This document shows, piece after piece, positions 1-64,000 of a stretch of DNA of 64,000 bases. The DNA is from a virus. Every line of letters begins with the position of its first letter. Positions within the stretch are counted from its first letter, which is position 1. The notes beneath the pieces were generated by a model. The model saw only the letters and a list, made by a program, of their open reading frames with translations. It searched no databases and had not been told where the DNA came from. The translations under genes and the position numbers were made by a program. The DNA lies in the IMG/VR virus record IMGVR_UViG_3300030099_006908, positions 1-64,000 of that record; one strand, written 5' to 3'.

Positions 1-6
1 CTTCAT

Positions 7-42
7 GGGAGGCGGGGATTTTCCCCGCTTCCCCCCTTTTTT
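7..42 (+). terminator. Rho-independent terminator
   Basis: GGGAGGCGGGGA/TCCCCGCTTCCC stem followed by a T-tract. Confidence 0.8.
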
Positions 43-49
43 ATTAAAG

Positions 50-78
50 TTGACAGGGTTGGCTTGTCGATGTATAAT
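50..78 (+). promoter_or_regulatory. sigma70-type promoter
   Basis: Perfect TTGACA-N17-TATAAT. Confidence 0.85.
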
Positions 79-99
79 AGGGGATTGGAGGCTCTGCCT

Positions 100-186
100 A
101 TGAATGAAGGTTGGTTGTTGTTAATTGGTTTACTTGGTGTTATAGCTGGTTGTCTTGAATCTATTAGGGGAGATATAGAAAGATGA
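100..186 (+). CDS. small membrane peptide (28 aa, MNEGWLLLIGLLGVIAGC...)
   Basis: GGAGG SD, hydrophobic stretch, stop overlaps next ATG (ATGA); not in ORF track. Confidence 0.55.
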   Translation: MNEGWLLLIGLLGVIAGCLESIRGDIER

Positions 187-626
187 AAAAGGTTTTCGTA
201 TATTACAATTTGCACAAGCACAAATGGTCCGTGAAGGATGTAAAAACAGGTCGTGTAATTGGTCATTATTACGATATATCGCTTTATAACGCCAAGTTCA
301 AAGTAAGTGAGGCCGGAAGGGCTCGCGTATTAAAAGAGAAGCGTAAAAACGTGCATGCGGGCGTTGAGGGCTATCTGACTAAGCATACCCTACCTCGAAA
401 AATGGACGGCACGATTCTCTGGGCGTCTCAATCGGAGCGGCACAAGGTAACGTACGACCCCTATAAGTACGCTACCTTCGTTGCCGGTCCAGATAAAAAG
501 CCTATCCACGAAGCCTACTTTGTGAGAATGGTGGCCTACGGTACGAACTGGGGCGGTAAAGGGGAGTATCATGCCCCAGATGTTACAGCGACAGTGCCGG
601 TGGTGAAGGGCCTGATAACTGCTTGA
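183..626 (+). CDS. conserved phage hypothetical protein
   Basis: 147 aa, GGAG SD; VYYNLHK..WSVK and KRKNVHA motifs typical of a phage family of unknown function. Confidence 0.8.
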   Translation: MKKVFVYYNLHKHKWSVKDVKTGRVIGHYYDISLYNAKFKVSEAGRARVLKEKRKNVHAGVEGYLTKHTLPRKMDGTILWASQSERHKVTYDPYKYATFVAGPDKKPIHEAYFVRMVAYGTNWGGKGEYHAPDVTATVPVVKGLITA

Positions 627-633
627 AATAAAT

Positions 634-720
634 GAATTGGGGATAAGCAGCTATCCTCGAATGTTACGGGCTCAGAGATAGCCGCACACGCAGGCTCGTA
701 ACTTCCCCGATTCTTTTTTT
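634..720 (+). ncRNA. structured non-coding element with possible pseudoknot, ending in a U-tract
   Basis: Stems 634-643/704-713 and 663-671/694-702; GCTATC (650-655) complementary to loop GATAGC (677-682). Confidence 0.5.
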
Positions 721-721
721 C

Positions 722-801
722 CTAAACCCTTATGGCGTAAGGACTTAGGGGGCGCCGGGCCGCCGCGCCAAACGTAAACTGTGTGATAACAACGACTTAC
801 G
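722..801. promoter_or_regulatory. paired imperfect palindromic protein-binding sites
   Basis: Two TAAAC-N14-GACTTA sites at 723-747 and 775-799, separated by a GC-rich spacer. Confidence 0.55.
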
Positions 802-829
802 TTGACTAATTCTAAAGTTTTGGTACAAT
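802..829 (+). promoter_or_regulatory. sigma70-type promoter for tRNA-Arg
   Basis: TTGACT-N16-TACAAT with TG extension. Confidence 0.65.
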
Positions 830-848
830 ATAACCGATAAAGATAAAT

Positions 849-921
849 GCACCTGTAGCTCAATGGATAGAGCATCTGACTTCTAATCAGAGGGTTGCAG
901 GTTCGAATCCTGCCAGGTGTA
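849..921 (+). tRNA. tRNA-Arg(UCU)
   Basis: Canonical cloverleaf, anticodon loop CTTCTAA, GGTTCGAATCC T-arm; CCA not encoded. Confidence 0.97.
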
Positions 922-1095
922 CTACCCGTACCACCCCCATGGTGGTCATAGTGATAGTCAGCGAAATTTTACATCATGTGTGAATAGTCTGGCATAATTT
1001 ATAGCAGAGGAAATGAATTAGGGAAATGTTTTTGTCTCGCCCAATCAATCATCATTGGCAATCGTTGGTAGTCAGCGAAAGTCTGGGGCATCTGA

Positions 1096-1169
1096 GGGCA
1101 TTTAGCTCAGTTGGTTAGAGCGTCTCGTTGACGTCGAGAAGGTCATTGGTTCGAATCCAGTAATGCCCA
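1096..1169 (+). tRNA. tRNA-Val(GAC)
   Basis: Canonical cloverleaf, anticodon loop TTGACGT. Confidence 0.97.
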
Positions 1170-1280
1170 TTTGAGAGAATAAGAATGATTGTGGCAAGGA
1201 AATGCGCATGAGTGTGTGTCTCACGCAACCTAACAACATTGCGGTCATGGCGATAGTTAGCGAAATTTTAGGGCCTGGGG

Positions 1281-1308
1281 TTGACAAAGCAGGAAGACGG
1301 GCTATAAT
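1281..1308 (+). promoter_or_regulatory. sigma70-type promoter
   Basis: TTGACA-N16-TATAAT. Confidence 0.85.
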
Positions 1309-1314
1309 ATTATT

Positions 1315-1430
1315 GGTGAGCCTCGCGGGCGCAGACTACATTGCCAAACGGTGAGTAGTCTGTCGCTCCATCGGACATAGGTACTTGCCGGTGACTGTTC
1401 AGGTCTAACGTGAGTACCGTGTCCATTTTT
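1315..1430 (+). ncRNA. twin-hairpin ncRNA or 5' leader
   Basis: Hairpins 1327-1368 and 1373-1424 share TAC(A)TTGCC and AACG(G)TGAGTA arms; promoter upstream, T-tract downstream. Confidence 0.6.
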
Positions 1431-1444
1431 TGAGGAGATATAAA

Positions 1445-1642
1445 ATGAAGAAGTTGGTATTATTCCTGCTAATAAGTGTAGTCGCTGTCGAAAGCGGTTA
1501 CGCTTTTATTTTTGGTGGTGGGGCATGGAGGCGTCATTACAGGAGACATAGAAGGGGTGCATTGTATAGTGCAGAGAAGGTAGTCGGACCTCCATCTTTG
1601 CAGGCGGTTAGAGATGCCGTAGATGAGGAAATAAGGAGGTAA
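1445..1642 (+). CDS. small secreted Arg-rich protein
   Basis: GAGGAG SD before ATG 1445; signal-peptide-like MKKLVLFLL...YA; stop overlaps the tRNA-Ile 5' end. Confidence 0.7.
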   Translation: MKKLVLFLLISVVAVESGYAFIFGGGAWRRHYRRHRRGALYSAEKVVGPPSLQAVRDAVDEEIRR

Positions 1643-1710
1643 AGGTAAGCTGGTTGCATCCGGCGCTCTTATAAGGCGCTATTAGTCTGGTTCGATTCCA
1701 GATACCTCTA
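1635..1710 (+). tRNA. tRNA-Ile(UAU), non-canonical D-arm
   Basis: Acceptor GGAGGTA/TACCTCT+A; anticodon stem GCGCT/GGCGC with loop CTTATAA; T-arm TCTGG-TTCGATT-CCAGA. Confidence 0.85.
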
Positions 1711-1782
1711 CTGGGTAATTTACTTCCTGATAGAAAGGAGGTGGGATTACGTCTAAGGATTGGTCATCCTGTCTAATAGACT

Positions 1783-1834
1783 GGCCCGCAGGGTTTTATT
1801 GTATCAAATAAGAACCTGTAGGGCCTCTTTTTTT
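1783..1834 (+). terminator. long-stem terminator
   Basis: GGCCCGCAGGGTTTTATT/AATAAGAACCTGTAGGGCC plus T7. Confidence 0.7.
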
Positions 1835-1874
1835 GTCTCAGCTAAACGAACCAATTTGTCGTGATTGGTCATAG

Positions 1875-1988
1875 TCAGCGTAATTTTAGAGCAGGCAGAA
1901 TAAAACGTGGGGGCGTGGAAAGGTTAGTGGTAAGACTAGGACAAGCCCCCAAAGCCATCGCTATGATAACTCTCCACTTTCTTGTCAT
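1875..1988 (-). CDS. possible 37-aa peptide (MTRKWRVIIAMALGAC...)
   Basis: Lies downstream of a minus-strand consensus promoter; no clear SD. Confidence 0.3.
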   Translation of the reverse strand: MTRKWRVIIAMALGACPSLTTNLSTPPRFILPALKLR

Positions 1989-2007
1989 AGAATGTGATTC
2001 TAAATAT

Positions 2008-2035
2008 ATTATAAACCAAAACACAAAATTGTCAA
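2008..2035 (-). promoter_or_regulatory. sigma70-type promoter (minus strand)
   Basis: TTGACA-N16-TATAAT on the reverse complement. Confidence 0.8.
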
Positions 2036-2475
2036 CTAAAAAACTGGCTGGTAAAAAAGTGTGTACCTTGCCATTGGCTTAATAGAGAGAATACAGAACT
2101 GCAATAGCAGGTAGAATATGAGTGGAGGCATAAACCACATAGTAATAATCTATACCCCTCTGCTATCGGCGGCAGCGTGTATATGATAATCTATACCTGA
2201 ATAGTAAATCTATATTCCCCCCCTGGCAATTTTGCTGCAAAAAAAGAGAACAAAACCGACTTCCCATATCTGATAAAAGACAGTATATGAGCCTAGAGCC
2301 AGGGTTTCTCCACACTCTCTAGGATTACAATGATATGAAATGTCAAGCTATCCACAAGTCCACTCATATCAGAGCGTATATGCCCCAACGAATTAACGGC
2401 GGGCGAGGTATACCAATTTTCAGCACTCAGGTCTGTTGTAGGTTTGGCACTTATAACCTGTGGGCAAATGAGGCC

Positions 2476-2655
2476 CTATTTTCTTCTTCTTCTTTTTCTT
2501 TTCATCCGACTAGATGGAGGCGACCATCCATACAATTTCTTCCACTCTTGTTTCTCTTTATTAGAAACACCATACTGAGCGTTCTGTGCCTTCTCCCTAC
2601 GGGGATTGGTTATCCCGTTCATGGAAGTGCCGGTTTTTTTGTTTTTTCTTGGCAT
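2476..2655 (-). CDS. small very basic protein, probably leaderless
   Basis: MPRKNKK...RKRRRRK; ATG 7 nt after the TATAAT of a minus-strand promoter. Confidence 0.7.
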   Translation of the reverse strand: MPRKNKKTGTSMNGITNPRREKAQNAQYGVSNKEKQEWKKLYGWSPPSSRMKRKRRRRK

Positions 2656-2662
2656 ATAGAGT

Positions 2663-2690
2663 ATTATAGTCCACTTTTCTTTTCTGTCAA
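2663..2690 (-). promoter_or_regulatory. sigma70-type promoter (minus strand), one of a divergent pair
   Basis: TTGACA-N16-TATAAT on the reverse complement. Confidence 0.85.
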
Positions 2691-2703
2691 GGCAAAAAAT
2701 AGC

Positions 2704-2731
2704 TTGACACATACATTCTTCCTGCTATAAT
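2704..2731 (+). promoter_or_regulatory. sigma70-type promoter, one of a divergent pair
   Basis: TTGACA-N16-TATAAT. Confidence 0.85.
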
Positions 2732-3002
2732 TACATAGAAACACGCCCTTTTACGGGTTTACGAAACAAAATTGTGGGTTTTGAACCCCATTTGCACGTT
2801 TAAGCGGCAACTTTGCGGGTTTTTGGCCCATTTGTATGCTCGTTGTGTAGTGCCGAGGTTGAAGCATTTATTCTGTTAATTCATACCTAATCTTCTTCCT
2901 CGCCTACACTTCTATTATAGTGTATACTATACTACCTATTCATTGTATGTCTATTATGGGTAATATAGAAAGCCATAGAAAAATAAAGAAAGGGTAAGAA
3001 AA

Positions 3003-3173
3003 ATGGAGAAAAATATACAAATAACTCTTTGCCGTGGACAAGGATGTTGTCCTGTCGTAACTATTTCTGAAAAAGGTGCGAAAATTACTGATGATAATGG
3101 TGGTGAAGTGACGATAACTAATGTAGAGTTAAGTATTCTAAAAGAAAAGCTAAATGAGCTTGACAACGTATAA
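3003..3173 (+). CDS. small hypothetical protein (MEKNIQITLCRGQGCCPVV...)
   Basis: 56-aa ORF read by eye; C-x4-CCP motif. Confidence 0.65.
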   Translation: MEKNIQITLCRGQGCCPVVTISEKGAKITDDNGGEVTITNVELSILKEKLNELDNV

Positions 3174-3187
3174 TCATCTGTTACAAT
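3160..3187 (+). promoter_or_regulatory. sigma70-type promoter
   Basis: TTGACA-N16-TACAAT. Confidence 0.75.
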
Positions 3188-3193
3188 TAGGAG

Positions 3194-3308
3194 CATGAGG
3201 CTGAGTGGTGGCTTGCAATCAAGGGTCCAGTTGCGCCACACTGAACGGTATTATGTATAAGTTGTCCAAGACACTTGCTAGCAAACATAACGCCTGCCTC
3301 ATTTTTTT
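3194..3308 (+). ncRNA. putative ~110-nt three-way-junction small RNA
   Basis: Own promoter; closing stem ATGAGGC/GCCTCAT plus T7; internal stems GTGGTG/CGCCAC and TTATGT/ACATAA. Confidence 0.6.
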
Positions 3309-3323
3309 ACTAAAGGTTATTTT

Positions 3324-3431
3324 ATGAAGGAAAAGCTAAAAGAAATTTTTGTTCTTGCTACGGTTATATTTGCAGCCGTAGGAATAGGTGCAGTGGTTTA
3401 TGCGATTGTTGAGCTAATTGCACTTCGATGA
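3324..3431 (+). CDS. small membrane protein
   Basis: MKEKLKEIFVLATVIFAAVGIGAVVYAIVELIALR, one TM segment. Confidence 0.55.
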   Translation: MKEKLKEIFVLATVIFAAVGIGAVVYAIVELIALR

Positions 3432-3509
3432 TAGACGACCTTCCTATATGGCTGATTACAGTCAGACTTTTACCGTTTATAATATATGGCATTTACTTGG
3501 GAGTGATAT

Positions 3510-3824
3510 ATGCGAAACCATCCAGACAATAAGTATATCTGGGGAGCAGAGGAAATCCTTATTCTAGGTGATGAACGTCTTGACTATATTCACCAGTTTA
3601 AGGGATACGAGACCGATAAGGGGTGGAACATAACCGTACAGGCTCTTATTCGTACAAAATTCCAGGCATATAAATGGGGGACGACTCGTAGGTACTTCAA
3701 GAAAGACAGATTCCCTCACGCTAATACTGTCAAACAAGTAATTCAGGAAGTCGTAAATCTTCCCTATATGATTGACCCTCTCACTAGAGAATATGAAGGA
3801 TATAAAGATGCAATTAAATCTTGA
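3510..3824 (+). CDS. hypothetical protein
   Basis: 104-aa ORF with GGAG SD. Confidence 0.75.
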   Translation: MRNHPDNKYIWGAEEILILGDERLDYIHQFKGYETDKGWNITVQALIRTKFQAYKWGTTRRYFKKDRFPHANTVKQVIQEVVNLPYMIDPLTREYEGYKDAIKS

Positions 3825-3978
3825 TATAAGCACCATAATCATGGTGTTCTGTCTGTACGGTGTATGGACTTTCAGTAAAGATATTGGTCACTTAATTTGT
3901 GACGTTATATTAAAAGTCTGGAAGGCCAACAATGAGCAAGAGAAATCTGAACCTGAGCAATCTGTTCCTAGCATTTAG
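3808..3978 (+). CDS. small membrane protein
   Basis: Hydrophobic segment; overlaps neighbours in operon fashion. Confidence 0.55.
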   Translation: MQLNLDISTIIMVFCLYGVWTFSKDIGHLICDVILKVWKANNEQEKSEPEQSVPSI

Positions 3979-4057
3979 TACTATTACATTATACATACTT
4001 TTCGTTGGGGGAATAATATACTTCAAATGTTTTTAGGATTCTTTTGGGAGAGAGGAT

Positions 4058-4711
4058 ATGGAATTGGATTTTGGAAATGTCGAGCAGAAGATAAACTCTG
4101 TTAGACAGTCTACGGTTGACCGTTACTGTGACTATTGGTACGGTATCGAGCCGCGAAGCACAGAGGATAAGTGGCGACGATGGTTGTTTGCCTTTGTATC
4201 TATTCGCGCCCAATGGAAGGCGAATAAAGAGTCCTACCGCATGTTAGCCGGTGAAAATTGGCAGACTAAAGATGAACTGTCTAAGATACTCCACGACTCT
4301 CGAATTGGATTGGTTCCGATGCGTGAGCGAGCTATCTGGGAGTTTACGCAGGAAGTAAAAAAGGATAAGTCTATCATCGAACCAGAACTGGACGATACAT
4401 GGCAAACATGGAGAAATAGGTTAGTCGATAAATTCTTTGGGATTGGATTAGCCAAAGTATCTTTTGCGATGGAAATGTGCTACCCGTTGTATTGTGGAGT
4501 TGTTTGTCTGGATACGCATATTCTACGAATGTATGGCGTTGACCCTCGCAAGGGTTGCGGCAAGGCTTTATATGAGGAAATGGAGGCACATTGGTTAAAA
4601 ATTTGTCTTGACAAGGGGTATCCATCTGCTATAACTAGACATATCCTATGGGATAAGATTCAGAACAAGCGGAATACAAGATACTGGTCGCATGTATTGG
4701 AGGCAGCATAA
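4058..4711 (+). CDS. HhH-family DNA glycosylase (Ogg/8-oxoguanine glycosylase-like)
   Basis: HhH motif FGIGLAKVSF and downstream VCLDTHILR (catalytic Lys/Asp pattern of Ogg2-type enzymes). Confidence 0.75.
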   Translation: MELDFGNVEQKINSVRQSTVDRYCDYWYGIEPRSTEDKWRRWLFAFVSIRAQWKANKESYRMLAGENWQTKDELSKILHDSRIGLVPMRERAIWEFTQEVKKDKSIIEPELDDTWQTWRNRLVDKFFGIGLAKVSFAMEMCYPLYCGVVCLDTHILRMYGVDPRKGCGKALYEEMEAHWLKICLDKGYPSAITRHILWDKIQNKRNTRYWSHVLEAA

Positions 4712-4888
4712 ATGGCTCACGAGAAAAACTACACATTTAAGATTACTATTTTCGGCCAAGACTTTAAAGCCAAGGAAACATTCTTAATTGAGGATGTAAC
4801 AGAGCGAGAGGCGAATAAGATTGCTAAAGCTGACCCTCGCGTTATCGAAGCTGGCGATAAATTCTGGTCTATGAACCAAGAGAGGTAG
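4712..4888 (+). CDS. small hypothetical protein
   Basis: MAHEKNYTFKITIFG...; GGAGG SD; fills the gap between genes. Confidence 0.65.
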   Translation: MAHEKNYTFKITIFGQDFKAKETFLIEDVTEREANKIAKADPRVIEAGDKFWSMNQER

Positions 4889-5076
4889 TGATGAATTACA
4901 GGAAATATACTCACGGTTTTGTGACACAGGTATTTGAGAATGGTAAATGTGTCGAGCAGCACTTCACCGCTGGCGACCAAGTTGAACATGAGGATTATGA
5001 GACAGGTGAACCTATTGAGCCTGTTGGCGACGAGACTTATTACCCCTTTTTAATGGAGCAACCAAAGGATGAGTAG
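4888..5076 (+). CDS. hypothetical protein
   Basis: Coupled ORF with SD. Confidence 0.65.
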   Translation: MMNYRKYTHGFVTQVFENGKCVEQHFTAGDQVEHEDYETGEPIEPVGDETYYPFLMEQPKDE

Positions 5077-5251
5077 TAGATTTTCAGTGTCATTTTATGA
5101 TGGGCAAAAACTACTTGGTAGATTTGACCTACCGGATTGTTTTGAGCAGGAAGATGCTCACGATGCCGCACAAGATATGGCAAAGAAATACGGAAACAAT
5201 ACAGACGTTATCATATCTGAGGAAACAAATGCTGCCGGAGACTATGTATGA
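5069..5251 (+). CDS. hypothetical protein
   Basis: Coupled ORF. Confidence 0.65.
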   Translation: MSSRFSVSFYDGQKLLGRFDLPDCFEQEDAHDAAQDMAKKYGNNTDVIISEETNAAGDYV

Positions 5252-5397
5252 GAGATTATGTTTTCTGGCTATTGGCAGCGACGATGTTAATTATGATGGG
5301 TGGATGTAAAACAACCGTAGTCTTATCGGCTAACAGGTATTTTGAACAAGAACAAACTCATACGAGTGCAGAAATAAGAATGGAAAAAGAATGGTAA
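5248..5397 (+). CDS. small putative lipoprotein
   Basis: MRDYVFWLLAATMLIMMGGC lipobox-like; ATGA overlap; not in ORF track. Confidence 0.6.
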   Translation: MRDYVFWLLAATMLIMMGGCKTTVVLSANRYFEQEQTHTSAEIRMEKEW

Positions 5398-5642
5398 ACA
5401 ATGAAGATGGTGGCATCCCAATAGTATGCATTTTGGGTTGTGTAACAATTATGGTAATTATGTCATGCATAACATTTGTAGCACAAAAACAAGATATTAT
5501 AAATCGAGAGGCCAATGAATTTTACTCTAAATCAATAACACAAGAAGAAATAAATGAAGCGTGGCAAAAATATCAGCAGAGACAGTTAGAGCCTATTCCT
5601 CTGACAAAAGAAAAACAAATTAAAGATTCTATTGACAAGTGA
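5391..5642 (+). CDS. membrane-anchored hypothetical protein
   Basis: N-terminal TM segment. Confidence 0.65.
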   Translation: MVNNEDGGIPIVCILGCVTIMVIMSCITFVAQKQDIINREANEFYSKSITQEEINEAWQKYQQRQLEPIPLTKEKQIKDSIDK

Positions 5643-5659
5643 CGATAATGATTTATAAT
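5632..5659 (+). promoter_or_regulatory. sigma70-type promoter with CGATAA spacer motif
   Basis: TTGACA-AGTGACGATAATGATT-TATAAT. Confidence 0.85.
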
Positions 5660-5704
5660 TGGTTCAAACAGTTTGTTAGTTTAGTTATTAAGAAAGAGGA
5701 CACT

Positions 5705-6361
5705 ATGAGTTTGACAAATGGAAGCGTTCGTATGAGTAAACTTACTGATGCGAAGGAAGGTAATGTTATTAGTTTTGTGTATTATGGTCATGGACAGAAT
5801 CATGGTCAGTTGCGATACGCAAAGGTTCTTGAGGTTTTGGCTGATGGCATATTGGCTCAAGAGGTCAATACCAATCATCCCAAGCATTTCAAAAATGGTG
5901 AAGCAGAGGATGTAAAGGTGGAAGAAAAGCTGCAACAGCTTGTCTCTGGAGAAACAAAGGGTGTTACATTTCTTGATGCCAAAGATATGCTTCTCGAAGC
6001 TGGTTGGTCAAACGAGATTGTCCTTGATATTCTCACAGGCGAACAGTTGACGGTTTTGTTTGGTAGTTTTCATACTGCCAGGGAAAATGCTGATGCTGGC
6101 GACTTTGAATATCAATGGGATTCTGAGAACGGAAATGTTCTGGTTATTGACAATCGTAATGCGTCAAACGTCAGCGTTGAGCCTGTAGCCCATGACCATA
6201 CACTTCGATACGTTACGTTTCGAGTAACCCTTCAAGATGGTGGATTTAGCGACTTTCGAGTTACTGTAGACCCATTGGGCAAGATTACGTTTCAGCAGAA
6301 TGAGAATGTTGTGAGCGTAGATGACTTCGCCAAGGCACTTAACAGTCTGATTGAGGGCTGA
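5705..6361 (+). CDS. hypothetical protein
   Basis: GAGGA SD before ATG 5705, downstream of the promoter. Confidence 0.8.
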   Translation: MSLTNGSVRMSKLTDAKEGNVISFVYYGHGQNHGQLRYAKVLEVLADGILAQEVNTNHPKHFKNGEAEDVKVEEKLQQLVSGETKGVTFLDAKDMLLEAGWSNEIVLDILTGEQLTVLFGSFHTARENADAGDFEYQWDSENGNVLVIDNRNASNVSVEPVAHDHTLRYVTFRVTLQDGGFSDFRVTVDPLGKITFQQNENVVSVDDFAKALNSLIEG

Positions 6362-6363
6362 AG

Positions 6364-6804
6364 ATGCTTGTTGACATAGCCAAATACAAAATGCAGAATT
6401 GCGATTTGAATGAGGCTAAGAAGGGCCAAACTGCTCATTATGTGGAATTAAATCCCATGTGGGCAGTAAAGTTCTTCGAGCATAAAGAGGACAGGGACCA
6501 CACATATCGCCTACAGAAGTATGCAAGTGAATCATTCGCGGCACCTCCTGTGGGCGAGGTTCTTGTTGTCACTAGACAGAATAAGATAGGTCTAAGCACT
6601 ACATTTTGGGGATACATAACTGGTGTAGCAAAGGTTGACAAAGACATTTCTTCTGATAAAATGAAAGAGTTGTCCGACAAGCTACTCAGCATCGGAATCA
6701 AGTGGAACGATAAGCGCAGAGCAAACTGCGGTTACTACAACGGTAAATTAGTTTGCATAGACTTTGACTGTGAGGTTATAGAACATGAACATATTTTACC
6801 TTGA
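6364..6804 (+). CDS. minimal protein-kinase-like protein
   Basis: AVK, AAPPV, catalytic-loop-like WNDKRRANCG and LVCIDFD. Confidence 0.65.
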   Translation: MLVDIAKYKMQNCDLNEAKKGQTAHYVELNPMWAVKFFEHKEDRDHTYRLQKYASESFAAPPVGEVLVVTRQNKIGLSTTFWGYITGVAKVDKDISSDKMKELSDKLLSIGIKWNDKRRANCGYYNGKLVCIDFDCEVIEHEHILP

Positions 6805-7273
6805 CCATGACCAGACTACTTGTGCAAAGTATCACAATGACAAGCATTGTGTCAAAATGATATTAGAGTACGCACAGTTGCTATGTACGGCACACAGAGA
6901 ACTAGACGGTGACGATTGTATGCACCCTGATGTACTCTACAAAGCAACGCACAAGAATCATCCATCAGCAGTGTGGGCAAGAGCATCAAGCAGAAATTAT
7001 CTTTGGCTATACTACCTATGGAGAGAGTTGTGCAAAGAATACACATATAGATATGGCAGGGAACACGCATCATGGACTAAGCTAGGCTACCTTATGGCTC
7101 GTGTTCCAGAGAACATTGATGTAATGCCAGAGTTTACGCCTCCTACACCAGCGATGCCAGATGAGTGCAAGATTGGCCCAACATCGCTAGAGAGTTATAG
7201 GCACTACTATAATACAGAAAAAAGACATTTAGCAACATGGAAAAAACGTCCAGTTCCGGTATGGTATGACTAA
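6785..7273 (+). CDS. pyrimidine-dimer DNA glycosylase-like protein (DenV/endonuclease V superfamily)
   Basis: MNIFYLD, DKHCVKMILEYAQLLCTAH and YKATHKNHPSAVW signature. Confidence 0.8.
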   Translation: MNIFYLDHDQTTCAKYHNDKHCVKMILEYAQLLCTAHRELDGDDCMHPDVLYKATHKNHPSAVWARASSRNYLWLYYLWRELCKEYTYRYGREHASWTKLGYLMARVPENIDVMPEFTPPTPAMPDECKIGPTSLESYRHYYNTEKRHLATWKKRPVPVWYD

Positions 7274-7718
7274 AATATGGGGAATCGGTCTACCAAGGAC
7301 CGGAACAACGTCACTGGCAGAGGCACTAAATCTGCTAGGTTTTAAGACAACGCACTACTGTAAGCTACAGAGTGGAGACTCGTATCTTTCAGACATATTA
7401 GAGCAGTCCATTGAAAACGATGCGGTTGTAAACAATCACTTATGCGATTTTTATAAAAGAATATACGCATTAGAGCAGATGGATGAACAAATTGGTTTAT
7501 ATGTAGTAACATATCGTTTAGATAAGTATGTATTAGACAATTTGAATTATTTGGCAGAAACCTATTCTTTCTTTGAGGAAAGAGGTATGATTGACCACTT
7601 ATTATTATTAGACTCAAATTCTCAAGAAAAAGAAAAATGGAGTAAACTGTCTCATTTCTTAGGAAAAGACACGCCATCATACCCATTCCCCCACCTTAAT
7701 AAAGGATGCGGAATTTGA
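7266..7718 (+). CDS. sulfotransferase family protein
   Basis: PAPS-binding GIGLPRTGTTSLAEAL; C-terminal W..L..FLG...P..PFPHLN. Confidence 0.8.
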   Translation: MTKIWGIGLPRTGTTSLAEALNLLGFKTTHYCKLQSGDSYLSDILEQSIENDAVVNNHLCDFYKRIYALEQMDEQIGLYVVTYRLDKYVLDNLNYLAETYSFFEERGMIDHLLLLDSNSQEKEKWSKLSHFLGKDTPSYPFPHLNKGCGI

Positions 7719-7726
7719 ATCATAGT

Positions 7727-7897
7727 ATGTCTACTTTAAAATACGTGCAATTTCTAATTAAAGAAGGAAAGCTACAGGAGGCAGCGGAAGCAGCAGAGGA
7801 TTCTGGAAAATACAGTGAGGACGAGGCCAAATCGTTTATACTCCAGAATGAAAGCGAATTGCGAAATGACAGAGAAACACAAAGGTCCGATAATTGA
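7727..7897 (+). CDS. hypothetical protein
   Basis: Short ORF in operon. Confidence 0.5.
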   Translation: MSTLKYVQFLIKEGKLQEAAEAAEDSGKYSEDEAKSFILQNESELRNDRETQRSDN

Positions 7898-8057
7898 CCC
7901 AAAATCTTTTTATGACCCATATAAAGAAAACGACCCTAGACCAAGGATTATCGTGGAAAAGAAAAGGACACAATCAGAAGTTATGATAAACTACTTGACA
8001 ATTATTACCTCACTAATTACAATAGCGGCAGCTATCAAATATCTGTTGTTTAGCTGA
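7866..8057 (+). CDS. small protein with C-terminal TM segment
   Basis: Hydrophobic C-terminus. Confidence 0.55.
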   Translation: MTEKHKGPIIDPKSFYDPYKENDPRPRIIVEKKRTQSEVMINYLTIITSLITIAAAIKYLLFS

Positions 8058-8104
8058 ATAAAAAAAGAATTTGAAAAGAAATTTGATATTTGATAAAGAA
8101 ACAT

Positions 8105-8132
8105 TTGACAAGTGCCGATAATCATTTATAAT
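8105..8132 (+). promoter_or_regulatory. sigma70-type promoter with CGATAA spacer motif
   Basis: TTGACA-AGTGCCGATAATCATT-TATAAT; 26/28 identical to 5632-5659. Confidence 0.85.
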
Positions 8133-8181
8133 GGTGGCATGACATTTAGTTTTTAGGATTGGTTTTCAAAAGGGAGAGAAT

Positions 8182-10431
8182 ATGAAAATCGCACAGGATT
8201 ACGGTAAGACTAGGACAAACGGGGCAGTGGTAAAAGGTTCGTTCACTATGGACGAATCACCAGAGGCGTTCGAGATTCTTTCGGACGGTCTTTATCCAAA
8301 CAAAATCAAAGCGGTTGTGCGTGAGCTATCCACAAACGCTGTAGAGTCTCATATCACCAGACATAAACAACTTACTGGTGAAGAAATTACGCAAGAGGTC
8401 ATTGACTCTCTGCCACAGTTTGAGATTCATCTTCCGACGACTATGGAACCTCATTTCTCTATACGAGATTTTGGTACGGGTCTCAGCCACGACGACATTA
8501 TGAATATGTACACAACGTATTTTCGTTCTACCAAGCGAGATACGAATGATGTTGGAGGATGTTTGGGCCTTGGCTCCAAGTCTCCCTTTGCATACTCTGA
8601 TAACTTCAGCGTAGTTAGCGTTTACAAAGGACGCAAGACCTGTTACAATCTGACGATTGACAATGGGTATCCTACTCCATCATTTTTCGCCAATGAAGAT
8701 GGTAGTCCGGTATCTGAGGAAACAAGCGAACCGGATGGTCTGCTCATTACCATACCATGCAAGTCCTCTGACGAGTATGAATGGGAGAATGAGGCACAGA
8801 TAGTCTACAAATACTTCCGCATCAAGCCGAAGTTTATCGGCAAGCAAGTACATATTCATTCTCCAGAATATCTGGTAGAGGGTAATGGTTGGGGTATTCG
8901 AGAACGTGACCACAAAGGTCCGCGAGCTATCATGGGTAGCATCGCATACCCCATCAGTCGCAGTTCGATTAAATGTTGGGATGATACCGACAAAAAAGAT
9001 TCTAGTCTTGAGTCTATACTGCGAGCAGACATTGACTTGTACTTTCCACTTGGAGTATTAAAGATTACTCCTAGTCGTGAGGCACTTGGCTACAAACCGT
9101 CTACCCAGAAGAACATCAAGGCTAAGTTGACCTCTGTGTATGACGAATTAAAGCAGCAGGTCAGTACGTCTTTCGATGAGTGCAAGAGTCTATGGGAGAC
9201 TCGATGCCTCGCCAATGAGTTATTCTACATGGGTAATGCCGCGCTACGTTCTGTAGACAACGTATTCGATGTTGCTGCTGTTAAATGGAATGACAAAGAG
9301 ATTGGTGGGCGTGACGTTAATCTGAGAGATTTCCGTGGCGAGGTACACAGATTTTATCTTAAATCCTACTATAGTCAGGAGGATAAGTGTTTCCATCAGA
9401 GGGACTTCACATATCTCACCGCAAATCCAGAGATTGCGTTTATCGAGGCAGATTTGAGTGTGGGTAACTTTGCCAGGGCGAAACATGCCGTAAAGTCTGG
9501 AAAATATACAGAGGTAGTTGTTCTGGAGTGTAATGCTGGAAAAGGCAGACGAAAGGCTTTATTAGACAAGATAGGGATTCTAGAGTCTGATATTGTGAAG
9601 GCCTCTGACCTTGAGCGTCCACCGAAACGTCCGAAGAACAGCGGTGGGGGATTTAGTTCTGGTAAGACTGGTCAACTGTTTGAGATGATTACCAGGACAA
9701 GTAGTGGTTACAATAAGAATGACTACTGGAAAGAACAAACCGTAGACCTAAGTAAAGGCGGCATATATGTTGAAATGACAAGATGGGATGCCAAGGACGA
9801 TACTGGCGAGCTTCTTGCACCAGAAGAAGTAGCAATAGGTGTTAAGAAACTCGAAAAGTGTACCGGCAAAAAAGTCACTGTCTATGGTTGTCGTAGTCAA
9901 ATGGCAAAAGATTTTATCGAGGCAGATAATTGGGAGGACTGGTGGACATACTCTCAGCGTGAAGGCGAGAAGGTCTTTAAGACTAAAAACGCCAAACATG
10001 CTCAGATTGCATCGGTAATCCACAATCTTGGTCAAGAACACCTGATAAGAGACTTAATTGACAGTGTAAATCTCAACAGAGGGGTTCCTAGCCCGATGGT
10101 TGATTTGCTCAAGGACTTCAAGAAGATGGATGAGTCAATCAAGATTCTTGAAAAGCAGGGAGTGTTTTGGAGTGAGATTGTTGCTCTGTCCGAGATTCTG
10201 AACATCAAGATGCCGTCCTTGCCTGAGAGAATGAATCTCAAGTCTAGGTGCGAGTCTATCTTGAAAGAATATCCAACGGTGGTAGCGGTGCATGAGGCAA
10301 GCGGTCGATACTACTACGGTAAAAGCTGGCAGGGTGAGATGCTCAGAAGCGAAAACTGCAAGAAGATGATGGGTGACTACGTTAAGCTGGTTGACGACAA
10401 TCGAGAATGTCAGAAGGGCTTGACAAAGTAG
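8182..10431 (+). CDS. rIIA: RIIA-like protein (GHKL ATPase N-terminal domain)
   Basis: LY.NKIKAVVRELSTNA, IRDFGTGL, GCLGLGSKSPFAY, PSREAL; adjacent to rIIB. Confidence 0.9.
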   Translation: MKIAQDYGKTRTNGAVVKGSFTMDESPEAFEILSDGLYPNKIKAVVRELSTNAVESHITRHKQLTGEEITQEVIDSLPQFEIHLPTTMEPHFSIRDFGTGLSHDDIMNMYTTYFRSTKRDTNDVGGCLGLGSKSPFAYSDNFSVVSVYKGRKTCYNLTIDNGYPTPSFFANEDGSPVSEETSEPDGLLITIPCKSSDEYEWENEAQIVYKYFRIKPKFIGKQVHIHSPEYLVEGNGWGIRERDHKGPRAIMGSIAYPISRSSIKCWDDTDKKDSSLESILRADIDLYFPLGVLKITPSREALGYKPSTQKNIKAKLTSVYDELKQQVSTSFDECKSLWETRCLANELFYMGNAALRSVDNVFDVAAVKWNDKEIGGRDVNLRDFRGEVHRFYLKSYYSQEDKCFHQRDFTYLTANPEIAFIEADLSVGNFARAKHAVKSGKYTEVVVLECNAGKGRRKALLDKIGILESDIVKASDLERPPKRPKNSGGGFSSGKTGQLFEMITRTSSGYNKNDYWKEQTVDLSKGGIYVEMTRWDAKDDTGELLAPEEVAIGVKKLEKCTGKKVTVYGCRSQMAKDFIEADNWEDWWTYSQREGEKVFKTKNAKHAQIASVIHNLGQEHLIRDLIDSVNLNRGVPSPMVDLLKDFKKMDESIKILEKQGVFWSEIVALSEILNIKMPSLPERMNLKSRCESILKEYPTVVAVHEASGRYYYGKSWQGEMLRSENCKKMMGDYVKLVDDNRECQKGLTK

Positions 10432-10496
10432 AATAGTCTAATATAATATAGAGTTAGCGTAAAGTATTAACATTTTTTATGAGGGAGATTTAGGAT

Positions 10497-11348
10497 ATGT
10501 TGAATTACATTTGTTCAGCGAACGGAAACATCACCATCTCGTTTGATGGTCAAGTCAAGTGTGTAGCGAATGACCATGCGAATTATCGCAAGGTGGTCGA
10601 GGCACTAAAGAAGAATGACAAGGAGGCTCTCGGTGAGGCTCTGAACATTCAGAAGGCAGTCACACGGTACATCGGGTCTAGCGATGTAGAGGTCAAAGAT
10701 GGGTGCGTCTTTTATCGAGGCGAGCAAGTCAGAGGCTATGTTGTAGACCGGATTCTCGCCCAGATGCGAGCAGGGTTCGGATACGAGCCAATGTGTGCGT
10801 TTCTTGAGAATATGCACGACAATCCTTCACCAGCATCGGTGGAGCAGTTATTCAAGTTTCTTGAGGACAATGGTCTTGTTCTCACAGATGATGGATGTTT
10901 CCTCGCCTACAAATATGTAGATAAGGGCGAAGATGGAAAGTTCTATGCTAATTGGGCAAACAAGGATGGTACTCACAACGAGTCCGGTCCTGGCTCAGTA
11001 GTTCGTATGCCACGGTCTGAGGTCGAGCATAACCCTGCAAAGAGTTGCGCTCCTGGACTTCACGTTGGCAGCATGGAATATGTCCAAAACAGACAGTGGG
11101 TGATGACCTGCAAGGTCAATCCCAAGCATGTGGTCAGCGTTCCCGACCATGAGTCTGGCAAGATGCGTACTTGTCAGTATGAAGTAATCGAGGTCAATGA
11201 GAATAAAGAGGCCAAACAAGGTCTTATCTACTCAAATGACCTTGGACGTAGCGAACACGCTCCCGATGTTGATTACGAAACTAATGACCATTGGGATTAT
11301 GATGGTGACGACTACGATGATTACTGGGACGACGACTTAGACTACTAA
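10497..11348 (+). CDS. rIIB: RIIB-like protein
   Basis: FLEN...NPS, DGCFLAYK, CAPGLHVG, KVNPKHVVSVP, KMRTCQY. Confidence 0.9.
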   Translation: MLNYICSANGNITISFDGQVKCVANDHANYRKVVEALKKNDKEALGEALNIQKAVTRYIGSSDVEVKDGCVFYRGEQVRGYVVDRILAQMRAGFGYEPMCAFLENMHDNPSPASVEQLFKFLEDNGLVLTDDGCFLAYKYVDKGEDGKFYANWANKDGTHNESGPGSVVRMPRSEVEHNPAKSCAPGLHVGSMEYVQNRQWVMTCKVNPKHVVSVPDHESGKMRTCQYEVIEVNENKEAKQGLIYSNDLGRSEHAPDVDYETNDHWDYDGDDYDDYWDDDLDY

Positions 11349-11364
11349 ACGAATCTCTCCCTCT

Positions 11365-11409
11365 GGGTTGGGGGAAGTCTTACGGGACTTACCCCTTCCC
11401 TATTTTTTT
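11365..11409 (+). terminator. Rho-independent terminator
   Basis: GC-rich hairpin plus T-tract after rIIB. Confidence 0.7.
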
Positions 11410-11424
11410 ATTAAGGAAACAACC

Positions 11425-11793
11425 ATGCCAAGACCAATGAAAAAACATAAATACTATGTCAAGTGCGGTCAGCTAGAGAAGTGGGTGATTGCATACGACG
11501 AAGTAAACGCAGCGGTAGTCACGCTGATGAACGCGCCTGGGGAAACTATGCTTGACCCCTACTATTTCTTTGTCAGCAAAGACTACCACGCAGACATTGA
11601 GGACAGATACTTTCAAGACAATCCGATGAAGAAAGAGGATTTGAAGGATGTACACATTATTCAGACAGATGATGTTCTTGAAATGTGTAACATGATTACT
11701 GAGGAATCTGCTGACGAGTTCTATCTTAAAGATATGAACAACGAGGACGATGATAGTGGTTGGCCTGACGATAGGTCAAATGAAGAATTTTAA
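11425..11793 (+). CDS. hypothetical acidic protein
   Basis: AAGGA SD before ATG 11425. Confidence 0.75.
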   Translation: MPRPMKKHKYYVKCGQLEKWVIAYDEVNAAVVTLMNAPGETMLDPYYFFVSKDYHADIEDRYFQDNPMKKEDLKDVHIIQTDDVLEMCNMITEESADEFYLKDMNNEDDDSGWPDDRSNEEF

Positions 11794-11803
11794 CCAAGGA
11801 AGG

Positions 11804-12148
11804 ATGAATATGAAACGTATTCTACTTATTATGTCTTTGGCGATTGCAGGTCTGTCATTTAGTCAGACCGCACAAGCGTTCGGAGACAGAGAAGTGGAGG
11901 TTACTAAGGAATACATCGTAGACGAATGTGGATGCGTTGTAGGTCGTAGGGTAACGAGAGTTGTGACAGTCGCAAGGCCGCGACCGCTACGCTCCCTATG
12001 TGAGTGTGTCGAGGGTACAGTTGAATGTATCTGTCGGCCGCTTCGACGTTGCTGCTGCGAAAGGACGAGAACAGTCGTAGTCAAAAAGAGTTGTTGTCGG
12101 CCCCCTAGACGACAAGTCTGGCGAGCCTGCGATTGTGGTTGCAAGTAA
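11804..12148 (+). CDS. secreted Cys/Arg-rich protein
   Basis: Signal peptide ending AQA; 14 Cys in CxC/CC clusters. Confidence 0.75.
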   Translation: MNMKRILLIMSLAIAGLSFSQTAQAFGDREVEVTKEYIVDECGCVVGRRVTRVVTVARPRPLRSLCECVEGTVECICRPLRRCCCERTRTVVVKKSCCRPPRRQVWRACDCGCK

Positions 12149-12161
12149 TCTTTGCTTATTT

Positions 12162-12196
12162 GGGAGAGTAAGCCATTGTGCTTCTCTCCCTTTTTT
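12162..12196 (+). terminator. Rho-independent terminator
   Basis: GGGAGAG/CTCTCCC stem plus T6. Confidence 0.8.
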
Positions 12197-12211
12197 AATT
12201 AAGGAAACAAA

Positions 12212-12310
12212 ATGACTACACTCTTTCTATCGCTTACAACAGTTGTAATAATGTGTTTTATATTTGCCATTTATAGCTTGGCTGATACCAACAATCGTAC
12301 TAAAGATTGA
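12212..12310 (+). CDS. small membrane peptide
   Basis: AAGGA SD; one TM segment. Confidence 0.5.
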   Translation: MTTLFLSLTTVVIMCFIFAIYSLADTNNRTKD

Positions 12311-12325
12311 TAAGAAAGGAGTCTT

Positions 12326-12847
12326 ATGAATAGTTTTGTCGTAGCTAATATAGCTGCGTTAGTAGTCTGGGTGATGACGGGAACTGGTCAAATTGAACCG
12401 ATAAGAGTTAAATATCCTTTAGGGATAAATAAAGTCTTTCTGCTAAAGAATCACATAACAATTAAAAAGATGCGTAGGCAGAGCAATATCATACGTCAGG
12501 ATGCGGGAAAACCAGCACAGCAGTTAGACGAATCGCTGTGCAAGGCCGCACAAGGACACGCAGAGTATATGGCAGAACATGGAAATATGTCTCACTATAT
12601 CAACGGCACTCCTACTAGTCGAGCGAAAGACGCTGGCTGGAAGGGCGGGTTTGTCACAGAGAATATAGCTTGCGGTCAAAGAAGTATCAAAAGCGTGTTT
12701 AGTGTATGGAGAAATTCTGGAGGTCATTACGCCAACATGACTGGAAGATATGACAGGTGTGGTTTTGGAATGTCAAGACAAGGCAACATGATTTACTGGT
12801 GTGCCGTATATGCTAGGTCAATACCTTCACTTGACAAAAAGAAATAG
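12326..12847 (+). CDS. CAP/SCP-domain protein
   Basis: L.KAAQ.HAEYMA, SH, ENIA.GQ, W.NS.GH.ANM, YWCAVY. Confidence 0.9.
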   Translation: MNSFVVANIAALVVWVMTGTGQIEPIRVKYPLGINKVFLLKNHITIKKMRRQSNIIRQDAGKPAQQLDESLCKAAQGHAEYMAEHGNMSHYINGTPTSRAKDAGWKGGFVTENIACGQRSIKSVFSVWRNSGGHYANMTGRYDRCGFGMSRQGNMIYWCAVYARSIPSLDKKK

Positions 12848-12858
12848 TCTGGTATAAT
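12831..12858 (+). promoter_or_regulatory. sigma70-type promoter
   Basis: TTGACA-N16-TATAAT overlapping the CAP stop codon. Confidence 0.8.
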
Positions 12859-12862
12859 AGGC

Positions 12863-13090
12863 TTGGTAGAAAATTTGGAATCAGAATTAGTCAACTCGAT
12901 AAGACTCACCAGAGAATCAACAGATTCTTGGATGACTGTAATATCCCCTGTTGGACTGTCTCAAGACTTTTGGGACGAGTGGGTTGCTGAGAAGTTGCCT
13001 GGATGGGAAGTGGTTGGATGGGGCGACGATTTTGATGGCGAACACCGAAGGCTTGGCTATCCAGAAGGAATCGGGCCTGATGAAAATTGA
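12863..13090 (+). CDS. hypothetical protein
   Basis: ORF directly after the promoter; start uncertain. Confidence 0.55.
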   Translation: MVENLESELVNSIRLTRESTDSWMTVISPVGLSQDFWDEWVAEKLPGWEVVGWGDDFDGEHRRLGYPEGIGPDEN

Positions 13091-13102
13091 GGGAGTAAAA
13101 AC

Positions 13103-13498
13103 ATGAAGGGACAAAAAACCTGCGCAAAGTGTCAGACAAAGGCTGGGCCACGCACAAAGATTTGCAAGAAGTGCGGAGAGCATTTCGTATTCAAATTCAG
13201 GGGCCGCAAAGTCAAGACTAACGAGTTGAAAGACTGGAAGTCTCTTAAAAGAGGCGATGTAGTCAAATCAATCCAGGGGTATGGACCGTACTGGATTAAC
13301 GAGGACGGAGAAAGAGAGTCTCTTGGCTATTATGGTCTGTTCAAAGTTAGATATGTGGAGAAGGATGGAATAGGTGCGTATCCATACGGAGCCAAGCAGA
13401 GGCATGGAGGATTTCACTTTCTGTACATGGGCAAAGAGAAAGAGTCCATAACAGGAGGAATAAGTCGCTCACATAAACTGGAGTTAGTTAAACAATGA
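13103..13498 (+). CDS. zinc-ribbon protein
   Basis: CAKC...CKKC at N-terminus. Confidence 0.75.
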   Translation: MKGQKTCAKCQTKAGPRTKICKKCGEHFVFKFRGRKVKTNELKDWKSLKRGDVVKSIQGYGPYWINEDGERESLGYYGLFKVRYVEKDGIGAYPYGAKQRHGGFHFLYMGKEKESITGGISRSHKLELVKQ

Positions 13499-13929
13499 TT
13501 AAGCCTAAATCAGTTGAAATATACCCTGTTTACATTTGCAGTGAGTGCGGTTGTAGGCATTGTGAAACCATAGATTATGTAAAAAAGATTGGGAAAATAC
13601 TATGCGCCTGTGGTCAAGTTATGGAGTTGGCACCATTAGAGACTTTTAATGTCACGCCTGTATTCAAATCGAATAAAAGAAATATAGCGACTACAAAAAA
13701 GACGGTCGATACAAACTCTAAAAATCAAGAAAATAATGTTTATAAGATAATAGAGAAAAATATTTACGACGAGGCTGTTGAATTGTTAGTTTCCCTTGGC
13801 TGCAAAAAGAAAGAAGCTAAAACTAGAGTTGACAATTCACTTAACGAGTGGATAAAATCAAATTACGGGGTTTCGATACAACGTGAAAACTTTGATGAAT
13901 TTGCAAACACTTTAATCTTTAATTTTTAA
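13495..13929 (+). CDS. zinc-finger protein with RuvA-C-like helical tail
   Basis: CSEC...CAC; EAVELLVSLG.KKKEA. Confidence 0.65.
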   Translation: MIKPKSVEIYPVYICSECGCRHCETIDYVKKIGKILCACGQVMELAPLETFNVTPVFKSNKRNIATTKKTVDTNSKNQENNVYKIIEKNIYDEAVELLVSLGCKKKEAKTRVDNSLNEWIKSNYGVSIQRENFDEFANTLIFNF

Positions 13930-13938
13930 AGCATAAAC

Positions 13939-14079
13939 ATGACAAGCATGAAACTGTGGATAATTTTTTGTGGGGTTTCTGGACTGTTGACGGGTCTATG
14001 GCAAATTCGTGAAGCCAAGAAAAACCCAACTATGATTGAGGAAGAAGAAAGGGTCAAATCTTTCTTTGATGTAATATGA
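13939..14079 (+). CDS. small membrane protein
   Basis: 46-aa ORF; ATGA overlap with guaC. Confidence 0.5.
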   Translation: MTSMKLWIIFCGVSGLLTGLWQIREAKKNPTMIEEEERVKSFFDVI

Positions 14080-15209
14080 ACATATCACAAGATACAAAAC
14101 TAGACTTCTCAGACGTTCTATTAACTCCCGCATGGTCTATCAATGCGTCTAGGTCTGATGTAAACATGAGGCGTGAGTTTGATGGGTTCTATCATTCCAA
14201 CAGAAATTGGAGTGGTTTACCCGTTATGATTGCGAACATGGATACGACTGGAACACTTGCAATGTGGGAGCATGTAGCGGGCTGGGATTCTATAGTTTGT
14301 TTTGACAAACGAAAAAGTCTGGACTACTGGAAGGAACTGCTTACAGACAGGTATGTAAGCGAGGCCCCAGCTTTTCAAAAAGAGCTTATGAATACAGCGT
14401 GGGTAAGTACAGGTATAACTGAAGCAGATATGCTTAATCTAAAAAGCATAAAGGAACTATGCGAGTACAAGGGGGATTTTGACCCACAAAGCAGAAGGAT
14501 TCCCCCTGTACAACCAAGCATCTGCATAGACGTTGCCAACGGATACTCTCAATACTTTGTCGAGAAGGTCGAGTGCATTCGTAAGCTGTTCCCAGAATCA
14601 ATAATTATGGCTGGAAACGTAGTCACACCAGAGATGGTATTAAAACTAATTCATGCTGGTGCAGATATAGTCAAGATAGGTATAGGCCCAGGAAGTGTTT
14701 GTACCACCAGATTAAAGACTGGCGTTGGCTATCCTCAATTCTCTGCCATTGTCGAGTGCGCCAATGCTGCACATGGAATTAAGAATCCAGAAAACGGTAG
14801 GGTTGGGAGAATATGCGCTGATGGAGGATGCACCTCAACAGGAGATATATGCAAGGCTCTTGGGGCTGGAGCAGACTTTGTAATGATTGGAGGGATGGTT
14901 GCTGGAACCGACCAGTGCAACGGAAAATGGAGTACAGACGTAGCTGTAGGCAAAAAAGTATTTCAGTTTTATGGAATGTCGTCTTATGAGGCCCAAGACA
15001 AATATGACAGCAGAAAGAAACAGAGGACAAGTGAGGGAAAGCTGGTGGAGATTCCGGCGAAGGGGTGCGTAGAAAATGTCATGCAAGATATAGTTGGTGG
15101 AATAAGAAGTTGTTGTGCGTACATCGGAGCTACGAGTATAAAAGATATTCACCGATGCGCAAATTTTGTTCGAGTTAATAATACACATAATAAAATTTTT
15201 GGAGGTTGA
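14076..15209 (+). CDS. guaC: GMP reductase (IMPDH/GMPR family)
   Basis: KLDFSDVLL, ANMDT, CIDVANGYS, KIGIGPGSVCTTR, ADGG, FYGMSS, SEGK; no CBS domains. Confidence 0.92.
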   Translation: MNISQDTKLDFSDVLLTPAWSINASRSDVNMRREFDGFYHSNRNWSGLPVMIANMDTTGTLAMWEHVAGWDSIVCFDKRKSLDYWKELLTDRYVSEAPAFQKELMNTAWVSTGITEADMLNLKSIKELCEYKGDFDPQSRRIPPVQPSICIDVANGYSQYFVEKVECIRKLFPESIIMAGNVVTPEMVLKLIHAGADIVKIGIGPGSVCTTRLKTGVGYPQFSAIVECANAAHGIKNPENGRVGRICADGGCTSTGDICKALGAGADFVMIGGMVAGTDQCNGKWSTDVAVGKKVFQFYGMSSYEAQDKYDSRKKQRTSEGKLVEIPAKGCVENVMQDIVGGIRSCCAYIGATSIKDIHRCANFVRVNNTHNKIFGG

Positions 15210-15210
15210 T

Positions 15211-15570
15211 ATGGGATGTTGTGGAGGTGGAGCAGAAACGGCCACTCTACAGGCTTATCAGGAGATTTCTGAGCAGACCGCTATTTACCCAAACAAGGGA
15301 AACAATATGTCTTATCCCACACTTGGATTGTGTGGTGAAGCCGGAGAGATTGCAAACAAGGTAAAGAAGATTTATCGTGACCATGACGGGGTTCTTACTG
15401 ATGAGTACAGGGAGATTCTCTCCGCTGAACTCGGTGATGTTCTGTGGTATGTCGCAGCCATTGCGTCCGAGTTGGGTGTTAGCCTTGGTGAAGTAGCTTT
15501 GAGTAATGTAGATAAGCTGAGTGACCGTAAGATGCGAAATAAGTTGAGCGGCGACGGCGACAAAAGGTAG
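15211..15570 (+). CDS. mazG: MazG-like nucleotide pyrophosphohydrolase
   Basis: GEAGEIANKVKK...ELGDVLWY...N..KL.DR. Confidence 0.9.
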   Translation: MGCCGGGAETATLQAYQEISEQTAIYPNKGNNMSYPTLGLCGEAGEIANKVKKIYRDHDGVLTDEYREILSAELGDVLWYVAAIASELGVSLGEVALSNVDKLSDRKMRNKLSGDGDKR

Positions 15571-15578
15571 TTTTTGAC

Positions 15579-16178
15579 ATGCGATATGATTTTATAGAAA
15601 TTGGAACGTCAAATTTTGAAACAATAGCTAGTGAGGGCCATGAAGGTCTGGCGGGAATATGCGTGGAGCCAGTCAAACACTACCTAAATCAAATACCAGA
15701 AAGAACCAACATAAAAAAGCTAAACGCAGCAATAGTTGAGAATTTTTCTGAAAAAAAAACTTTCATTCACTACATACCAGAAGAAGTTATAGATGAAAGA
15801 AAAATGCCTGAATGGATGAAGGGGTGCAATTCTATCCAAGCACCTCATCCACATCACGAAAGATACCTTGACTTAGTAGAGAAAGACGAAGTTGATGTCT
15901 ATAGCTTTTCACAGCTAGTCGATATGTTTAATATCGAAAATGCAGAATTCATAAAAGTGGACACCGAGGGGTGCGACATAGGAATAGCCATATCAATACT
16001 AAAAGAAGTAAAAAAGACAAACAAGAAATTTTTTCCTAAAACTATTCGCTTTGAGGCGAGTCCGTTTGATTTCTCTCCGTATAATTACACATACGAAATA
16101 GTTGGATTAGCGAAAGAGATTGGTTATAATTTATCATTTCACGACAGGGACGGAATACTGAGGGCTATTCTTGACTGA
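15579..16178 (+). CDS. FkbM-family methyltransferase
   Basis: FIEIG, VEP, NAAI, FIKVDTEGCD, I.FE. Confidence 0.85.
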   Translation: MRYDFIEIGTSNFETIASEGHEGLAGICVEPVKHYLNQIPERTNIKKLNAAIVENFSEKKTFIHYIPEEVIDERKMPEWMKGCNSIQAPHPHHERYLDLVEKDEVDVYSFSQLVDMFNIENAEFIKVDTEGCDIGIAISILKEVKKTNKKFFPKTIRFEASPFDFSPYNYTYEIVGLAKEIGYNLSFHDRDGILRAILD

Positions 16179-16803
16179 TAACCGCATATATTGTTTTTGG
16201 TTTGGTTCAGAAATGAACGAGCTAAGAAAAGAATCTATCAAATCTATTCAGAAAAATTCTGAGGCTGAACTTATAATTATAACAAAAGATAATCTGTATG
16301 AGCATTTGAGTGAACCTCTACATGAATCATTTCAGTTTCTAAGCTATCACCACAAATCAGACTATTTAAGATGTTATTTTATGAATTTTTACGGAGGAGG
16401 ATATTCAGATGTAAAGCCCTGTGTAGGGAGTTGGTCTGAATCTTTCAACCTGTTAAAACAAAATCATGACAAGTGGATTTGCGGATTCCAAGAATACTTC
16501 CTACACAGTTTATTTCATGGTAGAACTGACATTATTGAAAAGCATTATCCACAACAGGCACATCAAATGGGAACTCAGGCAATGATATGCAGACCGCAAA
16601 CTGATTTCACCAAAGAGTGGTACAAACTAATGCTATGCAAGCTAGACTCAAAAAAAGAACAATTCAAAAATTCCACATACCCAATCAAGTGGAATGAAAT
16701 ATTGCTAGACATATTTGAGCCTTTATGTAAAAAATACTATGACAAGATAATAAAATCGCTTCCGGCCCCAGATTGTTCGTTTCAGACTCTTCTTAACAGT
16801 TGA
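16171..16803 (+). CDS. DXD-type glycosyltransferase (GT32/capsule synthesis-like)
   Basis: IYCFWFG, KSDYLR....YGGGYSDVK. Confidence 0.8.
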   Translation: MTDNRIYCFWFGSEMNELRKESIKSIQKNSEAELIIITKDNLYEHLSEPLHESFQFLSYHHKSDYLRCYFMNFYGGGYSDVKPCVGSWSESFNLLKQNHDKWICGFQEYFLHSLFHGRTDIIEKHYPQQAHQMGTQAMICRPQTDFTKEWYKLMLCKLDSKKEQFKNSTYPIKWNEILLDIFEPLCKKYYDKIIKSLPAPDCSFQTLLNS

Positions 16804-16808
16804 AACGG

Positions 16809-16849
16809 TTGACAAAATAACGCATCATGCCATCATAATATATGAATAG
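16809..16849 (+). repeat. 41-bp direct repeat copy 1 (promoter plus start codon)
   Basis: 39/41 identical to 17498-17538. Confidence 0.9.
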
Positions 16850-17501
16850 CCCTATTGATAAAAAAATCATAAGATTCATACATATCCCAAAGACTGCGGG
16901 AGTAAGTATATTGAACGCTACTAAGAAGTCAATAGACTCCTTGGGTAAAAATGCAGGTAAATGGAATTTAAGAGGCGGCGCAAACTCATACCACAGCAGA
17001 GCATCCGAAAGGTCTGCGAACCGCGGAGAGGGTCCAACCCTTGCATACCTACAAATGCTAGAGTCGAAAGGATGTAAAGTCTCATACAAGACAGAGCAGG
17101 TGAAGGAATTTAAATTCTCTTTTGTCAGAAATCCCTGGGATAGATTCGTTAGCGCTTACGTTTACTTGTCCGAAAAACAAAACGATGAGTATCAAGAATA
17201 CATAAAACCATTCAAGTCATTTAAAGAATTTGTTATAAATGGTTCAATCGAGGGTCTGCATTTCAAAACACAAAGCTACTGGTTAGACACAGATTTGGAT
17301 TTTATAGGTAGATTTGAAAATTTACAGCTAGACTTTAATAATCTGCTTGACCGCCTGTTATTGCCAAGTCAGTTATTAGACCACAAAAATAGAACTGAAC
17401 ACAAACCATATCACGAATACTACGAACAACAAACAATCGACTGTGTAGGGCAAAAATACAAAGAAGACATAAAGAGGTTTGGCTATAAATTTAAGCATTG
17501 A
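16842..17501 (+). CDS. sulfotransferase family 2 (carbohydrate sulfotransferase-like)
   Basis: FIHIPKTAG.S, FSFVRNPWDRFVSAY, FIGRFENL, Y.EDI..FGY. Confidence 0.9.
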   Translation: MNSPIDKKIIRFIHIPKTAGVSILNATKKSIDSLGKNAGKWNLRGGANSYHSRASERSANRGEGPTLAYLQMLESKGCKVSYKTEQVKEFKFSFVRNPWDRFVSAYVYLSEKQNDEYQEYIKPFKSFKEFVINGSIEGLHFKTQSYWLDTDLDFIGRFENLQLDFNNLLDRLLLPSQLLDHKNRTEHKPYHEYYEQQTIDCVGQKYKEDIKRFGYKFKH

Positions 17502-17538
17502 CAAAATAACGCATGATGCTATCATAATATATGAATAG
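17498..17538 (+). repeat. 41-bp direct repeat copy 2 (TTGACA-N16-TATCAT, leaderless start)
   Basis: 39/41 identical to 16809-16849. Confidence 0.9.
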
Positions 17539-18115
17539 ACTTTTTGGAATGAGAACCTACCTCGTTGGGGCAATGGATAGGGTTGAAGATGGTGGTGTTG
17601 AATGGAGGGAGCAACTAGAGCCTGAGTTGAATAAACTGGGTGTGGTTGTTTTTAATCCATGTAATAAAGCTATACCCATAGCTGACGAGAGCGAAGATTC
17701 AAGAAGAAGAAGGCAAAAGTATAAAAATGCAGGAGCCTATAATTCTGCCGTAGAAGAAATGAAAGAGATTAGAAATGTTGACCTTAGAATGGTTGACATA
17801 TCTGACTTTATCATAGCGAACATAGACCTAGACGTTCACGCTTGCGGAACTTACGAAGAAATAGTTACCGCAAACAGACAAAAGAAGCCCATAATAGTCA
17901 GGATGAAGCAGGGTAAATCCCATGCTCCAGACTGGCTATTGGGCATGCTAGGTTCATCGCACAACATGATTTTTGAAACGTGGGAGCAGATTATAGACTA
18001 TCTGAATGATGTAAACGAATGCTCAGAACGCAGCATCAAAACTCTAAATCATCACGACAGATGGGTATTCTTTGACCTTCATTCTTTATATAGCAAAATA
18101 CTTAATGGTGTATAA
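17531..18115 (+). CDS. nucleoside 2-deoxyribosyltransferase-like protein
   Basis: YLVGAM, WR, VFNP, DLRMVDISD, GTYEE, KP. Confidence 0.8.
   Translation: MNRLFGMRTYLVGAMDRVEDGGVEWREQLEPELNKLGVVVFNPCNKAIPIADESEDSRRRRQKYKNAGAYNSAVEEMKEIRNVDLRMVDISDFIIANIDLDVHACGTYEEIVTANRQKKPIIVRMKQGKSHAPDWLLGMLGSSHNMIFETWEQIIDYLNDVNECSERSIKTLNHHDRWVFFDLHSLYSKILNGV
18107..18114 (+). promoter_or_regulatory. GGTGTATA phage-specific promoter motif
   Basis: Recurs at gene boundaries: 21020, 28975, 33577, 36466, 37240, 39300. Confidence 0.65.
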
Positions 18116-18129
18116 TACGGAGAAGGGGA

Positions 18130-18306
18130 ATGCCCATAAATAGACATGAAGAAAGAAACCTGTTTTCTTTTTCAACAATTAAAAATGTCAGAGAACTGAT
18201 TAAAAAAATAAATCGTCTTGTCGACAAGGTTGACGCAAACGGTTTTAGATTTAAGTTAGTCAAACTCTGGCCCTTAACATTTGACATTAGGATAAAAGAA
18301 AAATGA
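18130..18306 (+). CDS. small hypothetical protein
   Basis: 58-aa ORF with SD; ATGA overlap. Confidence 0.6.
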   Translation: MPINRHEERNLFSFSTIKNVRELIKKINRLVDKVDANGFRFKLVKLWPLTFDIRIKEK

Positions 18307-18653
18307 TTGATTTTATTACAGAAAATAAAGGCTGGGTTATTGTTGCCGTTGTTCTTCTTTTGCTGTTTAACAACAGAGAAAAACTTTCGTTTCTGTACAC
18401 ATGGCCCGCAAAGATTTTAGGTTTGCTTAAATTTCCATCAAGAAGTAGAAGCGCAAGTCCAGATGACAGAAAGGCATTGTACGACTGCTTAATTCAGCTT
18501 CAAGACTATCTGGCTATTTGTGGAGTTGAAAGAGAAAAGATGGATAGTCTAACACTTGCGGAGGTTGGCGAACTTACTGTTAGTGCCACTACACCTCTCA
18601 AGCAATCTTTAAGAGGCGTACATCCAGACGTTAATTTATTGGATGGGGTGTAA
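18303..18653 (+). CDS. membrane-anchored protein
   Basis: N-terminal TM segment. Confidence 0.75.
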   Translation: MIDFITENKGWVIVAVVLLLLFNNREKLSFLYTWPAKILGLLKFPSRSRSASPDDRKALYDCLIQLQDYLAICGVEREKMDSLTLAEVGELTVSATTPLKQSLRGVHPDVNLLDGV

Positions 18654-18656
18654 GCC

Positions 18657-19028
18657 ATGAAAAGCACAATAAACACAGTATGTATAGTTCTTCTAGCCAT
18701 ACTGCTTCTGGATGCTGACTGGAACTTCAAGCTGCCAACTATCAGCACACCTGATACGGTTGCAGTGATTTATGAATCTTCTGACACAATACCTCCACCA
18801 TACGTTACGGGGGCTTTGGGTAGTTTACAAGCAGATGGTTTACAAACCAGAATTTTTGATAAAGACGTAGTTACCGGAACAGGTCAGGTTCCAGAGTATT
18901 TGAAAAACGCTATTAACGAAGCTACAAAGAACGGACTTCCCGCTTTGGTTGTTCTGTCTAAAGGAAATGTAATTAAGGTTCAGGATTTACCCAAAACCGA
19001 ATCAGAGATTATAGAGGCAGTAAAATGA
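18657..19028 (+). CDS. exported small protein, partner of papain-like peptidase 1
   Basis: Signal/TM segment; LPALVV...LP motif shared with 19839-20213. Confidence 0.75.
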   Translation: MKSTINTVCIVLLAILLLDADWNFKLPTISTPDTVAVIYESSDTIPPPYVTGALGSLQADGLQTRIFDKDVVTGTGQVPEYLKNAINEATKNGLPALVVLSKGNVIKVQDLPKTESEIIEAVK

Positions 19029-19837
19029 TAGACCCTAAATTAGTTGACGTTGAATTTGAATTTGATGGCTTATCATCTGATATAAAAGAGGAAGACTTGG
19101 TATATGCTGGTGCAAAAAGACTGCCCAGCGAATTTTATATAGACAGGTCAGAGTGGGATGACCGTATTCGTGAACATGAGAAACATAAGAGCAGCGCGGA
19201 TTTCTTTAGCGGTCGCTTCACAAACCAAGCAAACAGCCATGAGTGCGTCTGCCACGCTGCACAACAAGCGTTTATGACAGCATACAACAGACAGTTGGGT
19301 GGACTAGAATATGACGTATGGTTTAGCCCTCTTGCTTTGTATACTAGAATAACAGGCGGTCGAAGATGGGGTGGTTCTGTGGTTATTGATTCTATGTATG
19401 AGATGATAGAGAACGGAATGATTCCTGACCATGACGGACCAGCAGGAAATAATAGCCAGAAAGACAAGTTCAAGCACACGCTCCATCAAACCTCTGGAAG
19501 AACAGAGGACTGGTGGCCTACAAGCGGTTGGGTTCGACCTTCTGAACTGCCTAGCGGATGGAAAGAAACCGCAAAACATTTTCGCGCTTTGGAAGTTTAT
19601 ACTGTACCAAACGAAGAGGCACACGCCAGTTGTTTATTACATGGTTTATGCGTTGTAAATGGTCGTAACGGTCATTCAATTCCGCATATGAATTTGGTGA
19701 AAGATGATGGTCGTTATTACTCCAGATATAAGGACAGCTATAACGTATTTAGGTATGATAGCCAAAGACTGTGGGGAGGCGGCTATGTAATTAGAAGCAC
19801 CACCATGCCGAATGACCCATCAAAACCAGCGAGTTAA
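19025..19837 (+). CDS. papain-like (C1) cysteine peptidase 1
   Basis: Q...HECVCHA (catalytic Cys), GHSI (His), KDSY (Asp at the Asn position). Confidence 0.75.
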   Translation: MIDPKLVDVEFEFDGLSSDIKEEDLVYAGAKRLPSEFYIDRSEWDDRIREHEKHKSSADFFSGRFTNQANSHECVCHAAQQAFMTAYNRQLGGLEYDVWFSPLALYTRITGGRRWGGSVVIDSMYEMIENGMIPDHDGPAGNNSQKDKFKHTLHQTSGRTEDWWPTSGWVRPSELPSGWKETAKHFRALEVYTVPNEEAHASCLLHGLCVVNGRNGHSIPHMNLVKDDGRYYSRYKDSYNVFRYDSQRLWGGGYVIRSTTMPNDPSKPAS

Positions 19838-19838
19838 A

Positions 19839-20213
19839 ATGAAAAGCGCTATAAACGCCACATCTATTTTTGTAGCAGCCATTGCTTTTTCAAGCATGCT
19901 GGGCAGCGAAACCAATGTAGACAAACTTAGTGTGTTGATAATAGAAGAAACAGAAAACAGAAGCTCCATTCCTCCTGTACAACTTAACGCAATATTTTCA
20001 AACTCTTGGAAAGAGTACGTTGATGAGCAGCAAGGCCAATGGCGAGTTCTAGACCAACACTCGGACATACAAAAAGAACAGGCATGGGTAGTAAATTTAT
20101 TTGATTTAAAAAGAGACTCTCTCCCTTGGCTTATCGTTGCTAATAAAGATTACTTAAAATCATGCCCACTTCCAGACGACATAAACGGTATTATGAAAGA
20201 GATTAAAAGATGA
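19839..20213 (+). CDS. exported small protein, partner of papain-like peptidase 2
   Basis: Signal peptide; V.IIEE, LPWLIV...PLP. Confidence 0.75.
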   Translation: MKSAINATSIFVAAIAFSSMLGSETNVDKLSVLIIEETENRSSIPPVQLNAIFSNSWKEYVDEQQGQWRVLDQHSDIQKEQAWVVNLFDLKRDSLPWLIVANKDYLKSCPLPDDINGIMKEIKR

Positions 20214-21010
20214 GCTACGTTTCAATTCTTTACGATGGAGAGCCTATCATAAAGAGCGCAGACGAGGTTAATGTTCAAGTTCCAGAAAATTTATCGACCG
20301 GACTAAAAAAGAGAGACACCTCTAAATTTCCACTGTATGGATTTGCCAAGCCTGTGGACATGCCGATAATACCAAGGTCAGAGTGGACTGAAAGAATAAA
20401 AGAAATAGAACAAAGCAAGAGCAGGCTATCAGACCTTTCTTACTCTAAAGGAATTTTATGTAAGAGTCAGGAAAAAACAAATTATTGTTGGGCAAATTCT
20501 ATAGTGTATTGTGTTGAGCTAGTCAGGATGTCAATGGGTCTTGGCGTGAAATATCTTTCTCCGGCTAGCGTAGCGGCTCCTATAAAAAACTATAAAAATC
20601 ATGCTGGATTTGCCTCAGAAGCCTTAAAATACATAATAGATAACGGAGTATTTACAGAGGATGCTTGGCCTGCAAATGCCATAGACCAAAAATACTTTGA
20701 CAAAGAAAAAAACAGAGAGCTGGCAAGAGAATACGCTGTTACTGAATGGTATGATATTGCACCTAAAAATTTTGAACAAGTAATGACCTGCCTTCTTTTA
20801 AGGATTCCTGTTGCGGTGGGTTATTACTGGTGGATGCATCAGGTTTGCGCTGTTGACCCAATATCTTTAGGGGCAAATGTATACGGAATACGCATACGAA
20901 ATTCTTGGGGTATGGATTACGGTAAAGATGGGTACGCAATAATAAGAGAAAATCTTGCTGCCCCAGACGATGCCGTTGCCCCAAGAGTAACAAAATCATA
21001 TATGGAATAA
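20210..21010 (+). CDS. papain-like (C1) cysteine peptidase 2
   Basis: Q...NYCWAN, WWMHQV, IRNSWG..YG.DGY. Confidence 0.85.
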   Translation: MSYVSILYDGEPIIKSADEVNVQVPENLSTGLKKRDTSKFPLYGFAKPVDMPIIPRSEWTERIKEIEQSKSRLSDLSYSKGILCKSQEKTNYCWANSIVYCVELVRMSMGLGVKYLSPASVAAPIKNYKNHAGFASEALKYIIDNGVFTEDAWPANAIDQKYFDKEKNRELAREYAVTEWYDIAPKNFEQVMTCLLLRIPVAVGYYWWMHQVCAVDPISLGANVYGIRIRNSWGMDYGKDGYAIIRENLAAPDDAVAPRVTKSYME

Positions 21011-21062
21011 TTTAAAATTGGTGTATAATTAAATGGCAACATAATTTATTTGGTGATTTAAG

Positions 21063-21275
21063 ATGAAGACCATTAACGTAGCTGGAATTATAATACTTGG
21101 CCTTACTGTTTTCTCAACAGATGAAAAGACTGATATTCCTCAAGTATGCATTCCAGTTGTTGAGCCAGGAGTAGAAATTGAAAAGGAGGCCGTAGTTGTG
21201 CAAAGCAAGCCAGCTACGGACAACTTTTCCAGACCAAGAAAACCCTGTCCCCCAAGTGGGCCAGGAAGACAATGA
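21063..21275 (+). CDS. small exported protein
   Basis: N-terminal hydrophobic segment; follows GGTGTATA motif. Confidence 0.6.
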   Translation: MKTINVAGIIILGLTVFSTDEKTDIPQVCIPVVEPGVEIEKEAVVVQSKPATDNFSRPRKPCPPSGPGRQ

Positions 21276-21329
21276 CCATAAAACCAACACAACGAGGCGG
21301 TCGCCTCCAAGAAGAAGGTTGTTTAGAAT

Positions 21330-21638
21330 ATGGCAAAGACGATAGCCGGTCTACAACTCGAAGCATCTACGAAAGGCCCCTGGTTAGCCAGGAGGTTTCC
21401 CACCATAACCAACGCAGTTGTCTATCAATGCGTTACTCACTGGTACAGCCTGAGCGCATCTGTTGGAGAAAGAATGTGGGCAGAAAGAATTATAAAGCAA
21501 AGAGTACAGAAAGCATTTCCAGTTATATATGCTATCGTAATAAAAATAATTGTTTCCTTGATTATATCTTGGATGCTAAAGAAAAGGAATTATAGATTTA
21601 ACAAGGATGTGGAAAACATTTACAAGTATTTACAGTAA
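21330..21638 (+). CDS. membrane protein
   Basis: C-terminal TM segment. Confidence 0.6.
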   Translation: MAKTIAGLQLEASTKGPWLARRFPTITNAVVYQCVTHWYSLSASVGERMWAERIIKQRVQKAFPVIYAIVIKIIVSLIISWMLKKRNYRFNKDVENIYKYLQ

Positions 21639-21654
21639 AGTAAAGGAGTTTAAT

Positions 21655-21822
21655 ATGAAAAGTAATTGGCGAACTACTGTTGCAGGTCTTTGTACAGCAG
21701 CAATCGCTTGCCTCGCAGCAGGTAGAGCAATCGTTGATGGCGAATCACCTGATTGGCCGACTACTATTGCAGCAATTACGGCAGCTTGGGGACTGTTGTT
21801 TGCAAAAGACGCAAAGAATTAA
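21655..21822 (+). CDS. holin-like small membrane protein
   Basis: MKSNWRTTVAG; two TM segments; GLLFAKD end; AAGGAG SD. Confidence 0.6.
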   Translation: MKSNWRTTVAGLCTAAIACLAAGRAIVDGESPDWPTTIAAITAAWGLLFAKDAKN

Positions 21823-21851
21823 TTTTTCTTTTCACAAGAGGGAGAAAAATC

Positions 21852-22241
21852 ATGTGGAACGAATGCAAGGGATTCATAGCAGTGATGGTTATATTTGCAC
21901 TCGCTGCTTGCTTGATTATAATTGGCATGCTCATAGAGAGAGAAGCCAGCAACAAAGAGCTTCCAAGGCTAAGCTCAAGAGAGATTTCTATGAACTTTGG
22001 TGTTGCGACTAAGGCACAAAAATTTCAAAAACAAAATTATGCACATGCAAACATGGCTAAGGTTAAAAATACAACAAATATAGGTTTAGCAAATTTAGCT
22101 CCAGCTTCATATTCGTATTCTGTTGCCCCTTACGCAAAAATAAAACCGCCAACAAACTTAGGGGTTGCACCCCATGCGAGCGTCATAGTATATCCTAATA
22201 ATATTTTTTTAAGTAAAAAATTTAGGGAGAAAAATCAATGA
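21852..22241 (+). CDS. membrane-anchored hypothetical protein
   Basis: GAGGGAG SD; N-terminal TM segment. Confidence 0.65.
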   Translation: MWNECKGFIAVMVIFALAACLIIIGMLIEREASNKELPRLSSREISMNFGVATKAQKFQKQNYAHANMAKVKNTTNIGLANLAPASYSYSVAPYAKIKPPTNLGVAPHASVIVYPNNIFLSKKFREKNQ

Positions 22242-22462
22242 AAATACTAAAAGAGCTTTCAGCAGAGGCCGTTGGAGTTATTTTGTCTATCATTGTTATG
22301 ATTGCCAGCGTTGGAGCCACTTTTGGAATTACTCAGCACCAGATAAGTAAACACGAACAGAGGCTGCAGGACATGGATAAAGAATACCAAAGAGACCATG
22401 ACCTACTCCTTCAAATCAAAAGAGACGTACACTGGATTAGAGGTTCACTAGAGTCAAAGTGA
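22238..22462 (+). CDS. TM plus coiled-coil protein (holin/antiholin-like)
   Basis: One TM segment then coiled coil ending DV.WIR..LE. Confidence 0.6.
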   Translation: MKILKELSAEAVGVILSIIVMIASVGATFGITQHQISKHEQRLQDMDKEYQRDHDLLLQIKRDVHWIRGSLESK

Positions 22463-22484
22463 CCTTTACAAAACAAATACTTAT

Positions 22485-22515
22485 GGGCCAGTTAATTTTA
22501 ATTGGCCTCTTTTTT
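22485..22515 (+). terminator. Rho-independent terminator
   Basis: GGCCAGTT/AATTGGCC stem plus T-tract. Confidence 0.65.
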
Positions 22516-22584
22516 ATTGACAAATTCTGCTTTTTTGTGTATATATAATAGTCTAATCATATGCGCAGTTAGCGGAATTTTCTT

Positions 22585-22887
22585 ATGATAAATAAATGCA
22601 AGTATTGTGAAGATGGCTATGTTAAAAAGAACGGTGTTTATACTCCATGCAAACATTGTATAACTCCAGATAGATTTCAAGCCACTCTTGAAAAGGCAAT
22701 ATCTAACTGTGTTGATAGTTTTAAAAGAAAAACTCTGATTAGGATGAAACAAAATTTACCAGACTATCCTGTTATGGCATTGATGGAGGCAGAGCATTAC
22801 GGAAAGTTCTCAAAAGAATTTATTTCCACACTCAAGGAAGCCTACGACATAAAGCCTTTTATGGATGTCATTTATAAACCAATATGA
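22585..22887 (+). CDS. zinc-finger hypothetical protein
   Basis: CKYC...CKHC. Confidence 0.7.
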   Translation: MINKCKYCEDGYVKKNGVYTPCKHCITPDRFQATLEKAISNCVDSFKRKTLIRMKQNLPDYPVMALMEAEHYGKFSKEFISTLKEAYDIKPFMDVIYKPI

Positions 22888-22902
22888 CATTAGGAGAAAA
22901 AA

Positions 22903-23190
22903 TTGCGAGCGCTATGGCTTTTATATGCCATAGTCAGCCTAGCGGATTTGATATTAACATGCTTGTATCTGAGCCCACAGCTAGAGGCTAACCCAATAGC
23001 ATCATGGATATGGTCTAAGTTTGGCTATTTAGGTATAATATCTTTCAAGTTTTTAATCATACTATGCTTAGTGTATCCAATATGTAGCATGATAGAAAAT
23101 AGAAGTCCCATTGCCGCTAGAATAGTTTTATCTCTAGGAATATTTTTTACTTGTGTTGCGTTAATACTGTTTGGAGTTTTTTATATATGA
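22903..23190 (+). CDS. DUF5658-like membrane protein
   Basis: DL.LT, EANP, FK motifs with three TM segments. Confidence 0.7.
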   Translation: MRALWLLYAIVSLADLILTCLYLSPQLEANPIASWIWSKFGYLGIISFKFLIILCLVYPICSMIENRSPIAARIVLSLGIFFTCVALILFGVFYI

Positions 23191-23318
23191 GCAATGGAAA
23201 AGGAAGTAAGCGAAGGTCTATGAAAATTTCACAGGAAAAATATTACGAAAACTGGAACAAAATTTTCAACAAGAAAAATCAAAATAATAAAACAAAAAAG
23301 AAAAAAAGGGAGGACTAG
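23187..23318 (+). CDS. small basic phage protein
   Basis: MSNGKGSKRR...Y.ENW..IF. Confidence 0.6.
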   Translation: MSNGKGSKRRSMKISQEKYYENWNKIFNKKNQNNKTKKKKRED

Positions 23319-23320
23319 TC

Positions 23321-24424
23321 ATGAAAAAGGCAGTCGCATTCAAAAATTATACAATCGGCCGAAACTGCGGGGAGCGTGGTTGGCTCACCCTCTCCGTCAG
23401 TAATTTTAAAGTTATGCTTATTGCGTTGATGTTGTTTTCCGGTCTACACCTTACTGCTTCAGCAGAAGAGATTCAAGGGCCGCTTGCCCCATATCTTCAA
23501 AGCATTTCCGTAACAATTCGCGCCGACAGAGGACAGGGCTCTGGAGTTCTCGTTACCAGAGAGATGATTGGGCTCGATGGTAAGCCTGTGAAAGTAAATT
23601 TTGTTTGGACAGCAGCTCATGTTTTAAGCCGACTCAGAAAAACCAGAACTATAATTGACACTAAAACAGGTCAATCAAAAACATTAGTAGAGTTTAGGGA
23701 TGCGGAGATTGTTCAAGAGATAGTCGAGAATGGTCGTAGGGTTGGCGAAAAGAAAATGCTAGCTAGTGTTATTAAATATAGTGATGCGGATGAGGGTCAA
23801 GACCTCGCCCTGCTAATGGTGAGAAAAATTGGAATGACAGAACAAAGCGCGGTTTTTTACGACACGGAAAACGATATACTTCCCATTGGGACCAAAGTAT
23901 TTCACGTTGGCTCTTTGCATGGTCAGTTTGGCGCTAACAGTATGACTGACGGAATTATGTCTCAGATTGGCAGAGTCTTAAACATTGGCAGCGCTGGTGG
24001 TGGCGTTGTGTTTGACCAAACAACTGTCAACGCTTTTCCTGGCAGCAGTGGGGGTGGTGTTTATGTGGCTGGCGACACAGAAGAAACAAAGAAATACCGA
24101 GGACAATACTGCGGTATGATTGTTCGTGGCGCTGGAGAAACTTTTAACCTGATTGTTCCTATTAGACGCATGCGAGCGTGGGCTAAGGCCGCTGGTTGTG
24201 AATGGGCTATTAAGAATGACCCAAAAATCACCCCTCCCCTCTCCGAAATCTACAGCCCCAAGTGGGTAATAGAAGACACTGGAGGGATTTGGAACACCAA
24301 AGCTAGCCAGGTCAAAGAAACGGCGTTCTTCTTCTGGCTTAGAGATAGAACTAAGGTTGTTGCAACCATATTAAAACCAGAAGCAACTAAATCTGAAACT
24401 TATATAGAGTTAATGCCTAAATGA
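23321..24424 (+). CDS. trypsin-like serine protease, exported
   Basis: GSGV, TAAHV, DLALL, PGSSGGGV catalytic triad. Confidence 0.9.
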   Translation: MKKAVAFKNYTIGRNCGERGWLTLSVSNFKVMLIALMLFSGLHLTASAEEIQGPLAPYLQSISVTIRADRGQGSGVLVTREMIGLDGKPVKVNFVWTAAHVLSRLRKTRTIIDTKTGQSKTLVEFRDAEIVQEIVENGRRVGEKKMLASVIKYSDADEGQDLALLMVRKIGMTEQSAVFYDTENDILPIGTKVFHVGSLHGQFGANSMTDGIMSQIGRVLNIGSAGGGVVFDQTTVNAFPGSSGGGVYVAGDTEETKKYRGQYCGMIVRGAGETFNLIVPIRRMRAWAKAAGCEWAIKNDPKITPPLSEIYSPKWVIEDTGGIWNTKASQVKETAFFFWLRDRTKVVATILKPEATKSETYIELMPK

Positions 24425-24813
24425 TAAGGCCAAAACCAGAAGACAGGGAAACTGAGTGGTCAAAATGGATTGCTCATCAAATGCATGGCGAAGCAGAGGC
24501 AAGAACCTTCTGCGGTGCTAGGTGTGATGTTCTAACCGAAACTCACGCCTGGGAAGTGGAGTGGATGAATAAGTACAATCAAGCCCCTGGGCAAGCCCTG
24601 CTTTATGCCTCTCTGTTTAATAAAAAGCCTGGAATAATTCTTCTCTCTAAAGCTGATGATAGAGACAGTATCTATTATTTACGATGCGCTGTGATATGTG
24701 AAAAAGCCGGTATAGACCTGCAAGTTGTAGAGACGTATGACGAGCATCAGGATAAGATTGGTTTAGCAGATGTAATAAAACATGGATGGGATAAATTAAG
24801 GGGGAAAAATTGA
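24421..24813 (+). CDS. PD-(D/E)XK nuclease-like protein
   Basis: RCDVL....WEVEW....APGQAL.YA. Confidence 0.65.
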   Translation: MIRPKPEDRETEWSKWIAHQMHGEAEARTFCGARCDVLTETHAWEVEWMNKYNQAPGQALLYASLFNKKPGIILLSKADDRDSIYYLRCAVICEKAGIDLQVVETYDEHQDKIGLADVIKHGWDKLRGKN

Positions 24814-25289
24814 AAGAACAAATTCCACAAAGCGGAAGCAGGGATGGCTTTTCTAACATAGTTGTTGTCGTCCCAGTCGACCCCCCCGACGTCCCAGTCG
24901 ACCCCCCCGACCGCCCGAAACCCACCAAAGTTATCTCGACTACTAAGCCTGATATAGAGGATTTGTGCTACCAATGGGAGACGCACCCTGATGACAAACC
25001 AGCCCGTGGTGTACGCTTTGGCGAGGGTCCACTAGAGTTAGGCGTAGAGCCGAAGGGCACGTGCGAATACATAGGAGCCGATGACCGAGATGAGCCGGTC
25101 CTAATTGCCCACCCAACGATTGATGATGCGCTTTCAGGCAGTTCCGACGATACTGGAGACCAATGTTGTTGCCATTGCCCGTGCTATACATTTGACTCTG
25201 ATTTAAGACCAGACCTTGGGCCTCCAGAGCTAGCATTAGTACATGCTCTACCGTATGAAATGGACGATTATCCAGGCAGAATTTTGTAA
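24810..25289 (+). CDS. Pro/Asp-rich hypothetical protein
   Basis: TTG start coupled to previous stop; CCCHCPC motif. Confidence 0.6.
   Translation: MKEQIPQSGSRDGFSNIVVVVPVDPPDVPVDPPDRPKPTKVISTTKPDIEDLCYQWETHPDDKPARGVRFGEGPLELGVEPKGTCEYIGADDRDEPVLIAHPTIDDALSGSSDDTGDQCCCHCPCYTFDSDLRPDLGPPELALVHALPYEMDDYPGRIL
24870..24911 (+). repeat. perfect 21-bp tandem duplication
   Basis: GTCCCAGTCGACCCCCCCGAC x2, encoding VPVDPPD x2. Confidence 0.95.
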
Positions 25290-25320
25290 GCGTCTCAGAT
25301 AGACTAAAAAAAACGAAAGG

Positions 25321-26412
25321 GTGAATATGGAATTTGATTTTGTCGGAGGAAAAATGGGGGGTTGTCTAAAATTTATGGGCACAGAACATGTAAGGTGCCC
25401 AGATAATTGTTCTCACACAGGAGAGGGACATCACATTTGTTTCGATAGGGATTGTGGCCTTAAATTATGGTTTTGGTACAAAATGAATTGGGACCAGCCA
25501 CTGGCGCAAGAAGGGCGCGGATATGCAACTGTTCATCCAGAAGTAGGAAGGTCGGGGGCTGAGGGCTTAGTAACAAAGGGGATGGTAATCCTTGGTGCAC
25601 CAACTGACACGAATGGTATAGTGCGTCCCGGTGACATGTTTAAAGGTCAGTATGGCTGGTTTTATTATAACTTTATACAAGCGTTGCCGCCGCGACCGGA
25701 GGACGCCCTGGAGACAGACGGTGATTACGGCTATGGCTTTGGGGCATCTTTTGGTGGTCCGCCTGGAGGAGTTTATGGAGTTCACGGAGGCGGAAGCGGG
25801 GCGCAAATTACACAAGCTCCTGGCCCTGACGAAGTGGATTATGACCCAGATGACCCAGACAGTGGATGGGTTTTTGTACACAGTACGATGTGCCCTGGAG
25901 TGGAAGAAGTCAATATTAATGGCGACACTGAGTTTGAACCAGGGATGATTACTGATTTCTATGGATACAAATCTGGTGGAGAAGTCAAAACAAAAACAAT
26001 ACGTCTTTTAAAGATTACCGGTCAAGACTTGGACTCTCCTAAATATTCTGATGTTCCTTTAAGGGTTGGCAGAAATGCTGTAGATTATGGCGCGGGACAG
26101 GTAGGAGGTTGCTCAGATTATATGAAACAAATAGGAACTTTGGGTTTTGGAGGCTCTCGATACGCAGGGGAGGAATTTCGTAGCGCTGTAACCAACCAAG
26201 TATGCCCGATTCAATCGGTGTATCTTCCGAGCAGAGCTCAACGAGGAATGCAGATGTATGGAAAACAATTTCTTCCCGTCGAGTTAGGTTACCCGTCATT
26301 CAAGGGGTGGTTAATAGACAATCTTGGTTTTAGCAAAGACCTAAATGACGAAAGCACAAGCGCAGAAGTTTTATTTGCTGACTATGCTGGCAAACCATGC
26401 GTAGGAGATTGA
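25321..26412 (+). CDS. Gly-rich hypothetical protein (possibly virion-associated)
   Basis: 363-aa ORF. Confidence 0.7.
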   Translation: MNMEFDFVGGKMGGCLKFMGTEHVRCPDNCSHTGEGHHICFDRDCGLKLWFWYKMNWDQPLAQEGRGYATVHPEVGRSGAEGLVTKGMVILGAPTDTNGIVRPGDMFKGQYGWFYYNFIQALPPRPEDALETDGDYGYGFGASFGGPPGGVYGVHGGGSGAQITQAPGPDEVDYDPDDPDSGWVFVHSTMCPGVEEVNINGDTEFEPGMITDFYGYKSGGEVKTKTIRLLKITGQDLDSPKYSDVPLRVGRNAVDYGAGQVGGCSDYMKQIGTLGFGGSRYAGEEFRSAVTNQVCPIQSVYLPSRAQRGMQMYGKQFLPVELGYPSFKGWLIDNLGFSKDLNDESTSAEVLFADYAGKPCVGD

Positions 26413-26436
26413 CAAAAAACTCTTATTGGATATAAC
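26409..26436 (+). promoter_or_regulatory. sigma70-type promoter for ssb
   Basis: TTGACA-N16-TATAAC. Confidence 0.75.
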
Positions 26437-26477
26437 AATATGTACATTTTACACTTTTTAATTTGGAGATTTTAATT

Positions 26478-26891
26478 ATGGCTGTTAGTTTTAATAGAGT
26501 TATTTTGGCTGGAAATCTTACGCGAGACATTGAGCTGCGTGAGACTCCCGGCGGAGCATCAGTTGCTGATGCTGGTCTTGCCGTAAACGATAGGCGTAAG
26601 CAGGGGGATGACTGGGTTGACGAAACCTCGTTCATTGACCTCACCATTTGGGGTCGAACAGCAGAAAACGCTGCCGAATATTTGTCGAAAGGCTCTCCGA
26701 TTCTTATCGAGGGACGCCTAAAGCAGGATAGTTGGCAAAATGAGCAGGGTGAAAAGCGCACTAAGCTCAAGGTTGTTGTAGACCGCCTTCAGTTCCTTTC
26801 AAACGGAAACGGAGAAAAGACATCTCAGAAGAAGGAGCCTGTTGCGGCAGGTGTGTCTGAAGGAAAGGGCGATAGCGATATCCCATTTTAG
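26478..26891 (+). CDS. ssb: single-stranded DNA-binding protein
   Basis: [27 protein letters not shown]-terminal DSDIPF. Confidence 0.97.
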
Positions 26892-26898
26892 GTTTTGA

Positions 26899-27972
26899 AT
26901 GGAAATAAATCTAACCGCACCAATAAATGACTTAGGTTATGGTGTTGCTGGCCTAAATGTATTAAAGGGTCTGGTAAGGAACGGATGCAAAGTTTCTTAC
27001 TGGCCCATAGGTCAGGCTACCCCACGAACACAAGAAGATGCTGACATAGTAAGTCATTGCATGTCTAACGCACAATTTTTTGATAGACAAGCTCCTAGTC
27101 TGAGATTATGGCACCAACACGATATGTCTCATCATGTCGGCCATGGAATCAAGGTTGGCTTTCCGGTCTTTGAATTAGATAAATTTTCGGAGCTTGAAAA
27201 GCATCACCTTCAATCACTAGACAAAATAATTGTTTGTAGCGAATGGGCTAAAGGAATTGTAGAAAAAGAAGTTCCAGGCTCTTGCGTAGATGTCGCGCCT
27301 TTAGGTGTAGACCCCTCTATATTTAACGCACAAGAAACATTGCCTAGAAGCACAACCGTAATACTGAATATAGGAAAATGGGAAATACGAAAAGGCCACG
27401 ATATACTGTGGCAGGCTTTTAACGAGGCGTTTGATGAAAATGACGACGTTGAGCTTTGGATGATGAACCACAATCCCTTCCTTGATGAATCGCAAGAGTC
27501 AGAGTGGCACAACCTGTATCTGCAATCTAAGCTAGGCTCTAAAATAAAAATAATTCCCAGAGTAGAAACACATCTTGAGGTTGCCCAAATAATGCGTCAG
27601 GCTGATGTTGGCGTTTTCCCATCTAGAGCAGAGGGGTGGAATCTTGAGGCCTTAGAAATGATGGCTATGGGCAAGTATGTAATACTTACAGACTACTCTG
27701 CGCATACCGAGTTTGCAAGTCAAATCAATTCCAAACTAATTAAAATTGATGAAACTGAAGAGGCTTATGACGGCATATGGTTTCATGGACAGGGAGAATG
27801 GGCTTGCTTTGGCGATAGCCAAATGCAACAATTAATATCACACATGAAAACCCTTTATGAACTAAATCAAACAGATAACGGCAAAAATAAAAACGAAAGA
27901 GGGATTATCACAGGCAAAAAATTTAGCTGGGATAATTGCGCACAAAAAATAATGGAGTCTCTGTCTTGCTAG
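26899..27972 (+). CDS. GT4 (GT-B) glycosyltransferase
   Basis: RKG.D.L, FPSRAEGWNLEALEMMAMG. Confidence 0.9.
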   Translation: MEINLTAPINDLGYGVAGLNVLKGLVRNGCKVSYWPIGQATPRTQEDADIVSHCMSNAQFFDRQAPSLRLWHQHDMSHHVGHGIKVGFPVFELDKFSELEKHHLQSLDKIIVCSEWAKGIVEKEVPGSCVDVAPLGVDPSIFNAQETLPRSTTVILNIGKWEIRKGHDILWQAFNEAFDENDDVELWMMNHNPFLDESQESEWHNLYLQSKLGSKIKIIPRVETHLEVAQIMRQADVGVFPSRAEGWNLEALEMMAMGKYVILTDYSAHTEFASQINSKLIKIDETEEAYDGIWFHGQGEWACFGDSQMQQLISHMKTLYELNQTDNGKNKNERGIITGKKFSWDNCAQKIMESLSC

Positions 27973-28964
27973 ATGTATCTGACATAATAACGTGCAAGTC
28001 ATATCAGCCTTTGTGTGATTATCTGTATGACTATCCAAACCTAGACGACATACCCCCCACAGGGCTTGTTCACGTTCCTCTCGACCACATAGAACAATTC
28101 TTTAAAAGAATAGACAGCAACGGACACAGGTATGTTGTTGTTAGCTCATGCTCAGATTATGGCTTAGCAATCCAGAATGAACACGCTCCATGGAAGGATA
28201 TGGTCAAGTGGATTAATATGCAAGTTGGTCCATCCATGGGGTATCAAGGCATAAGGATACCAGCAAGACTAGACCAGCAAAAGTGCAATATAAACGACAC
28301 ATACTCTGTTAAGATGCACTCCTGGACAAATGCAACATTCCCTAAAATACCAGACAATGTTCATCATTGGTTTCTTTCTAATCTAATGTTTGTTCCCGAT
28401 GCCGAACAATATAATTTTCTTTACGAATCAAATACACATGAAAAAATTACCGCCATTCCTTTCGGTATAGCAGAGGGAAAAGCATCGGAATTGCACGAAG
28501 CAATCAAATCAAAGCGACCCGCAAGCGAAAGAGAAAACAAGATATACATTAGCTGGAATGACACAACCTTAGAGAGATATCAAATCAGGAGAGAGCTTAT
28601 GGAATGGCAGGCATACTCAGGGGAAAAGTGCCTGACAGTCAATCTACCCGAGAATCAAGACAGCTACCAAGAATACCTAAAAAATCTTGCAAGACATAAG
28701 TATGTTCTTTCTCCCCCTGGAAACGGAGCAGATTGCTACAGAACTCTTGAATCAGTATATATGGGATGCATAGCCTGTGTTGAAGATACCCCAACTAATT
28801 ACCTGACAAAACTTCCCGTATTTAGATATACAAGCATTGAAGATATAATCTCCATGTATAATCATAATAAGATGGATGCACCTGAGCAATTCGACAACAA
28901 ACCAGAAATAAAACTTTCCTACTGGAAAGAACTCATTCATTCCAAAAGAAACGAGATGTTCTAG
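27966..28964 (+). CDS. exostosin/GT47-like glycosyltransferase
   Basis: Y...L...KYVLSPPGNG.DCYR..E....GC; start uncertain (27936 or 27966). Confidence 0.7.
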   Translation: MLDVSDIITCKSYQPLCDYLYDYPNLDDIPPTGLVHVPLDHIEQFFKRIDSNGHRYVVVSSCSDYGLAIQNEHAPWKDMVKWINMQVGPSMGYQGIRIPARLDQQKCNINDTYSVKMHSWTNATFPKIPDNVHHWFLSNLMFVPDAEQYNFLYESNTHEKITAIPFGIAEGKASELHEAIKSKRPASERENKIYISWNDTTLERYQIRRELMEWQAYSGEKCLTVNLPENQDSYQEYLKNLARHKYVLSPPGNGADCYRTLESVYMGCIACVEDTPTNYLTKLPVFRYTSIEDIISMYNHNKMDAPEQFDNKPEIKLSYWKELIHSKRNEMF

Positions 28965-29025
28965 AGTATTCTTTGGTGTATATATAGTAGTATATCATCA
29001 ACCCTCTTTTCTGAGGAGAATTTAA

Positions 29026-29718
29026 GTGTCTAAGAAAAAGAACACTAATGCTAACAATGGCACTCATCTCAAACAAAATCATCTATCAGCTAAAACACCA
29101 AATCAAAAAGACTACATTAAATCAGTAAAAGATAACCAAGTCGTAATCTGCTCTGGTCCAGCGGGTACGGGAAAAACCCACATAGCAACGTCTATGGCAA
29201 TCATGGGTTTAGTCAGAGAGGAGTATGAAAAGGTTATAATCACGAGACCAATGGTTCAGGCTGGAGAAGATACTGGGTATTTACCTGGAAACATAAGAGA
29301 AAAAACCGCACCCTACCTTAGACCTATATTTGATGAGCTTCTATGCTATATAAGCAACTCTGACATAATAACAATGATGAACTCGGGAGCAATAGAAATA
29401 TGCCCCCTAGCATATATGCGAGGCAGAAACTTCCACCACTGCTTTATAGTGGCCGATGAGTGTCAAAACGCATCAGAAAAACAGCTAATGATGCTATTGA
29501 CAAGGATAGGAAAAGGAAGTAAAATAGTTATGACTGGAGACGCTAGTCAGTCTGACTTGAATTATAGAAATCAAGGAGGTCTGAATGCCTGCATAAATGG
29601 GCTTCAAGCAGTTGAGGGGGTAGGGATTGTAAGCCTTAATACAGAAGATATAGTTAGAGAGCCAATCGTTGAAAGAATTGTCACGGCCATGGAAAAATAT
29701 AATTCAAGTTCCGATTGA
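29026..29718 (+). CDS. phoH: PhoH-family ATPase
   Basis: GPAGTGKT, GYLPG, YMRGRNF, DECQN, TRIG, GD..QSDL. Confidence 0.96.
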   Translation: MSKKKNTNANNGTHLKQNHLSAKTPNQKDYIKSVKDNQVVICSGPAGTGKTHIATSMAIMGLVREEYEKVIITRPMVQAGEDTGYLPGNIREKTAPYLRPIFDELLCYISNSDIITMMNSGAIEICPLAYMRGRNFHHCFIVADECQNASEKQLMMLLTRIGKGSKIVMTGDASQSDLNYRNQGGLNACINGLQAVEGVGIVSLNTEDIVREPIVERIVTAMEKYNSSSD

Positions 29719-29743
29719 CAAATGACGATAACTCTGATATAAT
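29715..29743 (+). promoter_or_regulatory. sigma70-type promoter with CGATAA spacer motif
   Basis: TTGACA-AATGACGATAACTCTGA-TATAAT. Confidence 0.85.
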
Positions 29744-29747
29744 AAAT

Positions 29748-29820
29748 CGCGGGTTGTGGTGTTGGTTCCACCACTGGTCTCATAAATCAGTCTACGCAGG
29801 TTCAATTCCTGTACCCGCAA
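29748..29820 (+). tRNA. tRNA-Met(CAU), initiator-like but atypical
   Basis: CGCGGGT/ACCCGCA+A with C1-A72 mismatch; loop CTCATAA; T-arm GCAGG-TTCAATT-CCTGT. Confidence 0.88.
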
Positions 29821-29854
29821 CTTTTATTCTTAATTTACTGAAGGAGCATTTATC

Positions 29855-30481
29855 GTGAGTATTGTTTTAAAAGACATTGATTTTAATAAGAGAAAGTCCA
29901 ACAATTATTCTGAAAACAAAACTAATATGTATAATCTTGACGAGTATAGGGATATAGCAAAAAAATGCATATCTATGTTTGCCGACAAAAACAGCGCATA
30001 CGGAATGATAAGAAATGAGGACGCAATATCGCATGTTGCAGAACACGTAATGTGGGGTCATATCAGATGGAAAGAAGATGGAGGAAGAACACTAAAGAGC
30101 TACCTGAATCAGTGCGCTATTTGGGCTATTCAATCTTGGAAAACCAAGCTTTATCAAAAAAGTAAAACAAACAATACCGTGTCTTTAAACAGCTCTGCAA
30201 CAAAAGATGAGTCCAAAGAGCTTCAAGTTCAAAATTTAATTTCTGACAAAAAAGCAAAAGAGCCATTTGAAATACTTTTCAATGACAAAGCGTTTGAAGC
30301 TAGAAGTATAATTAAAAGCAAATGCTTGACTTCGCTTCAACAAAAATGCCTTTACGGAAGATACATAGAGGGCAAAAAACTTAGAGAAATAGCGAAGGAG
30401 CTTAACGTCAGTAAACAAGCTATAAACCAAAACATAAAGAAGGCAATTAAAAAATTAAAGGAAAAAAATGAGCTTTGTTAA
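29855..30481 (+). CDS. sigma70-family RNA polymerase sigma factor 1
   Basis: Region-2-like SYLNQCAIWAI; region-4 HTH LREIAKELNVSKQAI.Q....AIKKL. Confidence 0.8.
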   Translation: MSIVLKDIDFNKRKSNNYSENKTNMYNLDEYRDIAKKCISMFADKNSAYGMIRNEDAISHVAEHVMWGHIRWKEDGGRTLKSYLNQCAIWAIQSWKTKLYQKSKTNNTVSLNSSATKDESKELQVQNLISDKKAKEPFEILFNDKAFEARSIIKSKCLTSLQQKCLYGRYIEGKKLREIAKELNVSKQAINQNIKKAIKKLKEKNELC

Positions 30482-30965
30482 GGATAAGATAAAAGGCGAA
30501 AACGCAGAGGATGCAGTTGTAAAGATTCTTTCGTGCCTTTGGGATGTACACAAAGCGTCAGACCTAAAGAGAGGAGCCTTTTCTGATTGGGATTTATCTG
30601 TCTCGAAGGAAGATACAGGACATGAAATTTGCACCATTGAGGTAAAATACGACGAGATGCAGTCTAAGACTGGAAATGTAGCGATAGAAATATATAATCC
30701 AAGGTCTGCAAAGCCAAGCGGTTTAAGTGCAACGAAGGCGAATCTTTGGTGCCATGTATTACAAGATTCCGTATGGATTACTAGCGTCGATAAATTGAAG
30801 AAGTTCTGCGAGGAAACGGTTCCCTTTAAATCATTTAATTCTGCTGGCGACGGAAACGCTTCCATACTTCTTTACAAAACAGATGATATACTAAAAATAT
30901 TCGAGAGGATTGACGAATGTCAACAGAAACAGTTGCACAACAAGATACATACGCTACTGACATAG
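30468..30965 (+). CDS. PD-(D/E)XK nuclease
   Basis: G...E, WDL, IEVKYD, TGNVAIE. Confidence 0.75.
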   Translation: MSFVKDKIKGENAEDAVVKILSCLWDVHKASDLKRGAFSDWDLSVSKEDTGHEICTIEVKYDEMQSKTGNVAIEIYNPRSAKPSGLSATKANLWCHVLQDSVWITSVDKLKKFCEETVPFKSFNSAGDGNASILLYKTDDILKIFERIDECQQKQLHNKIHTLLT

Positions 30966-31372
30966 TTGTTGTATTTTTATACTTTGATGAAGATAGCGAC
31001 ATGGAGATTGGCCTACTAACAGACGCATATTCAAATTATTCGCTTCCAGAACATAGATTAAAACACGGAGAAAATTCTTACGAGATTGTCAACAAGATAA
31101 TAGACCAACATCTACAACTCGACAGAGCTGGCAACAACATAAAGTCAAATTTTTCAATTACTACAGAGGCTGTTGTTGACGGATTGAATAGATATGCAGG
31201 AAATTACCCTCCCAGCATATCCTTAGTTTTTGTAGTAAAAAGCAATCATGGAAAGCAAAAAGCGGGGGAATTAAATTGGGTCGGAGCTGAAAAGCTACAC
31301 GATATAGTGCAATCAAGCAGTCTAATAAAAGACCACCAAGAGGTATTGAGTTTAATATTTCACGATGACTGA
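30917..31372 (+). CDS. degenerate NUDIX-like protein
   Basis: LP...L..GE.S pattern without a full Nudix box; DH..V end. Confidence 0.45.
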   Translation: MSTETVAQQDTYATDIVVVFLYFDEDSDMEIGLLTDAYSNYSLPEHRLKHGENSYEIVNKIIDQHLQLDRAGNNIKSNFSITTEAVVDGLNRYAGNYPPSISLVFVVKSNHGKQKAGELNWVGAEKLHDIVQSSSLIKDHQEVLSLIFHDD

Positions 31373-31766
31373 CGAAGAAAGAGAAAAAACCGAGATACAG
31401 AGAAATGCAGAAGCTATAAAAGAATACATGCAGCTTTTGGGATTTGATGAACGAGGCGAAACTAACTCTCGTCCAAAATTTACGCTTTCATTTTCTGTAG
31501 ACGAGCTAGGAACTGTTGATGTAGAAGTTATCTGGCCAGACGAAAAGAACGAAAAACATCTGGAGCTAATAAAAACTAGCGCTAACCTTTTGTATTCTAT
31601 AAACTCAGGTTCGTTAAAATCTTTAGTAGTGGAGGCCATACAAAACACAAAAAACCTGGACCCAGAATTGTTACAAGATGCGCAAAAACTTATAAAATAC
31701 TGGTCGATTGTTGAAAAGAAATACTCCTCAGAACCATGCGTAAAGCCTAGAGATACACTAACATAA
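31365..31766 (+). CDS. hypothetical protein
   Basis: Coupled ORF. Confidence 0.75.
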   Translation: MTDEEREKTEIQRNAEAIKEYMQLLGFDERGETNSRPKFTLSFSVDELGTVDVEVIWPDEKNEKHLELIKTSANLLYSINSGSLKSLVVEAIQNTKNLDPELLQDAQKLIKYWSIVEKKYSSEPCVKPRDTLT

Positions 31767-31866
31767 TCTTAGAAATCTTTAATGCTTGTGGTGTAATAAT
31801 ATTAGAGCTATCCGCTTTTGTCTCATCCAATACAAGCGTATACAAAAAACTCTAGAAAGAGCTAAA

Positions 31867-32421
31867 ATGGTAAGAAAAAAAATAGTTTGGGAGAAATGGA
31901 TTGACCCTCTAAATTCTAACATAGATGAGGTTGAATATCCTGGGCATAACGCGCCATCATACGAACAAGACAGTCCAATTGAATTTTTATCTACCGACCC
32001 AAACTTTGACGATAAATATGAAGAAAATTTGGAGTACGCAGAAGAACAGGAGCCTGGAAATCAAAAAAATATTACCTACAATCCAATAAGATTAGTCTCT
32101 ACGCCTCACGGATTTGTTAGCTTAACAGAACACTCTTTCGCCTCAAAGCATTTTGATTTTTGGACCATGCACTATAACAGAGACATAACACCTCAAATTG
32201 TATCTGCTATAGAGAAATGCGAAGGAGTTGAGACATTAAACACACTAACAAGATATAGAGTTAGGATTGGATTTAACAGGCCCCTGATACAGTCTGGGGC
32301 TTTTAAACTTAACACGATAAGAAAAAAAATTGAGGGGGCGGTATTCAAAATTTCTGAAAAGTCAATAAGGGAAAGCCCGCAAAGCATATTTAATAAACAA
32401 CAGAAAAATGACAGCGCCTAA
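31867..32421 (+). CDS. hypothetical protein
   Basis: WEKWIDP; GVE.L..LTRYR.RIG. Confidence 0.75.
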   Translation: MVRKKIVWEKWIDPLNSNIDEVEYPGHNAPSYEQDSPIEFLSTDPNFDDKYEENLEYAEEQEPGNQKNITYNPIRLVSTPHGFVSLTEHSFASKHFDFWTMHYNRDITPQIVSAIEKCEGVETLNTLTRYRVRIGFNRPLIQSGAFKLNTIRKKIEGAVFKISEKSIRESPQSIFNKQQKNDSA

Positions 32422-33091
32422 AAAAACAACAAGTGAACTGATACACGATGTTCACAATTTTAGCTTAAATATAGAAACAAGAGAAGTTTTTCTAAATAGT
32501 CATATTGCAGACTGTGAGGAAGAGGCTGGTGTAGATTGGCGTATGGCTACAAAGTTTAACAAAAACATTAGACTTTTAACATCTGGCTCACAAGCTACCC
32601 AACCAATACTCATCCATATGCATACAGTGGGAGGAAACTGGGAAGACGGACTTGCTATATATGACATAATTAATTCTTGCACTGATACACATATAACTAT
32701 AATTGCATACGCTCATGCTAGGTCGATGAGCAGCATTATCTTTCAGGCTGCTGATACTAGAATATTCATGCCAAACTCTATATGGCTAATGCACATGGGC
32801 GACATGGGGTTTGATGGTCAGGCTCAGTCATTTGAGGCAGAAGCAGAGTGGGCTAAAAAAGACCACGATAGAATGCTTGACATATACACTGAATCAGCGT
32901 ATGGTAGTGTAGCCTACAAAGGGAAAAGCAGAAAGCAAATTAAAAACTTTATAGATAGGGGGCTACGACTAAAGCAAGAGTGGTACATGTCTGCTAGGGA
33001 TGCAATAGAACATGGCTATGCAGACGCTATTTTTGGAGACCCTGGATATGAAAGTATGGACGCCATCAAAAAAATAGGAAAAGAAAGTTGA
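32408..33091 (+). CDS. clpP: ClpP-like protease
   Basis: HTVGG....GLAIYD, ARSMSS (Ser), LMHMG (His), Y.SA.DAI..G.AD. Confidence 0.85.
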   Translation: MTAPKKTTSELIHDVHNFSLNIETREVFLNSHIADCEEEAGVDWRMATKFNKNIRLLTSGSQATQPILIHMHTVGGNWEDGLAIYDIINSCTDTHITIIAYAHARSMSSIIFQAADTRIFMPNSIWLMHMGDMGFDGQAQSFEAEAEWAKKDHDRMLDIYTESAYGSVAYKGKSRKQIKNFIDRGLRLKQEWYMSARDAIEHGYADAIFGDPGYESMDAIKKIGKES

Positions 33092-33585
33092 AGCACGTAA
33101 CAGACGAAGAGTTTGAAAAGGCTTACAAAAATCCAGATAATAAAAACATAATTAGAACAGTAACTAAAAAGTATTCTAATAAACTTTCCGAGGATTGCCA
33201 AAAATCTTGTGGAATGCATGGTCTCTGGAGATGCATACAAAAGCACGATGATAAATATGGAAGAAAATTCACCACTAGTCTTTTTCTTCACGTTGACTGG
33301 GAGTGTAAAAGAGAGCTAGGAATATTAAATAGAAAATCCTTTTCTTCTTTCTTAGGCGAAAAAGATAATGAGGTGGCATCTCCCTCAGTAAGCGGTGACG
33401 CCATGGACATACTTGACACATTAACGGAAAATCAAAAAGAAATAATGTATCAAAGATTTTACGAGAACAGAACTTTGCAGGAAATAGGAGAAAAACAGGG
33501 CTATAGCAAGGAGGCCGCTAGACAAAATATCAACAAGATTATATCTAGGTTAAGAGAAAATATCTCTAAAGATTTTGGTGTATAG
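33088..33585 (+). CDS. sigma70-family RNA polymerase sigma factor 2
   Basis: GLW......D...G.KFTT region 2; TLQEIG...GYSKE.ARQ region 4. Confidence 0.8.
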   Translation: MKHVTDEEFEKAYKNPDNKNIIRTVTKKYSNKLSEDCQKSCGMHGLWRCIQKHDDKYGRKFTTSLFLHVDWECKRELGILNRKSFSSFLGEKDNEVASPSVSGDAMDILDTLTENQKEIMYQRFYENRTLQEIGEKQGYSKEAARQNINKIISRLRENISKDFGV

Positions 33586-33632
33586 TAGTCTGTAGCTGCA
33601 GTCATACGCTAAAATTAACAGGAGCCTTCAAA

Positions 33633-36461
33633 ATGCCCAGAGAATCATTCATAGTCGCAGTAAGTGGACAACCCACTAAAAATCTAGGTGCAACAGTAAT
33701 AAACGCCGGAAATACGCCTATTTTTGGCGATTCTACAAATAATAACGCTGGCTTTGGCGTTCTGACAGGCTCCAACACCGGAAAAAGTTCCGGTTCAAAA
33801 GTGGTCGAAAGGGAAGCTATCCCGAACACAAGTGGGAATATTCAGTCCACTCCTGGCGTTCAGTCAGCCGTATTTACAGACCCGTTTGCTGGTTCTCCTC
33901 TTGGGCAAGTTATTGGAAAATCATTTTCTTGGAGAGACCAGTATACCGGAAGACTTCCTGTTCGATTTAACCACATATACTCAAGATACCCAGAGATAGG
34001 AAGAGAGTCTAATAGGTCAAATGGCTGCGTTAAAAATGCGAGGTCCAAACAGGGCGGAAAAGTCTGTAGAGATAATGATTCTCTATTTGGAACAAATGTC
34101 TCCTTGACTATGGGTTCGCAAGGTATGGCGATTGCGGTTGGCGCGCCCAGTGGACACAATGGCCTGAAGGGGCGCTTCGCAGGCGAAGCTGGGACTCATA
34201 ACAGAAGAGAAGGCGATGTAACCGTAGACGAGTTTGGTTTGCATGGAATTATGAGCAAGCCTGGAGCGCCAAGCGTTGGGCATTTAGGCGAAGACGGCTT
34301 TGCTATCAGAGGAGAAGAAAAAGACTGGTACAGTTGTGGTAAAAGACAAAACGCTCTGTGCGCTGAAGTAAGTCCTGGCTTTGATGACAAAGGACAAAAA
34401 GTAAGATACAGCGATTTAGGCTCTGACAGACTATCGGCCTATCCAAAACATGGAATTACAGCTTCTGGAACAGCTTTCGGTCACGCTGTAACATTTAACG
34501 CTGGCGGCACAAGAATGGCTGTTGGCGCTCCTTATGCAGATGGCGAAAGAGGAGAGGTTACAGTTTATGAATTTACAAGCGGCTCAGGCACAAAAGGCGA
34601 ATGGATTAGAGTCGGCGCTCCAATCACAGGCAATGGTCTACCAAACGATAGATTTGGTTGGGACGTTGCGCTTGATGGCCCTGGCGATATTGTATTTTGT
34701 GGCGCTCCTCGTCCCGGTGGAACTGGTTATGTTGCAATGTTTGAATTACAAGGAACGTACCCTGGAGGCGCGACTTGGAAAAGAGATAATCATGGCGGCT
34801 CTGTTTCAGGCGTTGGACCGAGAGACAAATTTGGATATTCCATAAGCACTAACAAAGAAGCAACAATCCTGGCGGTTGGTGCGCCTAACGCATCTGGTAC
34901 TCGCGGAACCGCAGAGTGTTTCATAAGAACAGGTGCTGGCGGAGTAATTAACTACCCATGGAAGGAATTGAAGAGAAAGATAGGCACTGGCTCGGAAAGG
35001 TCACACCAACGTGTTGTAGGAACCGCGTCTGGAGAAATGCTTGGCTGGTCAGTTTCATTGATGTATAACAGTGTTGCCTCACTTACCGCGGGCAGATTTA
35101 ATCCTATGCTTGCAGTTGGTTCTCCGTTCTATAGCAAGAGTGTTGCTGAGTATGACTTTAGCAAGAGAACATTTGCGGAGAGAGCCGCTGGAGTACCCAT
35201 CTTTGATGGCGACGCCCCAGCAGGTCCTCCCGACTCTGCCGGTTTATACAGTGAATGGAGCATACGGAATGGTCTTACTTACAATTATGCAGGCCTAACC
35301 TGCGAAGGCCGAGTAACAATTTGGCAGTACAATATAGTTCCTGTTGGCAGAAAACACTATTACACTACTCTTGAGTGGTTACCCAAGGGTAAATATAGCG
35401 CAAGAAAAATGATGGTGGGACAGTATCCTCAAAGTGAAATGGGATACTCAGTTGCACTTAGCAAGACTGGCGACTACCTTGCTGTAGGTTGTCCTGGCAC
35501 AGATGGAAGATTTGATGTTTCTGACTGTGAACAGTTGACGGCCATGACTAAGGCTGAATTTGAAGGGACCGATTTCGGCGTATTCTTGGGAGAAGAAGTG
35601 CCAGAAGAACAATTTTACAAGTACAACTACATCTACAAGCCAGACTCTCGCTCAGAAGATTGTTACACTAAAGATGGATTTTACCTTTCAAGTATTGGCC
35701 AAGGTGGTGGAGGTGGAGGCGAAGTCGCACCAGGATTATTCAAGACCGCAAGCAAGCGAAGCAAATACGGTATCGGCTCTGTAAAAACTTTCCGATATGT
35801 GTGGGAAGGCAAAGATGGAGATGCGGCAAGAAGAGAGCATTACTTAGGCTCAGACAGACAGGATGTTTGGATTAAATATGGGCCAACAATTCCTGGTAAG
35901 GAAAGTCCCGTATACCCTTTAGATATGGACGGAAATGATTTTTTTGATGTATATGGAAGATTAAGATACGCTCGACCAAACTTCCAAGACCTTCAAGGCT
36001 TAGTGAAAATGCCCAAGCATTCTCATCACGAAAGATTTGGAACAGACGTTTCTATCATAGACGTTGTATCTCCAGTTATAGCTGTCGGCGCACCTTACGC
36101 GCAAGACACTAGATACAACGGTGCCCCTGCAACTGACGGTGAGGGAAACATTATAGTTGGAATATATGAGCCAACAGGCAGAGTAGACATCTATTCCGCA
36201 ACACCAACTAGATTTAGAGATAACGTAATGCCATTTGGAGGCGGAGCTTCAGCACCTGCTGGAGGCCCACTGTCAAGCAGAACGAAACCTAAACTTCAAT
36301 ATGACTCTGCTGGCTCGGTTGTAGCTTCTTCTGGAGGCGGTAGAGAAGCCTACTTCATAGCTCCTAAAGTTTCTGGCTCTGGACTGGCTGATGACAATGC
36401 TTTGAAGACAAACAGAAAGACATTTGGTACAGGTGGAATAAACTTCACATCGAGCGACTAA
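33633..36461 (+). CDS. FG-GAP-repeat beta-propeller protein (probable virion adhesin)
   Basis: Repeated FG..V....(A/V)VGAP...G.V.VY units. Confidence 0.8.
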   Translation: MPRESFIVAVSGQPTKNLGATVINAGNTPIFGDSTNNNAGFGVLTGSNTGKSSGSKVVEREAIPNTSGNIQSTPGVQSAVFTDPFAGSPLGQVIGKSFSWRDQYTGRLPVRFNHIYSRYPEIGRESNRSNGCVKNARSKQGGKVCRDNDSLFGTNVSLTMGSQGMAIAVGAPSGHNGLKGRFAGEAGTHNRREGDVTVDEFGLHGIMSKPGAPSVGHLGEDGFAIRGEEKDWYSCGKRQNALCAEVSPGFDDKGQKVRYSDLGSDRLSAYPKHGITASGTAFGHAVTFNAGGTRMAVGAPYADGERGEVTVYEFTSGSGTKGEWIRVGAPITGNGLPNDRFGWDVALDGPGDIVFCGAPRPGGTGYVAMFELQGTYPGGATWKRDNHGGSVSGVGPRDKFGYSISTNKEATILAVGAPNASGTRGTAECFIRTGAGGVINYPWKELKRKIGTGSERSHQRVVGTASGEMLGWSVSLMYNSVASLTAGRFNPMLAVGSPFYSKSVAEYDFSKRTFAERAAGVPIFDGDAPAGPPDSAGLYSEWSIRNGLTYNYAGLTCEGRVTIWQYNIVPVGRKHYYTTLEWLPKGKYSARKMMVGQYPQSEMGYSVALSKTGDYLAVGCPGTDGRFDVSDCEQLTAMTKAEFEGTDFGVFLGEEVPEEQFYKYNYIYKPDSRSEDCYTKDGFYLSSIGQGGGGGGEVAPGLFKTASKRSKYGIGSVKTFRYVWEGKDGDAARREHYLGSDRQDVWIKYGPTIPGKESPVYPLDMDGNDFFDVYGRLRYARPNFQDLQGLVKMPKHSHHERFGTDVSIIDVVSPVIAVGAPYAQDTRYNGAPATDGEGNIIVGIYEPTGRVDIYSATPTRFRDNVMPFGGGASAPAGGPLSSRTKPKLQYDSAGSVVASSGGGREAYFIAPKVSGSGLADDNALKTNRKTFGTGGINFTSSD

Positions 36462-36545
36462 GTTCGGTGTACACAATACTTAGGAACGGGATTTAAGATT
36501 TTAGGACTACAGGAAATTTTATCCATTTATATGGAGAAATAAATT

Positions 36546-37166
36546 ATGGCATCACAAGCTGTAACAAGCGGAGCCGCTAAAAATAATGGTTCCACGATTG
36601 TAAATGCTGGCAACGTGCCGGTAACCACAAAAACCATTAACGACGCTGGATTTGGGCAAGTTATTGGTGACGGAGAAGGTCGTTTTAAAGGAACGCCCGG
36701 AAACCGAAAACAGAGAACACCCTCTGCTGGAAACTTTAGCTCACCTAGCAATGGTGGCGTAATCACAGCCAAGGGTAGCGGAACGTTTGCTTATGAAGGC
36801 AAGGCTGGCAAATACATTGGCATTAGACTTACCGATGCAATTAACAATGTTGATAATACCACGCTTTTGTCTGGCGGTCAAGGAAAAGGTCGTTTCACAG
36901 GCTCCATTCACGGCCTGGAAACTTACTTTACCCTTCCGAAATACACAACAAACGCAGATGGTTCGCACGCATCTACCAGCTCTGCTGGAGGAACTGCAAC
37001 CAACTACATTGATTCTGCTGGAAACGGCTCAACCGCATCTAATGATTCGGCTGCTAATCCAACTAGAGCGATTCCTGGCGAATTGGTCTACACCGGCACA
37101 TCTAAGGCTAGAACTGGCTCGTTAGCTGTCCCGACACAGGACGACTACAAACCTAAAACTGGCTAA
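36546..37166 (+). CDS. Gly/Ser/Thr-rich probable virion protein
   Basis: GGAG SD; N-terminus paralogous to the 33633 protein. Confidence 0.75.
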   Translation: MASQAVTSGAAKNNGSTIVNAGNVPVTTKTINDAGFGQVIGDGEGRFKGTPGNRKQRTPSAGNFSSPSNGGVITAKGSGTFAYEGKAGKYIGIRLTDAINNVDNTTLLSGGQGKGRFTGSIHGLETYFTLPKYTTNADGSHASTSSAGGTATNYIDSAGNGSTASNDSAANPTRAIPGELVYTGTSKARTGSLAVPTQDDYKPKTG

Positions 37167-37189
37167 TAAAAGTAGTTAAAGTGAATAGG

Positions 37190-37219
37190 GGCGGCAGGCA
37201 AAAGCTTGCCGCCTTTTTT
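37190..37219 (+). terminator. Rho-independent terminator
   Basis: GGCGGCAGGC-AAAA-GCTTGCCGCC plus T6. Confidence 0.9.
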
Positions 37220-37221
37220 AG

Positions 37222-37249
37222 TTGACAATACTCACTTTAGGTGTATAAT
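37222..37249 (+). promoter_or_regulatory. composite promoter (sigma70 plus GGTGTATA)
   Basis: TTGACA-N16-TATAAT with GGTGTATA overlapping the -10 element. Confidence 0.85.
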
Positions 37250-37271
37250 ATATACGTGTAAGGTATTTAAA

Positions 37272-37415
37272 ATCGGCTTCATTTTAAAGGAACCGAAGAT
37301 ATGTTTAACAATCACGGTCAGGCGGCGGCGAAGCCTAAACAACGTTGTTACCTAAAGCGATAAGTTGAGATAATCAGCAAAACTTCGCAACACACCAAAC
37401 TGCTGCCGCCTTTTT
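37272..37415 (+). ncRNA. structured RNA or attenuator-like leader
   Basis: 11-bp stem 37320-37330/37401-37411 plus T-tract; alternative GCGAAG/CTTCGC pairing; uORF 37301-37363. Confidence 0.55.
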
Positions 37416-37439
37416 ATTTATTAAAATTGGTTTATTGTC

Positions 37440-37778
37440 ATGAAGGTTCATGTAAAAAACACAATAAAAAATGTTAAAAGGATTGACGTTAGGGGTTCGT
37501 CCGTAGATGAATCAGAAATTGATTTGAATTCAGGTCAGACTTTAAGCGTTCTTTACATTAGCGACCTTGGAGAAGGGCTTGTAAATATACACGTTAATGA
37601 AGAAACCACACTCTCAGGTGTAAGCGACAAAAATCTTGATTATAATAAAGATAAAAATCTTGAATCCATGAAATACTGGACAGAGCAACCAGAGCCAGAC
37701 ACTACCGTAAACGGAGTTAGAAAAATAAATAGTAGGGCGAATCAGTCTAGACGAAGCTGTTGCGGAAGAAGGAGATAA
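37440..37778 (+). CDS. hypothetical protein
   Basis: 112-aa ORF. Confidence 0.7.
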   Translation: MKVHVKNTIKNVKRIDVRGSSVDESEIDLNSGQTLSVLYISDLGEGLVNIHVNEETTLSGVSDKNLDYNKDKNLESMKYWTEQPEPDTTVNGVRKINSRANQSRRSCCGRRR

Positions 37779-37780
37779 TT

Positions 37781-38047
37781 ATGAGCAAATCATTAAAATG
37801 TAAAGGTCAAATATATGTAGAGGTTGGTGGAGACTTTACATTTCTTGACAACTCTGGAGGAACTTATGGGGAAAAATGGCAGGGCGGAAGATATATTCCA
37901 ATACATAAAGTCATAAACTACAAAGATGGATATTCAGACATAGTTTTAGGAAACGGCCATGTAATGCCGCAAGTTCTGCTTGGTGAAATAGGGTATGTTA
38001 TAGGAAAGCCCGAGATAGAAACAGTAGACTCGATAAAAGAAATGTAA
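37781..38047 (+). CDS. hypothetical protein
   Basis: AAGGAG SD. Confidence 0.7.
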   Translation: MSKSLKCKGQIYVEVGGDFTFLDNSGGTYGEKWQGGRYIPIHKVINYKDGYSDIVLGNGHVMPQVLLGEIGYVIGKPEIETVDSIKEM

Positions 38048-38066
38048 AAACTGCAAGAGTCTAACA

Positions 38067-38558
38067 ATGAATCAAGAGGACGAAAAACATCTTAGGTCTT
38101 TGCTAAGACATGTAGATAATGTGCGGCAATCTTCACTTCTTCTTGGTGAAAGAATTATAGAATCAGGAAATGAAAAGCTAGGTATTGACCTAATATCAAA
38201 TGGCCAAATACATGACTACTCAAAGTTTAGAGGGTGTGAGTGGCTCTATCTTAGGCCAGAATTTATTGACTCCACGAAAAAAGAGCTTTTTGATTCTGCT
38301 AAAAAACAGCATGTAAACAGCAACCCACATCACCCAGAATACTGGGGCTCAATACACCAAATGCCCAAAGTATATATAGCTGAAATGGTGTGTGACTGGT
38401 CTGCACGCTCACATGAACAAGGCAACGACTTGAGAGAGTGGATAAGGGAAAAAGGCACAAAGATTTTTGACATGACAACTCAATCAAAGGTATACAGGGA
38501 AATAAAGTTTTTTGTAGACTTACTACTAGAGCCTTCGTTTAAAAACAATGCAAAATAA
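38067..38558 (+). CDS. DUF5662-like HD-type metal hydrolase
   Basis: H, HD.SK, H...N.HHPEYW, EMVCDW. Confidence 0.75.
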   Translation: MNQEDEKHLRSLLRHVDNVRQSSLLLGERIIESGNEKLGIDLISNGQIHDYSKFRGCEWLYLRPEFIDSTKKELFDSAKKQHVNSNPHHPEYWGSIHQMPKVYIAEMVCDWSARSHEQGNDLREWIREKGTKIFDMTTQSKVYREIKFFVDLLLEPSFKNNAK

Positions 38559-38751
38559 TAAAAATAGCCTTCAGTCAGTGATGAAAGCCGTAATGCAAGA
38601 TGAAAATCTAATAAAGGGCTACGCTTCTAAAAAGTGCAAGCAATGCTTAGGAAGAGGGTATTTAGAAATAAAATTTGCAGAAGAACTCCATGCACAGAAT
38701 TATCTATGTGACTGCGTTCAAAAAAACGTAAAGAAAGAATTTGAAAAATAA
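38548..38751 (+). CDS. small zinc-finger protein
   Basis: CKQC.GRG...CDC. Confidence 0.65.
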   Translation: MQNNKNSLQSVMKAVMQDENLIKGYASKKCKQCLGRGYLEIKFAEELHAQNYLCDCVQKNVKKEFEK

Positions 38752-38756
38752 GAGCT

Positions 38757-39296
38757 ATGTCTTTTTCTGAAAAATCTTTAGAATATTTAAAAAATGTAAA
38801 AAATAAAATAGAGCCCATTGACAAACCATCTTGGACTGAGTATTTTATTACAATGGCAAAGCTAGCTAGCACAAGGAGCGCTGACGCAGAAACAAAACAC
38901 GGATGCGTTATAGCCGATAAAAAAAACAGAGTTATAGGAGTGGGTTATAATAGCTTTCCTGCTAATATGCCAGATAATATTCTTCCAAATAAGAGACCAG
39001 AAAAATATAAATGGATGGTCCACGCAGAAAGAAATGCACTGGCAAATTGTGTAGTTAGGCCAGAGGGATGTACGGCTTATATAACAGGTCGCCCATGCCT
39101 TGATTGCGCAAAATCTTTGTACCAAGAGGGTATAGAGCATTTTGTGTGCTTTGATGGGCACGGAACATATCGAGAAGAAGCAGAAGACAAAAGTATATTT
39201 GAAATTTTAGTAAAAAGTGGTGATATAAAAATAGAGTGGGTAAAGCCAGATTTTGACAAAATAATAAATTATTTGGCCTCAACAATTTCTCAGTAA
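38757..39296 (+). CDS. dCMP deaminase
   Basis: GYN, HAERNA, PCLDC. Confidence 0.92.
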   Translation: MSFSEKSLEYLKNVKNKIEPIDKPSWTEYFITMAKLASTRSADAETKHGCVIADKKNRVIGVGYNSFPANMPDNILPNKRPEKYKWMVHAERNALANCVVRPEGCTAYITGRPCLDCAKSLYQEGIEHFVCFDGHGTYREEAEDKSIFEILVKSGDIKIEWVKPDFDKIINYLASTISQ

Positions 39297-39315
39297 TTAG
39301 GTGTATATTTATTAC

Positions 39316-39525
39316 ATGACAAAAATTAATCTTAATAAAAAAAGTGAAGAGCAGTTTTTTGAAATAACCATACAGGTAAGAGATAAAAACGGCAACCCCA
39401 CGGGCAAAACAAAAACTTTTGGCAGCGATAGCGCGACCAGTTTTTCTGGATGGTACAATAAAAATAACGCGCCTAAGTCCAAAAAAAACAAAAAGAATAG
39501 AAAAAAGAATAACCGGAATAGCTAA
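39316..39525 (+). CDS. small basic protein
   Basis: ATG 8 nt after GGTGTATA; Lys-rich. Confidence 0.6.
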   Translation: MTKINLNKKSEEQFFEITIQVRDKNGNPTGKTKTFGSDSATSFSGWYNKNNAPKSKKNKKNRKKNNRNS

Positions 39526-40656
39526 ATGCCAGTTACCCATAGAGTATTTTACGCAGCAAAACGTGCAGGAATTGGTCCCGAGGGAGCAAAGGGCACAGCA
39601 AATTATACTCAAATGCATGGTCTTCAGTCCGTGGGTATGAGAACTACTTTTAATCTATCTCAAACCTTTGAGCTTGGACAGTTATCTGTTTACGAATATA
39701 TCGAGGGTCTTCCAGAGGTTTCTATAGATGTAGAAAAAGTTTTAGACGGATATTGCCCAGTATATGTACTCGCAACAGGACAAGGCACTCAGGCTACAGA
39801 CAGCACTCTCATTGGCAGGGCAGACGCCAAATGCGATTTTTTAATTTCTGTTTTTACAGACAGCCAAACTGTTGCAGGCGGTGTTAGTGATGCCGAAGGT
39901 ACGGGAGGCGCACTACAGCACGTTCTATGCTCAGGAGTTATGGTTGACTCTGTTTCGTATAGCATTGGAATAGATGGATATGCCACAGAAAATGTTACGT
40001 TAGTAGGACAACACAAAACATGGCACTCTGCAGGAAATGCAGGTTTTTCTGGAACAGGATTCAAGGCTGGCTTTATATCTTCTGCCGGTAACGATGCCCC
40101 TAAGTCTTTAAGCACTAATCTTAATATGGCTGGCGAAGACTACCAGAATGATGGCGGCGTACAGACAAGAGAGGATGTTTTGCTTGGACCCAACGGAACT
40201 ACGCTACCATCAGACATAGTTGGCGTAAACAATGAAGGTAAAGTAGTTATGAATCCAGATGGAAACTTTCACGTTCACCTGCAAAGCCTTTCCTTCTCAG
40301 TAGATATGGGCAGAGAGCAGATTTTTGAATTGGGTAGAAGAGGTCTATATCACAGGTATGTTCCATTTCCAGTTCAGGTTAATGCTGAAATAGGAGTTCT
40401 CTCACAATCTGGAGACTTAATAGAGGCCCACTCAGACAGGGGAATTGATAGAAGCGCATACCCAATACAGTTAATAATGAGAGAGGGCCTTGTAGTTGAT
40501 TTAGGCAGTCAAAATAGGCTCTCTTCCGTTAATGTAACGGGAGGAGATGTAGGGGGCGGAAACGAACAAATAACATACAGTTATCAAAATTTTAATGACT
40601 TTACTGTATATCATCCAGAAGACCCAAGGTCATTCTCTAGGCCCTCAGTGCCTTAG
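39526..40656 (+). CDS. probable tail tube / major tail protein
   Basis: Beta-rich; internal duplication GLQSV....F.L.Q.FELG / LQSLSFS....REQIFELG. Confidence 0.55.
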   Translation: MPVTHRVFYAAKRAGIGPEGAKGTANYTQMHGLQSVGMRTTFNLSQTFELGQLSVYEYIEGLPEVSIDVEKVLDGYCPVYVLATGQGTQATDSTLIGRADAKCDFLISVFTDSQTVAGGVSDAEGTGGALQHVLCSGVMVDSVSYSIGIDGYATENVTLVGQHKTWHSAGNAGFSGTGFKAGFISSAGNDAPKSLSTNLNMAGEDYQNDGGVQTREDVLLGPNGTTLPSDIVGVNNEGKVVMNPDGNFHVHLQSLSFSVDMGREQIFELGRRGLYHRYVPFPVQVNAEIGVLSQSGDLIEAHSDRGIDRSAYPIQLIMREGLVVDLGSQNRLSSVNVTGGDVGGGNEQITYSYQNFNDFTVYHPEDPRSFSRPSVP

Positions 40657-40693
40657 TGCTATTATAAATTAAGGAAATAAAATAGGACAGAAT

Positions 40694-43174
40694 ATGTACT
40701 CTTACGAAGATGCTTTAAGTAGCTCCACAGAATATTTTAAAGGAGACGAACTTGCCGCGAAAGTTTTTGTTGACAAGTATGCTCTTAGAGATAATAATAA
40801 AAATCTTTTAGAAAAAACGCCTGACGATATGCATCTTCGAATTGCGTCTGAGATAGCCAGAGTAGAGAAATCAAAATATAAAGAAACAAAAATAAAACCT
40901 CTATCTAAACAACTGGTCTATGAATATCTAAAAGGGTTTGAAAAAATTGTGCCTCAAGGAAGCCCCATGTACGGCATAGGAAATACAAACCAGTGCGTTA
41001 CTTTATCTAACTGCTATGTGCTTGATTCTCCAGAAGATAGCTATGGAGGCATTCACTGGACGGATGAGCAGATTACTCAAATTTCTAAAAGAAGAGGCGG
41101 TGTAGGAATAGATATTTCTAAACTTCGCCCATCCGGAGAGTCCACTAAGAACTCTTCCCGAACTACCAGCGGCATTGCGAGCTGGATGGAAAGGTTTTCA
41201 AATAGCACAAGAGAAGTAGGTCAAGATGGTCGTCGTGGTGCACAGATGCAATCTATTAGCGTTCATCATCCAGAAGTCCTTACTTTTGCCAACATTAAAA
41301 AAGACAGAACAAAGGTTACGGGCGCAAACATATCAATAAGACTTACGGACGAATTTTTAAAAGCTGTGTATAGCGATAGCAAATACGAACAAAGATGGCC
41401 CGTTGATTCTAAAGAACCAAAGATAAAGAATAAGGTTTCAGCCAGAGAAGTATGGAGACAAATAATTGAAAACGCACATGACAATGCAGAGCCAGGGCTT
41501 TTGTTTTGGGACAACGTAATTGAGAATAGCCCAGCCGACTGCTATCCAGAGGAAGGGTTTGAGACTATCTCTACCAACCCCTGTTCAGAACTTCCTCTCT
41601 CTGCCCTAGACTCATGCAGGCTTCTTCTACTGAACTTATTTGGCTATGTAAAAGAGCCGTTCACAAGCAAGGCTTATTTTGACTATCAAGAATTCTTTGA
41701 GGACGCTAAGATTGCGCAAAGAATGATGGATGATATCATAGACCTCGAAATGGAGGCCATAGAGCGAATTATTAAAAAGATTGAGTCTGACCCAGAATCA
41801 AAAGATATTAAAGCCAGAGAGCTTGATATGTGGCATAGAATCTATGATAATTGCAAAAACGGCAGGAGAACGGGTTTAGGGATTACGGCTCTTGGCGACA
41901 CAATCGCCGCGCTTGGATTTAAGTATGCTAGCGAGCGTAGCATTCAAGAGACAGACCAAATTTTTAAAACTCTGAAATTTGCATCCTACATCTCGTCGGC
42001 AGAAATGGCAGAAGACCTTGGCCCATTTCCGGTATGGAACTACGAGAAAGAATCCGGAAACAAATTCCTAAAAAGAATGTACAGCGAGAAGCTGGATTTT
42101 GGCGGGTTAGATATCAAGGGTAAAGATGTTCTTGAGAAGGTGAAACAAGTGGGTCGTAGAAACATATCTAATCTAACATGCGCTCCTGCGGGAAGCGTTA
42201 GCATTGAATGTCAAACAACCAGTGGTATTGAGCCCATGTTCATGCCCTCTTATACAAGAAAGAAAAAGGGCTATCCCTCTGATTCTGACTTCCGAACAGA
42301 CGAAGTTGACCAGAACGGAGACCACTGGATGTACTTCAAGGTGTATCACCCAAAGCTGCAAGACTGGATGAACGTCAATCCAGATAAAAAATTTGAAGAT
42401 TCTCCTTGGTTTGGAGCGTGTGCAGAAGACTTAAACTGGAAGCAGCGAGTTAAACTTCAAGCTGCGGCACAACAGCACATCGACCACGCTATTAGTTCTA
42501 CTTTAAATCTACCAGAAGATGTTTCAGTAGAACAAGTGGAAGAGATTTATGAAGAAGCCTGGGAAAGAGGCTGTAAGGGAATCACTGTATACAGAAAGAA
42601 TTGCAGGACAGGAGTTCTGGTAGAAGAGGCCAAGCAAAAGCAAGAAGAAGCTGCCGAGCAAACTGTAGAAGACGAGAAAAGGCCTAAAGAGCTACCCTGT
42701 GATGTGTACCACATTAGTGTACAGTCAAATAAGTATTTTGTTTTAGTTGGACTAAAAGATGGAAAACCATATGAAGTTTTCGCTGGCAAGAACGGGTTTC
42801 TCAACAAGGGTATCAAGAGCGGAAAAATAATCAGAAAAAGAAGAAAGGTATACAGAGCAGAGTTTGACGACGACCACCAAACTGAACTTTCACCAATTAC
42901 CGCAGCCTGTACAGACCACGAAGAAACAATTACCAGGCTCATATCTGGCTATTTAAGACTTGGCGTTGATATGCATTTTATAGTGCAACAGCTAGAAAAA
43001 GTAGACGGAGAGATGCATTGTTTTGCTAGAAGCGTGTCAAGAGCGCTAAAGAAGTATATTCCTGATGGAACAGAGGAGAAGGGCGAGTCTTGCCCTGAAT
43101 GTGGATATTCGTCTTTAGTTAGACAGGAGGGTTGCGTGACTTGTTTATCTTGTGGATGGAGTAAGTGCCTGTAA
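40694..43174 (+). CDS. nrdJ: class II (AdoCbl-dependent) ribonucleotide reductase
   Basis: SNCYV, TNPCSE, RRTGLG, APAGS.S, GCKGITVYR, C-terminal CPEC...C..CGWSKC; no nrdB in window. Confidence 0.93.
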   Translation: MYSYEDALSSSTEYFKGDELAAKVFVDKYALRDNNKNLLEKTPDDMHLRIASEIARVEKSKYKETKIKPLSKQLVYEYLKGFEKIVPQGSPMYGIGNTNQCVTLSNCYVLDSPEDSYGGIHWTDEQITQISKRRGGVGIDISKLRPSGESTKNSSRTTSGIASWMERFSNSTREVGQDGRRGAQMQSISVHHPEVLTFANIKKDRTKVTGANISIRLTDEFLKAVYSDSKYEQRWPVDSKEPKIKNKVSAREVWRQIIENAHDNAEPGLLFWDNVIENSPADCYPEEGFETISTNPCSELPLSALDSCRLLLLNLFGYVKEPFTSKAYFDYQEFFEDAKIAQRMMDDIIDLEMEAIERIIKKIESDPESKDIKARELDMWHRIYDNCKNGRRTGLGITALGDTIAALGFKYASERSIQETDQIFKTLKFASYISSAEMAEDLGPFPVWNYEKESGNKFLKRMYSEKLDFGGLDIKGKDVLEKVKQVGRRNISNLTCAPAGSVSIECQTTSGIEPMFMPSYTRKKKGYPSDSDFRTDEVDQNGDHWMYFKVYHPKLQDWMNVNPDKKFEDSPWFGACAEDLNWKQRVKLQAAAQQHIDHAISSTLNLPEDVSVEQVEEIYEEAWERGCKGITVYRKNCRTGVLVEEAKQKQEEAAEQTVEDEKRPKELPCDVYHISVQSNKYFVLVGLKDGKPYEVFAGKNGFLNKGIKSGKIIRKRRKVYRAEFDDDHQTELSPITAACTDHEETITRLISGYLRLGVDMHFIVQQLEKVDGEMHCFARSVSRALKKYIPDGTEEKGESCPECGYSSLVRQEGCVTCLSCGWSKCL

Positions 43175-43545
43175 TGCCTACATATGTATTTAAATGCGAA
43201 GAATGCGACTATGAACTTGAAGTTGAGCAAAGTATAAAGAAGCCCACACCAAATAGAAAAAAGTGTCCAGAATGCGGAAAAAATAAATTAGAGAGACTTT
43301 TATTTGCCCCGCACGTTTACAATAAGCCTGGAGACGATAAAATATCTATAGGTCTTCTCTCAGACAGAAATGCCGAGAGATTTTCACAAGACCAAAAAGA
43401 GGCTATAGATAAGAAAAATGGCGTTAAGAGAAAAAAGAAATCCTCAAAAAACAACTTCTGGGAAACCTCTAAGGAAAATATGAAAAAAATATCAGTAATG
43501 ACGCCCGCGCAAAAAAAGAAGTATATAGAGACTGGTGAAAAATGA
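43174..43545 (+). CDS. FmdB-like zinc-ribbon protein
   Basis: MPTYVFKCEEC...CPECG...L.RL. Confidence 0.8.
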   Translation: MPTYVFKCEECDYELEVEQSIKKPTPNRKKCPECGKNKLERLLFAPHVYNKPGDDKISIGLLSDRNAERFSQDQKEAIDKKNGVKRKKKSSKNNFWETSKENMKKISVMTPAQKKKYIETGEK

Positions 43546-43895
43546 AATCGGAAAAAACAGAAGACGATAAAAAGAAAGAGATGTTGTCCAGGAAAAGAGA
43601 ATATATTCCCGGCTCCACCGTTTCTGAAGTAGTGGTTGACGTTATAACCTACAGAGCATACATAGACAAACAAACAAAGCAGAAAATATTTGAGACAGTA
43701 GATGTATCCTCAAAACAATTCTCAGCAAAAATTCCTTCTGACGACGCTCTTGAAGCCGCTGAAATAGTGTCTGGTAATCTTGAAAAAAATCAGTCAGTCT
43801 GGGATGTCTTTGATAGTATAGAGTCCGAGAATGAAATGCTAAGACAGATTTCAGAAGAACAACACAAACAGAAAAATATTAGCGATGACGAATAA
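43542..43895 (+). CDS. hypothetical protein
   Basis: Coupled ORF. Confidence 0.7.
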   Translation: MKSEKTEDDKKKEMLSRKREYIPGSTVSEVVVDVITYRAYIDKQTKQKIFETVDVSSKQFSAKIPSDDALEAAEIVSGNLEKNQSVWDVFDSIESENEMLRQISEEQHKQKNISDDE

Positions 43896-44181
43896 TCATA
43901 ATGAAAACGGCGGAGTCATTGAATGCTCAAACTGTTCAGTCCCTTTAGTTGAGGTGTGGATTACCGAAGAAAATTCATCTCAAGAAACAAAAATAATTGC
44001 TGTTTGCGACCATTGCGACGACCAATCTTTTGAAAAAAAAATAATTGGGAAATTTTACTTAGGAGGAACAGATTACAGCTCGATAGATTCGATAGATACA
44101 GACAATGTAAAAGAAGAGGAATCAGTCATTACATATCAAGAAATAACTGTTAAAACTAGAAAGACAGAAGAATATGGATAG
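43885..44181 (+). CDS. zinc-ribbon hypothetical protein
   Basis: CSNC...CDHC. Confidence 0.7.
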   Translation: MTNNHNENGGVIECSNCSVPLVEVWITEENSSQETKIIAVCDHCDDQSFEKKIIGKFYLGGTDYSSIDSIDTDNVKEEESVITYQEITVKTRKTEEYG

Positions 44182-44605
44182 AGATACGAGAACAAAAGAA
44201 ATGGAAGATTTCAAACTTGGCGAAGATTCCGCAGGCTCAATGCAAAGCACTGTGGGTTATACGGCTAACGAATCTCCAGATAAAGACTCGAGTGGTCATT
44301 ATGTGTTTTCTGAGCCTAAGCAAATAGAGCCGGAAAATGAGTATTGCTACGCTAAAAAAATTACAATTAAAAATAATAACGGCTCCATAAGGTACAAGTA
44401 CTTTGTTAAGGTGGGGCCGGATGGAAGGATTTTTAATCCATGGGGCATGTTTTCAGAAGGAACTCAGGGTAAATATTCTAGAGGTAGAGGCAAGCTTGAG
44501 TGGAAATTCACAGACGTAAAGGAAAAGTGTTTTGATTATTATTCAAAATTTTTACAATCAAGAAATGCAGGTTGGTTAAACAACGCTGAAAGGGAACTAA
44601 GATAA
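44174..44605 (+). CDS. hypothetical protein
   Basis: Coupled ORF. Confidence 0.75.
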   Translation: MDRDTRTKEMEDFKLGEDSAGSMQSTVGYTANESPDKDSSGHYVFSEPKQIEPENEYCYAKKITIKNNNGSIRYKYFVKVGPDGRIFNPWGMFSEGTQGKYSRGRGKLEWKFTDVKEKCFDYYSKFLQSRNAGWLNNAERELR

Positions 44606-44994
44606 TGCCTAAACCAAGAGAACTCACAGATATAGAAAAATTTTATATACAAAATAACTTGCAAAAGAATGACTCCGAGCTTGCTTCTGGAATGTCTGGC
44701 GTAGGGCCAAAAACAGTCGCAAAATACAGACAAGAAGTAAATGAAAGCGCTGTCAACGATGCGTCTGAGAAGAGCAAAAGAGAGTCTGTTGAAGAGAGCC
44801 GAGAGGAAAGGATAGATAGACTGTCTAGGGCTCCCGATGCTGGAGAGCTTATGTCAAGAAGGGATGGCGTTTCTATAATGACACAGCAGGCGTCAGAGGT
44901 AACGGACGCAAGAAAAATAGTAAAAGGAAATAGCATCCCGGCTGAAGAATTTGAAGCAAAAAATAGAGACAAAATTCACAGACCAAAGAGTTGA
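44605..44994 (+). CDS. HTH-containing hypothetical protein
   Basis: ELA....GVG.KTV.KY. Confidence 0.65.
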   Translation: MPKPRELTDIEKFYIQNNLQKNDSELASGMSGVGPKTVAKYRQEVNESAVNDASEKSKRESVEESREERIDRLSRAPDAGELMSRRDGVSIMTQQASEVTDARKIVKGNSIPAEEFEAKNRDKIHRPKS

Positions 44995-44997
44995 ATT

Positions 44998-45486
44998 ATG
45001 AGCGTAGAAAAGGTTGCCGTAGAAAAATACGGTCTATGTATAGAAGATTGCAATTTCTTAGAAGATAAAACTATATGGGTTGCATCTCTCTCAAATGGGC
45101 TAGTTGTTAGACAAGACGACGACAGAGCAGGTAAAGAGCCTGTTGCTTGGAAAAGGCTGGCAAAATATTGCAGCTACGAGTCTATAGACATAGACAGTCT
45201 TTACTTAAAGTTTCGCTCCCATCAAGTCCACATGCAAGAAGGGCCAGATGTACAAGGATATTATTTTTGTTACGGGGCGCATAAGGAGTTTGACGAAAAC
45301 ATAACGAGGCAGCATTATGTGTGCGGCGTTTTGGTCAACGGCTTTTTGGAATACGAATGGTACGAAACACCTGCTTTGGTATCGACGAAAACAAATAACA
45401 GAAAAGCAAATTCAGAAGATGTTCAATCTAGTAAATTAATATTGAAAAAAGCTGTTTCCATTGAGTCGCCATGCTTTCTTCGTTAA
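44998..45486 (+). CDS. hypothetical protein
   Basis: 162-aa ORF. Confidence 0.75.
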   Translation: MSVEKVAVEKYGLCIEDCNFLEDKTIWVASLSNGLVVRQDDDRAGKEPVAWKRLAKYCSYESIDIDSLYLKFRSHQVHMQEGPDVQGYYFCYGAHKEFDENITRQHYVCGVLVNGFLEYEWYETPALVSTKTNNRKANSEDVQSSKLILKKAVSIESPCFLR

Positions 45487-45491
45487 TTTGA

Positions 45492-45519
45492 TTTACAACA
45501 TGCTTTTTTATGCTATAAT
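45492..45519 (+). promoter_or_regulatory. sigma70-type promoter for the recombination/replication operon
   Basis: TTTACA-N16-TATAAT with TG extension. Confidence 0.75.
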
Positions 45520-45528
45520 AATATTATT

Positions 45529-45993
45529 ATGGCAAAAGAAAAATCACAGAAAAACCCTTATCTATCATCTTACGGTGGAGGATATATTAGGGCTGACCAA
45601 TGGGTTACAGAAAAACTGTGCGCTCTTATAGCAAAAAAACAAGGCTCTGAGCTTCCAGATAAGTTTTGGAATTTACCAAACTGGAAGTCTATATTCAGAA
45701 GACAAGTACAGATGGCATCTTCTCTTCTAATAATTTATGATGCTGACGCTATTTCGTCCGCACTTAGAGATAAGCGACTTTATAATGTAAGGTCTTTTGG
45801 CGCATTTTCATACTCAGGATTTTCTAAAATTTTAGACGAACACCAGCAAAGAATAGACTCAAATGCAAAAGAAGCAGAGTTTGAATTACAAAGTAGAGAT
45901 ACTAAACAAATTCCAAAATTACATAAACGAGATAACAAGTTGTCGAGGTTAAAAAATATAGATGGCGAAACAAGACCCATTCAAAGTGGCTAA
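45529..45993 (+). CDS. hypothetical protein
   Basis: 154-aa ORF upstream of recA. Confidence 0.75.
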   Translation: MAKEKSQKNPYLSSYGGGYIRADQWVTEKLCALIAKKQGSELPDKFWNLPNWKSIFRRQVQMASSLLIIYDADAISSALRDKRLYNVRSFGAFSYSGFSKILDEHQQRIDSNAKEAEFELQSRDTKQIPKLHKRDNKLSRLKNIDGETRPIQSG

Positions 45994-47083
45994 AGATTTA
46001 TTAGCCAAACATGGAGACAATATAGTAAGAAGTGGAGACGCAATGGTTTCCGATAAGCAGGAAATCGTTTCTGTGTCACCTCTAATTGATGTAAATATAG
46101 GAGGAGGAATACCGGAAGGCTCAGTCGTGCTTCTTGCTGGCGATGAAAAGTGCGGTAAGACTGTCACAGCATTGCAAATTTGTAAAAACGCACAAGACAT
46201 GGGCAAAAATATATACTATCTAAACATCGAGGCTAGGCTAAAATCCAGAGACTTAGAAGGAATAGATGGTCTAGACCTAGAAAAAATAAACGTAGTTAGT
46301 TCATACAGAGAGGATGACAGTGAAGGAAACCTTGTTCAGAGCAAAATTCTTAGCGGAGAAGAGTGGCTCAGTTTTGCTGAGAATTTTATACATAATGACC
46401 CTGGATGTGTTGTGGTTCTTGATTCTATTTCTCAGCTTGTAACTGAACGTCAGCTACAGGCAGACATTGGGGATGTCACTGGAGACGGTGGCTTCAGACT
46501 ACTTTCTCAGTTTATTGGCAGAATAGCTCCAGTAGTGGTTGTTAATAAATGCATTGTGATAGGCATACAACACTTAATTGCAAACACCAGAGCAAGGCCA
46601 GGACAAAAGACAAAGAGCAGAAGTGGTGGTCGTAAGATTAGATATGCGGTTGACGTAGACCTTGAATGCACATACATACAGCCCTGGAAAGCTTCTTCGG
46701 CAGAGGACGCAGAGCAGATAGGGCAAAGAGTTAATTGGATTACTCGCTCTACTGCTAGACCCATACCACCAGGAAGAAAGATTGAGTCTCTACTCAGGTA
46801 TGGAGTCGGGCTTGACAAGATTGCAGAACTAATTAGTCTAGGTAAAAGCCTTGGTTTTATTAAGGTTTCCGGTTCTTGGTATGTCCTAGAGTACATGCAA
46901 AATCATTTGGATGTTCTGGGTGTGGATGAATGGTCAGTAGATAAGAAAGGCAAATTAACGCCAGAGATGTCAAAGCTAGTACAAGCTCAGGGTGAACATA
47001 AAGCTCATGACCTACTCAAAGCTAATCCACTTTATCTTGATTGCTTACAAAAAGACATATATGAAATGCTTGGGATGACTTAA
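45962..47083 (+). CDS. recA: RecA/UvsX-like recombinase
   Basis: GGGIP.G, Walker A GDEKCGKT, VVLDS, GGRKI.Y, I..SGSWY. Confidence 0.88.
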   Translation: MAKQDPFKVAKDLLAKHGDNIVRSGDAMVSDKQEIVSVSPLIDVNIGGGIPEGSVVLLAGDEKCGKTVTALQICKNAQDMGKNIYYLNIEARLKSRDLEGIDGLDLEKINVVSSYREDDSEGNLVQSKILSGEEWLSFAENFIHNDPGCVVVLDSISQLVTERQLQADIGDVTGDGGFRLLSQFIGRIAPVVVVNKCIVIGIQHLIANTRARPGQKTKSRSGGRKIRYAVDVDLECTYIQPWKASSAEDAEQIGQRVNWITRSTARPIPPGRKIESLLRYGVGLDKIAELISLGKSLGFIKVSGSWYVLEYMQNHLDVLGVDEWSVDKKGKLTPEMSKLVQAQGEHKAHDLLKANPLYLDCLQKDIYEMLGMT

Positions 47084-47481
47084 TGAAGGTAATAGATTTT
47101 AACGGAAAAGAACACAACTTCCCACCAACGGGTCATCAGCCTGATTTGGATGATGGCCGAAAAAGAAGTGAAATACACCTACACGCCAGAAGATTGCTCA
47201 GAGAGCTTTATCCAACACAAAGAATACTAGAAGAAGTGCCTCTGCCTGGAACTAAACAATACGCAGACTTTTACCTCCCTCACAGAAAAGCGGTTATTGA
47301 AGTTCACGGCAGACAGCACTATGAGTTTGTTGCGCACTTTCATGAAGATAGATGGGGTTTTGCAAAGTCAAAGCAAAATGACTCCAAAAAAGAAAGCTGG
47401 TGTGATATGAATAATATTAAGTATATAGTTTTACCATACAATAAGGTTAATGATTGGGATGACATCATATCAGAGTCTTGA
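47083..47481 (+). CDS. DUF559/Vsr-like endonuclease
   Basis: EEV, ADFY, IEVHG.QHY, D..K..WC. Confidence 0.75.
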   Translation: MKVIDFNGKEHNFPPTGHQPDLDDGRKRSEIHLHARRLLRELYPTQRILEEVPLPGTKQYADFYLPHRKAVIEVHGRQHYEFVAHFHEDRWGFAKSKQNDSKKESWCDMNNIKYIVLPYNKVNDWDDIISES

Positions 47482-47947
47482 TGAGAGGTGGGAACAAGTA
47501 GAGAAAGCCCTAAAGCAGTTTGAGGTTGCTGTAGGGCTTGGTTCTTTAGGCCCAACCGAAGTTAATAGATGGATAAATATAAAACCTCAACTACTGAACA
47601 AACTTTCGGAACAGGAGTGCGCAGAAGGCGCTTACCTGCTTGTGCAGGAGGCTACTTTCGTTCAATCTCAAATTAATGTTTTGCAATCAAAGATAGATTG
47701 GTGCAACAGAAAAATCAACTCAATCATAGCTCCAATAATAAAAAATCAAATCACACGATATATGGAAAACGAATTAAAAAGAGCTTACGCAATAAAGCAG
47801 GACGATGTTGCTGAGAGGCTGCAACAAATAGCCGATGAGGCGTCTAGCTATCACTCACGACTAATTTACCTACCCAACTCTTTGAGAGCGCAGGCTGATA
47901 AGCTAACCAAATACCAAGAAATAAAGAGAGGTCAAAACTATGCCTGA
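47459..47947 (+). CDS. coiled-coil hypothetical protein (UvsY-like position)
   Basis: Helical protein in recombination operon. Confidence 0.7.
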   Translation: MTSYQSLDERWEQVEKALKQFEVAVGLGSLGPTEVNRWINIKPQLLNKLSEQECAEGAYLLVQEATFVQSQINVLQSKIDWCNRKINSIIAPIIKNQITRYMENELKRAYAIKQDDVAERLQQIADEASSYHSRLIYLPNSLRAQADKLTKYQEIKRGQNYA

Positions 47948-48593
47948 TTTTTCAGAGATATTGAAAATAGCTGTAGAACAACAAGATTGGCAGTTAATAT
48001 GCGGTCTTTACACAAACATAACAGGAGAGCCCCTGTCAGTTCCGACTGCCGAAGAGATAAAAAAAGAAGAGGAAGACATTCTTGCAAAAGAATATTCTGT
48101 AGAAGAGCTTAAATATCAGAATCAGCTTCCTCCGGAAGAGCAAGACCTGAAATTAGTTGATAAAAACATTGACAATATGATAAGTACCAGATATAATGAC
48201 TTTACTGCTCCACCAAGAAATACCGAAAATACAGACACCTCTGGAAGAAGAATGCGGTCAGAGTCGGTTGGTAAAGCCCCGCTTAAAAATGTTATTGGAG
48301 TTAGCGAACAGGGCTTTGTTGATGACATGACCGAATCTCTTGTTGACCCAGAAACAGGAGAGCGTTTGGTTGGAAACAATAAAGATGTCAAAATAACACC
48401 GAGAAATAAAAGGGCAAGTTTAGGGATGAACGACACATCTCTCATAGATGTAAAATGCTCCGTTTGCAAAGAAATATCTAAGGCTTCACCCTCGATAATT
48501 TTTGGTTATTCAGAAAACGAATCTGAGAATACATGGAAATGTAATGACTGCAGCACAAGAAGGGGTCGTCGTGAGCGAAGCAGAGGGGTGTAA
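47940..48593 (+). CDS. hypothetical protein with C-terminal zinc finger
   Basis: CSVC...CNDC. Confidence 0.7.
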   Translation: MPDFSEILKIAVEQQDWQLICGLYTNITGEPLSVPTAEEIKKEEEDILAKEYSVEELKYQNQLPPEEQDLKLVDKNIDNMISTRYNDFTAPPRNTENTDTSGRRMRSESVGKAPLKNVIGVSEQGFVDDMTESLVDPETGERLVGNNKDVKITPRNKRASLGMNDTSLIDVKCSVCKEISKASPSIIFGYSENESENTWKCNDCSTRRGRRERSRGV

Positions 48594-50064
48594 TAAAAAT
48601 GTTGCGGCAGAAAGGGCGGTGCTAGCTGGCCTATACCTATATGGCATTGATGCATATCTTGACATCGCTCCAATGCTATCCCCAATGTCTTTCACGGACA
48701 GGTCTAATCAAGCGATATATAAATGTTTCTCTTATCTTTTTGAAGAGAAGGAGCTAAAAAAGCTTGATGAGTCTTCTGTTTTTTCCGCCGCAAAAGATAT
48801 TGGATATTCTTGGCTGGTAGAAAAGAAAGACGAGATAAATCACTTAAACAGTATTTTTAATACTCACATACTTCTTGAAAATGTGAGGTCTTTTAGCGCA
48901 AAAATTAGCAGATTAGAAGTAGCCAGAATGCTTCGCCAACAAATGAGAGAGGCAGACGCGTCACTCAATGATATTGGCGGAGACGAGCCTATAGAACATA
49001 TACTGGGCGTTGCTGAAAAATGTATATTTGACTTTACAAGCAAATTAACAAATGCTAGCGGCACTGACCCTCAAAGACTCAGCAGTGGTATGAGAGAGCA
49101 TATCATGGACAGGCTAGACAATCCAACCGAAGTAATTGGACTGCCAACGCCTTGGCCAAACTATAATGCTGCAATAGGCGGCGGTTGCAGGAGAAAGGCT
49201 GTAAGCATGATAGGCGCTAGAAGCGGCGTTGGTAAAAGCATGCTGTCTGATAACCTTGCGAAGCACCTAGCAGAGCTTGATGTTCCCGTTCTATATCTTG
49301 ACACGGAAATGTCAGATGAAGACCACTGGTATCGACTTGGAGCTAATTATGCAGATGTAACAATAAATGACTTAGAAAGCGGTAAGTGCGGAGAAAACTT
49401 TTCTGAGAGAAAAAGAGTAGAAGAGGCGCTTGATAAAATTGAGAACCTGCCGATTGACTATATTAATATTTCTGGCATACCGTTTGAAGAGAGCTTGGCG
49501 ATTATAAGAAGATGGATTCACAAAAACGTTGGCTTTGAGGATGACGGTCGAACTAAAGACTGCATGATTATATATGACTATGTTAAGTTGATGAATGGAG
49601 AGGACTTAAAAATTGGAGTGCAAGAATATCAAGTTCTTGGATTCATGATGACCTCGCTGCACAATTTAGCGGTAAGAAATGATGTTCCTATATTCACAAT
49701 GATTCAACTTAATCGTGACGGTATTGACAAAGAGACTGCGGATGTGGTTGCTGGGTCGGATAGAGTCATGTGGCTAACTACAAACTTTTCCATATTCAAG
49801 CCCAAAAGCGATGAAGAGCTACAAGCTTCTGACCCCGACGAAGGCACACATAAACTAGTAATAATTAAACACCGACATGGGCCAGGGATGTCAAGGGGAG
49901 ATTATATAAATATGAAAATGGAAGGAGCTAAAGCTAGAATATTAGAAGGTAAAACAAAACTAAAAATAAAGAGGGAGCGAGAGCAAGGAATTAATCCTCA
50001 GCCAGAAAACGTTGCAGATGAAGTAGAAGATATACCTTTTGGTGAAAATTATGAGACAAGCTAA
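48544..50064 (+). CDS. dnaB: replicative DNA helicase
   Basis: AERAVL, GARSGVGKS, DTEMS, IYDY, QLNR, K.RHG; start uncertain. Confidence 0.93.
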   Translation: MTAAQEGVVVSEAEGCNKNVAAERAVLAGLYLYGIDAYLDIAPMLSPMSFTDRSNQAIYKCFSYLFEEKELKKLDESSVFSAAKDIGYSWLVEKKDEINHLNSIFNTHILLENVRSFSAKISRLEVARMLRQQMREADASLNDIGGDEPIEHILGVAEKCIFDFTSKLTNASGTDPQRLSSGMREHIMDRLDNPTEVIGLPTPWPNYNAAIGGGCRRKAVSMIGARSGVGKSMLSDNLAKHLAELDVPVLYLDTEMSDEDHWYRLGANYADVTINDLESGKCGENFSERKRVEEALDKIENLPIDYINISGIPFEESLAIIRRWIHKNVGFEDDGRTKDCMIIYDYVKLMNGEDLKIGVQEYQVLGFMMTSLHNLAVRNDVPIFTMIQLNRDGIDKETADVVAGSDRVMWLTTNFSIFKPKSDEELQASDPDEGTHKLVIIKHRHGPGMSRGDYINMKMEGAKARILEGKTKLKIKREREQGINPQPENVADEVEDIPFGENYETS

Positions 50065-51193
50065 AAATCACTATTTTGATTATGACCTTATAGAAGAAAT
50101 CAAAGATATGTGCTGCGCAAATATAGAAGAGCTTCTTTCAGAACTAGGGGTAGACTTTAGGTGTAATGGAAAAATGATGGTGGGTTCGTGCCCTGTTCAC
50201 GGAGGAGACAACCCCACTGCATGGAATCTTTATCCAGAGGGTGAAGAGGTAAGGGGTTACTGGGTATGCAGAACGCATCACTGCGAAAAACAAAAAGGTA
50301 AAAACGACCGACTGCTTTACGGCTCAACAATAATAGGTTTTGTTAGAGGGGTGCTATCTAGGCAAAGGTCAAAGCATGTTAGGTACGATGAAACCATTAA
50401 TTTTTTAGTAAAATTTTTGGGCTATAATCATATAAATGAAATAAATAAGCCTGATGCAGAGACCCTAGAAAGACGTAAGTATATTTCGTCCATGCGAAGA
50501 CTTAGCGTTCGACCAAAACAAGAAGAAAGCGGATGGACAAGAGAGAAGCTAAGGTCATCCATCGAAATTCCATCAAAGTATTATATTGACAGGGGTTACT
50601 CTAGTCAGGTGCTTGACAAGTACGATGTTGGATTGTATAATAAACGTAATAGGGTTGTAGTGCCCGTATATGATGATAGTTATAAGTATGTGGCTGGATT
50701 CCTTGGAAGGTCTATATGGCCCCAGTGTGATAAATGTAAAAAATGGCATGAGCCAGAGAAGTCTTGTCCGTCTTCAATTTACGAAATTAAAGACTGTGAA
50801 AAATGGCTAAACGGAAAATTTAAATCTACAAACTATCTGTATAACTATTGGTTTGCATCTGAACACATAAGAAAAACAGGCGTTGCAATTTTAGTTGAAG
50901 GGGCTGGAGACGTTTGGAGATTAGAGGAAAACGGAATACACATAAGCCTTGGTTTATTTGGCACAGACCTGACTGACTCTCAAAGAGTATTACTTGACAG
51001 GTCAGGCGCTCTGTCAATAATTGTCATGCTGGACTCAGACCAAGCTGGCAGAGAGGGCGTTAAAAAATTAAAGGAGCAGCTTGGAAGACAATACAGAATG
51101 TATTTTCCAAAAATAAGAGAAGATGCTGGAGAATTAAATCAAGACGAAATAACGTCAGATATAAAACCCATAATAGATAAGGCGATTATATGA
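50051..51193 (+). CDS. dnaG: DNA primase (Zn-binding plus TOPRIM)
   Basis: CPVH...C...C, LVEG.GD, LDSD.AG. Confidence 0.9.
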   Translation: MRQAKNHYFDYDLIEEIKDMCCANIEELLSELGVDFRCNGKMMVGSCPVHGGDNPTAWNLYPEGEEVRGYWVCRTHHCEKQKGKNDRLLYGSTIIGFVRGVLSRQRSKHVRYDETINFLVKFLGYNHINEINKPDAETLERRKYISSMRRLSVRPKQEESGWTREKLRSSIEIPSKYYIDRGYSSQVLDKYDVGLYNKRNRVVVPVYDDSYKYVAGFLGRSIWPQCDKCKKWHEPEKSCPSSIYEIKDCEKWLNGKFKSTNYLYNYWFASEHIRKTGVAILVEGAGDVWRLEENGIHISLGLFGTDLTDSQRVLLDRSGALSIIVMLDSDQAGREGVKKLKEQLGRQYRMYFPKIREDAGELNQDEITSDIKPIIDKAII

Positions 51194-51963
51194 CTAAAAT
51201 AGTTGGAATTTCAGGTAAAAAGCAATCTGGAAAAACAACGGCGGGCAATTTTCTTTTTGGCTGCGCGATGTTATCTCTAGACTTAGTGGAATACGCATAT
51301 ATAGATGACTACGGAAGGCTTATTGTTCCTTACGAAGATTCAGACGGACAAAATAAACCATGCGTATTTCCCGTAGACAGCCTGCACCCAAATATGATTA
51401 GCTACATGAGTTCAAATATATGGCATAAAATTAAAATATATAACTTTGCTGACAACTTAAAGCATATGTGCATAAATATATTAGGCCTAAAAGAAGAGCA
51501 ATGCTATGGAACAGAAGACGATAAAAACTCTCTCACTAATATAAAGTGGTCCGATTGCTACACACAAAAAGACAAGACTGGGTTCATGACCGCTAGGGAG
51601 GCGATGCAATATGTAGGAACAGACGTTTTCAGAAAAATGTACCCAAATGTTTGGGTAGACTCAACGATTAAGAGGATAAAAAAAGACAGTCCTGAATTAG
51701 CCGTTGTCGTTGATTGCAGGTTTCCAAATGAGGTTAGCGGCATAAAGGGGGCTGGAGGATGTGTAATTAGACTTAACAGAAACATATTCGGAGGAAAAGA
51801 CCAACACGCAAGCGAAACGGCGCTAGATAATTTTAAGGGCTTTGATGCGTATATAGATAACACAGACATGTCTGTGTCTCAGCAGAGCGAGGAATTATAC
51901 AACGTCTTGTCTGAATGGCAGATGATAAACTATAGCGCGGTAGCAAAATTTGGAAATCCATGA
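51190..51963 (+). CDS. deoxynucleoside monophosphate kinase
   Basis: GKKQSGKTT, FAD.LK, REAMQ.VGTD, DCRFPNE, HASE. Confidence 0.9.
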   Translation: MTKIVGISGKKQSGKTTAGNFLFGCAMLSLDLVEYAYIDDYGRLIVPYEDSDGQNKPCVFPVDSLHPNMISYMSSNIWHKIKIYNFADNLKHMCINILGLKEEQCYGTEDDKNSLTNIKWSDCYTQKDKTGFMTAREAMQYVGTDVFRKMYPNVWVDSTIKRIKKDSPELAVVVDCRFPNEVSGIKGAGGCVIRLNRNIFGGKDQHASETALDNFKGFDAYIDNTDMSVSQQSEELYNVLSEWQMINYSAVAKFGNP

Positions 51964-52988
51964 TAATTACATACTTCAGAAGCAGCTCATTCAATGCTTA
52001 TGGAATGTGCCCGCAGCAATATTTTTTGTCTTATGTTTTGGGCATACCATCTCCTGGAGGCAAAAAAGCAGAGAAGGGCACTGTTGTCCACAAGGTTCTT
52101 GAGTGCTTGGCCCATGGAAAGAAAGCGGAGCAGGACGGTTCTTCTACGTTTAACGATGATGCCCTGGGGGAACAGCCGACAAACAGAATCTATGAGGATG
52201 ATTTTGTAAATGAACTCAGCAGGCTTTCTTTTGATTATTACACACAGAAATCTATACATGACTTTAGCGCAAGAGATTACAAAGATTGTGAGAAGTGGGC
52301 ATGGAAAGCTATTGAATATTCTGATGGGGCGTATGACCCTAGAAAGAGAAGGATTATTGATGCTGAACCACACTTCGATATAACAATTGATGAGCCTTGG
52401 GCTGAATACGATTACATCATGCCAGACGGCTCAAGGCTTCATGGCAATCTTTCTATAAAGGGGACTGTAGACCTTATTACTGATTCTGGCAATGGTGTGT
52501 ATGAGGCGACCGACTGGAAAACAGGAATGAGGAAGGATTGGGCGACAGGAGAAATCAAAGACTTCTGGAAGCTATGCGGCGACCCACAACTAAGAATATA
52601 TCACTACGCCCTTACACACCTATATCCAGAAGCAAAACAAATAGTTCCTAGTATATACTTCATCAATGATGGGGGTCCGTTCACAATGGCCTATGATGAT
52701 TCAGACATAGAGGCCACAAAGAAGATGCTAAAGCAAAGGTTTGCAAAAATCAAGGAGGTGGTAAGACCTCAACTTCTAACAGGATACGACAGATGGAAGT
52801 GCAACTCATTCTGCCACTACGGGAAAACACAGCATTCTTCTGGAAAGATTAATCCCAGGACAGGCGAGCCCTATACTATCTGCCAGTATATGGCGGACAA
52901 AACAAAGAAGTGTGGAATAGATGCCGTGATTGCGGAAGACACGCGCAAGGGACATACGATAGATTATTATCAAGACCCAGGAGCATAA
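51960..52988 (+). CDS. PD-(D/E)XK Cas4/RecB-like exonuclease
   Basis: CP, G...H..LE, GTVDL, DWKTG, QL.IY, C..C.Y. Confidence 0.85.
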   Translation: MIITYFRSSSFNAYGMCPQQYFLSYVLGIPSPGGKKAEKGTVVHKVLECLAHGKKAEQDGSSTFNDDALGEQPTNRIYEDDFVNELSRLSFDYYTQKSIHDFSARDYKDCEKWAWKAIEYSDGAYDPRKRRIIDAEPHFDITIDEPWAEYDYIMPDGSRLHGNLSIKGTVDLITDSGNGVYEATDWKTGMRKDWATGEIKDFWKLCGDPQLRIYHYALTHLYPEAKQIVPSIYFINDGGPFTMAYDDSDIEATKKMLKQRFAKIKEVVRPQLLTGYDRWKCNSFCHYGKTQHSSGKINPRTGEPYTICQYMADKTKKCGIDAVIAEDTRKGHTIDYYQDPGA

Positions 52989-53005
52989 AATGAAAAATAG
53001 AATAC

Positions 53006-53033
53006 TTGACAACTATCAAAACTCTGATATATT
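53006..53033 (+). promoter_or_regulatory. sigma70-type promoter
   Basis: TTGACA-N16-TATATT. Confidence 0.7.
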
Positions 53034-53089
53034 TTATATACAAATTACATTTTACGCTAATTACACCGAAGAGGATGTTTGGACTTATT

Positions 53090-54226
53090 ATGCCTAATAT
53101 ACTAATACTTGGAGCGGGAGGCATCGGCCTCCCAATCGCATCAGCGTTAAAGCACGAAGAATATAATCTTGTTCTGTCTGATTATTCTGAGGATGCCATT
53201 GGTAAAGCTAAGGACTATTTCGGTAGAACTAAGTTTGACAGTGAATGCTCCCTTGACTTTCATGTTGGCGATGCCAAGGATTATGTTCTAGAGAATAAGC
53301 ATGACTTTGACATAGTGGTATCAGCTTTGCCATACTACATGAACAAAGAAATAGCGTTCGCGTGTGTTTCCTCTTGTATAGCTTACGTTGACCTTGGCGG
53401 GCATGTAGACACAACCAATTATATTCGCAAGATTACTGAGGAAATTGGATGCGCTCCAGTGGCTAGTGACCAAGGACTAGCTCCAGGCTTAGTTAATATC
53501 TGTGCGGAAGAGGCTTTTGAAGCCGTTAAGGAAAACAAATACCGTAGTGCAAAAATAAAGATGGCCGTAGGCGGGCTTCCAGAAAAGGTGGGATTAAATC
53601 CTCTAGACTACATTGTTACTTGGTCTATTGATGGTTTGATTAACGAGTACAGGGGAGAGGCAGAGATTCTGTTGGGGGCAGAAAAGAAGAACGTACCCAC
53701 ACTCACTGGCCTAGAAACGATGACTGTTGACGGAGATGAGCTTGAGGCGTTTTACACAGCCGGTGGAAGCTCTCACACAATACAATCTATGCTTAACCAA
53801 ACCTCCCGTCCAATACCTGACGTTACATACAAGACGTTGCGATACCCAGGACACTTGGAGATGATAAAGTGGCTCATGGAAGAAATTGAGATGGACACAC
53901 AAGAGTTGGCACATCTATTTAAGTATGGTTGCGCGGCTTTGAATGAAAAGGATATTGTGAAGTTCTATGTCGAGGCTACTAATGGGAGCTTGTCTTACAA
54001 AAGAGAGCATACCTTCTATGCAAGCGAAGAGTTCTCTGCTATGCAGCGGTCTACCGCATACAGCGCAGCAGCGGCGATTCAGACAATGTATATAAATAGG
54101 CCGATACCAAACGACTCTTTTGCCCTCGATTATTCATACTTCTGTAGAGATTTGTTTCATGAGCGTTTTAGAGATGCTTTAAATAGAGACCGGCCAGAGA
54201 AAGAGAAAGAGTGGTTGGTCTCATGA
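53090..54226 (+). CDS. saccharopine dehydrogenase family oxidoreductase
   Basis: ILGAGGIG Rossmann fold, SALPY, YVDLGG, GLAPGL, VGGLP, WSIDGLINEY, KTLRYPGH. Confidence 0.9.
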   Translation: MPNILILGAGGIGLPIASALKHEEYNLVLSDYSEDAIGKAKDYFGRTKFDSECSLDFHVGDAKDYVLENKHDFDIVVSALPYYMNKEIAFACVSSCIAYVDLGGHVDTTNYIRKITEEIGCAPVASDQGLAPGLVNICAEEAFEAVKENKYRSAKIKMAVGGLPEKVGLNPLDYIVTWSIDGLINEYRGEAEILLGAEKKNVPTLTGLETMTVDGDELEAFYTAGGSSHTIQSMLNQTSRPIPDVTYKTLRYPGHLEMIKWLMEEIEMDTQELAHLFKYGCAALNEKDIVKFYVEATNGSLSYKREHTFYASEEFSAMQRSTAYSAAAAIQTMYINRPIPNDSFALDYSYFCRDLFHERFRDALNRDRPEKEKEWLVS

Positions 54227-56184
54227 CATTTTTCCCACTTCATGTTCACAGTCACGACAGCCTTCTTGATGGTCTTAGTAAGCCTAAAGATATTGCTAAG
54301 AGATGTACAGAGCTTGGTCTAAAAGGATGCGCTTTAACAGACCACGGCGTTCTCTCTGGTGCAGTCAGCTTCGTAGAAGCCATGAAGTCTGCCGGACTAA
54401 AACCTATACTTGGATGCGAGTTCTATATTTGTGAGGGCGACCCTACTGACAAGGAGAATAGGACTCGCTCCAACACACACCTCGTCGTGCTTGCCAAGAA
54501 CAATCAAGGCTGGCAAGACCTAATCGCTGCAACATCCCAGTCCAATCACCCAGACTATTTCTACTATGCTCCAAGACTAGACTTGGCTACACTCAAGAAG
54601 TTTTGCACAGGAAACTGGATTGCGTTTAGTGGACACATGGGTTCGCATCTAGCTAACGATATGTTCATAGACCACAAAGAAGCCTACTCTGCCCAAAGCT
54701 ACGACGAAGCAACCAAGATGGTTGATAAAGATTGGGTAAATAAGGTTTCTGGTAAAGCTAAGGAACTTGAGGATGTCTTTGGCAAAGGAAACTTCTTCCT
54801 AGAAATACAGCTAATAGACGTAGACAATCTTCCTGCTTCTGGCGTAGTCGCAAAAGGGCTTAGATACCTAAGTAAGAAAATCGACATTCCATGTGTCGCA
54901 ACACCAGACGCTCACTATGCTTGTCCAGAGGATGCAGATGACCAGAGAGTTCTTCTGTCTAATCACCCAAGCATAGATACTCCTCTCAAGGACATCTACA
55001 AGAAGATGGTTTCAGGAGACGATATAAGCCTGGGAGCTTTCTTTAAGTCCAGAAATTATTACATTCCTGGACATGACGAAATGATGAAACTCCACACAGA
55101 GGAAGAGGTTGCAAATACAGAGAAGATTGCCGATATGTGCGAAGAATATACAATTACTGGAAAACCGATGCCGCCTAGATTTCCCCTGCCAGAAAAAGTA
55201 ACAGCAATTGACAGGCTCAGAGAAAGATGCCGTGAGGGTTGGCAAAAAAGATGGCCCGCAATTAAAAGCGTTATAGACAGCACTGAACACACGAAAGAAG
55301 AGTATGCCGAACGATTTGAGATGGAAATATCCATTCTTGAGAACGCAAATCTAGCGGACTACTTCTTAATTGTTGACGACATCATCAACTGGGCTAGAAA
55401 AGACGGTCAGCTTACAGGAGCCGGTAGAGGCTCTGCTGACGGCTCTCTAATTCTATATCTTTTAGAAGTAGGTCATATAGACCCAATCAAACACGATTTA
55501 ATGTTCGAGAGATTTTACAACGCCGGACGAAATACAGCAGACAGAGTGTCCCTTCCTGATGTGGATATGGACTTCGAGAAGCTTGGTCGTGAGCGTATAA
55601 TTGGCTATATAAACGACAGGTTTGGTGAAGATAGAGTTTCTCAAATGATTACGTTTAGCAAGATGCAAGGACGGGCTGTACTGCAAGATGTAATGAGAGC
55701 GCACAGCGCATGTAGTCCAGAAGAGAGAAACAGAATCACAAAGAACATACCCGATGAAGCAGACATTTCTGACCAGCTTGAAGATATGCGTCAAGCAGAC
55801 AAAGATTCTGGCGGCGACGGTAGCGCTAGCATAATTCAGTGGGCTTTGGAGAACAGAGAAGAGGACTTGAAACAGTGGTGCTACCTTGGCGAAAACGGAA
55901 ACCTTCAGGGTCCAATGTCAAAGATATTTGAACAAGCTATACGCATGGAGGGAACAAAGCGTTCTCGCAGTAAACACGCAGCGGGAATTGTGATTGCCAA
56001 CGAACCTCTTGCTAAGATTTGTCCCATGGTCTACGACAAAAGCTCTGGCGAAAGCATTGCTGGAATGGAAATGAATGACCTGGAGTCTATGGGACATATC
56101 AAGTTTGACATTCTTGGAATTGCAATTCTAGATAAGATTCACGGAGTTCAAGACCTATTGTCTACCGGAGAGTTTCGTGATTGA
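54223..56184 (+). CDS. dnaE: DNA polymerase III alpha, N-terminal half (PHP plus palm)
   Basis: HVHSHDSLLDG, TDHG, GRGSA, PDVDMDF, HAAG, KFDILG. Confidence 0.93.
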   Translation: MTFFPLHVHSHDSLLDGLSKPKDIAKRCTELGLKGCALTDHGVLSGAVSFVEAMKSAGLKPILGCEFYICEGDPTDKENRTRSNTHLVVLAKNNQGWQDLIAATSQSNHPDYFYYAPRLDLATLKKFCTGNWIAFSGHMGSHLANDMFIDHKEAYSAQSYDEATKMVDKDWVNKVSGKAKELEDVFGKGNFFLEIQLIDVDNLPASGVVAKGLRYLSKKIDIPCVATPDAHYACPEDADDQRVLLSNHPSIDTPLKDIYKKMVSGDDISLGAFFKSRNYYIPGHDEMMKLHTEEEVANTEKIADMCEEYTITGKPMPPRFPLPEKVTAIDRLRERCREGWQKRWPAIKSVIDSTEHTKEEYAERFEMEISILENANLADYFLIVDDIINWARKDGQLTGAGRGSADGSLILYLLEVGHIDPIKHDLMFERFYNAGRNTADRVSLPDVDMDFEKLGRERIIGYINDRFGEDRVSQMITFSKMQGRAVLQDVMRAHSACSPEERNRITKNIPDEADISDQLEDMRQADKDSGGDGSASIIQWALENREEDLKQWCYLGENGNLQGPMSKIFEQAIRMEGTKRSRSKHAAGIVIANEPLAKICPMVYDKSSGESIAGMEMNDLESMGHIKFDILGIAILDKIHGVQDLLSTGEFRD

Positions 56185-56767
56185 GTTAGAGAAACTAAAA
56201 ACTGAATACTCATCATGTGAAATATGCTCTCTGTGCCCTAAGAAGAGCGGCATAAATGGTGTGGTAAAGTCTAGCGGCCCCGTTTCTTCTTTAGCGATAA
56301 TTGGAGAAGCTCCGGGAGCAGACGAAGACTCTGCCGGAGAACCTTTTGTCGGAAGGGCGGGCAAGATGCTTGACAAGCTGCTTGAGGGAGCTAAAATAAA
56401 AAGGCATCAGGTTTTTATTACAAACGCTGTGAAGTGCAGGCCCACACAAAACAACGGAAAGAAAAATAGAACTCCCACTGCTGATGAATGCGAGTCTTGT
56501 AGCCCATGGCTATACAAAGAAATAGATTTAGTTAAACCAAAGGTTATTGTAACTCTTGGTAAAACATCGGCTGAAGCTGTTTTGCCTTTACCTAAAAATT
56601 TTACACTTGGTAATTATATAAATAAGTCTCATGAATCTAGCATTGGAAACGGTGCGTACACAGTTGTTCCGTGTTGGCACCCGTCTTACCTTATGCAGCA
56701 TGGCAGAAAGAAGTTTGATGAGGCTGTAGACTGTTTTAAGTTGGCAAAGAAATTGGTATTGAAATGA
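56177..56767 (+). CDS. udg: family 4 uracil-DNA glycosylase
   Basis: C..C.L, GEAPG, PFVG.AG, NAVKCRP, HPSYL. Confidence 0.92.
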   Translation: MIELEKLKTEYSSCEICSLCPKKSGINGVVKSSGPVSSLAIIGEAPGADEDSAGEPFVGRAGKMLDKLLEGAKIKRHQVFITNAVKCRPTQNNGKKNRTPTADECESCSPWLYKEIDLVKPKVIVTLGKTSAEAVLPLPKNFTLGNYINKSHESSIGNGAYTVVPCWHPSYLMQHGRKKFDEAVDCFKLAKKLVLK

Positions 56768-57492
56768 ATTATAACTCTATATGCTGTTACGATTATGAGA
56801 CTGGTTCTCCCGACTCATCTACGTGTTCTATCATACAAATAGCCGCAGAGATGATACACGGAAGGAATTTAAATGTAGTTGACAAATTTTCTGCCTATGT
56901 CCGCCCGGACTTTGACGACAAAGAATCCACGACAGACGAAACAATAGATTGGCATTGCAGGAACAAAGGCATGTCAAAAAAGAAGTTTGTAGATATGCTA
57001 AACGAGTGCCCTCCAATAAATGTTGTATGGAAAAACTTTTCCTCTTGGATTGACAAATACAACTGGGGTAAGACTAATAAGAGTGGCTATCATGCTCCGG
57101 TGTCTGCTGGATACAATATACTTGGATTTGACAATCCTATTACTGATAGGCACTGCAAAATATTTGGACCGACTGAAAAAGACAGGCGCAGCGGCGAAGA
57201 GAGGCCAAGGATGTTTAATCAAATATACAGCTTTGATTTAATGCAGCATGTCTGGTATTGGTTTGAGAATAACAGCGAGCTTAAAAACCAAAAGCTAACA
57301 ACCGTCTTAGAGTACATGGGTGTGCCGGAGGAGGTGACTGCAAACGCTCATGACGCAGAGTTTGATGTTGAGTGGACATCTAAGGTCATCATAAAGCTGT
57401 TGAAAACATCTAGATGGATGACTGGATGGAATGAACAAAAGCAGAAAAGAAGACTTGAATTTGCTAACGCATTTGCACAGGAGTTTAAATGA
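56764..57492 (+). CDS. DEDDh 3'-5' exonuclease (DnaQ-like)
   Basis: DYETG, GYN...FD, AHDA..D. Confidence 0.88.
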   Translation: MNYNSICCYDYETGSPDSSTCSIIQIAAEMIHGRNLNVVDKFSAYVRPDFDDKESTTDETIDWHCRNKGMSKKKFVDMLNECPPINVVWKNFSSWIDKYNWGKTNKSGYHAPVSAGYNILGFDNPITDRHCKIFGPTEKDRRSGEERPRMFNQIYSFDLMQHVWYWFENNSELKNQKLTTVLEYMGVPEEVTANAHDAEFDVEWTSKVIIKLLKTSRWMTGWNEQKQKRRLEFANAFAQEFK

Positions 57493-59189
57493 GTAAGGTT
57501 AGATGGCCGTGTGGATGTGAGCTTCCAGTAAAGAGTTGTTCTGACACACCAATGGTGATTAACGTAGAGTTCGGAGATACGCTTCCTAAAGGTATAGAGC
57601 TAGATGTCTACAGCATGAATCTTAATTGTGAAGCAACTTGGGACATGATATGCAGCGGCAGGACGAAAGGCGTTTTTCAGCTAGAGAGCGCACTTGGTCG
57701 TCAATGGGCCAAGAAACTAGAACCAAGAAGCATTGAAGAGCTTGGAGCGCTAGGCGCTTTACTTCGTCCAGGGTGCCTTAGAGCCATGTCTGGAAATCCA
57801 CCAAAGAGCATGACGCAAAGATATTGCGATAGAAAGCATGGTGTTGAACAAGTCGTTTATCCTCACGAATCATTGGAACCGATTCTTAAAAAGACGCAAG
57901 GCGTACTAACTTTTCAAGAGCAAGCCATGAAGATAGCTGTAGTTCTTGCTGGTTTCAATGAGCAGCAAGCGGACATCCTCCGCAAGGCTATCGGTAAAAA
58001 GAAAGCCGATGTTATGCATGAGGTTAAGAAGTCCTTTCTTGAGGGCGCTAAAAAAACAGGTATAGTATCAGAAGAACTGGCTGAGGAAATTTTTGGCTGG
58101 ATTCAGGAGTCCCAGAGATACTCTTTTAACAAAAGCCACGCAGACGCATATGCGCTCAATGGATATTGGAGCGCGTTTTGCAAAACACATATGCCGCTTG
58201 AGTTTTATTGCTCTTGGCTTAGGGGTGCAGCGTGGAAAGGCGCAAAGCAATACGAGGAAATTTACGACCTAGTAAATGACGCAAAGGTAAACAACATAGA
58301 CGTTCTTCCCCCAACGCTTGCAGACAAAAGAAACACTTTCTACATCAAAGACAAGAAGGTTTATTTCGGTCTTTCTAGCATCAGAGGCATAGGCTCTGCT
58401 GTAATCGAGAAGATAGTAGAAAAGCTAACTGATGTAGAAAAAAAGCTGGGCAGAGGTATTGGCGCATGGATGTGGCTTGAATATTTAAAGTATGGAACAG
58501 AATGTGTATCATCCAACGTAACCGAGGGGATGATAAAGGCTGGGGCTTTAGACTTCTTTGAGCGTTCAAGAAACGAGATGCTTTATGAGTATTCTATATG
58601 GTCGCAACTTAGCCCAACAGAAAAAAAGTGGATTGTAAATGAATACAGCGGATACAAACTGATTGAAGCATTAAAGCGGTGTCAGCCAAAAAGAGTGATG
58701 AAAAATAAAGTCCAGGTTGCTGGTGGAGGATGTGTAAATGATAAGCGCTCTAATTTTGTAGGAGATTTAATCACATCCTTAAAAAATCCACCTCACAAGT
58801 TGCAAGATAGCATGGATTGGATTGCTTGGAATGAACAAAAAACACTGGGCGCTCCAATAACCTGTAGCAGAGTGGATGCGCTGGAAAGGGGAATAGAGGC
58901 TAATTGTACCTGCAAGGAATTCATTACGACAAAAAGAAAAGACTATATGAAGTTTGCTGTAGAAGTCACCAAGGTGAAAGTAGTAAAAACAAAAAATGGA
59001 AAAAACCCTGGTAAAGAAATGGCTTTTCTTACCCTAGAAGATAACAGTTGCTCTTTAGATGACGTAGTTTGTTTTCCAGATATTTTTCAAGAGTGTCGAG
59101 ACGCCATATATGAAGGAAACACAATATTGGTTCAGGGAGATAGAGGACGAAATGACTCTCTTGTTGTCGGTCAAATATGGCAAATTTAA
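57489..59189 (+). CDS. dnaE: DNA polymerase III alpha, C-terminal half (fingers, HhH, OB)
   Basis: GVFQLES, RPG, FQEQAM, AD.LRKAIGKK, YSFNKSHA, GL..IRGIG, MAFLTLED. Confidence 0.93.
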   Translation: MSKVRWPCGCELPVKSCSDTPMVINVEFGDTLPKGIELDVYSMNLNCEATWDMICSGRTKGVFQLESALGRQWAKKLEPRSIEELGALGALLRPGCLRAMSGNPPKSMTQRYCDRKHGVEQVVYPHESLEPILKKTQGVLTFQEQAMKIAVVLAGFNEQQADILRKAIGKKKADVMHEVKKSFLEGAKKTGIVSEELAEEIFGWIQESQRYSFNKSHADAYALNGYWSAFCKTHMPLEFYCSWLRGAAWKGAKQYEEIYDLVNDAKVNNIDVLPPTLADKRNTFYIKDKKVYFGLSSIRGIGSAVIEKIVEKLTDVEKKLGRGIGAWMWLEYLKYGTECVSSNVTEGMIKAGALDFFERSRNEMLYEYSIWSQLSPTEKKWIVNEYSGYKLIEALKRCQPKRVMKNKVQVAGGGCVNDKRSNFVGDLITSLKNPPHKLQDSMDWIAWNEQKTLGAPITCSRVDALERGIEANCTCKEFITTKRKDYMKFAVEVTKVKVVKTKNGKNPGKEMAFLTLEDNSCSLDDVVCFPDIFQECRDAIYEGNTILVQGDRGRNDSLVVGQIWQI

Positions 59190-59258
59190 CTTGACATTGC
59201 TTGTTTTGCGCTGTTATCATAATATATAAGTCAAGTTATACAAATTGGGCATTTTTGA

Positions 59259-60995
59259 ATGAGTGAAAAGTTTAGAAAATTAAGGATTCTGTGGTGCGGA
59301 GAAGCTAGCTTCCTGCATACCGGCTATGCAGTTTACGCAAAAGAGGTTCTTACCAGACTGTATAATACAGGCAAATACAAGATAGCAGAGATGGCTTGCT
59401 ATGCTAGCCATGACAACCCCAATATTAATCAAGCCCCTTGGCGTGTATATCCTACAATGCCAACAAGCCAATCTGAAGCCGATGCTTATGCTTCAAATCA
59501 AACCTATCAATTTGGAGAGTGGAGGTTTGATGACATTTGCTTAGACTTTAGACCAGATGTTGTGATAGATATAAGAGACTGGTGGATGATTGAGTACCAG
59601 CAAAGAGCCGCGTTTAGAAAATTTTACAAGTGGGCAATAATGCCAACCGTAGACTCTCATCCACAGCAAGAACAATATCTAGCGACTTATATGGATGCAG
59701 ATGCCGTGTTTACATACTCTGAATATGGCAGAGACGTTCTAGAAAACGAAACGAACGGCCACATAAAAGTTGAGGGAGTTCCTTCTCCTGGAGCAAATTT
59801 TGATGCGCTGAAGCCACACCCAAATAAAAAACAACATAGAGAGCTTTTTGGGTTTGTCGATGATGTCAACATAATAGGAACGGTTATGAGAAATCAGCGT
59901 AGAAAACTTTATCCTAATTTAATAAGTTCCTTTAGGAATATGCTGGACAATAATCCAGACTTGCAATCAAACACATATTTATATCTTCATACTTCATATC
60001 CAGACCTGGGATGGGACCTGCCCTACTTTATAAAAAAGTACAACATGGGCAGTCATACGATATTGACCTACAAATGTTTAAGCTGTGGAAGTTTCTTCCC
60101 GTCGTTTTTTCAGGGCGCCAAGACTTCTTGTCAAAAATGCGGAAAGATAAACGCTGTTTTACCAAACACAAGTCAAGGCCTAACAACTGAAGAGCTTGGG
60201 GCCGTTATGAATTGGTTTGATATTTATGTGCAATACTCTGTTTGCGAAGGATTTGGCATGCCACAAGTCGAAGCCGCCGCATGTGGTGTTCCATTAATTA
60301 CAGTAAAATACTCTGCCATGGAAAGCGTTGGGGAAAAACTTAAAGCGGAATTCATAGAGCCAAAAAGCTTTTTCTGGGATTCTCCAACTCACTCAGAGAG
60401 AGCGATTCCTGATGATGAACAGCTATCAAAAAAAATCGCGGAGTTTGTTAGGTTGCCCAGAAGCATGAAAAGCAAGAAGGGCATGGATTGCTACATAGGA
60501 GCAAAAAGAAATTATACATGGGATAGGGCAGCAGCAATATGGGAAGACTATTTAGACAAAATTGAGCCAGAATCACACGAAGAAACATGGGAGTCTAAGC
60601 CAGAAATACACAGATATACAAATCAAATTCCAGATAACATACAAAACAATAATGACTTTATTTCATGGGCAATTCAAAACGTTTGGGGTCAATCGGACAA
60701 AACAAATAGCTATGTGGCAATGAGACTTCTTAGAGATTTAAACGACGGTAAGGCTCCTCAAGGCTTAGGAAGCATTCACTACGATGACAATAGCTTTGCA
60801 GACAATCAGATGTCGAGACAAGACTTTAGCGTAGAAGACGCTATGAACACTCTTGCTAATATGTGCGACTACAACAATTCTTGGGAAGAAAAAAGAGCGC
60901 AGTTATCTCAATCAAACGATTGGTCATCTATTCCCAGGCCATATTTTCTTTCTTTAGTAAAACCAGATATAAATACAACTAACCTAGCAGATTAA
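59259..60995 (+). CDS. GT4 glycosyltransferase with zinc-ribbon insertion
   Basis: RNQRRK, EGFGMPQVEAAACGVP; CLSC...CQKC. Confidence 0.88.
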   Translation: MSEKFRKLRILWCGEASFLHTGYAVYAKEVLTRLYNTGKYKIAEMACYASHDNPNINQAPWRVYPTMPTSQSEADAYASNQTYQFGEWRFDDICLDFRPDVVIDIRDWWMIEYQQRAAFRKFYKWAIMPTVDSHPQQEQYLATYMDADAVFTYSEYGRDVLENETNGHIKVEGVPSPGANFDALKPHPNKKQHRELFGFVDDVNIIGTVMRNQRRKLYPNLISSFRNMLDNNPDLQSNTYLYLHTSYPDLGWDLPYFIKKYNMGSHTILTYKCLSCGSFFPSFFQGAKTSCQKCGKINAVLPNTSQGLTTEELGAVMNWFDIYVQYSVCEGFGMPQVEAAACGVPLITVKYSAMESVGEKLKAEFIEPKSFFWDSPTHSERAIPDDEQLSKKIAEFVRLPRSMKSKKGMDCYIGAKRNYTWDRAAAIWEDYLDKIEPESHEETWESKPEIHRYTNQIPDNIQNNNDFISWAIQNVWGQSDKTNSYVAMRLLRDLNDGKAPQGLGSIHYDDNSFADNQMSRQDFSVEDAMNTLANMCDYNNSWEEKRAQLSQSNDWSSIPRPYFLSLVKPDINTTNLAD

Positions 60996-60999
60996 AAAA

Positions 61000-62184
61000 A
61001 TGAAAGTTCTTTACATAGGTTGCTACAGGGACGGAACTGGATGGGGTCACGCAGCCCAGGATTACATACTATCCCTGGACTCTGTTGGCGTAGACGTTGT
61101 TCCTAGATATATAAAGCTTAATAACAATGTTGTAGACATACCAGAAAAAATAAGTAAGCTTGAGCTAAAAAGCGACAAAGATTGCAATATTGTGATACAG
61201 CATGTTTTGCCACATATGATGGACTATAATGGAAATTTTGATAAAAATATAGCACTATATGTTACGGAAACAGACCACTGCAAAAATACAACGTGGCCAG
61301 AAAGAATAAGCTTAATGGATGAAGCTTGGGTTCCAAATAAATTTATGGCAGAAACCGCTTGTGTAAATAGTAAAATTTCTTGCCCGCATTATGTAATTCC
61401 ACACGCTGCAGACATGACAAAGTACCAAAAAGAGTATGAGCCATTAATTATACCGGAAATAGAGGGTAAATTTGTATTTTACTTTATAGGAGAAATTAAC
61501 AGAAGAAAAAATCTAGGCGCAATGCTAAAGGCTTTTCACTTAGAATTTAGACCCGAAGAGGACGTATCAATACTAATAAAAGCACATCTACCAGGACAAA
61601 CAGAAGAAGAGTCGCATAGCTCGCTGTCCTCTATGTGTTCAAAAGTAAAGGAAGGGCTCAAGCTTTATGAAAAAGATTTTTATCATAAAGAGATTTTACT
61701 TTGCCAGTATTTACGCGAAGAAGAGATAATGAGACTACACAAAACCTGCGATTGTTTTGTATCAACTGCATTTGGAGAGGCCTGGGGAATACCTATATTT
61801 GACGCAATGTCCATGGGGAAAACGCCTATATGCACAGAGACGGGCGGACCACAAGACTTTCTTGGAGACGGAGGCTATTTGGTGAAATCTAACAAAGAGT
61901 CTTGCTTTGGAGTTCTGGACTCTTTTTCTGAGCTTTATGTTGGAAATGAATCTTGGGACGCTCCAAATATAAGTGAAATTAGAAGATGTATGAGGTCAGC
62001 GTTTGAAAATAAAAAAGAAAGAGAAAATAAAGCTCGAGCGGGTATAGAGCAATCCTATAAATATTCGTACTCTAATATAGGGTTACTGATGAAAAGAACC
62101 ATTGAGGGAGAAAATAAAAACCTTGCCTTTAATGTAAACAACGAAATAATTAAGAAACACTGTATAGAAAATATCCTAAAATGA
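61000..62184 (+). CDS. GT4 glycosyltransferase
   Basis: RKNL, GEAWGIP.FDAMSMG. Confidence 0.88.
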   Translation: MKVLYIGCYRDGTGWGHAAQDYILSLDSVGVDVVPRYIKLNNNVVDIPEKISKLELKSDKDCNIVIQHVLPHMMDYNGNFDKNIALYVTETDHCKNTTWPERISLMDEAWVPNKFMAETACVNSKISCPHYVIPHAADMTKYQKEYEPLIIPEIEGKFVFYFIGEINRRKNLGAMLKAFHLEFRPEEDVSILIKAHLPGQTEEESHSSLSSMCSKVKEGLKLYEKDFYHKEILLCQYLREEEIMRLHKTCDCFVSTAFGEAWGIPIFDAMSMGKTPICTETGGPQDFLGDGGYLVKSNKESCFGVLDSFSELYVGNESWDAPNISEIRRCMRSAFENKKERENKARAGIEQSYKYSYSNIGLLMKRTIEGENKNLAFNVNNEIIKKHCIENILK

Positions 62185-63191
62185 GCAGAAGCGTAGTACA
62201 AAGTATACTAAATAATTCTACGAGAAAAAATCGTCCGTTGAACATATTAAGTTTTCCGACACATGAAAGGTATCAAGAAAACCTTTCTAAGACCGGCCAC
62301 AATTTCTTCTTGTGGCAGGGCGAAGGAATAAAACCTTGGGTAGAAAATTACGCCGATGTTCCAAAGGGAACGGTTTTGCTAAACCCAGAAAAAGCCTCTG
62401 AACAGATACCGCTCAACATAGACATAGATTTAGTTTTGAGTCAAAATAAGTTTGGTCAATTTAATATCGCTAAACAGATATCAGAGCAATTGATGGTGCC
62501 TTTAATAAGCCTAGAACACACGCTTCCAATGGAGACTTGGGGAAATTATGAGATTCACCATCTTCGACAGATGCAAGGAGATGTGAATGTATTTATATCT
62601 GATTACAGCTTGAAAAAATGGGGTTGGTCAGAAGAGGATGCTCTTGTTATTCATCATGGGGTTGACACAGACTTGTTTTCTCCGCAAGATAAAATAAAAA
62701 GAGAACCAAAAGTTTTATCTGTTGTAAACGATTGGATTAATAGAGACTGGTGTTGTGGATTCAATTTATGGTGTGAAACCACAGGATACCCAAACAGCGA
62801 ATTACCCATTGATGTGGTAGGAGACACTCCTGGTTTATCTGAGGCGTCAAAATCAACACAAGACCTTATAAACAAATATAGCTCATCTAGAGTGTTTTTA
62901 AACACTTCTCTAATTTCTCCTGTACCGACATCTTTGTTAGAGGCGATGTCATGCGGATGCGCAGTAGTGAGCACGAATAATTGCATGATTCCAGAGATAA
63001 TAGAGAATGGTAAAAATGGATACATGTCAAATAATCCAAACGAGCTTAGAAGCTATGTGCAAAAACTTCTAGACAACGAAGAGCTTGCTGAACAAATTGG
63101 TAAAAATGCACGGGAAACTGTAATTTCAAATTTTGGATTAAAAAGTTTTGTATCAAGGTGGGAAAATTTATTTTTAGCCTGCACGGAGTAA
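62181..63191 (+). CDS. GT4 glycosyltransferase
   Basis: HGVD, LLEAMSCG..VVST, E.I.NG.NG. Confidence 0.88.
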   Translation: MSRSVVQSILNNSTRKNRPLNILSFPTHERYQENLSKTGHNFFLWQGEGIKPWVENYADVPKGTVLLNPEKASEQIPLNIDIDLVLSQNKFGQFNIAKQISEQLMVPLISLEHTLPMETWGNYEIHHLRQMQGDVNVFISDYSLKKWGWSEEDALVIHHGVDTDLFSPQDKIKREPKVLSVVNDWINRDWCCGFNLWCETTGYPNSELPIDVVGDTPGLSEASKSTQDLINKYSSSRVFLNTSLISPVPTSLLEAMSCGCAVVSTNNCMIPEIIENGKNGYMSNNPNELRSYVQKLLDNEELAEQIGKNARETVISNFGLKSFVSRWENLFLACTE

Positions 63192-63195
63192 TTAT

Positions 63196-63681
63196 ATGAG
63201 TAAAGTAAATTTAATTTATGGGACAGGCGATGTGTTGCATACACACATAAACATAAACCCCTTTGCCGAAAATCCCGACAATAAAAAAATAATAAGAGAT
63301 GATATAATAAATATAGATAAGCATGTTGACGATGCAGAGCTTTCTGAGTTGGTTGCATATGATGTTTTAGATTATATTCCTCTGACTAAAGCCGAAGACG
63401 CGATTCATAATTGGGTTAAGAAAATTAGAATGGGAGGAAAGATTGTTCTTGGTGGAACAGACCTTATTGAGGTGTGTAAATCTCTTGCGGACTATAGGAT
63501 AGACCTTGGAGAGGCAAACGTGTTAATACATGGGGAACAATCTAAACCATATTTAATAAAAAGAGTGGGTTTTACATGCTTAGGATTATGTGATTACCTT
63601 CAGAATAAATATGCTTTTAAGATAATAAAAAAGAGGGTAAACAATTATAAAATGGTTGTGGAGGCAGAGAGATGTCAGTAA
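63196..63681 (+). CDS. SAM-dependent methyltransferase-like protein
   Basis: NL..G.G, DVLDYI, W...IR.GG.I (degenerate class I MTase). Confidence 0.6.
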   Translation: MSKVNLIYGTGDVLHTHININPFAENPDNKKIIRDDIINIDKHVDDAELSELVAYDVLDYIPLTKAEDAIHNWVKKIRMGGKIVLGGTDLIEVCKSLADYRIDLGEANVLIHGEQSKPYLIKRVGFTCLGLCDYLQNKYAFKIIKKRVNNYKMVVEAERCQ

Positions 63682-64000
63682 AGAAAATATACAGTAAAGA
63701 AGAAGTAATGCGTGCTGTTGAGGACAACAAGGCGTTAGTAACTAGTTGTGACGGGTGCGTTTTTGCTTCAGAGAATGATATTACGAATGAAAATTTAGAT
63801 GATTATTGCTCCGCTGGAAGGTTGTCTAAATTCAACGAAGTCGGGGCGGAAATAATTAGCATTGAGAGTAGGCAAAAAAATAAAAACTTTAAGCTTATAA
63901 AAGATAATATATGCAATATGCTTAGGGGAAAACCATGGGACGATATAAAATTACAAAAAGGATATACACAGGAGGAGCTTGTAGGTGTCGCTAGAAAAGA
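63672..64000 (+). CDS. hypothetical protein, truncated by window end
   Basis: Open from ATG 63672 to the end; TSCDGCVF motif. Confidence 0.7.
   Translation, partial: MSVKKIYSKEEVMRAVEDNKALVTSCDGCVFASENDITNENLDDYCSAGRLSKFNEVGAEIISIESRQKNKNFKLIKDNICNMLRGKPWDDIKLQKGYTQEELVGVARK

Follow-up and report, generated by a model that had tools for sequence, protein, structure and literature searches.

Conserved leader, trailer and antisense RNA candidates in a promoter-dense tRNA region of an uncultured marine phage

Content of the island

The window analysed here is the 64,000-nucleotide stretch at positions 1–64,000 of the IMG/VR virus record IMGVR_UViG_3300030099_006908, from a large uncultured marine phage that encodes rIIA and rIIB. 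Within positions 630–3310, 31 % of the sequence falls in plus-strand ORFs of 60 aa or longer, compared with 96 % in positions 3311–64000, and most of the coding cover in this island consists of ORFs without conservation in relatives. An original prediction had described the island as mostly non-coding. The low coding density is confirmed, but two ORFs (1445–1642 and 3003–3173) are conserved as proteins in relatives and the island is not purely non-coding. We found only three related genomes. The features are listed below, E1 to E5 being the originally predicted RNA elements and E6 one that we added.

634–720, plus strand: E1, hairpin and U7 directly after a gp82-like gene (183–626)
802–829, plus strand: promoter-like site with a TG-extended −10 (10/12), some 13 nt ahead of tRNA-Arg, conserved in relatives
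849–922, plus strand: tRNA-Arg (UCU), ARAGORN and Rfam tRNA (76.7 bits), found in relatives L004 and L091
938–971, plus strand: first copy of the dispersed repeat, in which a small variable hairpin precedes a fixed end with the core TAGTCAGC
1069–1090, 1237–1270 and 1855–1888: other copies of the dispersed repeat
1096–1169, plus strand: tRNA-Val (GAC), ARAGORN and Rfam, present in L091 and missing or degraded in L004
1281–1308, plus strand: perfect consensus promoter (12/12), conserved in three genomes
1315–1432, plus strand: E2, 5′ leader with two long hairpins (MFE −52.8 kcal/mol)
1445–1642, plus strand: gene for a 65-aa protein with a signal-peptide-like N-terminus and then an Arg-rich segment
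1635–1711, plus strand: tRNA-Ile (UAU), ARAGORN, atypical (A8, weak D-stem, no encoded CCA)
1712–1836, plus strand: E3, three-hairpin 3′ trailer of the tRNA-Ile transcript
about 2001–1893, minus strand: E6, RNA candidate of about 105 nt with its own promoter and a terminator-like end
2035–2008, minus strand: perfect consensus promoter of E6 (12/12), both hexamers invariant in three genomes
2303–2662, minus strand: strain-specific insertion of about 360 nt, where relatives have 120–150 nt
2476–2655, minus strand: near-leaderless ORF for a very basic 59-aa protein, within the insertion and behind promoter 2690–2663
2690–2663, minus strand: perfect promoter (12/12), back-to-back with and divergent from 2704–2731, conserved in four sequences
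2704–2731, plus strand: its divergent partner, also perfect (12/12) and conserved in four sequences
2745–2835, plus strand: E4, three short palindromic or hairpin units of the form GGG-U-rich-CCC
3003–3173, plus strand: gene for a 56-aa protein conserved in L004 and L091
3160–3187, plus strand: promoter-like site (11/12) upstream of E5
3194–3308, plus strand: E5, unit of about 110 nt behind promoter 3160–3187, with a 5′/3′ closing stem and U7
3324–3431: gene for a 35-aa membrane peptide, downstream of E5

The six predicted near-consensus promoters on both strands are all present as sigma-70-like sites with 10/12 to 12/12 matches. Consensus promoters are spread across the whole phage genome (94.8 kb). 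Of its 30 sites that match at 11 or more of the 12 positions, five lie in the island, including two of the three on the minus strand. Promoters of the host sigma-70 type suggest that the island RNAs would be expressed early.

All three tRNAs were called by ARAGORN, with Rfam backing tRNA-Arg and tRNA-Val and leaving tRNA-Ile(UAU) below threshold (best score 24.4 bits, to tRNA-Sec). The latter overlaps the stop codon of the upstream ORF 1445–1642 and shows two compensatory anticodon-stem pairs in L091. Six other IMG/VR phage contigs have tRNA-Ile(UAU) genes with the same D-arm 17-mer and different stems, and the 17-mer matches only once in 185,579 bacterial and archaeal genomes. This tRNA appears to belong to a phage-wide family.

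Among the covariance models of Rfam 15, only tRNA reached the gathering threshold in the island (849–921 and 1096–1169), and extending the search to E-values of 10 added rows at chance level. The view that the non-coding elements match no known RNA family therefore holds. Their structure is uneven: the fold z-scores of E2 (−5.9) and E3 (−4.8) bear out structured RNAs, while those of E1 (−1.8), E4 (−1.6) and E5 (−1.1) do not. A U-tract does follow four of the five elements, as had been noted for 634–720, 1315–1430, 1715–1834 and 3194–3308. In sequence and fold these are hairpins followed by U7 in E1, U6 in E2, U7 in E3 and U7 in E5, the last with a long-range closing stem. All four match the predicted form of an intrinsic (Rho-independent) terminator, and E6 would end in a GC stem with a U-rich tail. 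The original list left out E6 and the dispersed repeat.

Conservation divides the elements further. E1 and E5 are missing from all relatives, and the other three listed elements are conserved. The flanks of E1 are directly joined in L004 and L091, and no copy was found elsewhere in a 149-kb relative; E1 is probably a strain-specific inserted intrinsic terminator. At the E5 locus the relatives have an unrelated conserved ORF of 45–49 aa instead, and our search found no homologue of E5, which is on this comparison a strain-specific, non-homologous cassette replacing a small gene. The insertion at 2303–2662 has neither a counterpart in the relative's genome nor a family match.

Leader, trailer and repeated elements

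E2 stands between promoter 1281–1308 and the 65-aa gene. Its second hairpin and U6 form a terminator-like structure that abuts the SD (GAGGAG, 7 nt ahead of the ATG) and start codon of that gene. L004 and L091 both retain the encoded protein, which varies at its C-terminus and has no match in Pfam or PHROG. E2 is present once in each genome. Its predicted pairing is retained in 95 % of cells across three genomes, compared with 35–43 % in slid controls; 10 changes are one-sided and wobble-compatible, and two are double changes. A covariation score as high as the observed one was reached by 67 of 500 shuffles, and with the island in three genomes only, covariation has little power. The wobble-only changes would fit an RNA of the plus strand alone. 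E2 has no Rfam match.

We propose that transcription from promoter 1281 would produce a 115-nt two-hairpin leader whose second hairpin and U-tract act as a promoter-proximal terminator. Expression of the exported 65-aa protein, tRNA-Ile(UAU) and E3 would then require read-through, so that E2 most likely gates its transcription unit, with a short stable RNA as a further product. The position of the terminator fits an attenuator-type leader, though inspection gave no convincing conserved antiterminator or alternative pairing. The terminator hairpin also bears a large invariant loop, which termination as such should not need.

E3 lies directly 3′ of tRNA-Ile with no promoter in between, which is the position of a tRNA 3′ETS, and its final hairpin with U7 is an intrinsic terminator by sequence and fold. 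It is 95 % identical to L004 and 88 % to L091, at or above its coding neighbours. Indels of 1–2 nt disrupt every ORF in E3, and the structure is retained in relatives. Processing of the tRNA 3′ end would free the three-hairpin trailer with its terminator as a stable RNA. The conservation of E3 suggests a role beyond termination. We found no significant complementarity of E3 to phage gene start regions.

E4 is located in the leader, about 265 nt long, of the 56-aa gene, whose protein matches only unnamed viral clusters in the Atlas. It is conserved in four sequences, with a conserved core of about 22 nt and stems of 3–5 bp. Its structure is ambiguous, since alifold pairs the units with one another; there is no second copy within the window and no tandem period. 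The units are either binding sites or weak hairpins.

Such units raise the question of a role at the DNA level, with the E4 palindromes and sites at 722–801 as operators, the dispersed repeat as a recombination site for tRNA cassettes, or the island as a replication or packaging region. The E4 units are indeed palindromic and near two divergent promoters. The four repeat copies are confined to the island, are unstructured as RNA (fold z +0.5 and +1.0) and flank a tRNA that only some of the genomes carry. Against this, the substitutions in E2 are compatible with wobble pairing on just one of the strands, the folding energies of E2 and E3 are very low, and terminator-like ends suit an RNA function. 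We regard a DNA-level explanation of the island as very unlikely.

A minus-strand RNA and the start of rIIA

E6 is transcribed, as we read it, on the minus strand from its conserved perfect promoter. Both promoter and transcript are conserved in relatives. The predicted fold is three-way and closed by 5′/3′ pairing, with a GC hairpin of large loop followed by the U-rich tail, and it is only modestly above shuffles (z −1.6 to −2.2). A G-C pair of the hairpin stem is flipped to C-G in L004. E6 has the predicted attributes of an sRNA: a promoter and a terminator of its own, and no reading frame that is conserved.

The loop of the E6 hairpin holds a 16-nt seed, UUGUCCUAGUCUUACC, with a perfect complement near the start of a phage gene:

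8182–10431, plus strand: rIIA (phrog_612, E 3e-107, full length), with its own 12/12 promoter at 8105–8132
8203–8218, plus strand: putative E6 target site, codons 8–13 of rIIA (+22 to +37), a perfect 16-nt complement

The predicted duplex has an energy of −26.3 kcal/mol, and the seed and the rIIA site are unpaired with probabilities of 0.69 and 0.58, compared with 0.44 on average. The two loci occur together in only two genomes; in the relative G001 the rIIA site is the same, and the change in its sRNA leaves a G-U pair. Matches of at least 16 nt were found in 6 of 2000 shuffles (0.3 %). Among random genome pieces, 12 of 1000 (1.2 %) also share a repeat of 16 nt or more on the same strand, and we screened seven elements, so the match is suggestive and not proven.

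E6 is a probable antisense sRNA candidate with rIIA as its putative target. The 16-bp duplex between the terminator-hairpin loop and rIIA codons 8–13, beyond the usual initiation footprint, would most likely reduce translation or stability of rIIA. The pairing is visible in the sequence and its effect is what we infer. rIIA is a classic anti-exclusion gene with a central part in how phages escape abortive infection, and E6 brings a concrete target at the start of its message. Since the promoters are E. coli-like, the island RNAs and the E6–rIIA pairing are testable in a surrogate host although the phage is uncultured.

One could argue that the supposed RNAs are very small protein genes: E6 contains a frame of 37 codons, E5 begins with one of 21 codons, and E3 has an ATT-initiated one preceded by an SD-like sequence. 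The window and L004 share the E6 ATG with an open frame of 36–37 codons, E5 and the ORF replacing it have a leaderless-looking ATG about 8 nt past the −10 box, and several genuine small proteins are encoded in the region. But the conserved nucleotides of E6 are read in three different frames in the three genomes, L091 has frame-breaking indels and ACG for ATG, the short indels break the E3 frames, and no SD precedes the E6, E5 or E3 frames. We consider this the least probable of all readings, and hardly credible.

A more serious objection is that the island holds ordinary transcription punctuation, with leaders, trailers and terminators lacking a role in trans, and that the E6–rIIA match is due to chance or a duplication-derived repeat. 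It is in keeping with the hairpin and U-tract ends of four elements, the lack of significant structure in E1, E4, E5 and E6, the share of random pieces that carry such a repeat and the consensus promoters throughout the genome. It does not readily account for non-coding E3 and E6 being conserved at or above protein genes, or for an invariant perfect promoter of E6 on an otherwise almost unused strand. The match moreover sits in a hairpin loop and beside a gene start and survives in a second genome by a wobble-compatible change, and the large invariant loop of E2 is superfluous for termination. Punctuation alone seems to us a real possibility but a doubtful one.

Function of the island and known systems

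At least three RNAs outside Rfam appear to be conserved as well as the neighbouring protein genes or better, namely E2 (1315–1432), E3 (1712–1836) and E6 (about 2001–1893). Substitutions in all three keep pairing and indels disrupt reading frames. The five listed elements do not form one class, and two are 5′ leaders of genes for small membrane or exported proteins. We propose that the island consists of short transcription units for the host RNA polymerase with non-coding elements of four kinds: a leader acting in cis (E2), a tRNA 3′ trailer (E3), an antisense sRNA acting in trans (E6), and pieces that are ordinary or strain-specific (E1, E4 and E5). The reading that we favour, and hold to be somewhat more probable than its negation, is a variable, promoter-dense early and tRNA region in which leader and trailer RNAs act in cis alongside one probable antisense sRNA.

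The original prediction had seen in the island a uniform RNA arsenal of decoys, RNA anti-CRISPRs or sponges. This picture has to be corrected: the elements are strain-specific pieces, leaders, a tRNA trailer and palindromic units, two of the five occur in a single genome, and the region also encodes small proteins. As an explanation, an arsenal against host defences (nuclease or toxin decoys, anti-CRISPRs in E4, ToxI-like mimics, sponges in E3) could draw on strong host-type promoters that suggest abundant early RNAs, on the repeated short hairpin-like units of E4, on the resemblance of E3 to a tRNA 3′ETS sponge and on a hypervariability often seen at counter-defence loci. It is weakened by the confinement of E1 and E5 to one genome and by E4 hairpins of only 3–5 bp that may equally be DNA palindromes. 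Decoys and RNA anti-CRISPRs find no support: at E-values up to 10, Rfam gave no match to a CRISPR-DR family or to any other beyond tRNA, which for anti-CRISPRs is a limited test. Nor does a ToxI-like type III antitoxin mimic, as TRF finds no tandem direct repeat array of about 34–36 nt in 600–3400. The sole concrete target clue, the 16-nt complementarity of E6 to rIIA, is the only complementarity detected and points to regulation of a phage gene. An arsenal is in our view quite improbable.

It is conceivable, though unlikely, that the island is an RNA control hub of a virulent phage, in which E6 would tune rIIA and the ultra-conserved E3, possibly with E4, would sequester host RNAs or RNA-binding proteins. 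If true, this would combine RNA-level counter-defence with self-regulation, not yet described for lytic phages. Under the favoured reading the island already yields three conserved RNA candidates not covered by any RNA family.

E2 resembles the 6S RNA of lambda PR′-tR′ and HK022 put in being a short two-stem-loop transcript that directly follows a strong promoter and has a terminator at its end, ahead of genes. It differs in having no sequence or family match and in that no Q- or N-like factor or antiterminator fold was identified for it. In HK022 put, the hairpins themselves are not the terminator.

The position of E3 recalls 3′ETS-leuZ, an sRNA sponge of E. coli derived from the 3′ external transcribed spacer in the glyW-cysT-leuZ tRNA operon (doi 10.1101/2021.04.25.441314). 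Like it, E3 spans the stretch from the last tRNA of the transcript to an intrinsic terminator and is conserved more than a mere terminator requires. E3 differs in its layout of about 125 nt with three hairpins.

E6 shares with trans-encoded base-pairing sRNAs its own promoter, an intrinsic-terminator-like end and the absence of a conserved frame, as well as a conserved, exposed seed whose complement lies near the start of an mRNA. Unlike them, it has 16 contiguous pairs, exceeding typical seeds, its site is at codons 8–13 and not at the SD or start codon, and its target is the phage gene rIIA, 6.2 kb away. In T4, translation of rIIB is regulated via the RegA protein and is not known to be regulated by an RNA.

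Virulent phages have so far yielded few small RNAs, to our knowledge, and we know of no function for the T4 band C and D RNAs or PAK_P3 sRNA2. These RNAs lie beside phage tRNAs, sRNA2 between two of them, and PAK_P3 sRNA1 and sRNA2 are late RNAs (PMC4933390). The island RNAs have no sequence similarity to them, and across 50,697 phage records the island matched only through tRNA-Arg. They also differ from the late PAK_P3 sRNAs in their host sigma-70 consensus promoters, which would make them early. What they have in common is that they are non-coding RNAs of about 100–140 nt among phage tRNA genes, with E3 directly 3′ of a phage tRNA and E6 adjoining.

Composition of the island and its relatives

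The window starts at base 1 of a 94,845-base IMG/VR phage record, 35 % complete according to CheckV. The plus strand carries almost all genes of this phage, which encodes a ribonucleotide reductase and a Pol III alpha-type polymerase. We found no close cultured relative among GenBank phages, where the best match of the polymerase is at most 34 % identical and a distant blastn of positions 1-4000 gave tRNA-Arg matches only. The island (630-3310) is flanked by the gene of a 217-aa protein (4058-4711), some database relatives of which are labelled 8-oxoguanine DNA glycosylase. Searching with this gene and a gp82-like gene yielded one IMG/VR relative, G001 (148,761 bases; loci L003 and L004), while a metagenome scan added a second lineage (L091 and L092) and a partial third (L106); the relatives come from marine metagenomes. 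The island is absent from more distant relatives of the 217-aa gene at the loci examined, so that our comparisons rest on three genomes (four for 2660-2870).

Within the island, 31 % of the sequence is covered by plus-strand ORFs of 60 aa or more, compared to 96 % in the remaining window, bearing out the low coding density of the original prediction. The six promoter-like sites proposed on both strands are likewise real, five of them matching at least 11 of 12 positions of a sigma 70-like consensus. Genome-wide we count 30 sites of this quality in 94.8 kb, five of which fall within the 2.7 kb of the island; the minus strand has three in all, two of them here. Since consensus-like sites are spread along the entire genome, we consider them the normal promoters of the phage. 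ARAGORN recovers the expected three tRNAs, Arg(UCU), Val(GAC) and Ile(UAU), with Rfam confirming Arg and Val. Rfam reveals no family beyond tRNA, either at the gathering threshold or at E-values up to 10, and U-tracts do end four of the five elements first proposed (E1 to E5). The proposal of five structured or repeated elements holds in part: against dinucleotide shuffles the fold z-score is − 5.9 for 1315-1432 and − 4.8 for 1712-1836, but only − 1.8 for 627-722, − 1.6 for 2738-2840 and − 1.1 for 3193-3310.

Features of the island and the rIIA promoter
634-720: E1, hairpin element
938-971, 1069-1090, 1237-1270 and 1855-1888: four copies of a dispersed repeat, confined to the island
1315-1432: E2, leader of ORF 1445-1642
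1635-1711, plus strand: tRNA-Ile(UAU) called by ARAGORN, overlapping the stop codon of ORF 1445-1642
1712-1836: E3, trailer of tRNA-Ile(UAU)
~2001-1893, minus strand: E6, candidate RNA missing from the original prediction, behind a perfect promoter with both hexamers unchanged across three genomes
2303-2662: insertion in the window only; its minus strand contains a basic ORF of 59 aa that is near-leaderless
2745-2835: E4, three similar units
3194-3308: E5, strain-specific element
8105-8132, plus strand: rIIA promoter, 12/12

Comparison of the relatives indicates that short transcription units make up the island in a mosaic, and that even closely related phages differ by gain and loss of cassettes. 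E1, tRNA-Val, the 2303-2662 insert and E5 vary in this way. The non-coding parts that are stable and conserved comprise E2, the tRNA-Ile/E3 unit and also E6.

The E2 leader and the tRNA-Ile/E3 unit

The predicted transcription start of a perfect promoter coincides with the beginning of E2, which forms two long hairpins. A U6 tract comes after the second hairpin, and immediately behind it lie GAGGAG and the start codon (ATG) of ORF 1445-1642. Across three genomes 95 % of pair cells are kept, compared to 35-43 % when the partners are slid. All six varying pairs of helix 2 are transitions that retain G-U or A-U, a pattern sensible solely for an RNA of that strand, and both sides of the terminator stem have changed in two pairs. 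Hairpin 1 has lost its top in L004 with the stem retained, and the three genomes hardly differ in the large loop of the terminator hairpin. On three sequences a shuffle test has little power, and 67 of 500 shuffles attain the observed score. E2 occurs once per genome; its covariance model found no extra copies in two phage genomes or 20 more distant loci, and an exact-pattern scan of IMG/VR with its loop matches G001 alone.

Conservation in both relatives of a signal-peptide-like start and an Arg-rich segment, with a variable C-terminus, indicates that ORF 1445-1642 is a real gene; its protein has no family match. Ala occupies position − 1 before FIFGGG, the segment that follows is Arg/His-rich, and the L091 protein is 45 residues longer at its C-terminus.

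The tRNA-Ile(UAU) overlapping this gene falls below the Rfam threshold. Its anticodon stem shows two compensatory pairs in L091, and its exact D-arm is common to the tRNA-Ile(UAU) genes of six other IMG/VR contigs (loci L148-L153). In this tRNA type the D-arm is an invariant 17-mer, GTAAGCTGGTTGCATCC, with A at position 8, while the acceptor, anticodon and T stems vary freely between phages. A search of 185,579 species genomes of bacteria and archaea found the D-arm type in one bacterial contig. The compensatory pairs, together with a D-arm common to six other viral contigs and near-absent from bacteria, argue that this is probably a true tRNA, of a type carried by phages.

E3, with three hairpins, runs from tRNA-Ile to a predicted strong terminator. 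Its identity to the two relatives (95 % and 88 %) is on a par with that of the tRNA and exceeds that of most nearby coding sequence; an exact-pattern scan of IMG/VR finds E3 in the close relative G001 only. A small ORF was rejected since 1-2 nt indels break the frames among relatives. Reading E2, E3 and E5 as degenerate tRNAs is unsupported, ARAGORN at low threshold giving 23 weak calls scattered over both strands. The island had been proposed to be a small-RNA arsenal; we found no evidence in the phage sequence for decoys, RNA anti-CRISPRs or ToxI-like mimics. E3 and E4 might nevertheless serve in one of these roles.

The candidate minus-strand RNA E6 and rIIA

The predicted fold of E6 is three-way; at its end a GC stem carries a 28-nt loop, and a U-rich tail follows. 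One stem pair is flipped from G-C to C-G in L004. The conserved core lies in three different reading frames in the three genomes and lacks the ATG in L091, which argues that E6 is non-coding; a small ORF was rejected on its frame-breaking indels. A covariance model of E6 found nothing further in two phage genomes or 20 more distant loci.

We screened every element for perfect complementarity to the plus-strand transcripts of the genome, setting aside RNAduplex on long inputs, which yields meaningless full-length duplexes. Apart from E6, every element gave chance-level 11-12-mers; against phage start regions, E1 to E5 yielded chance-level 11-13-mers or GU-rich helices only. The E6 loop sequence UUGUCCUAGUCUUACC is perfectly complementary to 8203-8218, codons 8-13 of a 749-aa gene (8182-10431) assigned to the rIIA family by a full-length match to phrog_612 (E 3e-107). 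By chance, a match of at least 16 nt arises in 6 of 2000 E6 shuffles, and random genome pieces have a same-strand repeat of at least 16 nt in 12 of 1000 cases. After screening seven elements we consider the match suggestive, not conclusive. It gains weight from the position of the seed in a predicted hairpin loop. At both seed and site, predicted accessibility exceeds the mean of the respective RNA, with a duplex of − 26.3 kcal/mol. The rIIA site is identical in G001, where the sole substitution in the seed retains a G-U pair and one extra flanking pair is gained. Pairing this deep in a coding region usually works via mRNA decay, not an initiation block; E6 pairing with the rIIA mRNA would accordingly be expected to promote decay.

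The rIIA homologue (749 aa) adjoins a rIIB homologue (283 aa) within 8182-11348. The latter is short and matches the rIIB profile phrog_609 only towards its C-terminus, at positions 822-1050.

Also on the minus strand, downstream of a promoter at 2690-2663, about 260 nt (2036-2302) are conserved at 56-82 % without a conserved ORF. The 2036-2180 part has a z of − 2.8 and a U-run at its end, and may represent either a 3' UTR or another RNA of this strand.

Variable elements and nearest precedents

E1 is missing from both relatives, where its flanks are directly joined, and the rest of G001 contains no copy either. The most plausible reading is a terminator hairpin that this genome alone acquired by insertion downstream of the gp82-like gene. 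Three TTGTGGGTTTTTGACCCATTTG-type units make up E4, which lies within the leader of a conserved 56-aa gene (3003-3173), and the units are retained in four sequences. The fold is weak and alifold favours unit-to-unit pairing; the units may be RNA hairpins or DNA palindromes. Pattern matches to the E4 unit were set aside, being 36 singles in unrelated contigs with the true relative missed. E5 is unique to this genome, with no homologue in GenBank phages, the relatives, an IMG/VR exact-pattern scan or a bacterial genome scan. In place of E5, downstream of the same conserved promoter, the two relatives share an unrelated ORF of 45-49 aa that is conserved between them; a decayed copy of that ORF was rejected, tblastn finding no trace.

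The dispersed repeat has fixed ends, the 5' one of GTCTCA type and the 3' one with the core TAGTCAGC, then usually an A/T-rich run. Between the ends, a variable core of ~15-25 nt forms a small hairpin whose sequence differs from copy to copy. One copy follows tRNA-Arg, two bracket tRNA-Val and one follows the E3 terminator; the tRNA-Val thus flanked is missing from L004. There are five copies each in L004 and L091, the latter with four in the island and one ~2 kb upstream. Copies are unstructured as RNA (z + 0.5 and + 1.0). A 19-mer match in one unrelated contig lies inside a 1324-aa coding sequence and was set aside as chance.

Just upstream of the tRNA-Arg promoter, a GC-rich element with two similar sites (722-801) is conserved in the relatives. 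In G001 (L004 3142-3218) it has a second copy, 77 % identical, ~3.3 kb upstream. Elsewhere in the window, at 29715-29821, a 12/12 promoter stops 4 nt short of tRNA-Met (29748-29821), so the primary transcript would begin at about the mature tRNA 5' end.

One of the nearest precedents for the island is the promoter-proximal terminator as found in phage operons. The tRNA regions of T4 and PAK_P3 supply another, in small RNAs that are still unexplained (PMC4933390), and a third is the sponge RNA from a bacterial tRNA 3'ETS (doi 10.1101/2021.04.25.441314).

Follow-up and report, generated by a model that had tools for sequence, protein, structure and literature searches.

The four short repeats near the left end of this viral DNA belong to a previously undescribed boundary element, 45 nt long and oriented, that occurs across a whole lineage of phages. 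The window analyzed here, 64 kb in length, comprises the first part of a 94.8-kb viral record (IMGVR_UViG_3300030099_006908) estimated to be 35% complete. Its four repeat units, designated W1–W4, are diverged ("worn") members of a family whose canonical element measures exactly 45 nt from GTCTC to AGTCAGC. As to function, the sequence tentatively favors a transcribed boundary signal whose sequence would be recognized by a putative protein that ends or cuts the upstream RNA; the same units may also supply homology for cassette change.

In the window, the 11-nt word AGT(C/T)AGCG(A/T)AA was found on the + strand at 956, 1070, 1255 and 1873, four sites within 920 nt. These are the sites that the first-pass annotation had placed at 954, 1069, 1253 and 1871, counting from the preceding AT or TA. 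An additional match at 10452 lies in a promoter region and is unrelated to the repeat units. The five matches compare with 0.17 expected in the whole window, and no shuffle reached five. TGTCTC is present at 1033–1038, 1217–1222 and 1834–1839, that is, 31, 32 and 33 nt before AGT, exactly as had been reported for three of the copies. W1 (924–968, +) is a shortened copy with the 3′ box and no GTCTC box; the remaining three units have both ends (GTCTC and AGTCAGC). W2 (1030–1082, +), W3 (1214–1267, +) and W4 (1831–1885, +) contain elements proper of 43 nt (1034–1076), 44 nt (1218–1261) and 45 nt (1835–1879), respectively. W2 and W3 share a common word about 30 nt upstream and CTGGGG downstream, with tRNA-Val between them, and the earlier description of copies 2 and 3 as extended and bracketing this tRNA is correct. 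All units are co-oriented, with start-to-start spacings of 114, 185 and 618 nt. This spacing agrees with the earlier statement that the repeats are not a CRISPR array, from which the element also differs in its fixed parts of 5 and 8–11 nt and in a core that is conserved in the wider family. A repeat finder independently recovered the same families (D1/D2, to which W1 was assigned).

The units punctuate a tRNA operon. A sigma70-type promoter at 802–829 (+; 10 of 12 hexamer matches in a consensus scan, with TG before the −10 box), the position of which is kept in relatives, serves the tRNA-Arg/tRNA-Val unit. W1 lies directly 3′ of tRNA-Arg(TCT) (849–922, +; ARAGORN; Rfam tRNA, 76.7 bits). The end of W2 is separated by a 19-nt gap from tRNA-Val(GAC) (1096–1169, +; ARAGORN and Rfam), a cassette between units 2 and 3, and W3 starts 48 nt past this tRNA. 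The next sigma70-type promoter (1281–1308, +; 12 of 12 hexamer matches) follows W3 after 19 nt and serves a leader, a 66-aa ORF and tRNA-Ile(TAT) (1635–1711, +; ARAGORN); W3 is the only window unit with a promoter behind it. W4 starts 123 nt past tRNA-Ile and sits at the end of the rightward transcription unit, where a leftward promoter (2008–2035, −; 12 of 12 hexamer matches) converges on it. Because W1–W3 lie within a single promoter-to-promoter tRNA unit, they must be transcribed. The perfect convergent promoter facing W4 implies that no rightward gene follows this unit. The claim that each tRNA is followed by a copy applies to W1, W3 and W4, after tRNA-Arg, tRNA-Val and tRNA-Ile, and fails for W2, which precedes tRNA-Val.

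Several further features were observed around the units. The stretch from 1890 to 2300, about 400 nt, is 81% conserved with the close relative L011 and shows no preferred reading frame; a GC-rich hairpin near 1907–1952 lies in this conserved stretch together with the leftward promoter (2035–2008). The stretch may give rise to a small leftward RNA that converges on W4. Another leftward promoter, also perfect, lies at 2690–2663 next to a rightward one (2704–2731). In the window (183–626), as in L011 and the canonical relative G005, the region begins with a 147-aa ORF (phrog_586). Coupling of the element to this protein family was rejected, as 79 of the 80 viral-contig loci of the family have no element.

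Scanning IMG/VR with a loose end-to-end pattern gave chiefly chance matches together with a set of near-identical 45-nt elements, and a tighter pattern retrieved more than 120 stretches, many of them on contigs of 200–256 kb. Thirty-six canonical copies were aligned without gaps (alignment A1). A position matrix derived from A1 located 292 sites (225 distinct) at 122 loci in 2.9 Mb of uncultured-phage DNA, and zero sites in a reversed-sequence control. A covariance model, R1, was also built from A1, from which sequences of the window lineage were absent. In the 64-kb window, R1 detected exactly W1–W4, with E values from 1.6e-7 to 2.4e-3, while the next match had an E value of at least 1. W4, aligned without gaps, is the window unit nearest to the canonical family (42.1 bits, E = 1.6e-7), followed by W2 (28.6 bits, E = 2.2e-4), W3 (26.1 bits, E = 8.5e-4) and W1 (24.2 bits, E = 0.0024). 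The model also detects the units of L011. Further copies were not found in the whole 94.8-kb record. The profile search that had been suggested at the outset thus gives four copies in the record and a large family in other phages, and the proposed repeat family with fixed ends is borne out by 225 distinct copies in 122 loci elsewhere. What had been named as evidence against such a family, namely no further copies, no positional conservation, or consistent translation as decayed paralogous small ORFs, was not encountered: copies are many, position is conserved and no consistent reading frame exists.

The complete genomes that carry the element are 230–244 kb long with terminal repeats, and they encode the polymerase of the window at 49–51% identity; in the L011 record the same polymerase is 96% identical. 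Each complete genome holds 5–8 copies, on one strand and clustered in a region of 15–40 kb that contains tRNAs, very small ORFs and many strong promoters. As the polymerase is shared at about 50% identity among carrier genomes, the element is conserved across a deep phage lineage. The carriers are a family-level lineage of uncultured giant phages (about 230–270 kb), with the element in a tRNA/small-gene early region. Genes of the record containing the window include rIIA, ribonucleotide reductase, a DnaB-type helicase and a phrog_405-type polymerase that is split into two ORFs (54211–56184 and 57489–59189) 1.3 kb apart.

The element was found in marine, freshwater and other metagenomes. GenBank phage isolates contained no copy of the element, and only the tRNAs of the region gave matches there. 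Rfam cmscan of window positions 1–5000 and six canonical loci (E up to 1) gave no match on any unit, and a full-text literature search for the motif words returned nothing relevant. A bacterial genome collection yielded 15 matches in MAG contigs of unrelated taxa, one contig being 248 kb long. These are most simply explained as mis-binned phage DNA and give no clue to the host.

The canonical element consists of the GTCTC box, a C-rich and then G/T-rich middle containing a 5-nt direct repeat, and the 3′ box ATAGTCAGC. Invariant or near-invariant letters are GT in the 5′ box, one A in mid-element and AGTCAG(C) in the 3′ box. The core is polar, with a 5′ half that is C/A-rich and G-poor (41% C and 14% G, relative to a background of 19% and 25%) and a G/T-rich 3′ half. 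Across the wider family only about 10 core positions vary. The variable core described by the first-pass annotation is therefore a property of the window lineage, in which orthologues differ, and not of the family, in which the core is conserved.

This distinction bears on the suggestion that the units are guide-like small RNAs, with a variable core that would pair with a target and fixed ends that would form handles. The 31–33 nt cores of the window lineage, wholly different between orthologous copies, are what such guides would look like. Nevertheless, the conservation of the core in the family is at odds with it, core composition is biased and not random, core words of 10–12 nt match the phage's own record at chance level only, and the copies form no regular array and have no structure. 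Guide- or spacer-like function of the core is essentially excluded.

An imperfect dyad in mid-element resembles a hairpin of 5–8 bp. Its pairs covary no more than column composition gives, and compensatory change is absent. RNAalifold found no consensus structure. The mean folding energy was −11.3 kcal/mol compared with −10.0 kcal/mol for shuffles, with a pairing probability of about 0.3, and the units of the window lineage folded no better than shuffles (mean z-score +0.28). No U-run follows the element. A structured RNA or hairpin is thus unsupported by pair counts, by RNAalifold and by folding relative to shuffles. With no selected structure despite strong conservation, the element is conserved as sequence and not as structure.

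Coding potential was also considered. Two frames have conserved stops and the third is open in 196 of the 225 canonical copies, which would be the mark of decayed paralogous small ORFs. The rate is near that expected for any frame without conserved stops, however, and the open frame reaches only about 13 codons upstream of the element and 8 codons past it. Moreover, no frame is kept across units that are 43, 44 and 45 nt long, and copies abut tRNAs and promoters. The sequence analysis essentially excludes decayed ORFs, the least probable of all the explanations considered.

At some loci, the 3′ word is present in extra copies. In L397 (about 188–240, −) the 8-nt word occurs four times in tandem directly after a unit, and in L362, L359, L367 and L121 (in the last at 5325–5360, −) two or three additional 3′ words lie within 40 nt. 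In view of these tandem and extra copies beside units, the 3′ word may act as an independent binding word. A sub-family of the element (L330 13580–13610 and 14458–14490; L172, L406 and L413) has a conserved 25-nt downstream extension, in which an A-run comes after a second GTCAG word. Comparison by eye with IHF, boxA, sigma54 and ECF-type promoters and with hammerhead or other ribozyme cores gave no convincing match.

The strongest covariation in the family is one of identity, not complementarity. A pentamer composed of TGG and two free letters recurs 9 nt downstream with the identical two letters (mutual information 1.29 bits). The first free letter is identical in 85% of 147 distinct haplotypes, where 26% is expected and the maximum in 10,000 shuffles was 41%. 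A search of the element and of 200 nt to each side gave no Watson–Crick cis partner for the direct repeat. Columns 33 and 40 are complementary, as an isolated pair. Pairing with the CCA end of the adjacent tRNA, in the manner of a T-box, was rejected because an identical tRNA-Glu end stands beside five different letter pairs. Slipped-strand length variation was likewise rejected: 141 copies have a distance of 11 nt, 11 copies one of 10 nt and a single copy one of 33 nt, and the distance never differs by plus or minus one 9-nt repeat unit.

The boundary-signal model leaves this identity-covarying direct repeat unexplained. An unlikely alternative is that the element is a new sequence-read cis signal, recognition of which requires two identical but free pentamers 9 nt apart. 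Two identical free pentamers would imply a templated or realigning step and not ordinary recognition by a protein or of a hairpin. A polymerase, nuclease or ligase would then pair a short strand with one pentamer and subsequently with the other, and the fixed GTCTC and AGTCAGC boxes would be cut or entry points. Whatever reads it, identity covariation is a type of constraint outside what standard covariation tools look for.

The surroundings of the copies were compared across the 122 loci. All 1221 tRNAs have the same orientation as the element and none is opposite. In 34 of 242 copies the element starts no more than 16 nt from a tRNA 3′ end, mostly at 2–6 nt. Of 239 copies, 112 are followed first by a sigma70-type promoter (median distance 15 nt), 78 by a start codon, often 12–23 nt off, and four by a tRNA, 6–8 nt off; the remaining 45 copies have no downstream feature within 160 nt. 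In 63 copies the −35 box follows the element at a near-fixed 13–15 nt, which could reflect coupling to the promoter. Most promoters of the region have no element. The varied downstream partners, together with the placement of W4, suggest that the element serves the upstream part or acts alone and is not part of a promoter.

These data bear on two rival explanations. The main one, which we regard as somewhat unlikely, is that a phage or host protein binds the element as duplex DNA, recognizing the dyad and AGTCAGC, and that the element would thereby serve, for example, as an operator, an upstream promoter module or a roadblock. Such a site would account for the fixed length of 45 bp, for the −35 box at 13–15 nt in 63 copies and for the additional 3′ words stacked beside some units. 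The strong conservation of primary sequence with no RNA structure, including a dyad that lacks compensatory change, suits such a duplex site just as well as it does the favored RNA signal. Nevertheless, a third of the copies have no downstream promoter and precede a start codon by 12–23 nt, others lie directly beside a tRNA, before or after it, W4 is met by a convergent unit, and the majority of the region's promoters do without the element. The −35 distances of 8–9, 13–15, 21–23 and 41 nt are not separated by whole helical turns, and the stacked 3′ words have a period of 8 nt. Furthermore, a protein site has no need of two free but identical pentamers.

The other is a middle-type promoter for a phage-reprogrammed RNA polymerase, with a GGATT-like box 17 nt upstream of the GTC in the 3′ box. 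In favor, the element has the orientation of the genes and often stands 10–25 nt before a start codon, tRNA or sigma70 promoter, as W2 does at 19–20 nt ahead of tRNA-Val in all relatives, and relatives encode a sigma-like protein. That protein has region 2 only, however, as late sigmas do, and a promoter at W4 would fire into the convergent unit. Start codons 12–15 nt past the box would leave almost no leader, just 5–8 clustered sites occur per genome, and the putative upstream box is not conserved in the window lineage. A middle-type promoter is accordingly very unlikely.

The gene for the sigma-like protein (L331 1087–1785, −, with equivalents in G002 and G004) encodes 225–232 aa with sigma70 region 2 only and is located on the opposite strand, 10–20 kb away from the cluster of elements; the product is likely a late sigma factor. 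The early promoters of canonical relatives contain a conserved (G)CCGATAA-like box between the −35 and −10 boxes, as at 1275–1303, 3860–3888 and 11097–11125 of L330 (G005 139500–157500). In L099, a locus with three canonical elements, positions 6795–6831 gave a near-threshold Rfam match to abiF RNA (34.2 bits; gathering score 37).

Scanning metagenomes for the sub-terminal word common to W1 and W3 retrieved 91 stretches, many of them marine, of which 21 have the same operon. The order in these 21 relatives is promoter, tRNA-Arg, U1, U2, tRNA-Val, U3, promoter, leader, ORF, tRNA-Ile and U4, so that unit position is strongly conserved and W3 and W4 have orthologues among them (W3 in all 21). The distance from U2 to tRNA-Val is always 19–20 nt. 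The ends of the units are conserved and the cores differ widely between orthologues. The sub-terminal blocks fall into a few types that reappear at more than one unit position, and orthologous cores change by block replacement. This recurrence of blocks at different positions points to conversion between units.

Gain and loss were also observed. In L011 only, tRNA-Val is missing between units 2 and 3 and about 40 unrelated nt are found instead; the tRNA content between repeats, which the first-pass annotation had singled out for comparison, varies in this one case. An additional unit follows U3 in L011, L380 and L392. Over all loci, homology breakpoints are about 1.8-fold enriched at 20–100 nt from elements and depleted inside them, which is weak evidence since the null was uniform and intergenic position alone might yield the enrichment. 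Window positions 2303–2661 are replaced in L011 by about 120 unrelated nt, with no units at the edges.

Dedicated recombination or transposition sites (integron attC, REP/RAYT or an IS200-type end), bounding mobile cassettes and cut by a specific enzyme, could produce co-oriented units between cassettes, conserved ends around a less conserved middle, and the presence or absence of tRNA-Val and of an additional unit among relatives. In five records (three complete genomes and two partial) no match over the cut-off to tyrosine recombinase (PF00589), no serine recombinase and no match to Y1 transposase (PF01797) was found. The two ends of the element are direct and not inverse repeats, a selected hairpin is absent, and in the 21 relatives the order is kept and change is rare. 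Dedicated sites are therefore highly improbable, and any shuffling would proceed by ordinary homologous recombination. The earlier idea of cassette-shuffling sites survives in part: the loss of tRNA-Val, the additional units and the swapped sub-terminal blocks are in keeping with it, and the expected site-specific recombinase was not found.

The known repeats of this kind differ from the element in the same respects. Like integron attC, it stands at cassette 3′ ends, is always co-oriented and has conserved ends around a variable middle, but it comes without an integrase, inverse core sites or a folded bottom-strand hairpin. Bacterial REP/BIME sequences are likewise short, recur at the ends of genes in intergenic DNA that is transcribed, and have a short conserved word beside a dyad. 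In contrast, REPs form true palindromes, are found in either orientation and are accompanied by RAYT transposases, none of which applies here.

The reading we favor, if only tentatively, is that of a transcribed boundary signal; RNA-processing signals had been one of the original suggestions, and units that punctuate a tRNA operon are compatible with either termination or cutting. The element would be co-transcribed with tRNAs and early genes and recognized in its primary sequence by a putative protein. This protein may end the upstream RNA by factor-dependent termination or cut it by endonucleolytic processing, with the RNA end predicted to fall shortly ahead of the promoter, start codon or tRNA that comes next. 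Secondarily, the units could act as short homologies for phage recombination, through which tRNA or gene cassettes and whole units might be gained, lost or converted.

Sequence-read, orientation-dependent RNA signals that have no terminator hairpin are known in Rho-dependent terminators, nut sites and boxA. The element resembles these in its unstructured, C-rich, G-poor stretch and in its position between early transcription segments and beside tRNAs. Its conserved boxes do not match boxA, and the C-rich stretch of about 15–20 nt is far shorter than known Rho loading (rut) sites.

The closest parallel in location is the promoter-early stem-loop (PeSL) cassettes of T4-type phages (Arbiol et al. 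2010, PMC2839356; Comeau et al. 2014, PMC4122927). Like these, the element is a repeated module of constant orientation, set between genes in the plastic early region of a large lytic phage. It often lies just ahead of a strong sigma70-type promoter, as PeSLs do, and may likewise be associated with the gain, loss or replacement of small cassettes between close relatives; no dedicated recombinase is known for either. By analogy, cassette exchange at the units may occur as proposed for PeSL cassettes. However, a PeSL is defined by a true terminator stem-loop, GC-rich and group-specific, joined to a promoter, and recombination between PeSL repeats forms mini-circles, whereas in the element it is 45 nt of primary sequence that is conserved, down to 50% polymerase identity, and neither a U-run nor a selected hairpin is present. 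Only about half of its copies have a promoter behind them, and the majority of the region's promoters have no copy. The phage of the window, which has rIIA and RNR genes but a split DnaE-like polymerase, may not be T4-type.

The plasticity of early regions in large lytic phages, where cassettes are insulated and exchanged, is only partly understood. To our knowledge, the terminator hairpin is the sole mechanism so far proposed for such cassettes, and it cannot explain this element. The element provides a clean and widely conserved case, of fixed length, with fixed boxes and 5–8 copies per genome, maintained while the polymerase has drifted to 50% identity. If it does specify factor-dependent RNA ends, it would offer a handle on the punctuation of early transcripts and on the processing of tRNA precursors in this uncultured lineage.
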